Below are positions 1 through 33,265 of a stretch of DNA of 33,265 nt, in pieces. The position numbers and the translations under genes are program-made. Each line of letters starts with the position of its first letter. Position 1 is the first letter of the stretch. The notes under the pieces are model-generated. The model had not been told where the DNA came from, made no database searches, and saw only the letters and a program-made list of their open reading frames with translations. Origin of the DNA: Deltaproteobacteria bacterium (GTDB taxonomy: Bacteria; Myxococcota_A; SURF-8); NCBI GenBank assembly GCA_029570245.1, contig JAKQSH010000185.1, positions 1 through 33,265 of the forward strand, written 5' to 3'.

Positions 1-984
1 GTCGTTGACCTCCGTTAACGGGAATGCAACAAAATTAGGACTCAGAATCAGATTCTGATTGGCTGTCTGGCAGCTCAGGTTGATTCTGGCTTCAGGTCTT
101 TCCGGGTCGTTGGTATCGAAAATAAGCGTATTCTCGTATGTGCCGGCCTCAACTGAATAGCAGGAAATGTTGAATGTAAACGAACCGTTCATTGGAATCA
201 GTCTCTCTCCGAAAGAACCGATGCCGAGGTCCTGTGTCTGAAAAACACTCAGTTCCGGATTGGAAAATCTGAAGTTGGAAAGCTCAAGGGTGGCGCAGCC
301 GTCTGCGAGGTCCAGCCCGTTGCTTATTTTCACCGGCACCTGAGTGAATCTGTTCTTGCTTATCATTCCGAAGTCGATTTCGTTGTCCGGCGAAATTTCA
401 ATTATGGGATTGCCGGAATTTTCATGCCTGAGTTCAATCATAATCGGTTCCGGGCTGTGGCTGATGCTGATTTCCAGAGCGCCGCCGGTTCCGGCTATGC
501 CTGTTCCGAGATAACCGACATCCACATCCAGCCTTCCGCCGGGAAGCAGTGTGATGCTTTCGTTTTCAGCAAGATAATCCTCCGGCAGGATATAGAACTG
601 CGGTACGGAGTCGGAGGTAAGGTGGTATGATACAATGATTGCTCTCTTCGGCCCGAAGTTTTCGATTCTCACAGTTCTGACAACTTCCTCGTTTCCGGCT
701 ATTACACAACCGAAATCAAGCTCTCTGGGGCTGACTGTATAAGTGGGGTCTTCTATGTCAGTCTCGGTTTCATTTTCAGGCTCCAGATCGTCATCGACGA
801 AATCGCCGTCGGTTTCGGCTTCGGTTTCTGCCGCATCAGTCTCAATCTCGACATCGCCTTCCGGCGCGCCGGACTGGTCGCCGTCGCCATCGGCGTTTAT
901 AACTCCGCTTATAGTGCTGTCCGTGCAGGCTCCGGCAAAGATTGATAACGAGATCAGCAGCAGAACTGAAAGAATTGATTTCAT
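1..984 (-). CDS. Secreted (probable lipo)protein with signal peptide, D/E-rich linker and tandem choice-of-anchor-D / ASH-like beta-sandwich repeats. The 3' end is cut by the window edge.
   Basis: Absent from the ORF track because it runs off the left edge. My reverse-complement translation from ATG 984..982 is open for all 328 codons. It reads MKSILSVLLLISLSIFAGAC-TDS, then ADGDGDQSGAPEGDVEIETDAAETEAETDGDFVDDDLEPENETETD. Repeat units follow: LDFGCVIAGNEEVVRTVRIENFG... and IDFGMISKNRFTQVPVKISN...LIFDTNDPERPEARINLSC. An SD-like AAGGTGAGG lies just upstream of the ATG. Confidence 0.75.
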   Translation of the reverse strand, partial: MKSILSVLLLISLSIFAGACTDSTISGVINADGDGDQSGAPEGDVEIETDAAETEAETDGDFVDDDLEPENETETDIEDPTYTVSPRELDFGCVIAGNEEVVRTVRIENFGPKRAIIVSYHLTSDSVPQFYILPEDYLAENESITLLPGGRLDVDVGYLGTGIAGTGGALEISISHSPEPIMIELRHENSGNPIIEISPDNEIDFGMISKNRFTQVPVKISNGLDLADGCATLELSNFRFSNPELSVFQTQDLGIGSFGERLIPMNGSFTFNISCYSVEAGTYENTLIFDTNDPERPEARINLSCQTANQNLILSPNFVAFPLTEVND

Positions 985-1292
985 CGCCTCACCTTCTGAT
1001 TTTACTGAGCATTAGCTTTACATTTTATCCGTTGTTTTCAGTCTATTCATGTTATTTTTGTTTTACAAATGTTTTCTTGTCACATTTACCGTTTTTCCGT
1101 GTAGATGAAAATAAAGACTGGAAAATGTGCCGGAAATATGTTTTTTGCTGTATCTGCAACAATTTTATTGCGGATTATCTCTGATTTCTGTTCACATCTG
1201 CCTGAATAAGTGGAATAATAATCAATTGTGGATGGTTATTGCCTCATGGCAGCCGGCTCGTTTTTCGTTGCAGAACGCGAAAGGAGACATGA

Positions 1293-1514
1293 TTGACCAT
1301 GGAAGGCAGTTTGTTAAAAGTATGGGGAGAAAGAGCCAGGATTTTTTTCGTCACGCACCTGGTGACGATGTCTCTGGTTTTATCGTTTTACACTCTGGTG
1401 TCCCTGTTTCATCCAATGCCGATTTATCCCGTCTTCTGGATTCTGACCGCCTCAGCTTTCGTCCCGGTAAGCCTTGGAATTACGGCAGTTATTGTGAAGG
1501 AGAAGTCGGCATGA
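1293..1514 (+). CDS. Small hypothetical membrane protein (about 73 aa, two predicted TM helices)
   Basis: AAGGAG at 1281..1286 is well spaced for TTG 1293 or ATG 1299. Two hydrophobic stretches are present (IFFVTHLVTMSLVLSFYTLVSLF and IYPVFWILTASAFVPVSLGITAVIV). The stop TGA 1512..1514 overlaps the next gene's ATG 1511 (ATGA coupling). No family recognised. Confidence 0.45.
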   Translation: MTMEGSLLKVWGERARIFFVTHLVTMSLVLSFYTLVSLFHPMPIYPVFWILTASAFVPVSLGITAVIVKEKSA

Positions 1515-2179
1515 AAGCGCTGAAGGAAATCTGGACGCATTTTCACTGGCTTATCATGGGGCTGGGGCTTTTCGGCATCTGGGCGGGCGGTTATTTTCTG
1601 GTAAGCAGTTACATGATCGACAAGCCAATGAATACTCTTACAACCGGACTGGACGAGATGATTCCGTTCGTTCCGGCTTTTTCGTTTGTGTATCTCACCG
1701 TGTACTGGATGTTTCTGCTGGCGCCTTTCACTTCTCCCACGCCGCGTGACAGCCTTCTTCTGGCGCGGGCCTATCTGACACTGATTTTCGTACCGTGGAT
1801 ATTTTTCATTTTCTACCCGGTAATGTTCCACAGACCGGACTTTGACGTGAACAATTTCACAATGTGGACGCTGTTGCAGATTTATCGCGCCGACAACCCT
1901 ATCAACTGCTTCCCTTCACCTCACTGTGCGGGCGCAATGCTGTCAACGCTGATAATACTCGACCGCTCAAGCCGTAAACTGGGACTTTTTGCATTTGTGC
2001 TGACTTTTGTCATCGGAGCCTCGACGCTGCTCATAAAACAGCATTACATTCTTGACGTGGTGGCCGGATACGCTCTTGGAGCAGGCATTTACTATTTCTA
2101 TTACAGAATGCCGTCCTTCGAAGTTCAGACGTACTTCAGGCGGGTTTACCAGGAAATTCAGCAGCGTATCGGGCAGTAA
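1511..2179 (+). CDS. PAP2 superfamily membrane enzyme, PAP2_C / sphingomyelin-synthase-Aur1-like subtype
   Basis: Motifs FPSPHCAG (PSGH-like) and LLIKQHYILDVVAGYALG (HYxxDV) sit in a polytopic membrane protein. I prefer ATG 1511 (AAGGAG about 10 nt upstream) to the track's 1127 start, whose extension crosses an AT-rich promoter-like region. Confidence 0.75.
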   Translation: MKALKEIWTHFHWLIMGLGLFGIWAGGYFLVSSYMIDKPMNTLTTGLDEMIPFVPAFSFVYLTVYWMFLLAPFTSPTPRDSLLLARAYLTLIFVPWIFFIFYPVMFHRPDFDVNNFTMWTLLQIYRADNPINCFPSPHCAGAMLSTLIILDRSSRKLGLFAFVLTFVIGASTLLIKQHYILDVVAGYALGAGIYYFYYRMPSFEVQTYFRRVYQEIQQRIGQ

Positions 2180-2199
2180 ATGTGTTTGGAAATCTAAAC

Positions 2200-2526
2200 T
2201 CAGTCCCTGTTCGAATCAGCACCGGGTTTTTTCAGGCGAACCAGTGTTGCGCCCCATGATCCCGAAGTTTCGTCGCCGATGCGGAAGAATTCGACCAGCG
2301 GATGCTTTTCCAGTATGGACTGCACGCTGCGGCGCAACACTCCGCGACCTTTACCGTGTATTATGCGCAGCTCGAAGATGCCGTGCTCGAAACAGGCGGC
2401 GATGTATTCGGGTACCAGGTCTTTCACTTCAGCCGGGCTGAATGTGTGCAGATCAAGCTGCCCGTCGATGGGAATTTCGATCTCCGGGATATCTTCCATG
2501 TCGTAATCGTCTTCCGTATGGCTCAT
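2200..2526 (-). CDS. Smr (small MutS-related) domain protein
   Basis: LDLHTFSPAEV...LRIIHGKGRGVLRRSVQSILEKHPLVEFF matches the Smr domain signature (LDLHG...IIHGKG.G.L). Start taken at the internal ATG 2526 (MSHTEDDYD...). Confidence 0.85.
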   Translation of the reverse strand: MSHTEDDYDMEDIPEIEIPIDGQLDLHTFSPAEVKDLVPEYIAACFEHGIFELRIIHGKGRGVLRRSVQSILEKHPLVEFFRIGDETSGSWGATLVRLKKPGADSNRD

Positions 2527-2557
2527 TGTGAATTTCCATATTATTAACATTAAAGAT

Positions 2558-2587
2558 TTGAATTCCACAGAGATTGTATACTATACT
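2558..2587 (+). promoter_or_regulatory. Candidate sigma70-type promoter for the lipoprotein-mla operon
   Basis: TTGAAT (2558..2563), 18-nt spacer, TATACT (2582..2587), in the divergent intergenic region between the Smr gene and the lipoprotein gene. Pattern match only. Confidence 0.3.
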
Positions 2588-2705
2588 GAATAATTGAAGT
2601 GGAGAAACAAAAAGGGGATAAGGTGCCGTCGAAAAGCCTTTGCCGAGACAGAATGTATCTGTTAGATTCCGTATGCCGTTTAACGGGAATTGAAAGGAAG
2701 CCGAA

Positions 2706-3227
2706 TTGCTGACTAAAAGAATGGCTTTTCCGCTTGTCCTGGTGCTTTGTTGTGCGCTTGTACAGGCCGCCTGTTCGGGTAAACAGTACAGTAATGGTGT
2801 ATTCGAGGACAAAAAAAACGCCTACAGGGTGGAAGACCCCGGAAAGGGCTGGCAACGCATCGAATCAGAAGACACCGATCTGGCATTTTTCAACGACGGG
2901 CTTAATGCCGTAATAATGGTAAACTCCACCTGCGATGATTATAAGGACGCTCCGGCGTCGGCTTTGACCGGCCATCTGTATATCGGAATCGAAGAACGCA
3001 AGGTGCTTGAGCAGCAGAAAATCAAGCTCGACGGACGCGAAGCCATATATACGCTTGTGGAAGGCAAGCTGGATGGAGTGCCGGTTAAGGTTGCCACTTA
3101 CGTGCTGGTGAAAAATTATTGCATATACGATCTGGCGTATTCGGCGCCTCCGGCTGCCTTCGAACGCGGTCTGCCGTATCTCAAAAAGGTAGCCGAAAAA
3201 TTCAAAGTACTGCGCAGAAAGGACTAG
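2706..3227 (+). CDS. Probable lipoprotein, hypothetical (PsbP/DcrB-like alpha-beta sandwich is only a guess), first gene of the mla-like operon
   Basis: Signal peptide MAFPLVLVLCCALVQAAC-SGK with a Cys after the hydrophobic core. Start is TTG 2706 or ATG 2721. It ends 4 nt before mlaE. Confidence 0.7.
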   Translation: MLTKRMAFPLVLVLCCALVQAACSGKQYSNGVFEDKKNAYRVEDPGKGWQRIESEDTDLAFFNDGLNAVIMVNSTCDDYKDAPASALTGHLYIGIEERKVLEQQKIKLDGREAIYTLVEGKLDGVPVKVATYVLVKNYCIYDLAYSAPPAAFERGLPYLKKVAEKFKVLRRKD

Positions 3228-3231
3228 TTCT

Positions 3232-4017
3232 TTGGCCAGAGCAAAAACTAATCCTTTAAACACCACTTTTTCGTTCGAAACCACGCTTATATGGATGGGG
3301 TCGATTTCTCTGCTTGCGGGCCAGACCATAAAGCGCATGTTTTCCGGCGGAGTGGAATTCGGTGAAATAGTCCATCAGATAAAAGTTCTGGGTATCAAGT
3401 CGCTTACAATCGTCAGTCTCACTGCGGTTTTCTCCGGGGCGGTCATGGGATTGCAGTTCGGCATGGCCATGGGGCGTTTCGGCGCGCGTGAAATGGTGGG
3501 GCAGGTGGTGTCTATGGCCATTCTGCGCGAACTGGGTCCGGTTCTGACGGCACTGCTGGTGGGCGGACGCATCGGGTCGGGTATGGCGGCGGAACTTGGT
3601 TCCATGCGCGTCACCGAACAGATAGACGCCATCCGCATTCTGGGCGCCGATCCCATTACCAAGCTTATCGTGCCGCGTGTGCTGGCGACGGTAATAATTT
3701 CGCCGCTGCTGACGATCTGGGCCGATCTTATCGGCGTTCTGGGCGGTGCGGTGGTGGCAAATACCGAATTCGGCGTCGGATATCAGTATTATTATCAGTC
3801 GGTTTTCGACATGATCGAAATCGCCGACTTCGTGTCGGGCGTAAGCAAGTCGGTTTTCTTCGGTTTTCTGGTGTCGCTGATAGCATGCCATGAAGGCTTC
3901 AACACGCGCGGCGGAACCGAAGGCGTAGGGCATTCCACCACCCGCACGGTGGTGTTGCTGTCCATAATAACGCTTATAGCCGACTTCATGCTGACTAAAA
4001 TTTTCCTGATGTTGTAG
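3232..4017 (+). CDS. mlaE: MlaE-family ABC transporter permease
   Basis: Characteristic MlaE/YrbE segments are present: AILRELGPVLTALLVGGRIGSGMAAELGSMRVTEQIDAIRILGADPI and GGTEGVGHSTTRTVV. About 260 aa. TTG start. Confidence 0.9.
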   Translation: MARAKTNPLNTTFSFETTLIWMGSISLLAGQTIKRMFSGGVEFGEIVHQIKVLGIKSLTIVSLTAVFSGAVMGLQFGMAMGRFGAREMVGQVVSMAILRELGPVLTALLVGGRIGSGMAAELGSMRVTEQIDAIRILGADPITKLIVPRVLATVIISPLLTIWADLIGVLGGAVVANTEFGVGYQYYYQSVFDMIEIADFVSGVSKSVFFGFLVSLIACHEGFNTRGGTEGVGHSTTRTVVLLSIITLIADFMLTKIFLML

Positions 4018-4023
4018 GGTGAA

Positions 4024-4812
4024 ATGCTGGAACTCGAAACCGAAAAATTCAAGGCTGGCGATATAATCATAACCTATCAGGATGTCTGGAAAGGCTTTGA
4101 AGACCTGTCGGTTTACGAAGGACTGAACCTCGAAATCCGCAAGGGCGAGACGGTTTCCATAATGGGCGGGTCGGGCACCGGAAAGACCGTGGCGCTTAAA
4201 ATGCTGGTCGGGTTGCTTACACCGGATCGAGGCGACATAACGGTTTTCGGAAAAAGCATCATAGGCATAAGCGAAAAAGACTGGGTGGCTGTGCGTCAGC
4301 GTGTTTCTCTGCTTTTCCAGAGCAACGCACTTTTCGATTCGCTTGATGTGCGCGAAAACCTGGCCTATCCGTTGCGCATAAAAGACCCGCACATCGCCGA
4401 ATCCGAAATCGACCGGCTGGTTGAAGAAAAACTGGGGCTGGTGGGCCTGCCGGGCATCCAGCACAAAAAACCGTCCGATCTGTCCGGCGGCATGCAGAAG
4501 CGGGTCGGTCTGGCGCGTGCCATCGTAACGGAACCGGACGTTATATTGTGGGACGAACCGACCACTGGTCTTGATCCGATCAACACACGCAGAATCGGCA
4601 GCCTCATCAAACGCATGAATGAGGTTTTAGGTTGCACCAGCATTGTTGTAACGCACGACATCGGCACGGCCTTCGAAGTGTCCGATCGCATCGCGTTTCT
4701 TTTCAATAAAAAACTGATTCTGACAGACACGACTGAAAATATTAAGAAAACCGACGTTCCCGAAGTAAGAAACTTCCTCGACGGGCGCTTCCAGGGTCTG
4801 TACGGGGAATGA
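4024..4812 (+). CDS. mlaF: MlaF-like ABC transporter ATP-binding protein
   Basis: Walker A GGSGTGKT, ABC signature LSGGMQKRVGLARA, Walker B ILWDEPTTGLD, H-loop VTHD. Positioned between the permease and the MCE gene. Confidence 0.9.
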   Translation: MLELETEKFKAGDIIITYQDVWKGFEDLSVYEGLNLEIRKGETVSIMGGSGTGKTVALKMLVGLLTPDRGDITVFGKSIIGISEKDWVAVRQRVSLLFQSNALFDSLDVRENLAYPLRIKDPHIAESEIDRLVEEKLGLVGLPGIQHKKPSDLSGGMQKRVGLARAIVTEPDVILWDEPTTGLDPINTRRIGSLIKRMNEVLGCTSIVVTHDIGTAFEVSDRIAFLFNKKLILTDTTENIKKTDVPEVRNFLDGRFQGLYGE

Positions 4813-4827
4813 AAACGGGTTTATATC

Positions 4828-5949
4828 ATGCGCGATAAAAAGACATTCATTCAGGTAGGAATTTTCGTAACCATACTGAGCCTGCTCTTTTTCATCATTG
4901 TATTTGTAATCGGTCAGGAGCGCAGCATGTTCGAATCGACCACTACGCTGTACACCTGGTTTAAAAATGTCGGCGGACTGAAAGCCGGCGCCCAGGTGCG
5001 TCTGTCTGGTGTGGCGGTCGGCTCGGTAACCGAAATAAGTTTTGCAGATGCGCTCGACGAACCGCGCCTGAAAATCGAAATGCAGGTCAAAACTTCGGTC
5101 ATGCCGCGCATCCGCCAGGATTCCAAGGCCACCATCAGTTCCAAGGGGCTTCTTGGCGATAAAGTCATAGAAATTTCCGTGGGTTCCATGGGCAAAGAGC
5201 AACTTGAAGAATATCAGTTCATCGAAAGCACCGAACCGCCCGATATCGCAACAATCATGGAAACCGGAGCCGAAATGCTTGGGCATATCAAAGACGTAGC
5301 CAAGGACCTGTCCGGTATGACCAGCGGTATCGGAGAAGAAACCATCGACGATATAAAAAGCACCATTGCACACTTCGAAGACGTAATGTCAGAGGTACGT
5401 AACGGTGACGGCATTGTTCACGGTCTTATTTACGACACCAAGGCCAACTCCGACTTCAGAGGTTCTCTGTCCAATATTCATGTCGCAACTGTAAAACTCA
5501 ATAAATCCATCGACCATGTCGAAAAAATACTGGAAGAAGTGCGTACCGGTGATGGCCTTATTCACAGTCTGGTTTACCAGAAAGAAGGCGGTCAGATTGT
5601 GAAAAACCTCGAAGAAGCCTCTGCCGTCGTGACCGAAATTGTCAATGCCATCAAAAACGACAAGGGCATGCTGCACACCCTTATTTACGATGAGGACAAG
5701 GGTAATTTTATCCGCAACCTGAATCAGGCTTCCGACGACATCCGCCATCTTACCGAATATATCCGTTCTGGACAGGGTACAGTCGGGGCGCTTATAAACG
5801 ATCCGACGGTTTACGAAGACCTGAAAGTTATTCTGGGCAACATAAAACGCAATAAAGCCCTTAAAGCCCTTGTCCGAATGTCAATAGAGCGGGAGGAAGA
5901 GGAGGGCGACAGTCGCCGCATCAAGTCGGAAGATGAAGAGAAACACTGA
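4828..5949 (+). CDS. mlaD: MlaD/MCE-domain protein with a long C-terminal repeat extension
   Basis: N-terminal TM helix, then an MCE domain (VGGLKAGAQVRLSGVAVGSVTEI...SSKGLLGDKVIEIS). About 230 further residues carry four repeats: GDGIVHGLIYD, GDGLIHSLVYQ, DKGMLHTLIYDE and GQGTVGALINDP. Confidence 0.85.
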   Translation: MRDKKTFIQVGIFVTILSLLFFIIVFVIGQERSMFESTTTLYTWFKNVGGLKAGAQVRLSGVAVGSVTEISFADALDEPRLKIEMQVKTSVMPRIRQDSKATISSKGLLGDKVIEISVGSMGKEQLEEYQFIESTEPPDIATIMETGAEMLGHIKDVAKDLSGMTSGIGEETIDDIKSTIAHFEDVMSEVRNGDGIVHGLIYDTKANSDFRGSLSNIHVATVKLNKSIDHVEKILEEVRTGDGLIHSLVYQKEGGQIVKNLEEASAVVTEIVNAIKNDKGMLHTLIYDEDKGNFIRNLNQASDDIRHLTEYIRSGQGTVGALINDPTVYEDLKVILGNIKRNKALKALVRMSIEREEEEGDSRRIKSEDEEKH

Positions 5950-5991
5950 AATGATCTGAAGTCGCAGGATTTGTTCCGGGGGGAAGTAAGA

Positions 5992-6933
5992 ATGAATTAT
6001 TTGAAACCATACATTGAGGCGTTTTTCAGGCTTCCGCGTTTGTGGTTTCTGCTTCTGGTGCAGGTTCTGCTTGATGCTGCGCTGGGGATTATGACTTTTC
6101 TACCATTCTTTCTGGCAATTTCGCTCTTTCTGCGCGCCTTTCTGCTTTCGCCTCCGGCAGGGGGAACTTCGCTTGAGGATATAGTCACTCCATTAAGAAT
6201 ACTGCTCGGAAACACCTGCGTGGCGTTCGCCATTTCAGGTTTCATGGCGGCATACCTTGTTACGGCATTTATGATGAAGGTTCTCATTCGTTCTGTGCTT
6301 ATGGCCGGAGTGGCGGACGTGGCGCGCGGCCAGCCGTTCGCCGGTCCTGTATCGCTGCTTTCGGGCGCAATCCGCCTCTGGCCGCGATTTGTTCCGCTGT
6401 ATCTGGCCGGATTTGTCGGAAACATTCTTTTCATAATCACAGCCGGAAGTTTCCTGCTGCTCATGTTTTATTTCGTCGATCCATATCTGCATGACAACAC
6501 TCCCGGTCTGCGTTATGTGTTTGATATAGCTTATCTTCTGCTGACAGTCGGGCCTCTGCTCGGAATGTATGTGCTGGGTCTGGCAGTGTGGTATCTGGCG
6601 CATCTGACTATTGCCGTTGACAATCTGTGCTGCATTGAAGCTGTAAAAACCGCATGGCGCTTATTATGGCAATACAGTGCGCAACTTATGATTTTTCTGC
6701 TGGCGCTGCTTTATCCGGCTGCCTTGCTGTGGGCGGTTTCGCTGGGCGGAAGCTCCATGCTGATGAGCATACGCATACAAAGCGGTTTCGCCGGAGTGTT
6801 TTCGCTCGCTTCGAACGCATGGTCGCTGACATTCATACTTGTCGGCTACGCACTGAATCTTTTTGTGATTCTCGGCATGGCGGTTTTTTATCGCGAAACG
6901 GCAAAAAGCCGGACTGAAGCCGGCTCCATATGA
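5992..6933 (+). CDS. Polytopic integral membrane protein, hypothetical (last gene of the mla-like cluster)
   Basis: At least 6 hydrophobic helices. The G-rich SD-like GGGGGAAG precedes ATG 5992 (the track's TTG 5971 is less likely). No catalytic motif recognised. Confidence 0.65.
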   Translation: MNYLKPYIEAFFRLPRLWFLLLVQVLLDAALGIMTFLPFFLAISLFLRAFLLSPPAGGTSLEDIVTPLRILLGNTCVAFAISGFMAAYLVTAFMMKVLIRSVLMAGVADVARGQPFAGPVSLLSGAIRLWPRFVPLYLAGFVGNILFIITAGSFLLLMFYFVDPYLHDNTPGLRYVFDIAYLLLTVGPLLGMYVLGLAVWYLAHLTIAVDNLCCIEAVKTAWRLLWQYSAQLMIFLLALLYPAALLWAVSLGGSSMLMSIRIQSGFAGVFSLASNAWSLTFILVGYALNLFVILGMAVFYRETAKSRTEAGSI

Positions 6934-6983
6934 AAAACACACACGAAAACTTCAAATATCACCAGATATTAACCTTATAAAGC

Positions 6984-7012
6984 TTGACCTCTCCGCTTTT
7001 TCCTGTTGAAAT
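6984..7012 (+). promoter_or_regulatory. Candidate promoter for the giant ORF
   Basis: TTGACC (6984..6989), 17-nt spacer, TGAAAT (7007..7012), in the 130-nt gap upstream of ATG 7064. Pattern match only. Confidence 0.25.
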
Positions 7013-7063
7013 GAAACATTATGAGGCCATAGTACAAACAGGTCATTTACGGAGAATGGCGAG

Positions 7064-10000
7064 ATGAATCCAAAGTCAGTAAAACGGTTAATGTTGCTGG
7101 GTATTGTCACGTGCATGCTGGCGTTAGCTTCGCCGGCGGCGCACGCCGGACTTTTCGACGGTATGCTTGACGGTGTTGAAGGCATTACGCCTCTGCCGTA
7201 CATGGCATATCCGGTTGACGACAAGGTAAATCAGCTCGCCCAGGTTCGCATCACCGATCCGGGCTTCACCTACCTCGAAAACCATGTGGTTGACATAATA
7301 AAGCCGTTTCTTGGCGAAAGCTTCGACGTGCTGGAAGGCGGCAGCCTGGTGATCTGCAATTATTGCGGCGGTTCCGGCAATTACTGTTCGATATCGGTTG
7401 ACATCCAGAACGTTGACATAGTTTCGGAAGCGCCGAACACCTTATGGGTCAATGTCCGTCTGGCTCCAATTGATTTCAGGCTCGAAACCACCTGCGCCTG
7501 CAACATAGACGTTACCACCAACGGCCAGCCGGTGGATGTTCAGGTGAAAATACAGCCGCAGATAGACGGTTTCACTCGTCAGCTTTACCTTGATGTTTCG
7601 CTTGGGTATCTCGAACTCGGCTCGCTGGTGGATGTCAAGCTTAACGGTGTCTGCGACTTCCTGAATCTGCTGGAAGGACTCATCAACGCCATCGTCAGCG
7701 GCATGAACAGCACCATCAACAATCTCATTTACACCACGGTTAAAGACGCTGTTGACAGCTTCCAGTGCATGGCCTGCGAAACCAACGCCGACTGTCCGAC
7801 TTCTCCGCCTGCTCCCTACGGCACGGTCTGCGACACCGAAAAGAAAATTTGCCGTTACGATTACGACCCGGAAGAGTCCTGCGTCTATGCTCCGCTCGGC
7901 ATCGAAGCCGAAGTCGATCTGGGATATCTGCTCAAAGATTTGATGCCCGGTCTCAAATCCAAAATCTGGGCTTCGCTGGTTGCGGGCGGCTACGGCACCT
8001 GTCCCTACGGCGGCCTCGATCTCGGCATGTTCGGCGGCACAATGCCCGCCGGAGAGCCCGAACTCTGCACCAGCGAACTCAACTATGTGCCACAGGTTCC
8101 GCCGCGCGTTTTCTGCCGCAACCAGGGCGGAGTCGTTAAGGAACCCTGCAACGAAAACCTCAACGTGAATCCGCATGCTGTGTTCCACGCCGGTCTGGGT
8201 TTGGCCGAAGAACTGCTCGATCAGGCGGGAGCCACCATCCAGGATTCAGGTCTGCTCTGTCTGCAACTCGACAACAGCATGGAAGGCGTCGGCGATTACC
8301 TCTCGCTGTCCACCTTCTCGCTGCTGATTCCTTCGCTCAAAATCTACAGTCACGAACAGGAAGTTCCGGTTCTCATCAAACTTGCTCCCACAAAACAGAC
8401 CGAACCCACTGTTGATTTCAGAATCGCCAGCTCCGACGCTGCTTTCCCGAATCCCGAAGACCCGGATGTCGATTCGGCTCTGGTCATCTTCCTGGACGAC
8501 ATAGCCATCAACATTTACGGCTTTGTCGATGAACGTTATGTCCGCATGTTCGAGCTGCTGACCGATATCGAAATCACCGCCGGTCTTCAGACTGAAGGCG
8601 GCAACAGCATTACTCCCATTTTCGGACTCAACAACGTAAAGCTTACAAACATGAGCGTGCCGTTCTCGGTACAGGACCTGCCGCCCGAAGACCTGGCTGC
8701 AACGCTTGAAGGGCTTATCGGCGGTCTGCTCGGACAGATTCCGCTCGATCCGTTCGAGCCGATCAAAATTCCCGGCTTCAGTCTGCTCGAAAACACACTG
8801 TCCTGCACGGGCGATCCGGCCTGCCAGAACGTTGACCCCGACCTGCTGTGCAGCGGCGGAATCTGTGTTGATGCCGACGGCAAGCCCTACGATCCGCAGG
8901 AACTCTTTGTCGATCTGCAATCCATCAGCCCCGAAATTCCCAAGGACAGCCAGGGCTACGCGCACCGTATGCTGGTGGCCTACGCCAATCTGCGCTGGGA
9001 AACCGATGGCGTCAAAAAAGAAACCGAAGAATATGTGTTCGAATCGGAGACTTATGCTGACATAGCCGAAATATTCATGCCCACGGTCGATCAGATCGTC
9101 AAAGAACGCATGCGCCCGGTCGTAACGCTCGAAATCGGCGGCGAAGACGCCGAAGGAGGCGACGAAAATCTGGTATATCAGGTGAAAATCGGCGCTTCGG
9201 CCTGGAAGAACGTCCGTGGCGGAACGCTGGTTCTGGATGATCCGGCATTCCTGCTTCAGGGCAAACATGTTATCCAGGTTCGCAGCCGTGACGTGCGTTT
9301 CAGCGACTGGGACAGCTCACCCGAAACACTGAGCGTACTGGTAGATTACACCGCGCCGCATGCCGATCCTCAGCAGGACGCATCGCTGTTGTATTTCAGA
9401 GGCAGCGACAACGTCACGAAGGCTTCCGATCTCAAATATCAGATCAGTGTTGACGGCGGCGAATGGTTCGCAGTCGGCAGCGAAAAATTCAATCTGGCTG
9501 ATCTGCCTTCGTGGCCGAAGTCTGTCAGCGTAAAAGTCATTGACGAAAAGGGTCTTGAAACAGTGGTCGAAAAAGCAATCGGCAATCCCGAACCCGCAAG
9601 CGGAATCGAACGCAAAGTCGCCGCAGGCAAGTCTGTTCCCGAAGGAATCGACAGCGGCTGTTCCTCATCCTCTTCCGCCGGATGGTTGCTGGCGCTGCTG
9701 CTTCTGCCTCTGGCTGTACTCAGAAGTCTGCGTAAAGCCGGTGCTTTCACCGCTTTGTTTGCGGCTGTAACTCTGGCCGGTCTTACTCTGGCGTCCTGCT
9801 CCGGCAGCGGCTCCAGTGGTTGTGTTAACAACACCGATTGCGGAGCCGGGCAGCGTTGTGTAAACGGAACCTGTGAAGATGTCAACGACAACGGCGACGC
9901 CGATGGAATCGTAATTCCCGAAGGCGACCAGGACGACGTCGGTGAAGAAGACATCGAAATAGACGGCGACAAGCCAGATGGCGATGCAGATGAAGTAGAT

Positions 10001-12097
10001 GAAGATGTTGTCATCCCATGCGAGACACAGGCGGATTGTCCCAAATGTTATCGCTGTTCAACGCTGAAAAAACAGTGTGAACTCCAGGAATGCGACCCGG
10101 AATGTCCCGAAATTCCCGACTGCGTGACACAGAATAACGATACATGTTTTTCATGTAACACCAGTAGTGACTTCCATTTCTGCGAAAGGCCGCGTTGCGA
10201 TGCCGACAACTGGGAAGAAGTCTGTGCCTGCCGGGTCTGCGAAGGCGATACTCCGGTGCTTTCCTGCGAAGAATCCACCGGTCTCTGCATTTGCAACACA
10301 TGGTGCAAAGGAGCTTGTCCCAACGGTTCCTTCTGCTGCAAACCTCCGGTAAGCGAAAATCCTATCGGCGAATGTACAACCTGTCCGGGCTGGTGCGAAG
10401 GCACGGTCTGCGATCCGGGTTACGCTCCTGGCGGCTGCGATCCGACCGAAATGGATTGCGGCTTCGAATGGAAACCCTGTGACAACATAAATTACGAAAC
10501 TTGCCAGGCCGAAGGCACCGGTTCCCCGAACGATCCCAATTGCGCCTGTGCCGAAAAACCGCCGCTGCCCATCGGATACCATGGCCGCTACAACGACATG
10601 GCCGTAGCTGCCATCAGTGACGACAAAAATCCCGTTGACAGCCTGATCTGGGTTTCGACTTACAACGAAACCTACGGCGACCTTATGATAGGCACGACCT
10701 ATTATTCGCACATTCCGGCGGAAGGCATTACGCCCGAAGAAAGCTATCACTGGTTCTTCGCCGACGGTATTCCCAGCCTGGACGACGAAGGCGTCACCAT
10801 CGAAGGCGGTCCTTCGGGCCCGCGCGGCGGAATTAAAAAGCCCGGCCCAGATGTTGGCATGTTCACTTCAATAGCGCTTTCAGCCGAAGGCTGGCCGCGT
10901 GTGGCATATCAGGATGTCGATAATGGCGACCTGCTCTTCATGTATACCGACGGAGTTCTGGCCGAAGGAGTAACCCTTGAAGAAGGTGCAGAAATCGACC
11001 CGAACAACTACGTCTGGAACAAAATTGTGGTCGATGCCCCGGGCAACACCGGCTACTACACCGACCTCATAATCGACTCCGAAGGTCGTCCGATCATCGC
11101 TTACATGAGCGCCGAAATGGAAGGCCAGAAAATTTCACAGCTCAAACTGGCCATGGCAGTAAACGCCAGTCCCGCCGGGCCGGAAGATTTCCGCTTTGCG
11201 GTAGTTGACAGCGCTGCCGTGGCCGGAATGCCCTGCGGCGGAACCTGTTCGGGCGGCAACGCATGCATAGCTGCTCCCGGTGGTGATTCCTGCGTGGGAC
11301 CCACCAGCGACTGCGGTGGAAGCTGCGAAGGCAAGCAGGTCTGTTACAACGGCTCCTGCTACAACAAACGCACCGCCCCGGCTTTCGTCAGCCTACCCGA
11401 CGGCATCGGTTTGAACCCCGAAATGGCCTTCTACGCCGACGGTTCGCTGTGGGTAGTTTACTACGACAACAACGTCTATTCTGGCGGTGAAGTCGTAAAA
11501 CACGGCTATCTCAAGCGCGCCATTCTCGGCGGCGGAGCGCCCAATCCCGACACCATCGCCACTGCGGCATTCACACGTACAATACTGGCGGGTCCGGAAG
11601 GATCGGCGGTAGCAGGCGACTGCGGTCTTTACAGCTCATTGGCGGTCGTAAAGACCACCGGATGGTGGGCGGTGAGTTTCTACAATGTCACGATGAATCA
11701 GCTGATGCTGCTGTTCGATCTGGGCGAAGGTATAAAAACCTATGTGGCCGACGACGGCTGGCGCGATGTGAACGGCACAAACTATCAGCGCCGCACCATG
11801 ACCGGAGCCGACAGCAGAATCGTTTTCGATCATACCGGCGCTTTCAATGTGGTCTATCAGCAGCAGAGCGATTCGGTGCTTGAGTTCTACAACGTCAAGT
11901 GTTACAGCGATGGCGAGTGCGACAGTTTGGAAGAGTCGCGCCAGGACGTTCTGACCATGGTTGACGACGAATACGGCAAGTCCTACGGCTATTATCCCAA
12001 TATTTATTTCATAGCCAACGGCGCACCGATAATTTCGTCATACGGTGTCGAACTTGCCCCCAAAAAGAATCTGGGCTTCTTCCTGGTGAAACCCTGA
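7064..12097 (+). CDS. Giant secreted cysteine-rich surface protein (1677 aa) built from two modules. Module 1 is a BPI/TULIP-like region plus an Ig-like domain. Module 2 is a Cys-rich region plus a beta-propeller-like repeat region.
   Basis: GGAG lies 9 nt before the ATG. Signal peptide [28 protein letters not shown]. The frame is open over 5 kb. Recurrent C-x3-DC-x(n)-C-x2-G-x-C knots are present. The C-terminal third has 6 or more repeats of the type G.Y..L..D..G.P.IAY (for example [18 protein letters not shown] and [18 protein letters not shown]). A strong terminator follows the gene. Confidence 0.85.
   Translation: [1677 protein letters not shown]
9656..9736 (+). other. Internal MYXO-CTERM-like tripartite sorting tag (GC-SSSSS, hydrophobic helix, basic residues) in mid-ORF
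   Basis: Codon-by-codon reading gives G865-C866[25 protein letters not shown]. The same architecture forms the true C-terminus of the peptidase at 21155..21247. Confidence 0.6.
9722..9799 (+). other. Internal lipoprotein-type signal peptide with canonical lipobox, in mid-ORF
   Basis: [26 protein letters not shown] (Cys912, TGC 9797..9799) has an n-region, h-region and L-A-S-C lipobox. No stop codon, ATG or SD lies between it and the preceding tag. The only in-frame alternatives are CTG 9728 and TTG 9755, and neither has an SD. Confidence 0.55.
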
Positions 12098-12118
12098 TTC
12101 TGAAATCCCAAGGCTGAA

Positions 12119-12160
12119 AACACCCGGGTCGTTACGGGACGATCCGGGTGTTCTTTTTTT
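12119..12160 (+). terminator. Rho-independent terminator of the giant ORF
   Basis: A 12-13 bp GC-rich stem (12121..12133 CACCCGGGTCGTT pairs with 12138..12150 GACGATCCGGGTG, with two G-U pairs) closes a 4-nt loop and is followed by TTCTTTTTTT. It sits 23 nt after the stop at 12097. Confidence 0.85.
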
Positions 12161-12177
12161 GGAAATGTGGGAATTGA

Positions 12178-12846
12178 ATGAACAATATCGAACTGCTTAT
12201 ATTCGATCTTGACGGAACTCTGGTCAACTCGCGCGAAGACATTATCGCGGCCATACGACATTCCATCCGGCATGTAGGCGGGTCCGAACCCGGGAACGAA
12301 ACGCTTACCGTACATCTGGGCAGGCCGCTGTTCAACATAATGTTCGATCTTTTAGGTGACGGCAATTCTGATCGCGCCCGCGAAGCCACCGAAGAATACC
12401 GGCGTTTCTTCTTCGACAACTGCGCACATTACACGAAGCCCTATCCGGGTGTGCTCGAAACTCTGCAACGCCTTGACGGCAAATACAGACTGGCGGTGGC
12501 GACTACAAAGATGACCTTCATGGCCGATCGCGTGCTTGAACTGCTGGACATGCAGCGCTATTTTGATCTCGTTCAGGGCACCGAAGGTTTCGAGCCCAAG
12601 CCGGCCCCGGATATAGTGAGAGTCGTCACCGACAAACTCAGCGTAAACGCATCCGAAAACAAAGTCTGGATGATAGGCGACCGGAAAAGTGATATACTGT
12701 CGGGGAAAGCTGCGGGTGTAAGCACCTGTTTTGCAGGTTATGGATTCGGATCCGAGCAGGAGCGGCTTGAGGCCTGCGCCGATGCCGAGATCGACAGCTT
12801 TTCCGAACTGCCTGCAGCACTCGGCATTGAATTGAGCGGAGAATGA
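12178..12846 (+). CDS. HAD-superfamily hydrolase, subfamily IA (phosphoglycolate phosphatase / PpaX-like)
   Basis: Motif I IFDLDGTLVNS, motif II VATTK, motifs III/IV K...IGDRKSDI. About 220 aa. Confidence 0.85.
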   Translation: MNNIELLIFDLDGTLVNSREDIIAAIRHSIRHVGGSEPGNETLTVHLGRPLFNIMFDLLGDGNSDRAREATEEYRRFFFDNCAHYTKPYPGVLETLQRLDGKYRLAVATTKMTFMADRVLELLDMQRYFDLVQGTEGFEPKPAPDIVRVVTDKLSVNASENKVWMIGDRKSDILSGKAAGVSTCFAGYGFGSEQERLEACADAEIDSFSELPAALGIELSGE

Positions 12847-12848
12847 GA

Positions 12849-13118
12849 ATGCAAAGAATGCATTGCTATATATCGGGACGGGTGCAGGGCGTATTCTTCA
12901 GAGCCCACACTCTAGAAACAGCCCGCAGTCTTGAACTTGCAGGCTGGGTGCGTAACCTGCGTGACGGACGTGTCGAAGCCGTTTTCGAAGGCGACGAACA
13001 GCGACTTGAAAGCATGCTGGAATGGTGCCGCAGAGGCTCGCCCATGTCGCATGTGGAAGGTGTGGAAGTTGTCCGCGAAGACGCCACCGGCGAATTCGAC
13101 GGCTTTGTCCTGCGCTGA
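12849..13118 (+). CDS. acyP: Acylphosphatase
   Basis: ISGRVQGVFFRAHTLETARSLELAGWVRNLRDGRVEAVFEG is the acylphosphatase signature (V.G.VQGV.FR ... GWV.N..DG.VE). About 90 aa. ATG 12849 has better SD spacing than ATG 12843, which overlaps the HAD stop as ATGA. Confidence 0.85.
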   Translation: MQRMHCYISGRVQGVFFRAHTLETARSLELAGWVRNLRDGRVEAVFEGDEQRLESMLEWCRRGSPMSHVEGVEVVREDATGEFDGFVLR

Positions 13119-13169
13119 ACTGTGTTTGAATAAAGCATCTGTATTGAACCTATTAAGGAGACGGTTGAA

Positions 13170-13709
13170 ATGGGCAGCGAAGATCGCGATTACAGAAACC
13201 GTGAAAAAAGCTGGCGCGAAATAGACGCCATGCGCGACAAAAAACATGAACGGCGCGAGCCGTCGGAATCCGAAAAGAAGGCTCAGAAACGCGAACATTC
13301 CAGCGCATACGCTCAGTATAAAAAAGACCTCGAAAACGTTTTCTCCGGAGGAGAAATTCCAGAATATCTCAAGGAAAAACTGCCCGAAGGCCAGGCCGGA
13401 AAAGGCGTTCTGCAATTGCAGGCGGCCATCAAAAAAGCTACCGACAAAACAGAACTCATTCAGGCCGTCAAAGCCTACCTGGCTAAAAACAGCGAGTTTC
13501 CGGACGACCCGGAGCTGTTGCGCAGCCTCCTGGATTGCGGTGACGAAAGCGTCCTGCTTAAAGTTGTGCCGCAGCTGTCACGCTATGCTTCCGTAATGCC
13601 GCTTCCGCACAAACAGCAGTTTCTTCTCAAGCTCGACTCATTGGCGATGACCGTCACCGACCCCGCGCTGGGCGACGCCATAGACGAACTGCTGGCAAGT
13701 TTGCGTTAA
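13170..13709 (+). CDS. Hypothetical protein with a basic/acidic K/R/E-rich N-terminus and a helical C-terminal domain
   Basis: AAGGAG lies 8 nt upstream of the ATG. The frame is clean. No motif recognised. Confidence 0.6.
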   Translation: MGSEDRDYRNREKSWREIDAMRDKKHERREPSESEKKAQKREHSSAYAQYKKDLENVFSGGEIPEYLKEKLPEGQAGKGVLQLQAAIKKATDKTELIQAVKAYLAKNSEFPDDPELLRSLLDCGDESVLLKVVPQLSRYASVMPLPHKQQFLLKLDSLAMTVTDPALGDAIDELLASLR

Positions 13710-14545
13710 TATATTTCGATTTTTCCTTCAAACACCAGTTCCGCCGGGCCTTTAAGCCACAGACCGTCGGCGCGCCGGGTAACCGTCAGCAGGCCGCCCG
13801 GCAGTTGCAGCTGAACCGGCTGTCCGGCATTTACTCGCCCGCTGCGCATGGCGGCGGCTGCTGAAGCGCAGGCGCCAGAACCGCAGGCCAGAGTGATTCC
13901 CGCCCCTCGTTCCCATACCGTCACTTCAAGCTGCTGCGGTCCGGTCACTCTTACAAATTCAACATTGGTGCGATGCGGAAAAAAAGGGTGATGCTCGAAG
14001 GTCGGCCCATAGGTTTTTTCCACTTCCAACGGGTCTGGAGATTCGAAGCAGACCAGATGCGGATTGCCCATATCGACATACGTTCCGCGAACTTCAAGAC
14101 CGTTGCGCTCAAGTTCGGCATCAAGCAGTTCGGGAGGCAGGCCGGGGGCCAGTCTGGCCGTGTCGAACGATGGCTGGCCTATCAGGCATTCGACTTCTTC
14201 GACTGCGCCGTCATGCTTGCGGCTTATGATGCATGGGTTAAGCACCAGCATGGTTTCAATGACGAATTTTTCTGCTTCCGGCGCGAAGCGCTCGGCGATG
14301 TGACGCGCAGTACAGCGCAGGCCGTTGCCGCACATTTCGGCTTCCGAACCGTCGCTGTTGAGGATTCGCATTTTCCAGTCGGCTTTCTCCGAGTGGCTCA
14401 AAAGCAGTATGCCGTCGGCGCCGATGCCGAAATGCCGGTTGCAGAGACGCGCGGTAAGTTCCGGCGTCAGAGCTGGAGCAGTGTCTGGCTCGAACAGAAT
14501 GAAATCGTTGCCTGCACCCTGATATTTGAAGAATTGATATTTCAT
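13706..14545 (-). CDS. dapF: Diaminopimelate epimerase
   Basis: FFKYQGAGNDFILF and both catalytic Cys motifs (EMCGNGLRC and LACGSGACA) are present. About 280 aa. Confidence 0.93.
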   Translation of the reverse strand: MKYQFFKYQGAGNDFILFEPDTAPALTPELTARLCNRHFGIGADGILLLSHSEKADWKMRILNSDGSEAEMCGNGLRCTARHIAERFAPEAEKFVIETMLVLNPCIISRKHDGAVEEVECLIGQPSFDTARLAPGLPPELLDAELERNGLEVRGTYVDMGNPHLVCFESPDPLEVEKTYGPTFEHHPFFPHRTNVEFVRVTGPQQLEVTVWERGAGITLACGSGACASAAAAMRSGRVNAGQPVQLQLPGGLLTVTRRADGLWLKGPAELVFEGKIEIY

Positions 14546-15267
14546 TTTATCCCACTTCGGCAGTTGCTGTTGTTCAGCATTGTAACGAACACGCGGTTCG
14601 AGAACTCGCGTCCCACCGCCAGTCGGCTTTCACCCGACTGCAACACCATCTGGCCCATAAGCGAGCGCGACAGCACCGTCACACGATCGCCCAGCGCCAG
14701 CCCCATAGCCGCCAGCCGCTCGCGCATACCGGCGCCGCCCGCCATCTGTTCGATAATGGCTGTTTCGCCGGGCAGAAGCAGACGTAGCGGAATGAGCTGA
14801 CGCTGTTCGTGCGCTGCGCATTCCGGGCAGAGTCCGTAGATTTTGTGCTTGTGGTAAAACTGTCTGAAGTTGTGCGAGTTTGCGATTTCCTGCTGGATGC
14901 GTTCAAGCGCTTCGTTGCGAAAAGTTACATCCAGTCCGCAACGCAGACAGATCAGGTGATCGGAATGATCGTCAACCTCGTCGTGCGAATAGCGCAACTG
15001 ACGATCCTCGCCTTCTTCTGATTTAGCCAGACCGTATTCGACAATCCGGCGCAGAAGCGCGGAAACTTGAGCATGAGTGCTTGAAACGCCGCGCTGGTTC
15101 AGCTGCTGCACCAGTTCTTCGACCGTGACCGGGCCTTCACTGGAAAAAAACACATCCACAAGCACTTCAATTGTGGCGCGGTCTGCTGCTGCTCCGCGTT
15201 CAAGATGGTTGAGCAGTCGCCTGCCGAAGCACCGGCTGATGCTCTCGTGTACGGTTCCGTGTTTCAT
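14542..15267 (-). CDS. Fur-family metalloregulator fused to a C-terminal FeoA (SH3-like) domain
   Basis: Winged-helix region, HSDHLICLRCG and HKHKIYGLCPEC (Fur CxxC pairs). The C-terminal segment is LLPGETAIIEQMAGGAGMRERLAAMGLALGDRVTVLSRS...LAVGREFSNRVFV (FeoA pattern). ATGA overlaps occur at both gene junctions. Confidence 0.85.
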   Translation of the reverse strand: MKHGTVHESISRCFGRRLLNHLERGAAADRATIEVLVDVFFSSEGPVTVEELVQQLNQRGVSSTHAQVSALLRRIVEYGLAKSEEGEDRQLRYSHDEVDDHSDHLICLRCGLDVTFRNEALERIQQEIANSHNFRQFYHKHKIYGLCPECAAHEQRQLIPLRLLLPGETAIIEQMAGGAGMRERLAAMGLALGDRVTVLSRSLMGQMVLQSGESRLAVGREFSNRVFVTMLNNSNCRSGIK

Positions 15268-16163
15268 TTCGCTGCATTTTCCGGTATGAGTTTGAGAACG
15301 ATTCCGGTTTTGATTTTCTGGTTTCTGCTTATATTCCGTTCGGCGTTATCGAATATTAATTCGCTTTTCATGTTTACATCTGTTTCGTATGCCGCACCGA
15401 CACACACATTGCGTTGGAGGTCGAAATACATTTTGCCGCTGCCGGAACCTCCGCCGCTGACAAGCATGCTCTGCGGCTCACCGTCTTTCGGGGTCGAATC
15501 GTTTTTATGTTCCTTCTCCACTTCGCTTCCCAGCCGTACATCGAAGTTGACGGATATCTCGGTGGCACGCTGCTGCCAGACTTCGACTTCGGAGCCGGCC
15601 ACAAAAGACGTTTTTGTTTCGGTGCTTACGGTCCCAAGCGATCCAAGTTCTTCCTGCACGAATGTTTTGCGGGTCCAGGCTGTGCCGTTGCTGAGGTTCT
15701 GCGGCAGAGTGGTGAACATGTCCATTATTATGTGCTGCATTCGGGTCAGACTGCTGTACTGGCTGGGGTCTTCAACTTTCGGCAGAAGCAGGTCCGGAAT
15801 TTCGCCGTTCGGCTTCATCTTGAGGGTAATTGTGCGGTTAACAAGTGTTTTGTCGACTTCCAGTTTGTTGCGTTTTTCTCCGACGGTTGCAGAGGCCGAA
15901 GCTCCGGTGAAAAGTACTTCAAGGTCGGCGGTGCCGTCAGGTGCAACGCTTACGGCCTTAAGCTTGAAATCGGTGCGCATCGAAACTCTGACGGCGTTTT
16001 CAACATCGCCGTCGCTTTCTATCTGCTGGTTTACCCACAGGCGGTAATTCAGCGTCTGCCCCGGAGCAAATACGTAGGCGGTTTTTATGTCTTTTTTTTC
16101 GCAGGCGCAGAAAAGCGCCGCAAACAGTGCAAACAGCGCCAGGCAATATAATGATTTTTTCAT
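15264..16163 (-). CDS. Probable lipoprotein, beta-rich, hypothetical
   Basis: MKKSLYCLALFALFAALFCAC-EKK signal. AGGAG lies 9 nt upstream, inside the recJ 3' end. Two-nt gap after recJ. ATGA overlap with the Fur-FeoA gene. Confidence 0.7.
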   Translation of the reverse strand: MKKSLYCLALFALFAALFCACEKKDIKTAYVFAPGQTLNYRLWVNQQIESDGDVENAVRVSMRTDFKLKAVSVAPDGTADLEVLFTGASASATVGEKRNKLEVDKTLVNRTITLKMKPNGEIPDLLLPKVEDPSQYSSLTRMQHIIMDMFTTLPQNLSNGTAWTRKTFVQEELGSLGTVSTETKTSFVAGSEVEVWQQRATEISVNFDVRLGSEVEKEHKNDSTPKDGEPQSMLVSGGGSGSGKMYFDLQRNVCVGAAYETDVNMKSELIFDNAERNISRNQKIKTGIVLKLIPENAAK

Positions 16164-16165
16164 AT

Positions 16166-17884
16166 TCAGCTTCTCCTGTGAACATCTTTCAGTCGCAGCT
16201 GGATTCTGCGGTGACCGGCAAAATCGTTGTATTCTGGAATAAACGCCGCGTCAATGTGTTCGCCGACTTTAAATCTCAGATAATCCATGTTGAAGCCTAC
16301 CGCTTCGGCGGAATTGTCGCCCTGGCGCAGCACCAGGCGCCAGTGTTTCTGCTTCATCAGGCGGGCCGAGCAGATTTCGGCGTCTTCCAGCATGAAAAGC
16401 GGAGCGGGGTTTCCGGCGCCGAATGGCTCAAGCATGGCCAGTTCGTTTATGAATTTTTCGTCGAGGTCGGCTATTTCCACGCGCGCATCCATTGTAATAA
16501 GAGGTCGGTAGTCTTCTTCCGTCAACTCAGCCTTTGCGATTTCACAGAAACGGCGGCGGAATTCGTCTATAAGTGATTTTTCGATGCTGAAGCCAGCCGC
16601 CATGGCGTGACCTCCATGACGCAGCAGCAGATCGGAACACTTTCCCAGTGCTTTCTGCATGTGCAGCCCGTTTATTGAACGGCAGGAACCTTTTGAAGCG
16701 CCGTTCTCGCCTTCGGCTATAACCAGTGATGGTTTATGGTACATCTCGACGATGCGCGAAGCCACTATGCCTATGACTCCTTCATGCCAGTCGCGGTGCG
16801 AAACAACCAGCGCCGGATAATCTTCCATTGGCTCAATCAGCTCCAGTGCCTGATTGAACATGCGCTCTCCGATCTGCCGCCGGGCGGAGTTTTCGCGGTT
16901 GAGCTTCGAGGCGATATCGCGGGCTTCCTCAAGATCGTCGGTGCCGATAAGTCTGACACCGATTTCGGCGTTTCCCAGACGCCCGCCGGCGTTGATGCGC
17001 GGCGCCAGCTGGAAAGCGACTTCATAATGTCCCAGGCTGCGCCCTTCCTCAAGACCGGACACTTCTTTCAGGGCCAGCAGTCCGCTGCGAGTGGTGCGTT
17101 CCAGCATCGGCAGTCCGAAGCGCACGAAAAGGCGGTTGATGCCCGTCAGCGGAACCAGATCGGCTATGGTGCCCAGCGTGACTATGTCCAGCAGTTCCTT
17201 GAGTTTAACGTCTCTGCCGTGGCTCATAATTCCATTTTCGCACAATGTGCGCCGCAATGCCGCCGTCAGCATGAAACTGAGGCCAACTGCGGCCATGTTT
17301 TTATCGGGGAAGCTGCAATCCGGCTGACGCGGATCGACTATTATGCAGTCAGACGGTAATTCGTCCTGCGGCAGGTGGTGGTCGATGATGATTACGTCCA
17401 TACCCAAACCGCGCGCGTAGGCGACTTCCTCGATATCGGCGATGCCGTTGTCTACGGTTATAAGCAGATCGACGCCTTTTTCTTTGATTGCGTCAATGTT
17501 TTCGCGGTTCAGACCGTAGCCTTCGGTAAGGCGGCGCGGAATCATGTATTCCAGCGGATAGGGAATGTTTCTGAAAAACAGCAGCATGGTGGAAACGCTG
17601 GTGACGCCATCAACGTCGTAATCGCCGTAAACCAGGATTTTCTCGTTGTTTTTTATGGCGTGCATTATGCGTTCCACCGCTTCGCGCATGCCTTTAAGCA
17701 GAAAAGGATCGGGCAGTTCGCGCAGAACGCCATAGAGGAACGAACGTGCTTCCTCGACGGTTCTAATTTCGCGATTAGCCAGAAGAACGGCGGTATTCCT
17801 GGAAATGCCCAGAGCCTCCGCCAGATTTTCAACTGTGGCGGAATCGCTTGTCTTTATTTCCCATCTGGCCGGCGGTCGCTTCAT
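16166..17884 (-). CDS. recJ: Single-stranded-DNA-specific exonuclease RecJ
   Basis: DHH-family motifs are present (VYGDYDVDGVTS, ITVDNG, VIIIDHH, GHAMAAG). About 570 aa. Confidence 0.93.
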   Translation of the reverse strand: MKRPPARWEIKTSDSATVENLAEALGISRNTAVLLANREIRTVEEARSFLYGVLRELPDPFLLKGMREAVERIMHAIKNNEKILVYGDYDVDGVTSVSTMLLFFRNIPYPLEYMIPRRLTEGYGLNRENIDAIKEKGVDLLITVDNGIADIEEVAYARGLGMDVIIIDHHLPQDELPSDCIIVDPRQPDCSFPDKNMAAVGLSFMLTAALRRTLCENGIMSHGRDVKLKELLDIVTLGTIADLVPLTGINRLFVRFGLPMLERTTRSGLLALKEVSGLEEGRSLGHYEVAFQLAPRINAGGRLGNAEIGVRLIGTDDLEEARDIASKLNRENSARRQIGERMFNQALELIEPMEDYPALVVSHRDWHEGVIGIVASRIVEMYHKPSLVIAEGENGASKGSCRSINGLHMQKALGKCSDLLLRHGGHAMAAGFSIEKSLIDEFRRRFCEIAKAELTEEDYRPLITMDARVEIADLDEKFINELAMLEPFGAGNPAPLFMLEDAEICSARLMKQKHWRLVLRQGDNSAEAVGFNMDYLRFKVGEHIDAAFIPEYNDFAGHRRIQLRLKDVHRRS

Positions 17885-18019
17885 TGCAGTCCTTCCTGGA
17901 GTTAATCACCATATACTAAATGCAAACGCTGCGCCATGTCAAAAACATCACATATACTGCATTTTGGCTGGTTTGCAGGCGCAATATTATGCTAAAAGAA
18001 GGCAGCGGGAGTTGTAGAG

Positions 18020-19417
18020 ATGAAATTCTGGCTGATTACTGTCGTGATTACGGTGCTGCTTTTTCTGCCTGCTGTGGCGGAAGCTGACCGTTTTCACTAC
18101 AACAACAATCTTATCGGCGAACGGGCCGCCGCCATGGGCGGAGCCTTTACCGCTTTGGGTGACGAGGCTTCGGGTTGTTATTACAATCCGGCGGGTTTGG
18201 TCGATATCGACGACGATTATGTCTCGCTGTCGATGACCATTTTCCAGTTGCGTATTGCCGACATTATGAATTATCGTGGCTCAAAGCGTCTGACACGCAA
18301 TGCATTCAACGTCATTCCGGCTTCCATAGGCACCATACACAGTTACGGCAATCATCGTTTCGGTTTCAGTGTCATTGTGCCCAGTTACGACGATTCGGTG
18401 ATCGAATTTCACGATGAGAACACCCGCCCGGAACTGCATATAAACAGCAGCAATAAATCGGTCGAATATCTGGCCGGACCCTCGGCGGGGTTCTACCTGA
18501 ACGACAAAGTTTCGCTTGGAATGTCTCTGTACGGATACTACCGCTCCGACAAGGAATACCTGTCGGTACTCATGCGGCGCAGCGACAATTTCGAGCAGGA
18601 AATAAATTCATCCGACCGCAAACTGGTGGGCATAATGCCGCTGGTTGGTGTGCTGTTCAAGCCATCGAATCTGTTCCAGATCGGCGCTTCTGTGCGCACC
18701 GGTCTGCGGGTTTACGGCAAGGCAACCATTTATAACACGCGGACAACAAACATCATCGGACAGGAGCCGGTTTCAATTTCGAAAGTCGATGCCGGCGAGG
18801 AAACCGAGCTGCCGATTGGAATCCGTGCCGGAGCTTCGTTGCGTTTGTGGCCGGGCAACATAATTTCAGCCGATCTGGTTTTTTACGATCCCGTGCTGTA
18901 CAAATCCGCCGGTTCGCAGGCCGACCTCAACCCGGTTCTCAACGTCAACGTTGGAGTGGAGCAGCTCCTTGGCAATACCTGGTCTTTAAGGGCAGGTTTT
19001 TACACGGATTTCACCGCTGCGCCCGATATAGATATTTCGAAACCCAACCCGCCGCCGCACATCGACCTTTTCGGGGCTGCACTGGGTGTCGGCTTCGATG
19101 GCGCATTCACCACGACAACCGTCGGACTCAACGGCGCCTGGGGCAAGGGGCGGGCGGCGCAATCCGGTAAAATTTTCGATCTGCGCGAGTATTATATTGG
19201 AATTTACTTCGGCGGTTCTTTCCGTTATCACACCGAAGACGAGATAGATGCTCTGCGGCGCTGGTACGATATTGACGTTGAAGACAATGAAAAAGATGAG
19301 GATTTCAGCCGCATCCGCTGGGGTGAAGAGGGTGCCCCGGAAGATTTCGACGAGTCGCTTGAAGAGATGAAGGAAGAAAACCGCAGAAAGAAAAGCGGTT
19401 ATTACGACGTTGAATAA
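18020..19417 (+). CDS. Outer-membrane beta-barrel protein, FadL/TodX (OMPP1)-like, with an acidic C-terminal tail
   Basis: Signal peptide. The N-terminal segment GERAAAMGGAFTALGDEASGCYYNPAGLV is typical of FadL/Toluene_X-type barrels. Alternating beta-strand pattern throughout. Beta-signal-like IGIYFGGSFRY is followed by a 61-aa D/E-rich tail. Confidence 0.72.
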   Translation: MKFWLITVVITVLLFLPAVAEADRFHYNNNLIGERAAAMGGAFTALGDEASGCYYNPAGLVDIDDDYVSLSMTIFQLRIADIMNYRGSKRLTRNAFNVIPASIGTIHSYGNHRFGFSVIVPSYDDSVIEFHDENTRPELHINSSNKSVEYLAGPSAGFYLNDKVSLGMSLYGYYRSDKEYLSVLMRRSDNFEQEINSSDRKLVGIMPLVGVLFKPSNLFQIGASVRTGLRVYGKATIYNTRTTNIIGQEPVSISKVDAGEETELPIGIRAGASLRLWPGNIISADLVFYDPVLYKSAGSQADLNPVLNVNVGVEQLLGNTWSLRAGFYTDFTAAPDIDISKPNPPPHIDLFGAALGVGFDGAFTTTTVGLNGAWGKGRAAQSGKIFDLREYYIGIYFGGSFRYHTEDEIDALRRWYDIDVEDNEKDEDFSRIRWGEEGAPEDFDESLEEMKEENRRKKSGYYDVE

Positions 19418-19450
19418 TTCCGAAGCGGAACTCCGGTTATGTGCTTACAT

Positions 19451-19467
19451 GCGCGCGCTTCGCGCGC
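19451..19467. terminator. GC hairpin between convergent genes (possible bidirectional terminator without a clear U-tract)
   Basis: GCGCGCG-CTT-CGCGCGC, a 7-bp stem, lies between stop 19417 (+) and stop 19469 (-). Confidence 0.3.
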
Positions 19468-19468
19468 C

Positions 19469-19789
19469 TCAGGGCTCGTCTTTTTCTTCCGAGCACGAAC
19501 AGGAACAGCCACACGAGCATTTATCGCTCCAGCTGATTTTAAGCTCGTAAGAACAGCCGTGTTTTCCTTCCCCGGCCTCCACTTCGAGGTAGACTTCATC
19601 GCGCGGCTTCAAAAAAATGGAGGCGTTCTCATCCTCCACAAAAATCTCCCCGTTTTCGACATTATCCGCCAGACCGCGCAGATACTCGGCCACCCGCTCT
19701 TTCGCCATAAAACGCCGTCCTCTGGCTTTTTTTCTTTCATGTTCAGGCTTTCCGCCATGATCTTCATGTTTTGAATCATGCCTGTGCAT
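19469..19789 (-). CDS. amphi-Trp-domain-like small protein with a His-rich N-terminus and a Cys/Ser repeat C-terminus
   Basis: AAGGAG lies 7 nt before ATG 19789 (the track's GTG 19813 is less likely). The core KERVAEYLRGLADNVENGEIFVEDENASIFLKPRDEVYLEVEAGEGKHGCSYELKISW fits the amphi-Trp pattern as I remember it. Tails are MHRHDSKHEDHGGKPEHERKK and DKCSCGCSCSCSEEKDEP. Confidence 0.65.
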   Translation of the reverse strand: MHRHDSKHEDHGGKPEHERKKARGRRFMAKERVAEYLRGLADNVENGEIFVEDENASIFLKPRDEVYLEVEAGEGKHGCSYELKISWSDKCSCGCSCSCSEEKDEP

Positions 19790-19975
19790 GTGAACTCTCC
19801 TTTGAAAAAACACAGAACAACACCTTCCAGAATTAAAATATGTTCATTCTCTGGGCGCTTGGCAAGGAGGAATGTGTTGAAAAACGAACTAGGCTGAAAA
19901 ATATCTTTGCAACGTCAGACTTTTATGTTCGTGACATGAAAGCCGGATCAGCATGAATATTGAAACTAAAGGGAA

Positions 19976-20929
19976 TTATTGCTGTAGGGGCGCATTTCCC
20001 CCTGTCTCCGCCTCGTTCTCAGTTGCTTCCGGTGTTTTTTCCGGTGTCGTTTCTTCTTTTCCCAGCGGTTCACGGTAGGGGATTATGTCGAAATCCCAGA
20101 AGGCGCTGATGCCGTAAGAGACAAACCAGTTGCGCATGTAGTCAACAGTCGAAACTTCGGCATAAGGCGCAGCTCCGATGCGGCGATGGAAATACCAGCG
20201 CCACAGGAATGCAATTCCGTAGTTGATTTCCGTGCGTTTTTCTGAAACCGGCAGCCCGGCCGGCTTGAGATAGAAATCCATTCCCAGTTTGGCCCCGATA
20301 AACAGGTCCATGGGAAAGAAGTAGTGGTATTTCTCGTAATGTCCGAGACAGTACATGGCATATATGGAGGGCTGCACGAACCATGCTCCGAAAGTTTTAG
20401 TTGCGCCCATAAGGGGGGCGGGAAAATATGGATCGGGCAGAAAAGTATGCTCGTGCGCCATGCGGAAGGCCCGTACATTGGCGCGCAGATGCCAGTCGTC
20501 CTTTACTGTGAAGCCCAGTCCGCCGTCGAACTGCCACCAGGCGAAACCGCCCAGTGCGCGGTATTTGCCTACCACGCCGCCGAATCCGAGTTCGGGGTTT
20601 ATGCGCAGAAGCTGCTTTTCCTTCGGCTTGACATGCTCGATAAGCAGGCCTGAGCGCGTGATTTCGAAGTTGGGAGGAAGTTTTTCGTTCCCGCTTCCGC
20701 TTTCCGGCGGCAAAGGCTGCGGAGCAGCGGTCTCCTGAGCATCGGGAGCTGCGGCACTTTCTCCGTCAGCCGGGGGTGGTTGAGTCTGATCACTGTTGGT
20801 GGCTGCGTCATTGGGCGGTGCCGCCTGCGCGGCATTTTTATTTTCCTGCGCCGAAACACCGGACGCGGCGACGATAAGCAATATCGGCAACAGAGAGATA
20901 ACGGCAATTGATTTTATAATTCTTCGCAT
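19976..20929 (-). CDS. Secreted protein with a Pro/Ala/Gln-rich linker and an aromatic-rich beta-barrel-like domain (probable outer-membrane protein)
   Basis: Signal peptide MRRIIKSIAVISLLPILLIVAASGVSAQ from ATG 20929. A low-complexity linker follows. The Y/W/F-rich domain ends in the beta-signal-like YGISAFWDF, then a 37-aa acidic tail. Confidence 0.62.
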   Translation of the reverse strand: MRRIIKSIAVISLLPILLIVAASGVSAQENKNAAQAAPPNDAATNSDQTQPPPADGESAAAPDAQETAAPQPLPPESGSGNEKLPPNFEITRSGLLIEHVKPKEKQLLRINPELGFGGVVGKYRALGGFAWWQFDGGLGFTVKDDWHLRANVRAFRMAHEHTFLPDPYFPAPLMGATKTFGAWFVQPSIYAMYCLGHYEKYHYFFPMDLFIGAKLGMDFYLKPAGLPVSEKRTEINYGIAFLWRWYFHRRIGAAPYAEVSTVDYMRNWFVSYGISAFWDFDIIPYREPLGKEETTPEKTPEATENEAETGGNAPLQQ

Positions 20930-21099
20930 GTCGCGCCTTTCGGACAATACGGCCTTACCCATTATACTATTCGACATCTCGCAGCGGATACTTGAAGAAG
21001 CGGAATTTTTTTCCGGGTCGTCCGATGATGCAAAGTGCTAAATCCGGCACAATCTCCTGCCGATCTTGTACTCATGGCGATGTTTCCAGACTCTTCCGT

Positions 21100-21125
21100 A
21101 TAAAAAGCCCGGCATCAAGCCGGGC
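21100..21125 (-). terminator. Rho-independent terminator of the peptidase gene
   Basis: GCCCGGC (21107..21113), loop ATCAA, GCCGGGC (21119..21125). On the minus strand the hairpin is followed by TTTTTA. It begins 26 nt after the stop (21152..21154). Confidence 0.7.
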
Positions 21126-21151
21126 GAAAAAACAGCGGAAATTCGATATTT

Positions 21152-22570
21152 TCAGCGGACTTCGTCTTCCCTGCGGCGATATGCCAGCAGTGTCCCGGCC
21201 AGCAGCATAAGCAGCGCCGAAGGCATGCTCGAAGAACTGCAGCCGTCCGAACCGGAACCGGAGCCTTCGTCTTCAACAGCTTCATCGCCGTCTTCTAAGG
21301 GTTCTTCGGCAGCTTCTGCTTCAAGCTCTTCGTCGCCGTCGCCTTCAGGCTCTTCCGACTGAATTTCGATTTTAAGGTTTACCGTTATCAGTGGGCCGTT
21401 GGAAGGCATAATGACAAAAGGCTGTTCGATCAGGCCTGGGGCGTGTCCTGCAATATCGACAGTGAAGTTTACATTTTCCGACTCTCCGACATCAAGATGT
21501 CCTTCGGTGGGAGTCACCGTAACCCAGCCTTTCCAGGTTATGTCTTCTCTGAGTGTCCAGCTGATATCCAGATCGCCGCAGTTTTCTAAATTCAGATCGA
21601 ACTGTACGGTATCGACAACGCTTCCCGGTTCGAGCACTTTTTCCAGCGTTTCAGGCTGGCACAAACCGATGTTCAACGGTTCATCCGGGACGGTTTCGGG
21701 GTCGATTCTGAGCCAGTCGGCGGTAATGACTGCGAAGCAGCTGGTACCGCGTTTTATTTCGAAATAGCCGTCCATGCCCCAGTCTGCACCCCATGAGTTA
21801 CGGGCGATCCACGAATCATGCTCGTCATCCCAGCCTACCAGTGTGACGATATGATTGGGGGCCAGATGTGTCAGTGAGCAGGCTTCGGTGAAGCCGTAGT
21901 ATACGCCGCTGCGATAATAATACAGATCGTTTTCAGCGCGCATGGTTACTGTCAGAGGTCCTTTCATAAGCTCTTCTTTAAGTTCTTCTTCGGTGGGAGT
22001 AAGCATGATCGACCAGTCGCTGAGCTTGACAATGCGTGTCAGATAATCGTCGCAGGCGTCTTCACAGAGTCCTTCTTCTGCCAGATACGGATAACAAATT
22101 TCATCGGGAATACCGTTTTTTTCGATGTAGCCAAGCACTTCCTCGGCGAATCCGCCGCCGTCGCAGCTTCCTCCGCCGCAGGCCACCATGAATTGTTCGG
22201 AAAGGTCATAGTCGAAATCCGGGTCTTCCTTGTAAATGTTTATGAGGCCCTCCATTGCACCCAGAGCACCGAAAGTCCAGCAGCTGCCGCAGCCACCCTG
22301 GTTTCTGACTGGGGTCATCCAGTCCACGCCGTCCATGTCGTGCCAGTTCCAGTGCGCCGGAAAATCCGTTTTCGTGACAGGCTTGCGGTCTTTGGGCAGA
22401 GTGCCGTGTTTCATGGCGTAGCTCAGATCGAGCGGAGTGTTTATCAGGCGGTCTCTGACTTCCTGTGGCAGACGCGACATGCCAGTTTCGCCGCGAACCC
22501 AGTCAGCATAAGCCGGCAGAGCCCATAGAAAAGCCAGAAGAACAGCAGTCAGGATGGCCGATGATTTCAT
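21152..22570 (-). CDS. Papain-family (C1) cysteine peptidase with a beta-sandwich domain, acidic linker and MYXO-CTERM-like tail
   Basis: Signal peptide MKSSAILTAVLLAFLWALPAYA from ATG 22570 (GAGG SD). Catalytic motifs are NQGGCGSCWTFGA, NHIVTLVGWDD and NSWGADWGMDGYF. The upstream 76 codons in the track cross the promoter region and are rejected. Confidence 0.9.
   Translation of the reverse strand: MKSSAILTAVLLAFLWALPAYADWVRGETGMSRLPQEVRDRLINTPLDLSYAMKHGTLPKDRKPVTKTDFPAHWNWHDMDGVDWMTPVRNQGGCGSCWTFGALGAMEGLINIYKEDPDFDYDLSEQFMVACGGGSCDGGGFAEEVLGYIEKNGIPDEICYPYLAEEGLCEDACDDYLTRIVKLSDWSIMLTPTEEELKEELMKGPLTVTMRAENDLYYYRSGVYYGFTEACSLTHLAPNHIVTLVGWDDEHDSWIARNSWGADWGMDGYFEIKRGTSCFAVITADWLRIDPETVPDEPLNIGLCQPETLEKVLEPGSVVDTVQFDLNLENCGDLDISWTLREDITWKGWVTVTPTEGHLDVGESENVNFTVDIAGHAPGLIEQPFVIMPSNGPLITVNLKIEIQSEEPEGDGDEELEAEAAEEPLEDGDEAVEDEGSGSGSDGCSSSSMPSALLMLLAGTLLAYRRREDEVR
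21155..21247 (-). other. C-terminal MYXO-CTERM-like sorting tag
   Basis: The last 31 aa read DGC-SSSS-MPSALLMLLAGTLLAY-RRREDEVR: a Cys-containing motif, a hydrophobic helix and an Arg cluster. A 40-aa D/E/G-rich linker precedes it. Confidence 0.65.
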
Positions 22571-22852
22571 TTCATACCTCGTAGAAACGTTTAATTTCAA
22601 ATGCTTATTATACATGAATTCTCGAAATGTCAGATAGAAAATGAAGGCAGACTCGAAAAAATACCGGTTAGGCCATGCTCTGTTTACGGTCTGCCTGCCG
22701 GAAACAGTCGTAAAATATACGCAGAAGCCGGATATCCGCTGCGGAAAATACAATTCGCCGGAAAATCTTCCATATCTTGCATTTGCCTCCCGAATCAATT
22801 AGTCATTTAATATGTGCAATGTTTATCAGAACTGCAAACAAACGGGGATGCG

Positions 22853-23668
22853 ATGATAAAATTCATGGATGATTTTCTTACGGGTTTCCGCCTGCCTATG
22901 AGCGGATTCGGGCTTATATGGAAAGAACCGCGTCTGCGTCGTTACGCTGCCGTACCTTTTATAATAAATTCTCTGCTTTTTCTCCTGATGTTCTATTTTC
23001 TGTATGCATACAGAGTGGAAGTTGTTGAACTGGTCTGGGAGCGTCCCGAAAACCAGATGATGCTGAAGGTGCTGTGGTACATGCTGGCGGTCTTCATGTT
23101 CGCACTGGTGGCGGTGCTTTCTTATTTCATGTTCACTCCGGTAGGTTGTCTCATTTCATCTCCTTTCAACGAATTCCTCTCGGCGCGGGCCGAGTTGCTG
23201 CTTGACCCCATGAAGAAAGACGCCGAAATACCGTTTTCCATCAAAGATTTGGGACGTTCGCTGGTCGCGGAACTCATAAAACTGGGCATTATGCTCGGTA
23301 TTATGCTTGTGGTGCTGCTTCTAAACCTCATGCCCGCCATTGGCAGCCTGATATCTATGCTGGCCGGATTTTTCGCGGCGGCGCTCTTTCTGACGTTGGA
23401 ATATATGGACTATCCGCTATCTCACAACGCTTACAACTTCAGAGAAAAGCTGAACGCCGTAGTTTACAATATGGGCTGGTCGCTGGGTTTTGGAAGTGGA
23501 GCCGCTCTGCTGCTGCTGATTCCACTGCTGAACCTGTTCTGTATTCCGGCCTGCGTGGTGGGAGCCGTCAGGTTGTATATAATGTTGCGCCGCGAAGGCG
23601 GCATGCCGCAGGCGGCTGCTGCAGAGCGCGAGAGCGACATCGTTTACGATGACGGAGAAAACGTCTGA
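22853..23668 (+). CDS. cysZ: CysZ / EI24-family membrane protein (putative sulfate transporter CysZ-like)
   Basis: Blocks co-linear with E. coli CysZ as I recall it: SSPFNEFLSARAE (APFNGLLAEQLE), LEYMDYPLSHN (YCDYPFDNH) and LIPLLNLFCIPACVVGAV (IPLLNLFIMPVAVCGAT). Confidence 0.8.
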   Translation: MIKFMDDFLTGFRLPMSGFGLIWKEPRLRRYAAVPFIINSLLFLLMFYFLYAYRVEVVELVWERPENQMMLKVLWYMLAVFMFALVAVLSYFMFTPVGCLISSPFNEFLSARAELLLDPMKKDAEIPFSIKDLGRSLVAELIKLGIMLGIMLVVLLLNLMPAIGSLISMLAGFFAAALFLTLEYMDYPLSHNAYNFREKLNAVVYNMGWSLGFGSGAALLLLIPLLNLFCIPACVVGAVRLYIMLRREGGMPQAAAAERESDIVYDDGENV

Positions 23669-23702
23669 AAGTTCAAGCCTTACGGTTGGGCGGGGGAGGA
23701 AC

Positions 23703-25577
23703 ATGGAGTTTTCGAAATTCAGAAAAACTGAAACGCCGCAGCGGCCTGTCTTTTTTGTCGAGACACTGCTGTTTGTCGTTTTCATCATAGCTTTATATGC
23801 TCAGACCGTAAGTTACAGCTTCGTTTCTTTCGATGATCCTGCGGTAATTGTGCATAACGAGTCCATCTGGGATATTTCCTCGCTTGAAGGCATATGGAAT
23901 GTGCTGAAGCCGGAGTCGCGCGAGGGGCTGCACGAGTGGATGCCGTTGAAAAATCTGAGTCTTGCTCTGGATTACGCCTATTTCGGAGACTCTCCCACCG
24001 CTTTCAGGCCGCAGGCGTTTTTATGGTACATTCTATGTGTTATTGCTTTTCACCGCTTTCTGGCTTTGCTTTTCGATATTCTGGCGTCGCGCAGCCTTCT
24101 TCATTGGACCGGAAGCACGCGGCGCTTAGCTGCATTTTTCGCCGCCCTGCTTTTTGCGGCGCACCCGGTTCATGTGCAGTCTGTGGCCTGGCTGTCTTCG
24201 CGCAAAGACCTGCTTATGATGACCTTTTTCTTCGCCGGGTTGTATCATCAGGTTTACTCGCATTACGACGAAAACCGGGAAAGAACGGGCCGCAAGGCGA
24301 CGGCTCTGTTTTTTTACTTGCTGGCGCTGCTTTCAAAACCATCGGCGGTCGGTTTTCCGCTGATGATTGTTGTTGTTGACGCCGTTCTGGAAAAAGAAGC
24401 CGGTATTCTGGCTTTTCTGCACAAACGTCTGACTCTTTACGCCGGATATTTTGCACTTACACTTGCCTACAGCCTGCTTTATCTCAAAATAGCCGCAGGT
24501 CCCGATGGTATGGGGCTCGAAAACGTAGCCGAAGGCGTGGTGATCTTCAATGGTTCGCTGCCGCAACTTGTAGGACAGCAGATCAGCTCATATGTCGCCT
24601 GGGCTTTCTGGCCGGTGAAACTGACGCACTATCCGCTTTTTGAACTTGCTGAAACTTATGCGTCTTTCAGTGTTCTTGCCGGCCTGTCGGCGGGTCTGTT
24701 GCTTATAGTATCGGCTGTATACTGTATCAGACGTGCGCCATTGGCGACGGTCGCAATCGGCCTTTTCTTTGCGGGTCTGCTGCCGGTAATAGGTCAGGCG
24801 CCGTTCAGGCAATATTATGAAGTTCGATATCTGTTGATTTCTGTTGCGGCCCCGGCGCTGCTGGCGGCCTGGTTTTTCGCATACCTGGCGACTGTTCGCC
24901 TGAAAATTGTCGCCTGGACGACCATGGCCTCTCTGCTGTTTTTCTGGACTGTTTTCAGTCTGCGCGACATTCCGGCCTGGGCGTCAACTGAAACCCTGTG
25001 GATGGATGCACTTGCCAAAGAACCGCGACTCTGGATAGCTCATCGGCATCTTGGACTTTATTACGTCGGCAAGGGTCTTGTGGCCAAAGCCGATGCACAG
25101 GCCGACGCCTGCCTGAAAATCAATCCGACTTCGGAAGACTGCATCTGCATCAAAGCCATGACGACATTTTACCTGAAAAGTCGTGAGGAATCGCTGAAAC
25201 TGCTCGAGAATTCCATGCAGTACAACCGCACCGGCAAAATCGGCGACAACATGGCACTGGTGCTTCTGAAGATGGGTCATAAAGAAAAAGCCATGGAGGT
25301 TTACGCGCGCAACATGGAAAACCGCGCCGTTCACGCCTCGGACCTGGCGCAGTATGCGGCATTCATGTTGAGCATCGAAGAACCGGAAAAGGCGCTGGAA
25401 CTTTTTCTTAAGGCGCGCGAAATACGTGAGAATGGCGCATATGATTACGAAAGGGAAATCAAGGCTGTTCGGGAAGCGATTGAAAAGAAAAACTCCGCTC
25501 CTGACGAACCGGAAAAAGAAGACTCAGGCGAAAAATCTGTAGAAACGCCACCGCCGGATATGGATCAGCATCCCTGA
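23703..25577 (+). CDS. GT-C-fold membrane glycosyltransferase-like protein with C-terminal TPR repeats (PMT_2 / TMTC-like)
   Basis: GGGGGAGGA SD before ATG 23703. The first-loop acidic motif FVSFDDPAVIVHN is present. About 10 TM helices are followed by a soluble TPR-like C-terminal region (LGLYYVGKGLVAKADAQADACLKINP...). Confidence 0.78.
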   Translation: MEFSKFRKTETPQRPVFFVETLLFVVFIIALYAQTVSYSFVSFDDPAVIVHNESIWDISSLEGIWNVLKPESREGLHEWMPLKNLSLALDYAYFGDSPTAFRPQAFLWYILCVIAFHRFLALLFDILASRSLLHWTGSTRRLAAFFAALLFAAHPVHVQSVAWLSSRKDLLMMTFFFAGLYHQVYSHYDENRERTGRKATALFFYLLALLSKPSAVGFPLMIVVVDAVLEKEAGILAFLHKRLTLYAGYFALTLAYSLLYLKIAAGPDGMGLENVAEGVVIFNGSLPQLVGQQISSYVAWAFWPVKLTHYPLFELAETYASFSVLAGLSAGLLLIVSAVYCIRRAPLATVAIGLFFAGLLPVIGQAPFRQYYEVRYLLISVAAPALLAAWFFAYLATVRLKIVAWTTMASLLFFWTVFSLRDIPAWASTETLWMDALAKEPRLWIAHRHLGLYYVGKGLVAKADAQADACLKINPTSEDCICIKAMTTFYLKSREESLKLLENSMQYNRTGKIGDNMALVLLKMGHKEKAMEVYARNMENRAVHASDLAQYAAFMLSIEEPEKALELFLKAREIRENGAYDYEREIKAVREAIEKKNSAPDEPEKEDSGEKSVETPPPDMDQHP

Positions 25578-27658
25578 CGGCTGCGCGGTTTCTTCAGAAT
25601 GACGCGCGCGTCAACAATGCTGAAACCTTCGCCATCCGCATGAACGATCACCGGGTTCAGGTCGAGTTCGGCGATTGCTTCGACCTGATGAATAATGCCG
25701 GAAACTTTCGCAATCAGAGTTGCCAGCGCTTTTGTGTCGGCAGGCGGAAAACCCCTGAAGCCCTTCAGCATACGCACGCCCTTCAACTCTTCAATCATTT
25801 CGTTTGCGTCGTCAATATCGATGGGCGCGACGCGCGCGGAAACGTCCTCGAGCAGTTCGGTCATAATTCCGCCTGAGCCTACCAGCACTACCGGACCGAA
25901 GCTGTCGTCTGTTTTTCCGCCCACTATCATTTCTATTCCCGGCTCCGACATTTTCTGCAGCACCGCCTCAAGCGCAGCATCGGAAATTTCCTCAAGTCTC
26001 CCCCATGCTTCGCGCAATTCGGAGTCGTTACGTATACCCAGACGAACACCGCCGACATCGGTTTTGTGAGATGTTTCGCTGGAGCACAACTTGAGCGCCA
26101 GCGGATAGCCAAGCCCGGAAGCAGCCTGAAGTGCCTCGTTGAGACTGATTACCCTGCGCCACGGCGCAAGCTTAAGGCCTGCCGCTTCACAGAATTCAAG
26201 CGATTCGGACAGAGTCAGGTCGCGTCCGGCTTCAAGCGCCGCACCCGGCAGCGCAAGTCTGTCGATATCCGGGTCTTTCGAGACATAGGGCCAGGCTTTT
26301 TTAGAGTTGACGTATTCGTGGTTGATTCTCGAATAATGCATGGCTTCTACTGCGAAGCGCGGTGTCCTGAAGACCGGAATGCGGAAATTCTCTCTGACAT
26401 AAGTGCGTTCCTCGCGCTGAGTATGCAGCACCACCGTCACCGGCTTGGAATAACGCCTTATGAGGTCCGGTATCTGACTTAGCATTGTGTGAACGATATC
26501 GCCTTCTTCCTGTGCGTCGTAAGTGTGAATGAACAGCACGCCGTCTATTTCGTTCAGTTTCAAGGCTTCTTCGATGATGTGCGCCAGTATGGGATGATAA
26601 AAAATCTGTCCCATGTCCAGAGGATTCTGCAACTTGATGATGCCGCCCTGGAAATACTCCTTTACCGCCTCGAAGAACGATTGCGGAAAAGCCGGAAGTT
26701 CAAAGCCGAATTCGTCGATGGCGTCGGCAGCCAGTACGGCGTGACCGCCGGAACGCGATAACACCGCCAGACGTTTTCCGCGCATGGGCGGCAGAAACAG
26801 CTGTTTGGTGATGTTCGTCCAGCTCATGTAATCCTGAGCCAGCAGAACTCCGGCCTGCTGCATGGCCGCGCGGCAGACGCGGTCGTCTCCGGCCAGCGCC
26901 GCAGAGTGAGAGCATGCGATTTTTTTTGAACTCTGGTGACGGTTGCTTTTGAGCATGACTATGGGTTTTTTTACCCGCGAAGCCGTTTCAAGCAGCTTGC
27001 GACCGTCTGACAGTCCTTCAAGATAAGCTGCGATCACTTCCGTTTCGGGGTCGTCGGAGAGATATTCTATCAGGTCGTGCTCTTTAACATCCACCGCATT
27101 TCCGAAGCTGACGAATTTTGAAACGCCCACAAAATCAAGTGTCATATCCATGATGAAACTGGCTCCGACTCCGCCCGACTGCGAAATGGCTGAAAGCCCG
27201 CCTTTGACAAAACGGTCCAGTACGCGCGCGAAAGGTGTACACAAACCGTTTTCGCGGTTGATGATTCCGATGCAGTTCGGACCGACAAAGCGGATGCCAT
27301 GACGGCGGCAGACTTCGAGCAGTTTCTTTTCGGTGGGGCTGCCGTCGCCTTCGAACTCTCCGAAACCGCCGGACTCTATGAGCATATGCGTTATTCCCTT
27401 GCGTCCGCACTCTTCGGCTATCTGAGGAACAACCGCCGCCGGGGTCAGAACTATTGCCAGGTCTATTTTGTCTTCGATGTCCAGGACGCTTTTATAGGGC
27501 TTGAACCCTTCAACTTCTTCGGGGCGCGGTCCGGCTGCGTAAATGCGCCCCGTAAAGCCGAAACGTTTGAGATTGGCAAGAATTCTGCGCGCAAGATTGG
27601 TGTGTGAGGAAGAAACACCCACAACCACGACCGATTCGGGAAAGAAGAATTTATCCAC
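25565..27658 (-). CDS. Acetate--CoA ligase family protein (ADP-forming acetyl-CoA synthetase, fused alpha/beta)
   Basis: The N-terminal CoA-binding fold (FFFPESVVVVGVSS...), the succinyl-CoA-synthetase-like middle region (GPNCIGIIN, ISQSGGVG) and the C-terminal ATP-grasp (GYPLALKLCSSETSHKTDVGGVRL) are all present. I place the start at GTG 27658 with AGGAG 6 nt upstream. The track's ATG 27766 adds an atypical 36-aa Cys-rich extension. Confidence 0.85.
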   Translation of the reverse strand: MDKFFFPESVVVVGVSSSHTNLARRILANLKRFGFTGRIYAAGPRPEEVEGFKPYKSVLDIEDKIDLAIVLTPAAVVPQIAEECGRKGITHMLIESGGFGEFEGDGSPTEKKLLEVCRRHGIRFVGPNCIGIINRENGLCTPFARVLDRFVKGGLSAISQSGGVGASFIMDMTLDFVGVSKFVSFGNAVDVKEHDLIEYLSDDPETEVIAAYLEGLSDGRKLLETASRVKKPIVMLKSNRHQSSKKIACSHSAALAGDDRVCRAAMQQAGVLLAQDYMSWTNITKQLFLPPMRGKRLAVLSRSGGHAVLAADAIDEFGFELPAFPQSFFEAVKEYFQGGIIKLQNPLDMGQIFYHPILAHIIEEALKLNEIDGVLFIHTYDAQEEGDIVHTMLSQIPDLIRRYSKPVTVVLHTQREERTYVRENFRIPVFRTPRFAVEAMHYSRINHEYVNSKKAWPYVSKDPDIDRLALPGAALEAGRDLTLSESLEFCEAAGLKLAPWRRVISLNEALQAASGLGYPLALKLCSSETSHKTDVGGVRLGIRNDSELREAWGRLEEISDAALEAVLQKMSEPGIEMIVGGKTDDSFGPVVLVGSGGIMTELLEDVSARVAPIDIDDANEMIEELKGVRMLKGFRGFPPADTKALATLIAKVSGIIHQVEAIAELDLNPVIVHADGEGFSIVDARVILKKPRSRQGC

Positions 27659-28146
27659 TTTTTTCTCCTGTGATGCCAAGATAAGGCTATATCCGCCAGC
27701 ATAAGCAGTCCCTGCACTTTCTGTCAAGCAGATAGAACAGTTGCAGCAGATGGAACCCTGACTCATCCCCAGTAAAAATGGAAGAAGGGGAGCAGACGCG
27801 GTAATCTCACTGGTGACGAAACCCCAATATGAGATGTACCATGAATGTTCCCTGTGCTGTTTTTCCGCAAATATAAAGCCAATGCGCCGTTCGCGCCGGA
27901 AAACTCTGGCCGATATCGTTTCCGCCGCGCTGCGGCTGAATTTGTGCGCTTCAAATGTTCCGGCAGGATGCTTATATCTGCAAAGTTTCCTTTATTTTAT
28001 CATGCAGACTGCATTATTATTTTCATGGAAAAACAAATCAGCCTGGAATCTGCTGTGCAGGTTAACCGAATCGAATTGGCGTAATACGCCTGCTTTTCGT
28101 TATGCAGGCTGTTGCGGTGGAGGCGCTATTAAGAGGGGAGTGTTGA

Positions 28147-29478
28147 ATGTCTGAAGAAAAACGTGCGCATTGGGGGTCCAGGGTGGGTTTTGTGCTGGCG
28201 GCTGCGGGATCGGCTGTCGGTCTGGGCAACATCTGGCGTTTTCCATACATTACGCAGGAAAACGGCGGTGGTCTGTTTGTACTGCTTTATCTTGCCGCAG
28301 TGATTTTCATCGGTTTGCCCGTCATGCTGGGCGAGCTCGCCATCGGGCGGCACACGCAAAGCAATCCGGTCGGTGCATATCGCTCAATAAGCCGCCGCTG
28401 GCGTTTTCTGGGCTTGCTGGGTGTTATTACCGGCTTCTGCATACTGTCGTATTATTCGGTGGTGGCAGGCTGGACACTGGCCTATATTGTCAAATCGGTA
28501 AATGGCGCGCTTGATCCGGCAGGTTTCGGCCATTTCGTGGCGGAACCTTTTACTCAGGTCGTATATCTCGCCGTCTTCATTTTTCTGACATGCTTTGTCG
28601 TTGTGTGGGGAGTGCAGAAGGGTATAGAACGCATGTCGAAAATCCTTATGCCTCTGCTTCTGTTGCTGCTGCTGGCTCTTATAATTCGCGGTCTTACTCT
28701 GCCGACTGCCGCCGCAGGTCTTAAGTTTTATCTGCTACCTGACTTTTCGCAGATTTCCATGAAGGTATTTCTTCTGGCTGTCGGTCAGGCGTTTTTCTCG
28801 CTGTCATTGGGTATGGGCGCCATGCTTACCTACGGTGGCTATATAAACAAAGGCGACAATCTGTTAAAATCCGCATCGGCAGTGGTTTGCTTCGATACTT
28901 CAATTGCCCTTCTGGCTGGTTTTCTTATTTTTCCGGTAATCGGACACGGGCTTACCAAAGGCGGTCCGACTCTGGTTTTCGTCACCATGATAGAGCAGTT
29001 CAACCAGATGTCCGGCGGGCAATGGCTGGCGGCGATGTTTTTTGTTCTGCTGGCGGTGGCGGCGCTGACTTCCACAGTTTCGCTGCTGGAAGTCGTAACG
29101 GCATATCTGATCGACGAATGGAAGCTCTCGCGCAATTTGTCGGTGATCCTGACCGGCCTGTTCTGTTTCGCATTCGGAGTTCCTTCTGCGCTGTCGCTGG
29201 GCGCCAGCGATTTCTTCAGCAGCATCGTTTTCGGAAAAGGGTTCCTAGACATAATGGATTTCGTTTTCGGAAATCTTTCACTGACACTTGGTGGTCTGTT
29301 GATGTGCATCTTCATTGTGTATCGCTGGGGCATCGACAAAGCTTCGACGGAAGTTCTGTCCGGCGCTCCGGGATTCGGGCGTTTTGTTCCCGTCTGGCGC
29401 GTGCTGCTTGGCTTTGTCGTTCCTGCATCCATTGTGGTTATGCTGTTGTATATGATAATCACCGGAGGATCGCTGTAG
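28147..29478 (+). CDS. Sodium-dependent transporter, NSS/SNF family
   Basis: The canonical N-terminal segment WGSRVGFVLAAAGSAVGLGNIWRFPYITQENGGG is present. About 12 TM helices, 443 aa. Confidence 0.92.
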   Translation: MSEEKRAHWGSRVGFVLAAAGSAVGLGNIWRFPYITQENGGGLFVLLYLAAVIFIGLPVMLGELAIGRHTQSNPVGAYRSISRRWRFLGLLGVITGFCILSYYSVVAGWTLAYIVKSVNGALDPAGFGHFVAEPFTQVVYLAVFIFLTCFVVVWGVQKGIERMSKILMPLLLLLLLALIIRGLTLPTAAAGLKFYLLPDFSQISMKVFLLAVGQAFFSLSLGMGAMLTYGGYINKGDNLLKSASAVVCFDTSIALLAGFLIFPVIGHGLTKGGPTLVFVTMIEQFNQMSGGQWLAAMFFVLLAVAALTSTVSLLEVVTAYLIDEWKLSRNLSVILTGLFCFAFGVPSALSLGASDFFSSIVFGKGFLDIMDFVFGNLSLTLGGLLMCIFIVYRWGIDKASTEVLSGAPGFGRFVPVWRVLLGFVVPASIVVMLLYMIITGGSL

Positions 29479-29519
29479 TCAGTCTTCCGATTCCAAGAAA
29501 CTGATTGGAGAATTTCGCG

Positions 29520-31640
29520 ATGTCAGAAAAACCAGCAGATCAGGCTTATAAACCGGTTGTGGATGCTTCACGTCGTATTCCTGAGCTTTCGATAAAGGCA
29601 ATAATTCTCGGCTCTCTGATAGGCGTGCTCTTCGGAGCGGCCAATGTTTATCTGGCGCTCAATGTCGGTCTTACCGTCAGCGCCTCAATTCCGGCGGCGG
29701 TGATTTCCATCGCCGTACTGCGCGGCCTGATGAAAAAAGGCACCATACTCGAAAGCAATATGGTGCAGACCATCGGCTCCGCCGGTGAATCGCTGGCTGC
29801 CGGGGTGGTCTTTACTCTGCCTGCGCTGATAATCTGGGGCATGGACCCCAGTCTGTTCGGAATTTTCATGGTGGCGCTGCTGGGCGGCACACTGGGCGTA
29901 CTTATGATGATTCCGCTCAGGCGTTATCTCATAGTGGAAGAGCATGGGTGCCTGCCGTACCCTGAAGGCACTGCCTGTGCCGAAGTTCTTATTGCCGGAG
30001 AAGAAGGCGGCGTTAAGGGGCGGCGCGTTTTTCAGGGGCTTGGGATCGGTGTGTTCTACACCTTTCTGATGAAGGGTCTGGGACTCTGGCCTGAGCAGCC
30101 GTCTTTCCGACTGCCGCGTTTTAAGAGCATGGAAATCGGGCTTGATGCGCTTCCTGCTCTGCTGGGCGTGGGATTCATTATCGGGCCGCGCATCGCGGCT
30201 CTTATGCTGGCCGGCGGCGTGCTGGGCTGGCTGGTTATAATTCCCGTTATCGACACCTTCGGCTCCGGCATTCCGCACCCGGTATTCCCGGCGCAGAAAA
30301 CGCTTATAGCCTACATGGCTCCAGGCGACATATGGCGCAGCTATCTGCGGTACATCGGAGCCGGCGCGGTGGCGGCCGGCGGGCTTATCAGTCTTATTAA
30401 AGCTCTGCCCACCATCTGGGCTTCTTTCAGAAAGGCGCTGGGCAAATTCTCTTCCGCCTCCGGCGCTTCGCCGTTGCGCACGGAAATTGATCTTCCGATG
30501 AAAATCATTCTGCCTGCAATGGCCGTCATTGGCCTTCTGATGTGGCTGTTGCCTCAGGTGAAAGTCGGTTTTCTGGGAATGCTGCTGGTGATGGTGTTTT
30601 CGTTTTTCTTCGTTACTGTTTCCAGCCGCATCGTCGGCCTCATCGGCTCCAGCTCCAATCCGGCTTCGGGTATGACCATTGCAACTCTGCTGCTGGTGAC
30701 ACTGATATTCTCGTGGGCAGGTTTTTCCGGTCAGGCCGGGAAGGTGGCGGCCATTATGGCCGGCTCGCTGGTTTGTATCGGAATCTGCATCGCCGGCGAC
30801 ACTTCGCAGGACCTGAAAACAGGTTTTCTGGTCGGCGCGACACCTTTCAAGCAGCAGATCGGCGAACTGATCGGCGTCGCTGTGGCTGCGGTATTCATCG
30901 GAATGACGCTGTTCGTACTGAACGAAGGATACGGCATCGGCCCTGCGCCGGAAGAAATGAAGCCCGCACAGATGCAGGATATGCGCTCCCGCAGCGGCGC
31001 ATTTGCTTCCGATGCGGCAATGGTTTCGGTAATGCGTGCTGTTGACGCGGAAGTCGCCGCCGCCGGAGCCGATGAGTTGCCCTTTGACAAGAAAGAATTT
31101 GCCGCCTGGGACGAAAATCGCAGGCTCGAAGCCTACGATAAATATCGCAGTGGAGCGTTTTCGACCGAGGCTTCCGGCAAACGTCTGAAAGCTCCGCAGG
31201 CTACGCTTATGGCGATGGTTATTGAAGGCGTTATGGATGCCAATCTGCCGTGGATTTTTATTTTTATCGGAATATTCGCCGCTGTGGTTGTGGAACTGCT
31301 GGGCGCACCCGCACTGCCTTTCGCCGTTGGTCTTTATCTGCCTCTTTCGTTGTCCGCTCCTATAATGGTCGGCGGTCTGTTGCGCGGTTTTATCGACATG
31401 TGGCGCGATGCTGAAAAGCGTGAGCTCATGCGCGAAAACGGCATTCTGTTTTCGTCGGGTCTCATCGCCGGAGAGGCATTGATAGGAATTCTGCTTGCAG
31501 TGTTTGCCTGGCGCGGTATTCATACGGCAGCATTTGAAGGCTGGGCCGGGGAAGCCGGCAACTGGGCGGCGCTGGCCGCGTTCGGCCTGCTTGTAATGGT
31601 TCTGGCTTTGTTTCTGCGCCCGGTCAAAGAGAAAAAATAA
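29520..31640 (+). CDS. OPT-family oligopeptide transporter
   Basis: ELSIKAIILGSLIGVLFGAANVYLALNVGLTVSASIPAAVISIAVL is typical of bacterial OPT (TIGR00733-like) proteins. About 700 aa, polytopic. GGAG lies 9 nt before ATG 29520. It starts 41 nt after the NSS gene, so co-transcription is likely. Confidence 0.9.
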   Translation: MSEKPADQAYKPVVDASRRIPELSIKAIILGSLIGVLFGAANVYLALNVGLTVSASIPAAVISIAVLRGLMKKGTILESNMVQTIGSAGESLAAGVVFTLPALIIWGMDPSLFGIFMVALLGGTLGVLMMIPLRRYLIVEEHGCLPYPEGTACAEVLIAGEEGGVKGRRVFQGLGIGVFYTFLMKGLGLWPEQPSFRLPRFKSMEIGLDALPALLGVGFIIGPRIAALMLAGGVLGWLVIIPVIDTFGSGIPHPVFPAQKTLIAYMAPGDIWRSYLRYIGAGAVAAGGLISLIKALPTIWASFRKALGKFSSASGASPLRTEIDLPMKIILPAMAVIGLLMWLLPQVKVGFLGMLLVMVFSFFFVTVSSRIVGLIGSSSNPASGMTIATLLLVTLIFSWAGFSGQAGKVAAIMAGSLVCIGICIAGDTSQDLKTGFLVGATPFKQQIGELIGVAVAAVFIGMTLFVLNEGYGIGPAPEEMKPAQMQDMRSRSGAFASDAAMVSVMRAVDAEVAAAGADELPFDKKEFAAWDENRRLEAYDKYRSGAFSTEASGKRLKAPQATLMAMVIEGVMDANLPWIFIFIGIFAAVVVELLGAPALPFAVGLYLPLSLSAPIMVGGLLRGFIDMWRDAEKRELMRENGILFSSGLIAGEALIGILLAVFAWRGIHTAAFEGWAGEAGNWAALAAFGLLVMVLALFLRPVKEKK

Positions 31641-32205
31641 CCGGTTCCGTCCGCCGGTGAGGCGGCAGCTTCTAATTTTTCCGGCATCTTCAGAAAATCT
31701 GCAATCCTGCCGGTTTTGAGTTCATATCTCAGAGCCTTATTTTTTGTCGCCATCCTGAAAAATGGCCGTAAAACGAACTCGTACTTTCTTTTTCAATAAT
31801 CTTAGTGTATTATACTTAAAGTATTTTAATAATGCCTCTTAATCGAGTGCTGATAAAAATGCTTGAAAGAGTCGGATTTTAGCGTTATTGTTCATCAAGT
31901 ACATCACGGTACTGGTGCATTACCACCGTGTATTTTGGGCATTTTGAATTTTACATTTTCAGGGGCGTTTAAACGGATAAGGAAAGCAGTTGGGTGGAGT
32001 GTGCTTTTCGCACGCTTTGCCGGTCTGGATTTGAGCATCGCAGTCAACTTTTTTGTTGAAATGGGACGTTTTCCCGTTTTTTCTTTTCTGTGTGTGATAC
32101 CTGCTGTTGGCATGCGAGTTGACGGCGGTTTTTCCGCCGGCAAGATATGAATATTAAGGTTATGTCTGTAATTTATTATAAGTACAACATTTTCAGGAGG
32201 AACAA

Positions 32206-33265
32206 ATGAGACGTCTGCTCAGCGTTTTTCTGGCGTGTCTGTTGTTGGTTCTGGCCGTTCCGTTTGCTGCGGCGGAAGAAATGACGATTCAGATCGAGCC
32301 GAATTCGATTGAAGACCCCAATTGCGGATGTGCGCTGCCTCACTCGGGGGGTATAGGTATGAGCACTTCCACATCGACGATTCAGATCAATGACCCTCTT
32401 CCTGCCGGGTCAAAGTTGACTCAGGTACAGATCACTGTTTACGGCATATTGTGCGATCCCAATCTGGCAACGGTATTTCTGGCCGGAACCGAAATCGGGA
32501 GTTTCGTTCCGAATACAATAGACTGTTGGTGTGATTCCTGCATCTCAAGCGCACCGTTGTCCTCGCTTGAATATCTGACGGGCTTTCCGGGCTATAATTA
32601 CGGCGGACTGAACGATTTGTCCTTCAGCGCTTTCACCTACAACATGTACCCATCTTATTATGAGATCAAATTCATATACACCCAGGGAATTTTCGTCACC
32701 ACGTTCGATGACGAACTCAACAACGACGGCGACTGTTCGCTGCGCGAGGCCATCCAGTCCGCCAACAGCGACACGGCGATTGACGCCTGCAAAGCCGGGA
32801 GCGGCGACGACGAAATTATTCTTACGGCTGGCACCTACACTGTTTCCATCGCCGGAGTCGGCGAAGACCTCAATCAGACCGGTGACTTCGATGTTCTGAG
32901 CAATATCGCATTCGTCGGTGAAGGCATTTCCGCCACCATTATAAGCGGTGCAGCTCTCGATCGTGTTTTCCACGTTGCGGGCGCTCATACCGTCAGCATC
33001 AGCGAACTTTCCATCCGTGACGGATATGTCGAAAACGCCAACGGCTACGGTGGTGGAATTTATAACCAGGGCGATCTCACTCTGACCAATGCAGAGGTAA
33101 GCGGGTGCTATGCCCAGGGCGACAACAGCAGCCGCAGTGGTGGCGGCTTCGGCGGCGGCATATACAACGAAAACACTCTGACTCTTGAATATTCGTCTAT
33201 CACGAACAATACCGCACAGGGCGGCGACGGTTCCAACGGCGTATCGCGCGGCGGCGGAGGAGGAG
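32206..33265 (+). CDS. Secreted CSLREA-domain / right-handed beta-helix (PbH1-like) repeat protein. The 3' end is cut by the window edge.
   Basis: Absent from the ORF track. AGGAGG (32195..32200) lies 5 nt before ATG 32206. My translation is open to the window end. It reads MRRLLSVFLACLLLVLAVPFAAA signal, a roughly 150-aa Cys-containing N-domain, then DGDCSLREAIQSANSD (CSLREA at 32734..32751). Gly-rich repeats follow (GYGGGIYNQGDLTL.., GGGFGGGIYNENTLTL..). Confidence 0.85.
   Translation, partial: MRRLLSVFLACLLLVLAVPFAAAEEMTIQIEPNSIEDPNCGCALPHSGGIGMSTSTSTIQINDPLPAGSKLTQVQITVYGILCDPNLATVFLAGTEIGSFVPNTIDCWCDSCISSAPLSSLEYLTGFPGYNYGGLNDLSFSAFTYNMYPSYYEIKFIYTQGIFVTTFDDELNNDGDCSLREAIQSANSDTAIDACKAGSGDDEIILTAGTYTVSIAGVGEDLNQTGDFDVLSNIAFVGEGISATIISGAALDRVFHVAGAHTVSISELSIRDGYVENANGYGGGIYNQGDLTLTNAEVSGCYAQGDNSSRSGGGFGGGIYNENTLTLEYSSITNNTAQGGDGSNGVSRGGGGG

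Follow-up and report, generated by a model that had tools for sequence, protein, structure and literature searches.

The window, by which we mean the whole 33,265-nucleotide stretch of DNA that was analyzed, contains on its plus strand an open reading frame (ORF) at 7064-12097 encoding a secreted protein of 1677 aa. The start ATG and a GGAG motif 10 nt upstream are identical in two related contigs, L005 and L045. Upstream on the same strand lie mlaE (3232-4017; Pfam MlaE, 3.5e-74), mlaF (4024-4812; Pfam ABC_tran, 1.8e-32), and an mlaD gene of the long form (4828-5949; 373 aa; Pfam MlaD, 6.4e-19), each also recognized by NCBIfam. Between mlaD and the gene are a plus-strand ORF for a multi-pass membrane protein of 320 aa (5971-6933; here TM320), a lineage-specific orphan with no Pfam or NCBIfam match, and a conserved noncoding spacer of 130 nt on the same strand (6934-7063). 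A terminator-like intrinsic hairpin (15-bp stem with 8 GC pairs and a T run) is found at 12119-12152 on the plus strand, 22 nt past the stop codon.

As read from its sequence, the protein begins with a signal peptide of the Sec/SPase I type (7064-7147; aa 1-28, ending ASPAAHA|G). This is followed by a double TULIP domain of the BPI/LBP/CETP type, consisting of an N lobe, a central sheet, and a C lobe (7226-8983; aa 55-640), and by two tandem β-sandwich (Ig/FnIII-like) domains (9047-9580; aa 662-745 and 752-839). In mid-protein, a Cys-type C-terminal sorting tag (9656-9736; aa 865-891) is abutted by a lipoprotein-type signal (9743-9799; aa 894-912), beyond which lie a stalk rich in Cys (34 residues) and Asp/Glu (9806-10540; aa 915-1159) and a C-terminal all-β propeller that is lectin- or sialidase-like (10541-12094; aa 1160-1677). 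Purifying selection acts across the whole ORF, with dN/dS values of 0.05 to 0.09 for the Cys-rich stalk as well as for the folded regions; in comparison with the L005 orthologue, dN/dS is 0.067 for the double TULIP domain and 0.085 for the propeller.

The original prediction described the first part of the ORF as a two-lobed TULIP protein resembling BPI, LBP, and CETP, and this is borne out by an AF2 model, Foldseek, and hhalign. All of the peptides on which it drew are present in the plus-strand ORF, including AQVRITDPGF at aa 59-68 (nt 7238-7267), HAGLGLAEELLDQ at nt 8186-8224, LSLSTFSLLIPSLKIY at nt 8300-8347, and EDLAATLEGLIGGLLGQI at nt 8687-8740. In the AF2 model of the domain (m1c36624cfbf4; pLDDT, 80.6; pTM, 0.80), two lobes, each with a helix A, a curved antiparallel sheet, and a long helix B, are joined by a central β-sheet, and the DSSP order of elements matches the BPI type. 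The N lobe comprises helix A (aa 65-83), a sheet (∼aa 108-194), and the long helix B (7673-7765; aa 204-234; H165-195 in the DSSP assignment of model 1), which corresponds to BPI residues 151-179 in both HMMER and hhalign alignments. The C lobe core (8186-8743; aa 375-560) comprises a strand, helix A′ (aa 382-394), a sheet (aa 435-531), and helix B′ (aa 541-558), and HMMER aligns it with BPI 254-328. Helices and sheets thus lie where they had been placed beforehand, but the domain had been ended slightly too early, at 8790; its actual end is at about aa 640 (nt 8983). The top Foldseek match in the PDB was BPI (1bp1; E, 9.2e-15; probability, 1.00; target-normalized TM-score, 0.54 to 0.58), followed by 1ewf, LBP (4m4d), and CETP (2obd) and then by P47, OrfX2, SPLUNC1, and YceB, and all of the top 25 matches were TULIP proteins.

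Similarity to BPI is also evident between sequence profiles. A family profile of 82 sequences (A4), with the window protein as master, was aligned by hhalign with human BPI, the sequence of which was checked against 1bp1; the alignment (95.2% probability; E, 2.9e-8; 314 columns) pairs window aa 56-453 with BPI 2-329. A family HMMER profile searched against PDB sequences also found BPI (1bp1/1ewf), weakly overall (E, 0.5), in three collinear segments (BPI 5-22, 151-179, and 254-328) that coincide with the BPI pairs of the original prediction. These parallels are far beyond chance. A last proposed parallel, between the peptide beginning LAATLEGLIGG and the C-terminal helix of BPI, has its support from the fold alone, the hhalign alignment ending at BPI residue 329.

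The window protein has no Pfam match at an E value of ≤10, whether scanned as the whole ORF or as the N-domain alone, and NCBIfam gave no BPI match. It therefore reaches neither the gathering score of LBP_BPI_CETP (PF01273; 28.8 bits) nor that of LBP_BPI_CETP_C (PF02886; 23 bits), and the expected Pfam signature is missing from the protein itself but detectable in its relatives: LBP_BPI_CETP_C was found in 11 of 59 of them, at the region equivalent to the C lobe core (best E, 3.7e-8). PF01273 gave only subthreshold scores in relatives (P0003, 17.4 bits; E, 0.0037) and was detected in two of eight N-domains (best E, 2.9e-4). All LBP_BPI_CETP_C scores for 20 relatives scanned singly were below threshold; scaling from 17.9 bits at an E value of 0.0022 puts the best relative at ∼34 bits, so that at least one relative probably passes.

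The TULIP part contains 21 Cys residues, 9 of them invariant in eight-sequence alignments, which fits an oxidizing extracytoplasmic location. The first of two Cys-rich inserts (7766-7882; aa 235-273), which separates helix B of the N lobe from the central sheet, has no BPI counterpart in the hhalign alignment. Its C235, C238, C244, C256, and C263 are invariant in two alignments of eight sequences each (A1 and A2), and in the larger alignment (A4), C244 and C263 are still invariant and C235, C238, and C256 nearly so. BPI has a disulfide, Cys135-Cys175; in hhalign, Cys235 aligns with BPI Cys175, and Cys135 has no Cys partner opposite it. The second insert (8801-8872; aa 580-603), modeled with low to moderate pLDDT, corresponds to a gap in all seven homologues of alignment A1.

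Identity to BPI is low (11 to 12% as aligned by Foldseek and 18% as aligned by hhalign), and this, with the lack of a Pfam match in the window protein, could suggest that the likeness is convergent or due to chance and that what is seen is an adhesin module of a generic, β-rich kind. We give this almost no credence, given that the leading 25 structural matches are TULIP proteins without exception, that the hhalign E value is 2.9e-8, and that LBP_BPI_CETP_C is recognized in relatives at E values down to 3.7e-8. Residues 55-640 are genuinely homologous to the double TULIP with which eukaryotic BPI, LBP, and CETP bind lipids. Like BPI, LBP, CETP, and PLTP (PF01273 plus PF02886; 1bp1, 1ewf, 4m4d, and 2obd), the protein is secreted and has two helix-sheet-helix tubes and a central sheet with collinear order of elements, and the sequence similarity is seen at the profile level. 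Unlike them, it is bacterial, falls below Pfam thresholds, and forms part of a 1677-aa multidomain envelope protein, with a domain of ∼590 rather than ∼456 aa that carries two Cys-rich inserts and 21 Cys residues.

The tandem β-sandwiches have pLDDT values above 90 (model 2, m7b123f5cc8dc), matched tissue factor, IL-10R, and the BIg domains of SiiE in Foldseek, and contain a motif, EWQVRIDGGLWS...LQGxHxIEVRAR, that is conserved in the family. The Cys-rich stalk, of mixed pLDDT with small hairpins, gave a weak Myxo_Cys_RPT match in one relative (P0116). The propeller has high pLDDT (model 2), and its closest matches were the Photorhabdus lectins PLL2, PLL5, and PLL (E, 8e-11 to 5e-9), followed by sialidases. 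The best of these (6rgg_B; E, 7.9e-11; TMt, 0.67) places the C-terminal 520 aa in the β-propeller fold of the PLL lectins (5c9l, 6rg2, 6rgg, and 8q83), to which it has ∼10% identity and from which it differs in carrying Cys-rich hairpin inserts. The modeled propeller resembles lectins and sialidases at the fold level only.

The sorting tag (GCSSSSSAG-WLLALLLLPLAVL-RSLRK) is a tripartite motif, with a signature containing an invariant Cys, a transmembrane (TM) helix, and a basic cluster, and it is not at the extreme C terminus, since 786 residues lie downstream of it. In the window protein, it scored 16.1 bits (E, 0.008) against NCBIfam Synerg-CTERM (TIGR04564; cutoff, 22.5), did not match MYXO-CTERM (TIGR03901), and reached the cutoff of none of the NCBIfam CTERM models; in two relatives, TIGR03901 exceeded its cutoff of 20 at the corresponding internal position (P0005, 24.5; P0121, 22.5). 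A papain-type peptidase encoded at 21152-22798 in the window carries the same GCSSSS tag at its true C terminus, which implies that a sorting system of this kind is present in the organism. MrtX cleaves MYXO-CTERM tags, which direct their proteins to the cell surface (PMC11980579).

Directly behind the tag, the elements of an internal SPase II signal (aa 887-912) can be read as a basic n-region (RSLRK), a hydrophobic h-region (AGAFTALFAAVTLAGLT), and a lipobox (L-A-S-C) that fits L-[AS]-[GAS]-C, with predicted cleavage at AFTALFAAVTLAGLTLAS|C. Model 2 has helices at aa 873-888 and aa 896-906, and the tag and lipoprotein signal are predicted to form a TM hairpin. That a sorting tag and a lipoprotein signal, each complete, should adjoin in the middle of a protein, in a family whose short-form members end exactly at the tag, might indicate that two adjacent genes had been joined by a lost stop codon or frameshift in assembly or annotation. 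The in-frame fusion is found, however, in many independent assemblies: the tag motif is internal in 75 of the 157 family members sampled (and terminal in 44), and 63 of those 75 have a lipobox-like motif no more than 70 aa from the internal tag. Two full-length orthologues (P0030 and P0277) have 84% identity, and dN/dS is low on either side of the junction. An artefactual two-gene fusion is extremely improbable on these grounds and was rejected. The arrangement, in which a "C-terminal" sorting signal is used in mid-protein with a lipoprotein signal directly behind it, is unreported. Our literature search found no paper on this family or on an internal MYXO-CTERM tag and no precedent for the cleavage of sorting tags located elsewhere than at the C terminus, and the Haft preprint does not contain the word "internal."

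The family to which the window protein belongs comprises 1677 clusters at 50% identity. This became visible only in an exhaustive profile search; a word-indexed homology search returned just 7 relatives, and the window protein alone as query found no related loci in GTDB genomes and only the known contig in metagenomes. The family is large, unnamed, and centered on Myxococcota. Wherever a source is named, it is a member of the Myxococcota, and all of the proteins carry the annotation "hypothetical." RecJ places the organism of the window no more closely than in a deep "deltaproteobacterial" lineage, with 62% identity to its best non-self match and ≤48% to all others. Proteins of this type had been called rare and largely uncharacterized in bacteria; the second description is correct, but the size of the family and earlier descriptions of other bacterial double TULIPs contradict the first. 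The family falls into two size classes. The short form consists of the double TULIP, two β-sandwiches, and a terminal MYXO-CTERM-like tag of the Cys type, and the long form, to which the window protein belongs, continues from the mid-protein tag into the lipoprotein signal, the Cys-rich stalk, and the lectin-like β-propeller. An N-terminal lipobox-like Cys was detected by a loose regular expression in 136 of 157 members, in contrast to the SPase I-type signal of the window protein.

Two bacterial double TULIPs, DUF4403 (PMC6791001) and TipA (bioRxiv 10.1101/2025.09.09.675085), were already known. DUF4403 members are full-length pseudo-dimeric TULIPs, mostly lipoproteins of diderm bacteria, and, like the window protein, are bacterial double TULIPs with a BPI-like β-meander interface (Levine 2019, PMC6791001). 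They are, however, single-domain proteins of ∼460 aa, and the window family matches eukaryotic BPI models instead; neither the window protein nor any of 67 scanned relatives matched Pfam DUF4403. TipA of Bdellovibrio (Bd2538) has a β-sandwich partner, which is separate in the TipA/TipB pair and fused behind the TULIP in the window protein, and AFDB relatives of TipA with fused β-rich domains are described (bioRxiv 10.1101/2025.09.09.675085). Compared by description, TipA differs as a soluble homodimer of ∼570 aa without sorting tag, stalk, or propeller, and TipB is C2-like, whereas the sandwiches of the window protein match FnIII/BIg-type folds; TipA was absent from the Foldseek PDB matches of the TULIP domain. 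TraA, which takes part in the transfer of outer-membrane lipids and lipoproteins between cells, and other MYXO-CTERM proteins of Myxococcus xanthus share the tripartite Cys tag, Cys-rich repeats, and a lectin-like domain with the window protein (PMC11980579). TraA lacks a TULIP domain and carries its tag at the true C terminus, in contrast to the internal tag of the window protein, which is followed by a lipoprotein signal.

The gene had been described as lying directly downstream of an Mla operon. MlaE, MlaF, and MlaD are indeed encoded upstream on the same strand, but TM320 and the 130-nt spacer intervene. From this position, it had been proposed that the double TULIP is an accessory of an MCE-type MlaFED transporter, receiving or delivering lipids at the outer membrane or across the periplasm. 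Consistent with this, the order lipoORF-mlaE-mlaF-mlaD-TM320-gene is found on one strand in the window, L005, and L045; the gap between TM320 and the gene lacks a terminator-like hairpin, and a strong one directly follows the gene; MlaD is of the 373-aa long form, and its orthologues give a weak Helical_needle match; and in some protists, BPI/CETP proteins occur as fusions with PqiA, which is the permease of a different MCE system (PMC5507252). In tblastn searches with the window MlaE, MlaD, and TM320, however, these adjoined the gene only in L005, the protein of which is 84% identical, and in none of 37 other loci (31 Myxococcota genome loci and 6 contig loci of more distant relatives). By precomputed Pfam gene calls, this gene order recurs in L045, a contig of the same 90% cluster, and there are no mla genes near P0121, P0156, or P0099, the upstream flank being cut in the last two. 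Of 39 loci from other family members, none has MlaE, MlaD, and TM320 beside the gene. TM320 has only 3 homologues among 5.8 billion proteins. The three mla-positive contigs come from one narrow lineage (≥84% identity) and are collinear over >20 kb, which indicates that adjacency reflects close relatedness rather than selection.

Conservation of the spacer also argues against an Mla accessory. The spacer at 6934-7063 is 83.6% identical to that of L005, compared with 79% for the gene, 69% for the TM320 coding sequence, and 38 to 67% for other spacers, and its better conservation than that of the flanking coding DNA suggests that the gene has its own promoter. It contains a weak sigma-70-like site (7006-7033), and an Rfam scan gave nothing credible (sul1, 16.6 bits against a gathering score of 36.2); it is probably the promoter or leader of the gene. 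A role as a component working with the Mla ABC system is therefore quite unlikely: synteny with mla, by which the original prediction would itself have judged this role, is confined to three close contigs. Adjacency to mla is a lineage-specific local accident and does not define a partner, and an attractive link is thereby removed as unsupported.

We consider it reasonably likely that the ORF encodes a secreted, disulfide-rich, surface-anchored envelope protein that binds or extracts lipid and that belongs to a Myxococcota-centered family with short and long forms. After Sec export, both large parts would lie outside the cytoplasm, and a TM hairpin, made up of the helix of the tag and that of the lipoprotein signal, would link them. 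Cleavage at the Cys of the tag by a myxosortase-type protease, and at the lipobox by signal peptidase II, would then yield two separate lipid-anchored modules. The propeller may recognize a glycan on a target envelope, and the TULIP tube, with a hydrophobic cavity assumed from the fold, may bind or extract an amphipathic lipid (lipopolysaccharide [LPS], lipid A, or phospholipid), as do BPI, LBP, and Bdellovibrio TipA.

Alternatively, the protein might remain uncleaved as an intermembrane bridge, with the hairpin in the inner membrane, the N terminus at the outer membrane, and the TULIP and β-sandwiches forming a periplasm-spanning lipid conduit. The predicted hairpin topology would allow this, the N-terminal lipobox-like Cys of 136 of 157 members could provide a lipid hold at the outer membrane, and double TULIPs are ∼140 Å long, with TipA dimers of periplasm-spanning length; by analogy, such a conduit would resemble the SMP or E-Syt proteins of contact sites. 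The window protein, however, begins with a signal of the SPase I type and lacks a lipobox at its N terminus, short forms end in the tag, cleavage of which in TraA leads experimentally to surface display (PMC11980579), and a lectin-like propeller is better suited to the cell exterior. We consider such a bridge unlikely and favor the surface-anchored protein. A bolder version of the latter, which is very unlikely to hold in full, is that long forms are envelope polyproteins, cleaved at the tag and the lipoprotein signal into two lipid-anchored surface modules in a 1:1 ratio, with the propeller recognizing a glycolipid and the BPI-like tube extracting it from outer membranes of prey or kin; in the lineage of the window, the lipid would be passed to the adjacent needle-type MCE importer, and the family would be the closest prokaryotic sequence relative of eukaryotic BPI/LBP/CETP.

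The lipid and LPS carriers BPI, LBP, and CETP are of medical importance and were long regarded as exclusive to eukaryotes. The bacterial double TULIPs on record so far are few, with DUF4403 known by prediction and TipA by structure, and a much larger unnamed family, related in sequence to the eukaryotic Pfam models, is now defined. In its fixed architecture, the lipid tube is coupled with a tag for surface sorting and with a lectin-like propeller. Its members are specific candidates for a part in the handling of outer-membrane or extracellular lipids by predatory or social bacteria.

Clustering of ORFs across the collected loci revealed no universally conserved partner gene. The large ORF clusters in these loci consisted of the gene itself and its antisense shadow ORFs, the genomes being GC rich.

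The giant ORF (7064-12097, + strand, 1677 aa) is the single very long ORF in the window. We rejected the possibility that it is an artefact, as P0030, an orthologue of 1674 aa from the same family, matches it from end to end at 84% identity, and dN/dS between the two is 0.067 in the TULIP domain, 0.078 in the β-sandwiches and 0.085 in the propeller (dS ∼1.1). The product is secreted and disulfide-rich; a BPI-type double TULIP is followed by two β-sandwiches, then by a sorting tag with a lipoprotein signal, and finally by a stalk and lectin-like propeller.

Several lines of evidence (profile segments, AlphaFold2 with Foldseek, hhalign and Pfam matches in relatives) agree on the two-lobed BPI/LBP/CETP-type TULIP fold proposed in the original prediction. 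They confirm that the resemblance to BPI is genuine rather than a chance match and place the domain at aa 55-640 (nt 7226-8983). First, an AlphaFold2 model of aa 40-640, based on an alignment of 82 family sequences, has a mean pLDDT of 80.6 and a pTM of 0.80. Its N lobe comprises a strand, helix A (aa 65-83), a curved sheet and the long helix B (aa 204-234), followed by a small Cys-rich insert and strands of the central sheet; its C lobe comprises a strand, helix A' (aa 382-394), a sheet and helix B' (aa 541-558), after which the last strands rejoin the central sheet. All of the top 25 Foldseek matches are TULIP proteins, the best in the PDB being BPI (1bp1, E 9.2e-15; 1ewf, E 6.3e-14; TM-score normalised to target, 0.54-0.58), followed by LBP, CETP, botulinum P47 and OrfX2, SPLUNC1/BPIFA1 and YceB.

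Second, the peptides from which the resemblance had been proposed were all located in the giant ORF at the places cited. A word-indexed search returned only seven relatives (∼25% identity), and an HMMER profile of their N-terminal regions retrieved BPI (1bp1 and 1ewf) from PDB sequences, weakly overall (E 0.5). Its three collinear segments coincide with the peptide pairs originally matched to BPI: BPI 5-22 with AQVRITDPGF..., BPI 151-179 with the long helix of the window protein and BPI 254-328 with HAGLGLAEELLDQ...LSLSTFSLLIPSL. Third, profile comparison by hhalign, with the window protein as master of the family profile, was significant against human BPI (95.2% probability, E 2.9e-8, 314 columns); the BPI sequence used agrees with 1bp1 save for one residue. 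Pfam support came from relatives but not from the window protein, which had no Pfam match even at an E of ≤10: LBP_BPI_CETP_C matches 11 of 59 relatives (best E 3.7e-8), and LBP_BPI_CETP matches a few, all below threshold.

An exhaustive profile search found 1677 representatives at 50% identity (E ≤ 1e-3), 613 of them at E ≤ 1e-30, and the family is therefore not rare in bacteria, contrary to the original supposition. That it is uncharacterised was correct: its members, from Myxococcota, are annotated only as “hypothetical protein,” and a literature search found no published description of the family.

A second model, of aa 640-1677 (pLDDT 78.9), was searched with Foldseek in the same way. Residues 662-839 form a tandem pair of β-sandwich domains (pLDDT >90) that match tissue factor, IL-10R and SiiE BIg. 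Next come a pair of short helices (aa 873-888 and 896-906) and an acidic stalk rich in Cys (34 Cys; aa 915-1159). The C-terminal β-propeller (aa 1160-1677) most resembles lectins of Photorhabdus (PLL, PLL2 and PLL5; E as low as 8e-11, TMt 0.67) and, after these, sialidases. The helices are parts of a pair of signals. The first is an internal sorting tag, GCSSSSSAG-WLLALLLLPLAVL-RSLRK (aa 865-891), with the tripartite form of Cys-type C-terminal sorting signals; it scores 16.1 bits, under cutoff, against NCBIfam Synerg-CTERM. The second is a canonical lipoprotein signal, AFTALFAAVTLAGLTLAS|C (aa 894-912), with a preceding basic cluster and the lipobox L-A-S-C. Among 157 sampled family sequences, the tag is terminal in 44 (short forms of 730-940 aa) and internal in 75, and a lipobox-like motif lies ≤70 residues past the internal tag in 63 of these 75, so that a tag followed by a lipobox is a family trait. 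At the internal site, P0005 (24.5 bits) and P0121 (22.5 bits) exceed the cutoff of the MYXO-CTERM model.

A loose regular expression detected a separate lipobox-like Cys near the N terminus, with a Gly/Cys-rich linker after it (e.g., LAACSGGGGGGC), in 136 of the 157 members (P0001-P0156). In the window protein and P0030, the N-terminal signal is of the SPase I type instead, and the N-terminal lipid anchor thus seems to have been lost in their lineage.

The GCSSSS signature of the internal tag recurs in a Cys-type sorting tag at the C terminus of a second window protein, a papain-family cysteine peptidase (21152-22798, − strand; Pfam Peptidase_C1, 2.3e-47; weak BACON_2), which ends in ...DGCSSSSMPSALLMLLAGTLLAYRRREDEVR (DGCSSSS-MPSALLMLLAGTLLAY-RRREDEVR). 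The organism therefore also employs such tags at true C-termini, which implies the presence of a myxosortase-like sorting system. MYXO-CTERM tags are cut at a Cys-containing motif by the CPBP protease myxosortase, leading to cell-surface display (PMC11980579; Haft preprint, 10.1101/2023.06.07.544157).

After export, both large parts of the protein would lie away from the cytoplasm, with a transmembrane hairpin between them. It is possible that the hairpin stays uncut in the inner membrane, the TULIP tube bridging the periplasm. Alternatively, and as we favor, cuts at the tag and the lipobox would yield two free lipid-anchored modules. The hydrophobic lumen of BPI-like double TULIPs holds lipids; after cleavage into two modules, the propeller might bind a glycan while the TULIP tube binds or extracts an amphipathic lipid of a target or of the cell's own outer membrane.

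Known bacterial TULIP proteins include YceB, P47/OrfX and DUF2140. Double TULIPs have been described by prediction for DUF4403 (PMC6791001) and by crystallography for the Bdellovibrio homologue TipA, which binds membranes, carries several lipid molecules and is opened by a β-sandwich adaptor (10.1101/2025.09.09.675085). The TipA paper notes AFDB relatives that carry fused domains, β-rich and others. The present family matches eukaryotic BPI models and not DUF4403. What is new in it is the fixed architecture, chiefly an internal sorting tag that abuts a lipoprotein signal.

The original prediction placed the giant ORF directly downstream of an Mla operon and proposed a functional link. The Mla genes are genuine and on the same (+) strand: a PAP2-family gene (1127-2179) and a 173-aa ORF (2706-3227) encoding a lipoprotein signal (LVQAAC) are followed, 4 nt past the end of the latter, by mlaE (3232-4017; Pfam MlaE, 3.5e-74), mlaF (4024-4812) and a long-form mlaD of 373 aa (4828-5949; Pfam MlaD, 6.4e-19). 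Direct adjacency did not hold, since TM320, a 320-aa multi-pass membrane ORF (5971-6933) with no Pfam or NCBIfam match, and a 130-nt non-coding spacer (6934-7063) intervene. Downstream, a strong intrinsic-terminator-like hairpin (12119-12152, + strand; 15-bp stem, 8 GC pairs, T run), 22 nt 3' of the stop codon, closes the transcription unit ahead of a HAD hydrolase gene.

The order lipoprotein ORF-mlaE-mlaF-mlaD-TM320-giant ORF-HAD is kept in L005 (JGI Ga0172375_10000320) and L045 (Logan SRR11050433), contigs of the window's own narrow lineage that are collinear with it for >20 kb. Comparison extended to 31 loci from Kofleriaceae, Haliangiales and other Myxococcota genomes and to distant relatives taken individually. 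The window's MlaE, MlaD, TM320 and HAD were detected by tblastn only in L005 among 38 family loci; gene calls of three further relatives, two with the upstream flank cut short, contained no Mla genes; and ORF clustering of the collected loci revealed no conserved neighbour gene. With mla adjacency limited to this lineage, synteny does not support the functional link. It is nevertheless conceivable in this one lineage, given the long-form MlaD and the fusion of protist BPI proteins to PqiA (PMC5507252). In L039 (146-1849) and L040 (128-1831), a 567-aa gene with Pfam ABC_tran_2, which is no Mla component, precedes that for P0121 (1573 aa, long form).

TM320 is a lineage-specific orphan, with three homologues among 5.8 billion proteins. 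Between the window and L005, identity is 83.6% for the spacer, compared to 79% for the giant ORF, 69% for the TM320 coding sequence and 38 to 67% for other spacers; this better conservation points to a likely promoter or 5' leader of the giant ORF's own. Rfam returned no match to it.

Neither mlaC nor mlaB nor mlaA was found in the window's mla operon. The 373-aa MlaD, about twice as long as that of E. coli, has a long helical C-terminal extension, and its orthologues in L005 and L045 match Pfam Helical_needle weakly. These features suggest that the system is an MCE ring carrying a needle or tube and not a Mla system that depends on a shuttle. The 173-aa ORF, without a Pfam match and 82% identical in L005, may encode an accessory lipoprotein of the Mla-like system.

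The host belongs to a deep, uncultured “deltaproteobacterial” lineage; the best non-self match to its RecJ shows 62% identity, and all others show ≤48%. Two ORFs running off the window ends probably encode further surface proteins: 32182-33265 (+ strand) is Gly-rich and repetitive (…GGGFGGGIYNENTLTLEYSSITNNTAQGGDGSNG…), without a Pfam match, and 1-1011 (− strand) weakly matches Ig-like HYDIN/VesB-type domains. In a single 241-aa ORF (14542-15267, − strand), a FUR domain is joined to a C-terminal FeoA domain, a fusion also called in L005 and L045.

Follow-up and report, generated by a model that had tools for sequence, protein, structure and literature searches.

Organization of the locus

The window, that is, the whole stretch of 33,265 nucleotides that was analysed, contains a single ORF of 1677 amino acids in which two large modules follow each other (Table 1). 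The ATG of this ORF is preceded at a distance of 9 nt by an SD-like GGAG; a promoter-like site lies further upstream and a strong terminator-like hairpin lies 3' of the ORF. The synteny of the Mla/MCE gene block on its 5' side is kept in an 84%-identical relative. Linkage to Mla throughout the family was considered and rejected, because it is limited to the window and this relative and is absent at the loci of the homologues P0004, P0005 and P0012.

Table 1. Features of the window and of the 1677-aa ORF
Feature	Coordinates	Strand	Basis or remark
Left-edge classic N-terminal lipoprotein	start ~1005	-	...LSIFAGAC-TDS...DGDGDQ
MlaE, ABC ATPase, MlaD/MCE, polytopic membrane protein	3232..6933	+	directly upstream of the 1677-aa ORF
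Promoter-like site	7006-7033		upstream of the 1677-aa ORF
Precursor, single 1677-aa ORF	7064..12097	+	translation
N-terminal Sec signal peptide, type I in this lineage	7064..7147	+	cleavage site by eye, between ...ASPAAHA and GLFDG
BPI/LBP/CETP-like double-TULIP lipid-binding module, aa ~41-556	7184..8731	+	AF2 and Foldseek
Ig/FnIII-like beta-sandwich domains, aa ~662-838	9047..9577	+	AF2 and Foldseek
Internal MYXO-CTERM-type tripartite sorting tag	9650..9736	+	translation, HMMs, family census
Cys866	9659-9661	+
TM1	9677-9721	+
Basic cluster RSLRK	9722-9736	+
Internal lipoprotein-type signal peptide	9722..9799	+	translation; PROSITE PS51257 core pattern
h-region, aa 892-908	9737-9787	+
Lipobox L-A-S-C912	9788-9799	+
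Cys912	9797-9799	+
Ser/Gly, then D/E-rich and Cys-rich region	9800..10546	+	35 Cys in 249 aa; weak Myxo_Cys_RPT matches
C-terminal beta-propeller domain, aa 1162-1677	10547..12094	+	AF2 and Foldseek
Strong terminator-like hairpin	12119-12152		3' of the 1677-aa ORF
Papain-type peptidase	21152..22798	-	ends ...GSDGCSSSSMPSALLMLLAGTLLAYRRREDEVR, then stop
Genuine C-terminal MYXO-CTERM tag of the papain-family peptidase	21152..21253	-	21.3 bits, cutoff 20

While the window protein starts with a type I signal peptide, 106 of the 119 full-length family members have an N-terminal lipoprotein-type signal instead. The AF2 model of the N-half is of moderate confidence (pLDDT 69, pTM 0.62). Its best Foldseek matches are human BPI (1bp1, E 1.4e-13), LBP (4m4d) and CETP (2obd), and the comparison, made on this moderate-confidence model, gives the window protein the two helix-wrapped super-roll domains that are expected of a TULIP protein. 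Pfam has no match for the window protein itself; for the homologue P0016 a match to PF01273 is precomputed. Between the Ig/FnIII-like domains and the internal tag lies a linker (aa 839-862) that is modelled with low confidence. The propeller at the other end is modelled with pLDDT 82.6 and pTM 0.84, and is most similar to the seven-bladed propeller lectins PLL/PHL (E ~1e-10) and to sialidase-type propellers. The density of Cys in the region after the lipobox argues that the C-half is exported, i.e. extracytoplasmic.

Two genes elsewhere in the window carry comparable signals in their ordinary places. The sequence-only reading likened the internal tag to the C-terminus of the papain-type peptidase, and the comparison holds: the tail of the peptidase is above the cutoff of MYXO-CTERM (Table 1) and also of GC_trans_RRR (16.3 against 15.85). 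Since this neighbouring gene bears a canonical tag, a Cys-type sorting system is implied to be present in the genome; a scan of the ORFs of 150 aa or longer in the 33-kb window revealed no gene for a CPBP protease (myxosortase). The left-edge lipoprotein, used in the same reading for comparison, is also present, with a lipobox Cys followed by a DGDGDQ-type linker.

The junction cassette

Re-translation of 7064..12097 reproduces the junction exactly as first read, including its coordinates and residue numbers: ...E860-G-I-D-S-G-C866-SSSSS-AGWLLALLLLPLAVL(872-886)-RSLRK(887-891)-AGAFTALFAAVTLAGLT(892-908)-L-A-S-C912-SGSGSSGC... Thus, codons 863-912 of the ORF encode the compact arrangement DSGC-SSSSS-TM1-RSLRK-TM2-LASC, in which two signals can be distinguished. 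The first is a tripartite tag composed of the signature D-S-G-C866-SSSSS, TM1 and the basic cluster; the second is a lipoprotein-type signal composed of a basic n-region, an uncharged h-region of 17 residues and the lipobox, with Ser at position +2. RSLRK is common to both, since the basic cluster of the tag is at the same time the n-region of the lipoprotein-type signal.

The statement that no stop codon, ATG or SD sequence separates the two parts is borne out, and no in-frame GTG was found there either; the only candidate starts are two in-frame TTG codons (875 and 898), and neither has an SD-like motif in the 20 nt on its 5' side. No promoter-like site was found at the junction. A 5-bp terminator-like stem at 9739-9752 was discarded as being at chance level (8 such stems found, 6.4 +/- 3.1 expected).

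For a systematic search, we defined a cassette detector as a Cys signature, a TM, a basic loop, a second TM and [GAS]C in this order, with at least 100 aa beyond. Six-frame translation of the window and of six related loci provided 213 ORFs with a length of 200 aa or more (90,098 residues); among these, the detector matched solely the 1677-aa gene and its homologues, which indicates that the cassette is more than a chance combination.

Comparison with models of sorting signals

The cassette has characters of a MYXO-CTERM tag, namely a Gly/Ser-rich signature with the invariant Cys (D-S-G-C866-SSSSS) and a TM followed by a basic cluster (AGWLLALLLLPLAVL, then RSLRK). A position at the extreme C-terminus is lacking, as 786 residues follow the basic cluster. 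The tag of the window protein scores under the curated cutoffs of both MYXO-CTERM (TIGR03901; 18.8 against 20 bits) and TIGR03382 (14.4 against 15.85), and tags of homologues score above them (TIGR03901: P0017, 29.8 bits, and P0014, 22.1 bits; TIGR03382: P0005, 16.7 bits). When internal tags were excised from 100 family members, 60 matched TIGR03901 at E<=7e-4, which is about the curated cutoff, the best of them at 7.9e-11. Synerg-CTERM (TIGR04564) reaches 21.2 bits at best against a cutoff of 22.5. We rejected this identity because the score is below the cutoff and the family is restricted to Synergistales, whereas the homologues here belong to Myxococcales/Kofleriaceae; the resemblance is explained by Pro in a Leu-rich TM.

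On the other side of the loop, the lipoprotein core pattern {DERK}(6)-[LIVMFWSTAG](2)-[LIVMFYSTAGCQ]-[AGS]-C is found together with a K/R n-region (RSLRK...VTLAGL-TL-A-S-C). The Cys of a lipoprotein signal is expected within the first ~15-35 residues, whereas here it is residue 912. However, if a "virtual" signal peptide is counted from the first basic residue of the loop, its length is 26 aa in the window protein and 12-45 aa in 143 of 149 family members.

One further model, NCBIfam NF058595 ("lipo-invert putative C-terminal anchoring domain"), reaches at best 22.1 bits, far under its cutoff of 37. This score is obtained when both TMs and the lipobox are included; it falls to 14.2 bits with TM2 and the lipobox only, and there is no match with TM1 only. 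Because the weak match needs both TMs and the lipobox, it suggests that NF058595 captures a comparable TM-loop-TM-Cys layout, although this is a model for a C-terminal domain and the match in the window protein is internal. Matches at E<=0.01 were obtained in 3 of 19 family members. We found no paper describing this lipo-invert domain.

Conservation in the family and integrity of the junction

A profile search gave 3,145 cluster representatives at E<=1e-30, the best 150 of which, together with earlier hits, make up the 166 proteins examined. Both halves are present in 159 of them, and all 159 are single genes that keep the cassette; 150 passed an HMM-anchored automated detector and the remaining 9 were recognised by eye, while a stricter regular expression accepted 130 of the 166. 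These two-half homologues are cluster representatives from Myxococcales and Kofleriaceae MAGs with identities down to 24%. A search for related loci with four close sequences returned only a SURF_8 Myxococcales MAG. Three housekeeping proteins of the window had no exact match in the collection, and the taxonomic placement relies on the named homologues and on the canonical MYXO-CTERM tail of the peptidase.

Individual positions of the cassette are also conserved. The first Cys is preceded by Gly in 125 of 150 proteins and followed by a second Cys at +2 in 87 of 150 (GCxC being the MYXO-CTERM hallmark); at the lipobox side, CxC occurs in 63 of 150. The loops between TM1 and TM2 contain, across the family, 840 K/R and 33 D/E. 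At the second site, the residue before Cys is G, A or S in each of the 19 first hits, and the PROSITE PS51257 core pattern is found at 111 of 149 sites, whereas the strict lipobox [LVI][ASTVI][GAS]C is found at only 32 of 149.

These results bear on the explanations offered earlier for the junction. One was that two adjacent genes had fused by loss of a stop and a start; a recent loss is not supported, since a single gene in 159 of 159 homologues with both halves argues that the fusion is ancient and selected. Another was a sequencing or assembly error, for which an indel or a miscalled stop at 9700..9760 was to be sought. None exists: contigs from seven independent runs (X1, X2, X3 and X4, from four different studies, as well as X5, X10 and the metatranscriptome X13) span this interval with 0 substitutions and 0 gaps, and a contig derived from RNA (metatranscriptome) covers 9648-9798. 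Moreover, codons 861-915 of the 84%-identical relative differ by 16 synonymous and 13 conservative non-synonymous changes with no indel and no stop. With the frame kept in this way and the seven runs identical, such an error is excluded.

Stand-alone halves

Both modules also exist separately, each with its signal in the expected terminal position. The stand-alone paralogue P0167, which surfaced in a further protein search, word-indexed and based on the full alignment (13 hits, little else new), is an N-half with a true C-terminal tag and ends in ...TAGCSTGAGLGLVGLAAWLRRRRRA, directly followed by the stop codon. Conversely, P0174-P0185 are C-halves that start as N-terminal lipoproteins; P0174, P0175, P0178 and others start with M, an h-region and G-C-S/D-C, and continue with Cys-rich repeats. 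These proteins, along with the conserved cassette, support the headline of the sequence-only reading, namely that two surface proteins were fused in frame or that the ORF encodes a polyprotein, and in particular the tail-to-head joining of two surface proteins.

In the loci checked, no adjacent pair of an N-half gene and a C-half gene that would prove separate partners was found. A candidate two-gene version at L007/L008 was rejected, because the 933-aa gene upstream of the stand-alone C-half encodes an unrelated Cys-rich lipoprotein with no tag (hhalign probability 0.9%). Similarly, P0141 and P0155 were not accepted as split genes: both are short hits that start within TM2, probably because the gene calls are truncated.

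Proposed processing

In our favoured reading, the ORF probably encodes two envelope proteins as one precursor, the tail of the first being linked to the head of the second by a membrane-hairpin cassette, which would be cut on both sides to give two lipid-anchored proteins. That the precursor is cleaved is what we infer from the signals and their conservation. The process may be outlined as follows. The N-terminal signal peptide would start Sec export of the BPI-like half, and TM1 would act as a stop-transfer sequence, so that the basic loop would remain cytoplasmic in accordance with the positive-inside rule. TM2 would then re-initiate export, in this case of the Cys-rich and propeller half, so that both large domains would be periplasmic and joined through the hairpin. 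Lgt would lipidate Cys912 and LspA would cut before it, making the C-half an ordinary lipoprotein; Cys866 would be lipidated as well, and a myxosortase (CPBP protease) would cut after it, leaving the N-half with a C-terminal lipid anchor. With the hairpin of ~45 aa discarded, two lipid-anchored proteins would arise in a strict 1:1 ratio and in the same place, plausibly partners, with a lipid-binding double-TULIP protein on one side and a propeller or lectin-like receptor on the other.

Lgt and LspA are known to act on N-terminal signal peptides, and we know of no demonstration that they also accept one that is joined through its n-region to a further TM helix. The just sub-cutoff score of the tag in the window and the rarity of the strict lipobox in the family count against dual cutting.

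A more specific proposal, which we consider evenly balanced, is that this is a natural "lipoprotein polyprotein". Its hairpin would be cut at one end by a CPBP-family myxosortase and at the other by LspA, both new termini would be lipidated (possibly both by Lgt), and a stoichiometric pair of BPI-like carrier and propeller would result; in Myxococcota, the cassette may then act as a "cut-and-anchor both sides" module that can be reused.

Alternative readings

The same topology is equally compatible with an uncleaved hairpin anchor, i.e. a one-piece inner-membrane protein with two passes and both large domains in the periplasm, whose two Cys are either lipidated without cutting or bonded to each other as a disulfide staple on the periplasmic side of the hairpin. 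The CxC motifs on both sides and the minority of strict lipoboxes would fit such an anchor. However, genuine C-terminal MYXO-CTERM tags show the same first motif and lack a partner Cys, P0167 bears the tag terminally, and G-C-S-C serves the stand-alone C-halves as a normal N-terminal lipobox. A plain TM hairpin would also have no need of a conserved Gly-Cys at one end and a small residue plus Cys at the other, and we regard this reading as rather unlikely.

Processing might instead be one-sided. Either cutting would be confined to the lipobox side, where LspA, or signal peptidase I between A and S of T-L-A-S, would release the C-half and leave the N-half anchored in the inner membrane by TM1-loop-TM2, or only the tag side would be cut. 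A myxosortase may require a free C-terminal basic tail, T-L-A-S could fit a type I cleavage site, and the tag of the window is sub-threshold; nevertheless, the Cys signature upstream of TM1 is conserved family-wide with its preceding Gly, the MYXO-CTERM model recognises most of the excised tags, and internal sorting tags are viewed as working (PMC11980579), which together make one-sided cutting decidedly unlikely.

Separate synthesis of the C-half from a start inside the junction is very improbable. The two in-frame TTG codons, and a Met in the loop or TM2 of some homologues, would be candidate starts, but the TTG codons lack an SD-like motif, initiation at 898 would lose the basic n-region, Met is not conserved at these places across the family, and no promoter-like site is nearby. 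Finally, no evidence was found for an artefact or a recent accident (lost stop, frameshift, chimeric assembly or decaying pseudogene), whose probability is negligible given the identical runs, the fusion in all examined two-half homologues up to 75% divergence, and the excess of synonymous codon changes across the whole gene relative to the 84%-identical relative (573 against 266 non-synonymous).

Implications

An internal MYXO-CTERM tag, reported once as an atypical fusion, is here an invariant feature of at least 159 mutually divergent proteins, where it always abuts a lipobox. This conservation speaks for a function of internal tags and for tail-to-head joining of signals as a selected route to two anchored proteins per gene. 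The family would provide a natural substrate for questions about the myxosortase pathway, such as which enzyme lipidates the Cys of the tag and whether cleavage needs a free C-terminus, since one molecule would have a tag site at one end of its hairpin and a classical Lgt/LspA site at the other. The analysis also identifies a widespread, unannotated family of bacterial BPI-like (double-TULIP) envelope proteins, which in this lineage adjoins an Mla/MCE transporter and is thus relevant to lipid trafficking in diderm envelopes.

Comparison with known systems

The fold of the N-half is shared with Bdellovibrio TipA (10.1101/2025.09.09.675085) and with eukaryotic BPI/LBP/CETP. TipA functions together with a partner protein whose gene is adjacent to its own; TipA and TipB come from separate genes, for which no sorting-tag cassette is reported, whereas the window has one ORF, and TipB, a small beta-sandwich, was rejected as an analogue of the C-half.

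The tag itself comes closest to those of the MYXO-CTERM/myxosortase (MrtX) system of Myxococcota, exemplified by TraA of Myxococcus xanthus (10.1101/2023.06.07.544157; PMC11980579), with which it shares the tripartite plan of Cys (often GCxC), TM and Arg-rich cluster. It differs in lying ~790 residues from the C-terminus and in having a basic cluster that runs into a second TM. MrtX cleaves MYXO-CTERM in a Cys-dependent manner; a function has been proposed for internal tags, and among the enzymes that might lipidate the tag, Lgt is the leading candidate (Guo, Haft & Wall 2025, PMC11980579). An internal tag is not wholly unprecedented, as one has been published in MXAN_5598, which was described as atypical and rare and, like the window protein, was read as a gene-fusion product, its N-terminal part being proposed to be processed and surface-anchored (PMC11980579). 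However, MXAN_5598 is of another family (adhesin, tag, OM beta-barrel/OmpA), with no lipobox mentioned after the tag and no family-wide conservation reported. In the literature, we found no description of a back-to-back tag-plus-lipobox cassette as a family trait.

The second signal corresponds to that of the Lgt/LspA/Lnt lipoprotein pathway in its basic n-region, h-region and L-A-S-C, and the same signal is N-terminal in the stand-alone C-halves; it differs from ordinary lipoproteins in being internal and in having its n-region tethered to an upstream TM. An internal export signal is also used by Bradyrhizobium FbcH (cytochrome b-c1). In FbcH, the cut is made at a site for type I signal peptidase, and neither lipidation nor a C-terminal sorting tag takes part; it is nevertheless a single precursor in which an internal signal re-initiates export and which is cleaved into two membrane-associated products in a 1:1 ratio.

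The junction and its cassette

The 1677-aa ORF is divided by a junction into an N-terminal half (N-half), which precedes the sorting tag at Cys866, and a C-terminal half (C-half), which follows the lipobox at Cys912. The junction translates as ...EGIDSGC(866)SSSSS-AGWLLALLLLPLAVL-RSLRK-AGAFTALFAAVTLAGLT-LASC(912)-SGSGSSGC..., so that the coordinates and residue numbers of the sequence-only reading are correct. That reading had also claimed that no stop, ATG or SD separates the two parts, and codons 855-915 indeed contain neither a stop nor an in-frame ATG or GTG. The arrangement of a Cys signature, a first transmembrane segment (TM1), a basic loop, a second one (TM2) and a small residue followed by Cys is hereafter called the cassette. 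The database protein P0001 (1680 aa) is identical to the ORF except for a 3-aa 'DFL' duplication (GVCDFLDFLNLLEGL against GVCDFLNLLEGL), a 9-nt tandem-repeat length polymorphism between populations.

Features of the window and of two related loci (L005, of the 84%-identical relative, and L008)
Feature	Position	Strand	Remarks
Left-edge lipoprotein	~1-1005	-	MKSILSVLLLISLSIFAGAC-TDS...; D/G-rich linker past the lipobox Cys; runs off the window
MlaE, ABC ATPase, MlaD/MCE, 320-aa polytopic membrane protein	3232-6933	+	Directly upstream of the 1677-aa ORF; no Pfam match for the 320-aa protein
Promoter-like site	7006-7033		Precedes the ORF
SD-like GGAG	9 nt upstream of the ORF's own start	+	
1677-aa ORF	7064..12097	+	
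Type I-looking signal peptide	7064-7147		
DFL difference	~7655-7663		aa 198-200
Hairpin ends	9659-9667, 9794-9802		
TM1	9677-9721		
Intrinsic-terminator-like hairpin	12119-12152	+	Strong; 15-bp stem, T-run, 22 nt past the ORF stop
Papain-family (C1) cysteine peptidase	21152..22798	-	BACON/Ig-like domain matches; acidic linker; weak match to the tail of 'myxosortase-dependent phytase-like phosphatase'
Mla/MCE cluster	L005 6155-9845		Syntenic with the window
933-aa lipoprotein	L008 1445-4246	+	Many tandem Cys-rich repeats; no Pfam match

Conservation of the cassette

A first protein search found 19 homologues, including two that are full-length (35-38% identity) and a class of shorter proteins (1210-1390 aa, 23-32%); the internal arrangement, read by eye, is the same in all 19. 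We next compared 1.84 billion cluster representatives with a profile that covers the junction and the flank on either side; 19,215 of them match at E<=1e-3, of which 3,145 reach E<=1e-30. Among the 150 best matches, nearly all are single proteins, 1200-1450 aa long, to which the profile aligns over its entire length. With two HMMs as anchors, one for the last part of the N-half and one for the first part of the C-half, we examined a set of 166 proteins, including the best 150 of the 3,145. Both halves occur in one protein in 159 of the 166; these homologues are encoded by one gene, not two. In 150 of these 159, the complete cassette was recognised by an automated detector; in the other nine, which it missed only on small points (N-E-G-C, for example, or a short TM2), the cassette is visible by eye. 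Among all 213 six-frame ORFs (200 aa or longer) of the window and six loci, the detector matched only family members. The cassette is a family trait, not an accident. The named homologues, from MAGs of Myxococcales and Kofleriaceae, are annotated as 'hypothetical' throughout.

Among the 150 detected cassettes, the first Cys is preceded by Gly in 125 and followed by another Cys at +2 in 87; GCxC is typical of MYXO-CTERM (Haft). The loop has a median of 8 residues, with totals of 840 basic versus 33 acidic residues, the median length of TM2 is 16 residues, and the Cys-to-Cys spacing is 38-84 residues. The residue before the second Cys is G in 115, A in 30 and S in 5; the detector itself demanded one of these, and the first 19 homologues, read without that constraint, always have G, A or S. 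The residue at +1 from this Cys is S, G, D or N, and the one at +2 is often Cys again. Note that the hairpin ends are pseudo-symmetric in the window and family-wide, with G-C-x-C before TM1 and again after TM2, where its second Cys is present in 63 of the 150, typically as GCSCG.

Comparison with known signals

The cassette matches two types of signal, a sorting tag and a lipoprotein signal. Cut out and scored as a C-terminal sequence would be, the window tag falls just short of both thresholds: the MYXO-CTERM model gives 18.8 bits (20 needed) and the Synerg-CTERM model at most 21.2 (22.5 needed). Homologue tags score above cutoff in P0017 (29.8 bits), P0014 (22.1 bits) and, on the MYXO-CTERM model TIGR03382, P0005; when 100 family tags were excised and scored with TIGR03901, 60 had E<=7e-4, equivalent to about 20 bits, the lowest value being 7.9e-11. 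TM1 contains a Pro inside a Leu-rich stretch (LLLLPLAVL) in the window lineage and likewise in P0003/P0004; because of it, the tag does nearly as well on Synerg-CTERM as on MYXO-CTERM, although the homologues are Myxococcota. The second site, L-A-S-C with an uncharged h-region and a basic n-region, fits the core pattern of PROSITE PS51257, as do 111 of 149 second sites in the family; the strict form [LVI][ASTVI][GAS]C occurs in 32. If its length is counted from the loop's first basic residue, the 'virtual' signal peptide has 12-45 aa in 143 of the 149. NF058595, a new NCBIfam model ('lipo-invert putative C-terminal anchoring domain'), gives a weak match of 22.1 bits (cutoff 37), which requires the two helices together with the lipobox; since we found no literature description of it, we take the model as a lead, not a classification.

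Because its tag is not terminal and scores below threshold, the ORF is not a MYXO-CTERM member in the strict sense. Very probably, the internal tag works like MYXO-CTERM, joined to a lipoprotein signal. The likeness noted earlier between the first part of the junction and the C-terminus of the C1 peptidase is real: the latter, GSDGCSSSSMPSALLMLLAGTLLAYRRREDEVR followed by a stop, is a canonical C-terminal MYXO-CTERM tag above the curated cutoffs (21.3 bits vs 20; TIGR03382, 16.3 vs 15.85).

The two halves

Neither half has a Pfam match. The AlphaFold2 model of the N-half (pLDDT 69, pTM 0.62) consists of two helix-wrapped sheets followed by beta-sandwich domains, and in the PDB it most resembles human BPI (E 1.4e-13), LBP, CETP and clostridial OrfX/P47 TULIPs, then FnIII/Ig domains. 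The BPI-type match is consistent with a precomputed PF01273 match in the family protein P0016. The C-terminal 516 residues are modelled confidently (pLDDT 82.6, pTM 0.84) as a beta-propeller resembling seven-bladed lectins and sialidase-type propellers, and the 249 residues between lipobox and propeller contain 35 Cys, which implies an oxidising, extracytoplasmic location. Both halves are exported. An N-terminal lipoprotein-type signal is present in 106 of 119 full-length family members, so that most of the family would have an N-half with an anchor at either end; in the window and its 84% relative, the signal peptide instead looks like type I (AHA|G and AQA|N).

Both halves also exist alone, with their signals at normal positions. 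P0167 (878 aa, NCBI MAG) is an N-half homologue that ends in ...TAGCSTGAGLGLVGLAAWLRRRRRA and a stop, and the next gene encodes an unrelated small secreted protein. The C-half profile finds lone proteins of 594-735 aa covering 75-100% of the propeller query; these start as ordinary lipoproteins, with the G-C-S/D-C motif of the family and then Cys-rich repeats (P0174, MNRRHLGLFLFLLCFPFFTGTGCSCG...; P0175, ...LVSLAVGCDCGS...; P0178, ...AMAALGGCSCDEK...). A search for adjacent N-half and C-half genes, including upstream of the lone propeller lipoprotein P0177, found no such pair. In L008, what lies 44 nt upstream of P0177 is the gene for the 933-aa lipoprotein, which hhalign shows to be unrelated to the BPI-like N-half but which may be an alternative partner.

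The Mla/MCE cluster adjoining the ORF, together with the BPI-like fold, hints at a role in lipid trafficking; the linkage was looked for at the loci of distant homologues and is absent there.

Proposed processing and alternatives

A processing scheme can be proposed on the basis of what is established about Sec, Lgt/LspA and myxosortase (PMC11980579). Export would be begun by the N-terminal signal, stopped at TM1, with the basic loop kept in the cytoplasm, and re-initiated by TM2. Cys912 would be processed by Lgt and LspA, and Cys866 by a lipid transferase and myxosortase, so that a hairpin of ~45 aa would be thrown away and two lipid-anchored products of about 90 and 80 kDa would result in a 1:1 ratio. 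We consider this full scheme, with both sides processed, the probable one.

Alternatively, the hairpin could persist as an uncleaved anchor, possibly disulfide-stapled or lipidated in place, which seems rather unlikely, and processing of one side only would be a little less likely again. Internal initiation of the C-half is highly improbable, since the in-frame TTG codons 875 and 898 have no SD-like sequence upstream. The junction contains nothing comparable to the ORF's own start signal, promoter-like site or terminator-like hairpin. In view of the latter two elements, the ORF may form its own transcription unit, the Mla genes upstream notwithstanding.

The sequencing or assembly error once suggested can be practically dismissed, because independent runs agree at the junction and the frame is kept in P0002, the orthologue at the fully syntenic locus L005. 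Logan contigs from four runs of four studies (anaerobic digester 2024, activated sludge 2016, a 2025 run and biogas fermenter 2025) show zero substitutions and zero gaps over 9400-10100. Three more runs are identical across the junction, and a metatranscriptomic contig from one of them spans 9648-9798, from just before Cys866 to nearly the end of the Cys912 codon. In P0002, 29 of 55 junction codons are changed (16 synonymous, 13 conservative) with no indel and no stop; the whole gene has 573 synonymous and 266 non-synonymous codon differences.

Comparison with known systems

Bacteria have polyproteins that are divided at a signal peptide within the chain, such as Bradyrhizobium FbcH; these are not known to involve lipidation or sorting tags. 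Full-text literature searches for internal lipobox, internal lipoprotein signals, inverted lipoboxes and similar terms found nothing relevant. Bdellovibrio TipA/TipB, described in a preprint, is a bacterial BPI-like double-TULIP with a partner protein and in this respect a functional analogue of the N-half, but it is encoded by two genes, and no sorting cassette is reported for it.

The closest precedent is MXAN_5598, in which an adhesin and a tag are followed by an OM barrel/OmpA. In the passages of Guo, Haft and Wall (2025; PMC11980579) on internal MYXO-CTERM motifs, which are described as rare in ORFs, it is regarded as having probably arisen by gene fusion, with processing of its N-terminal part. 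It belongs to a different family, and these passages mention neither a lipobox abutting the tag nor family-wide conservation; they do cite evidence that sorting tags function internally.
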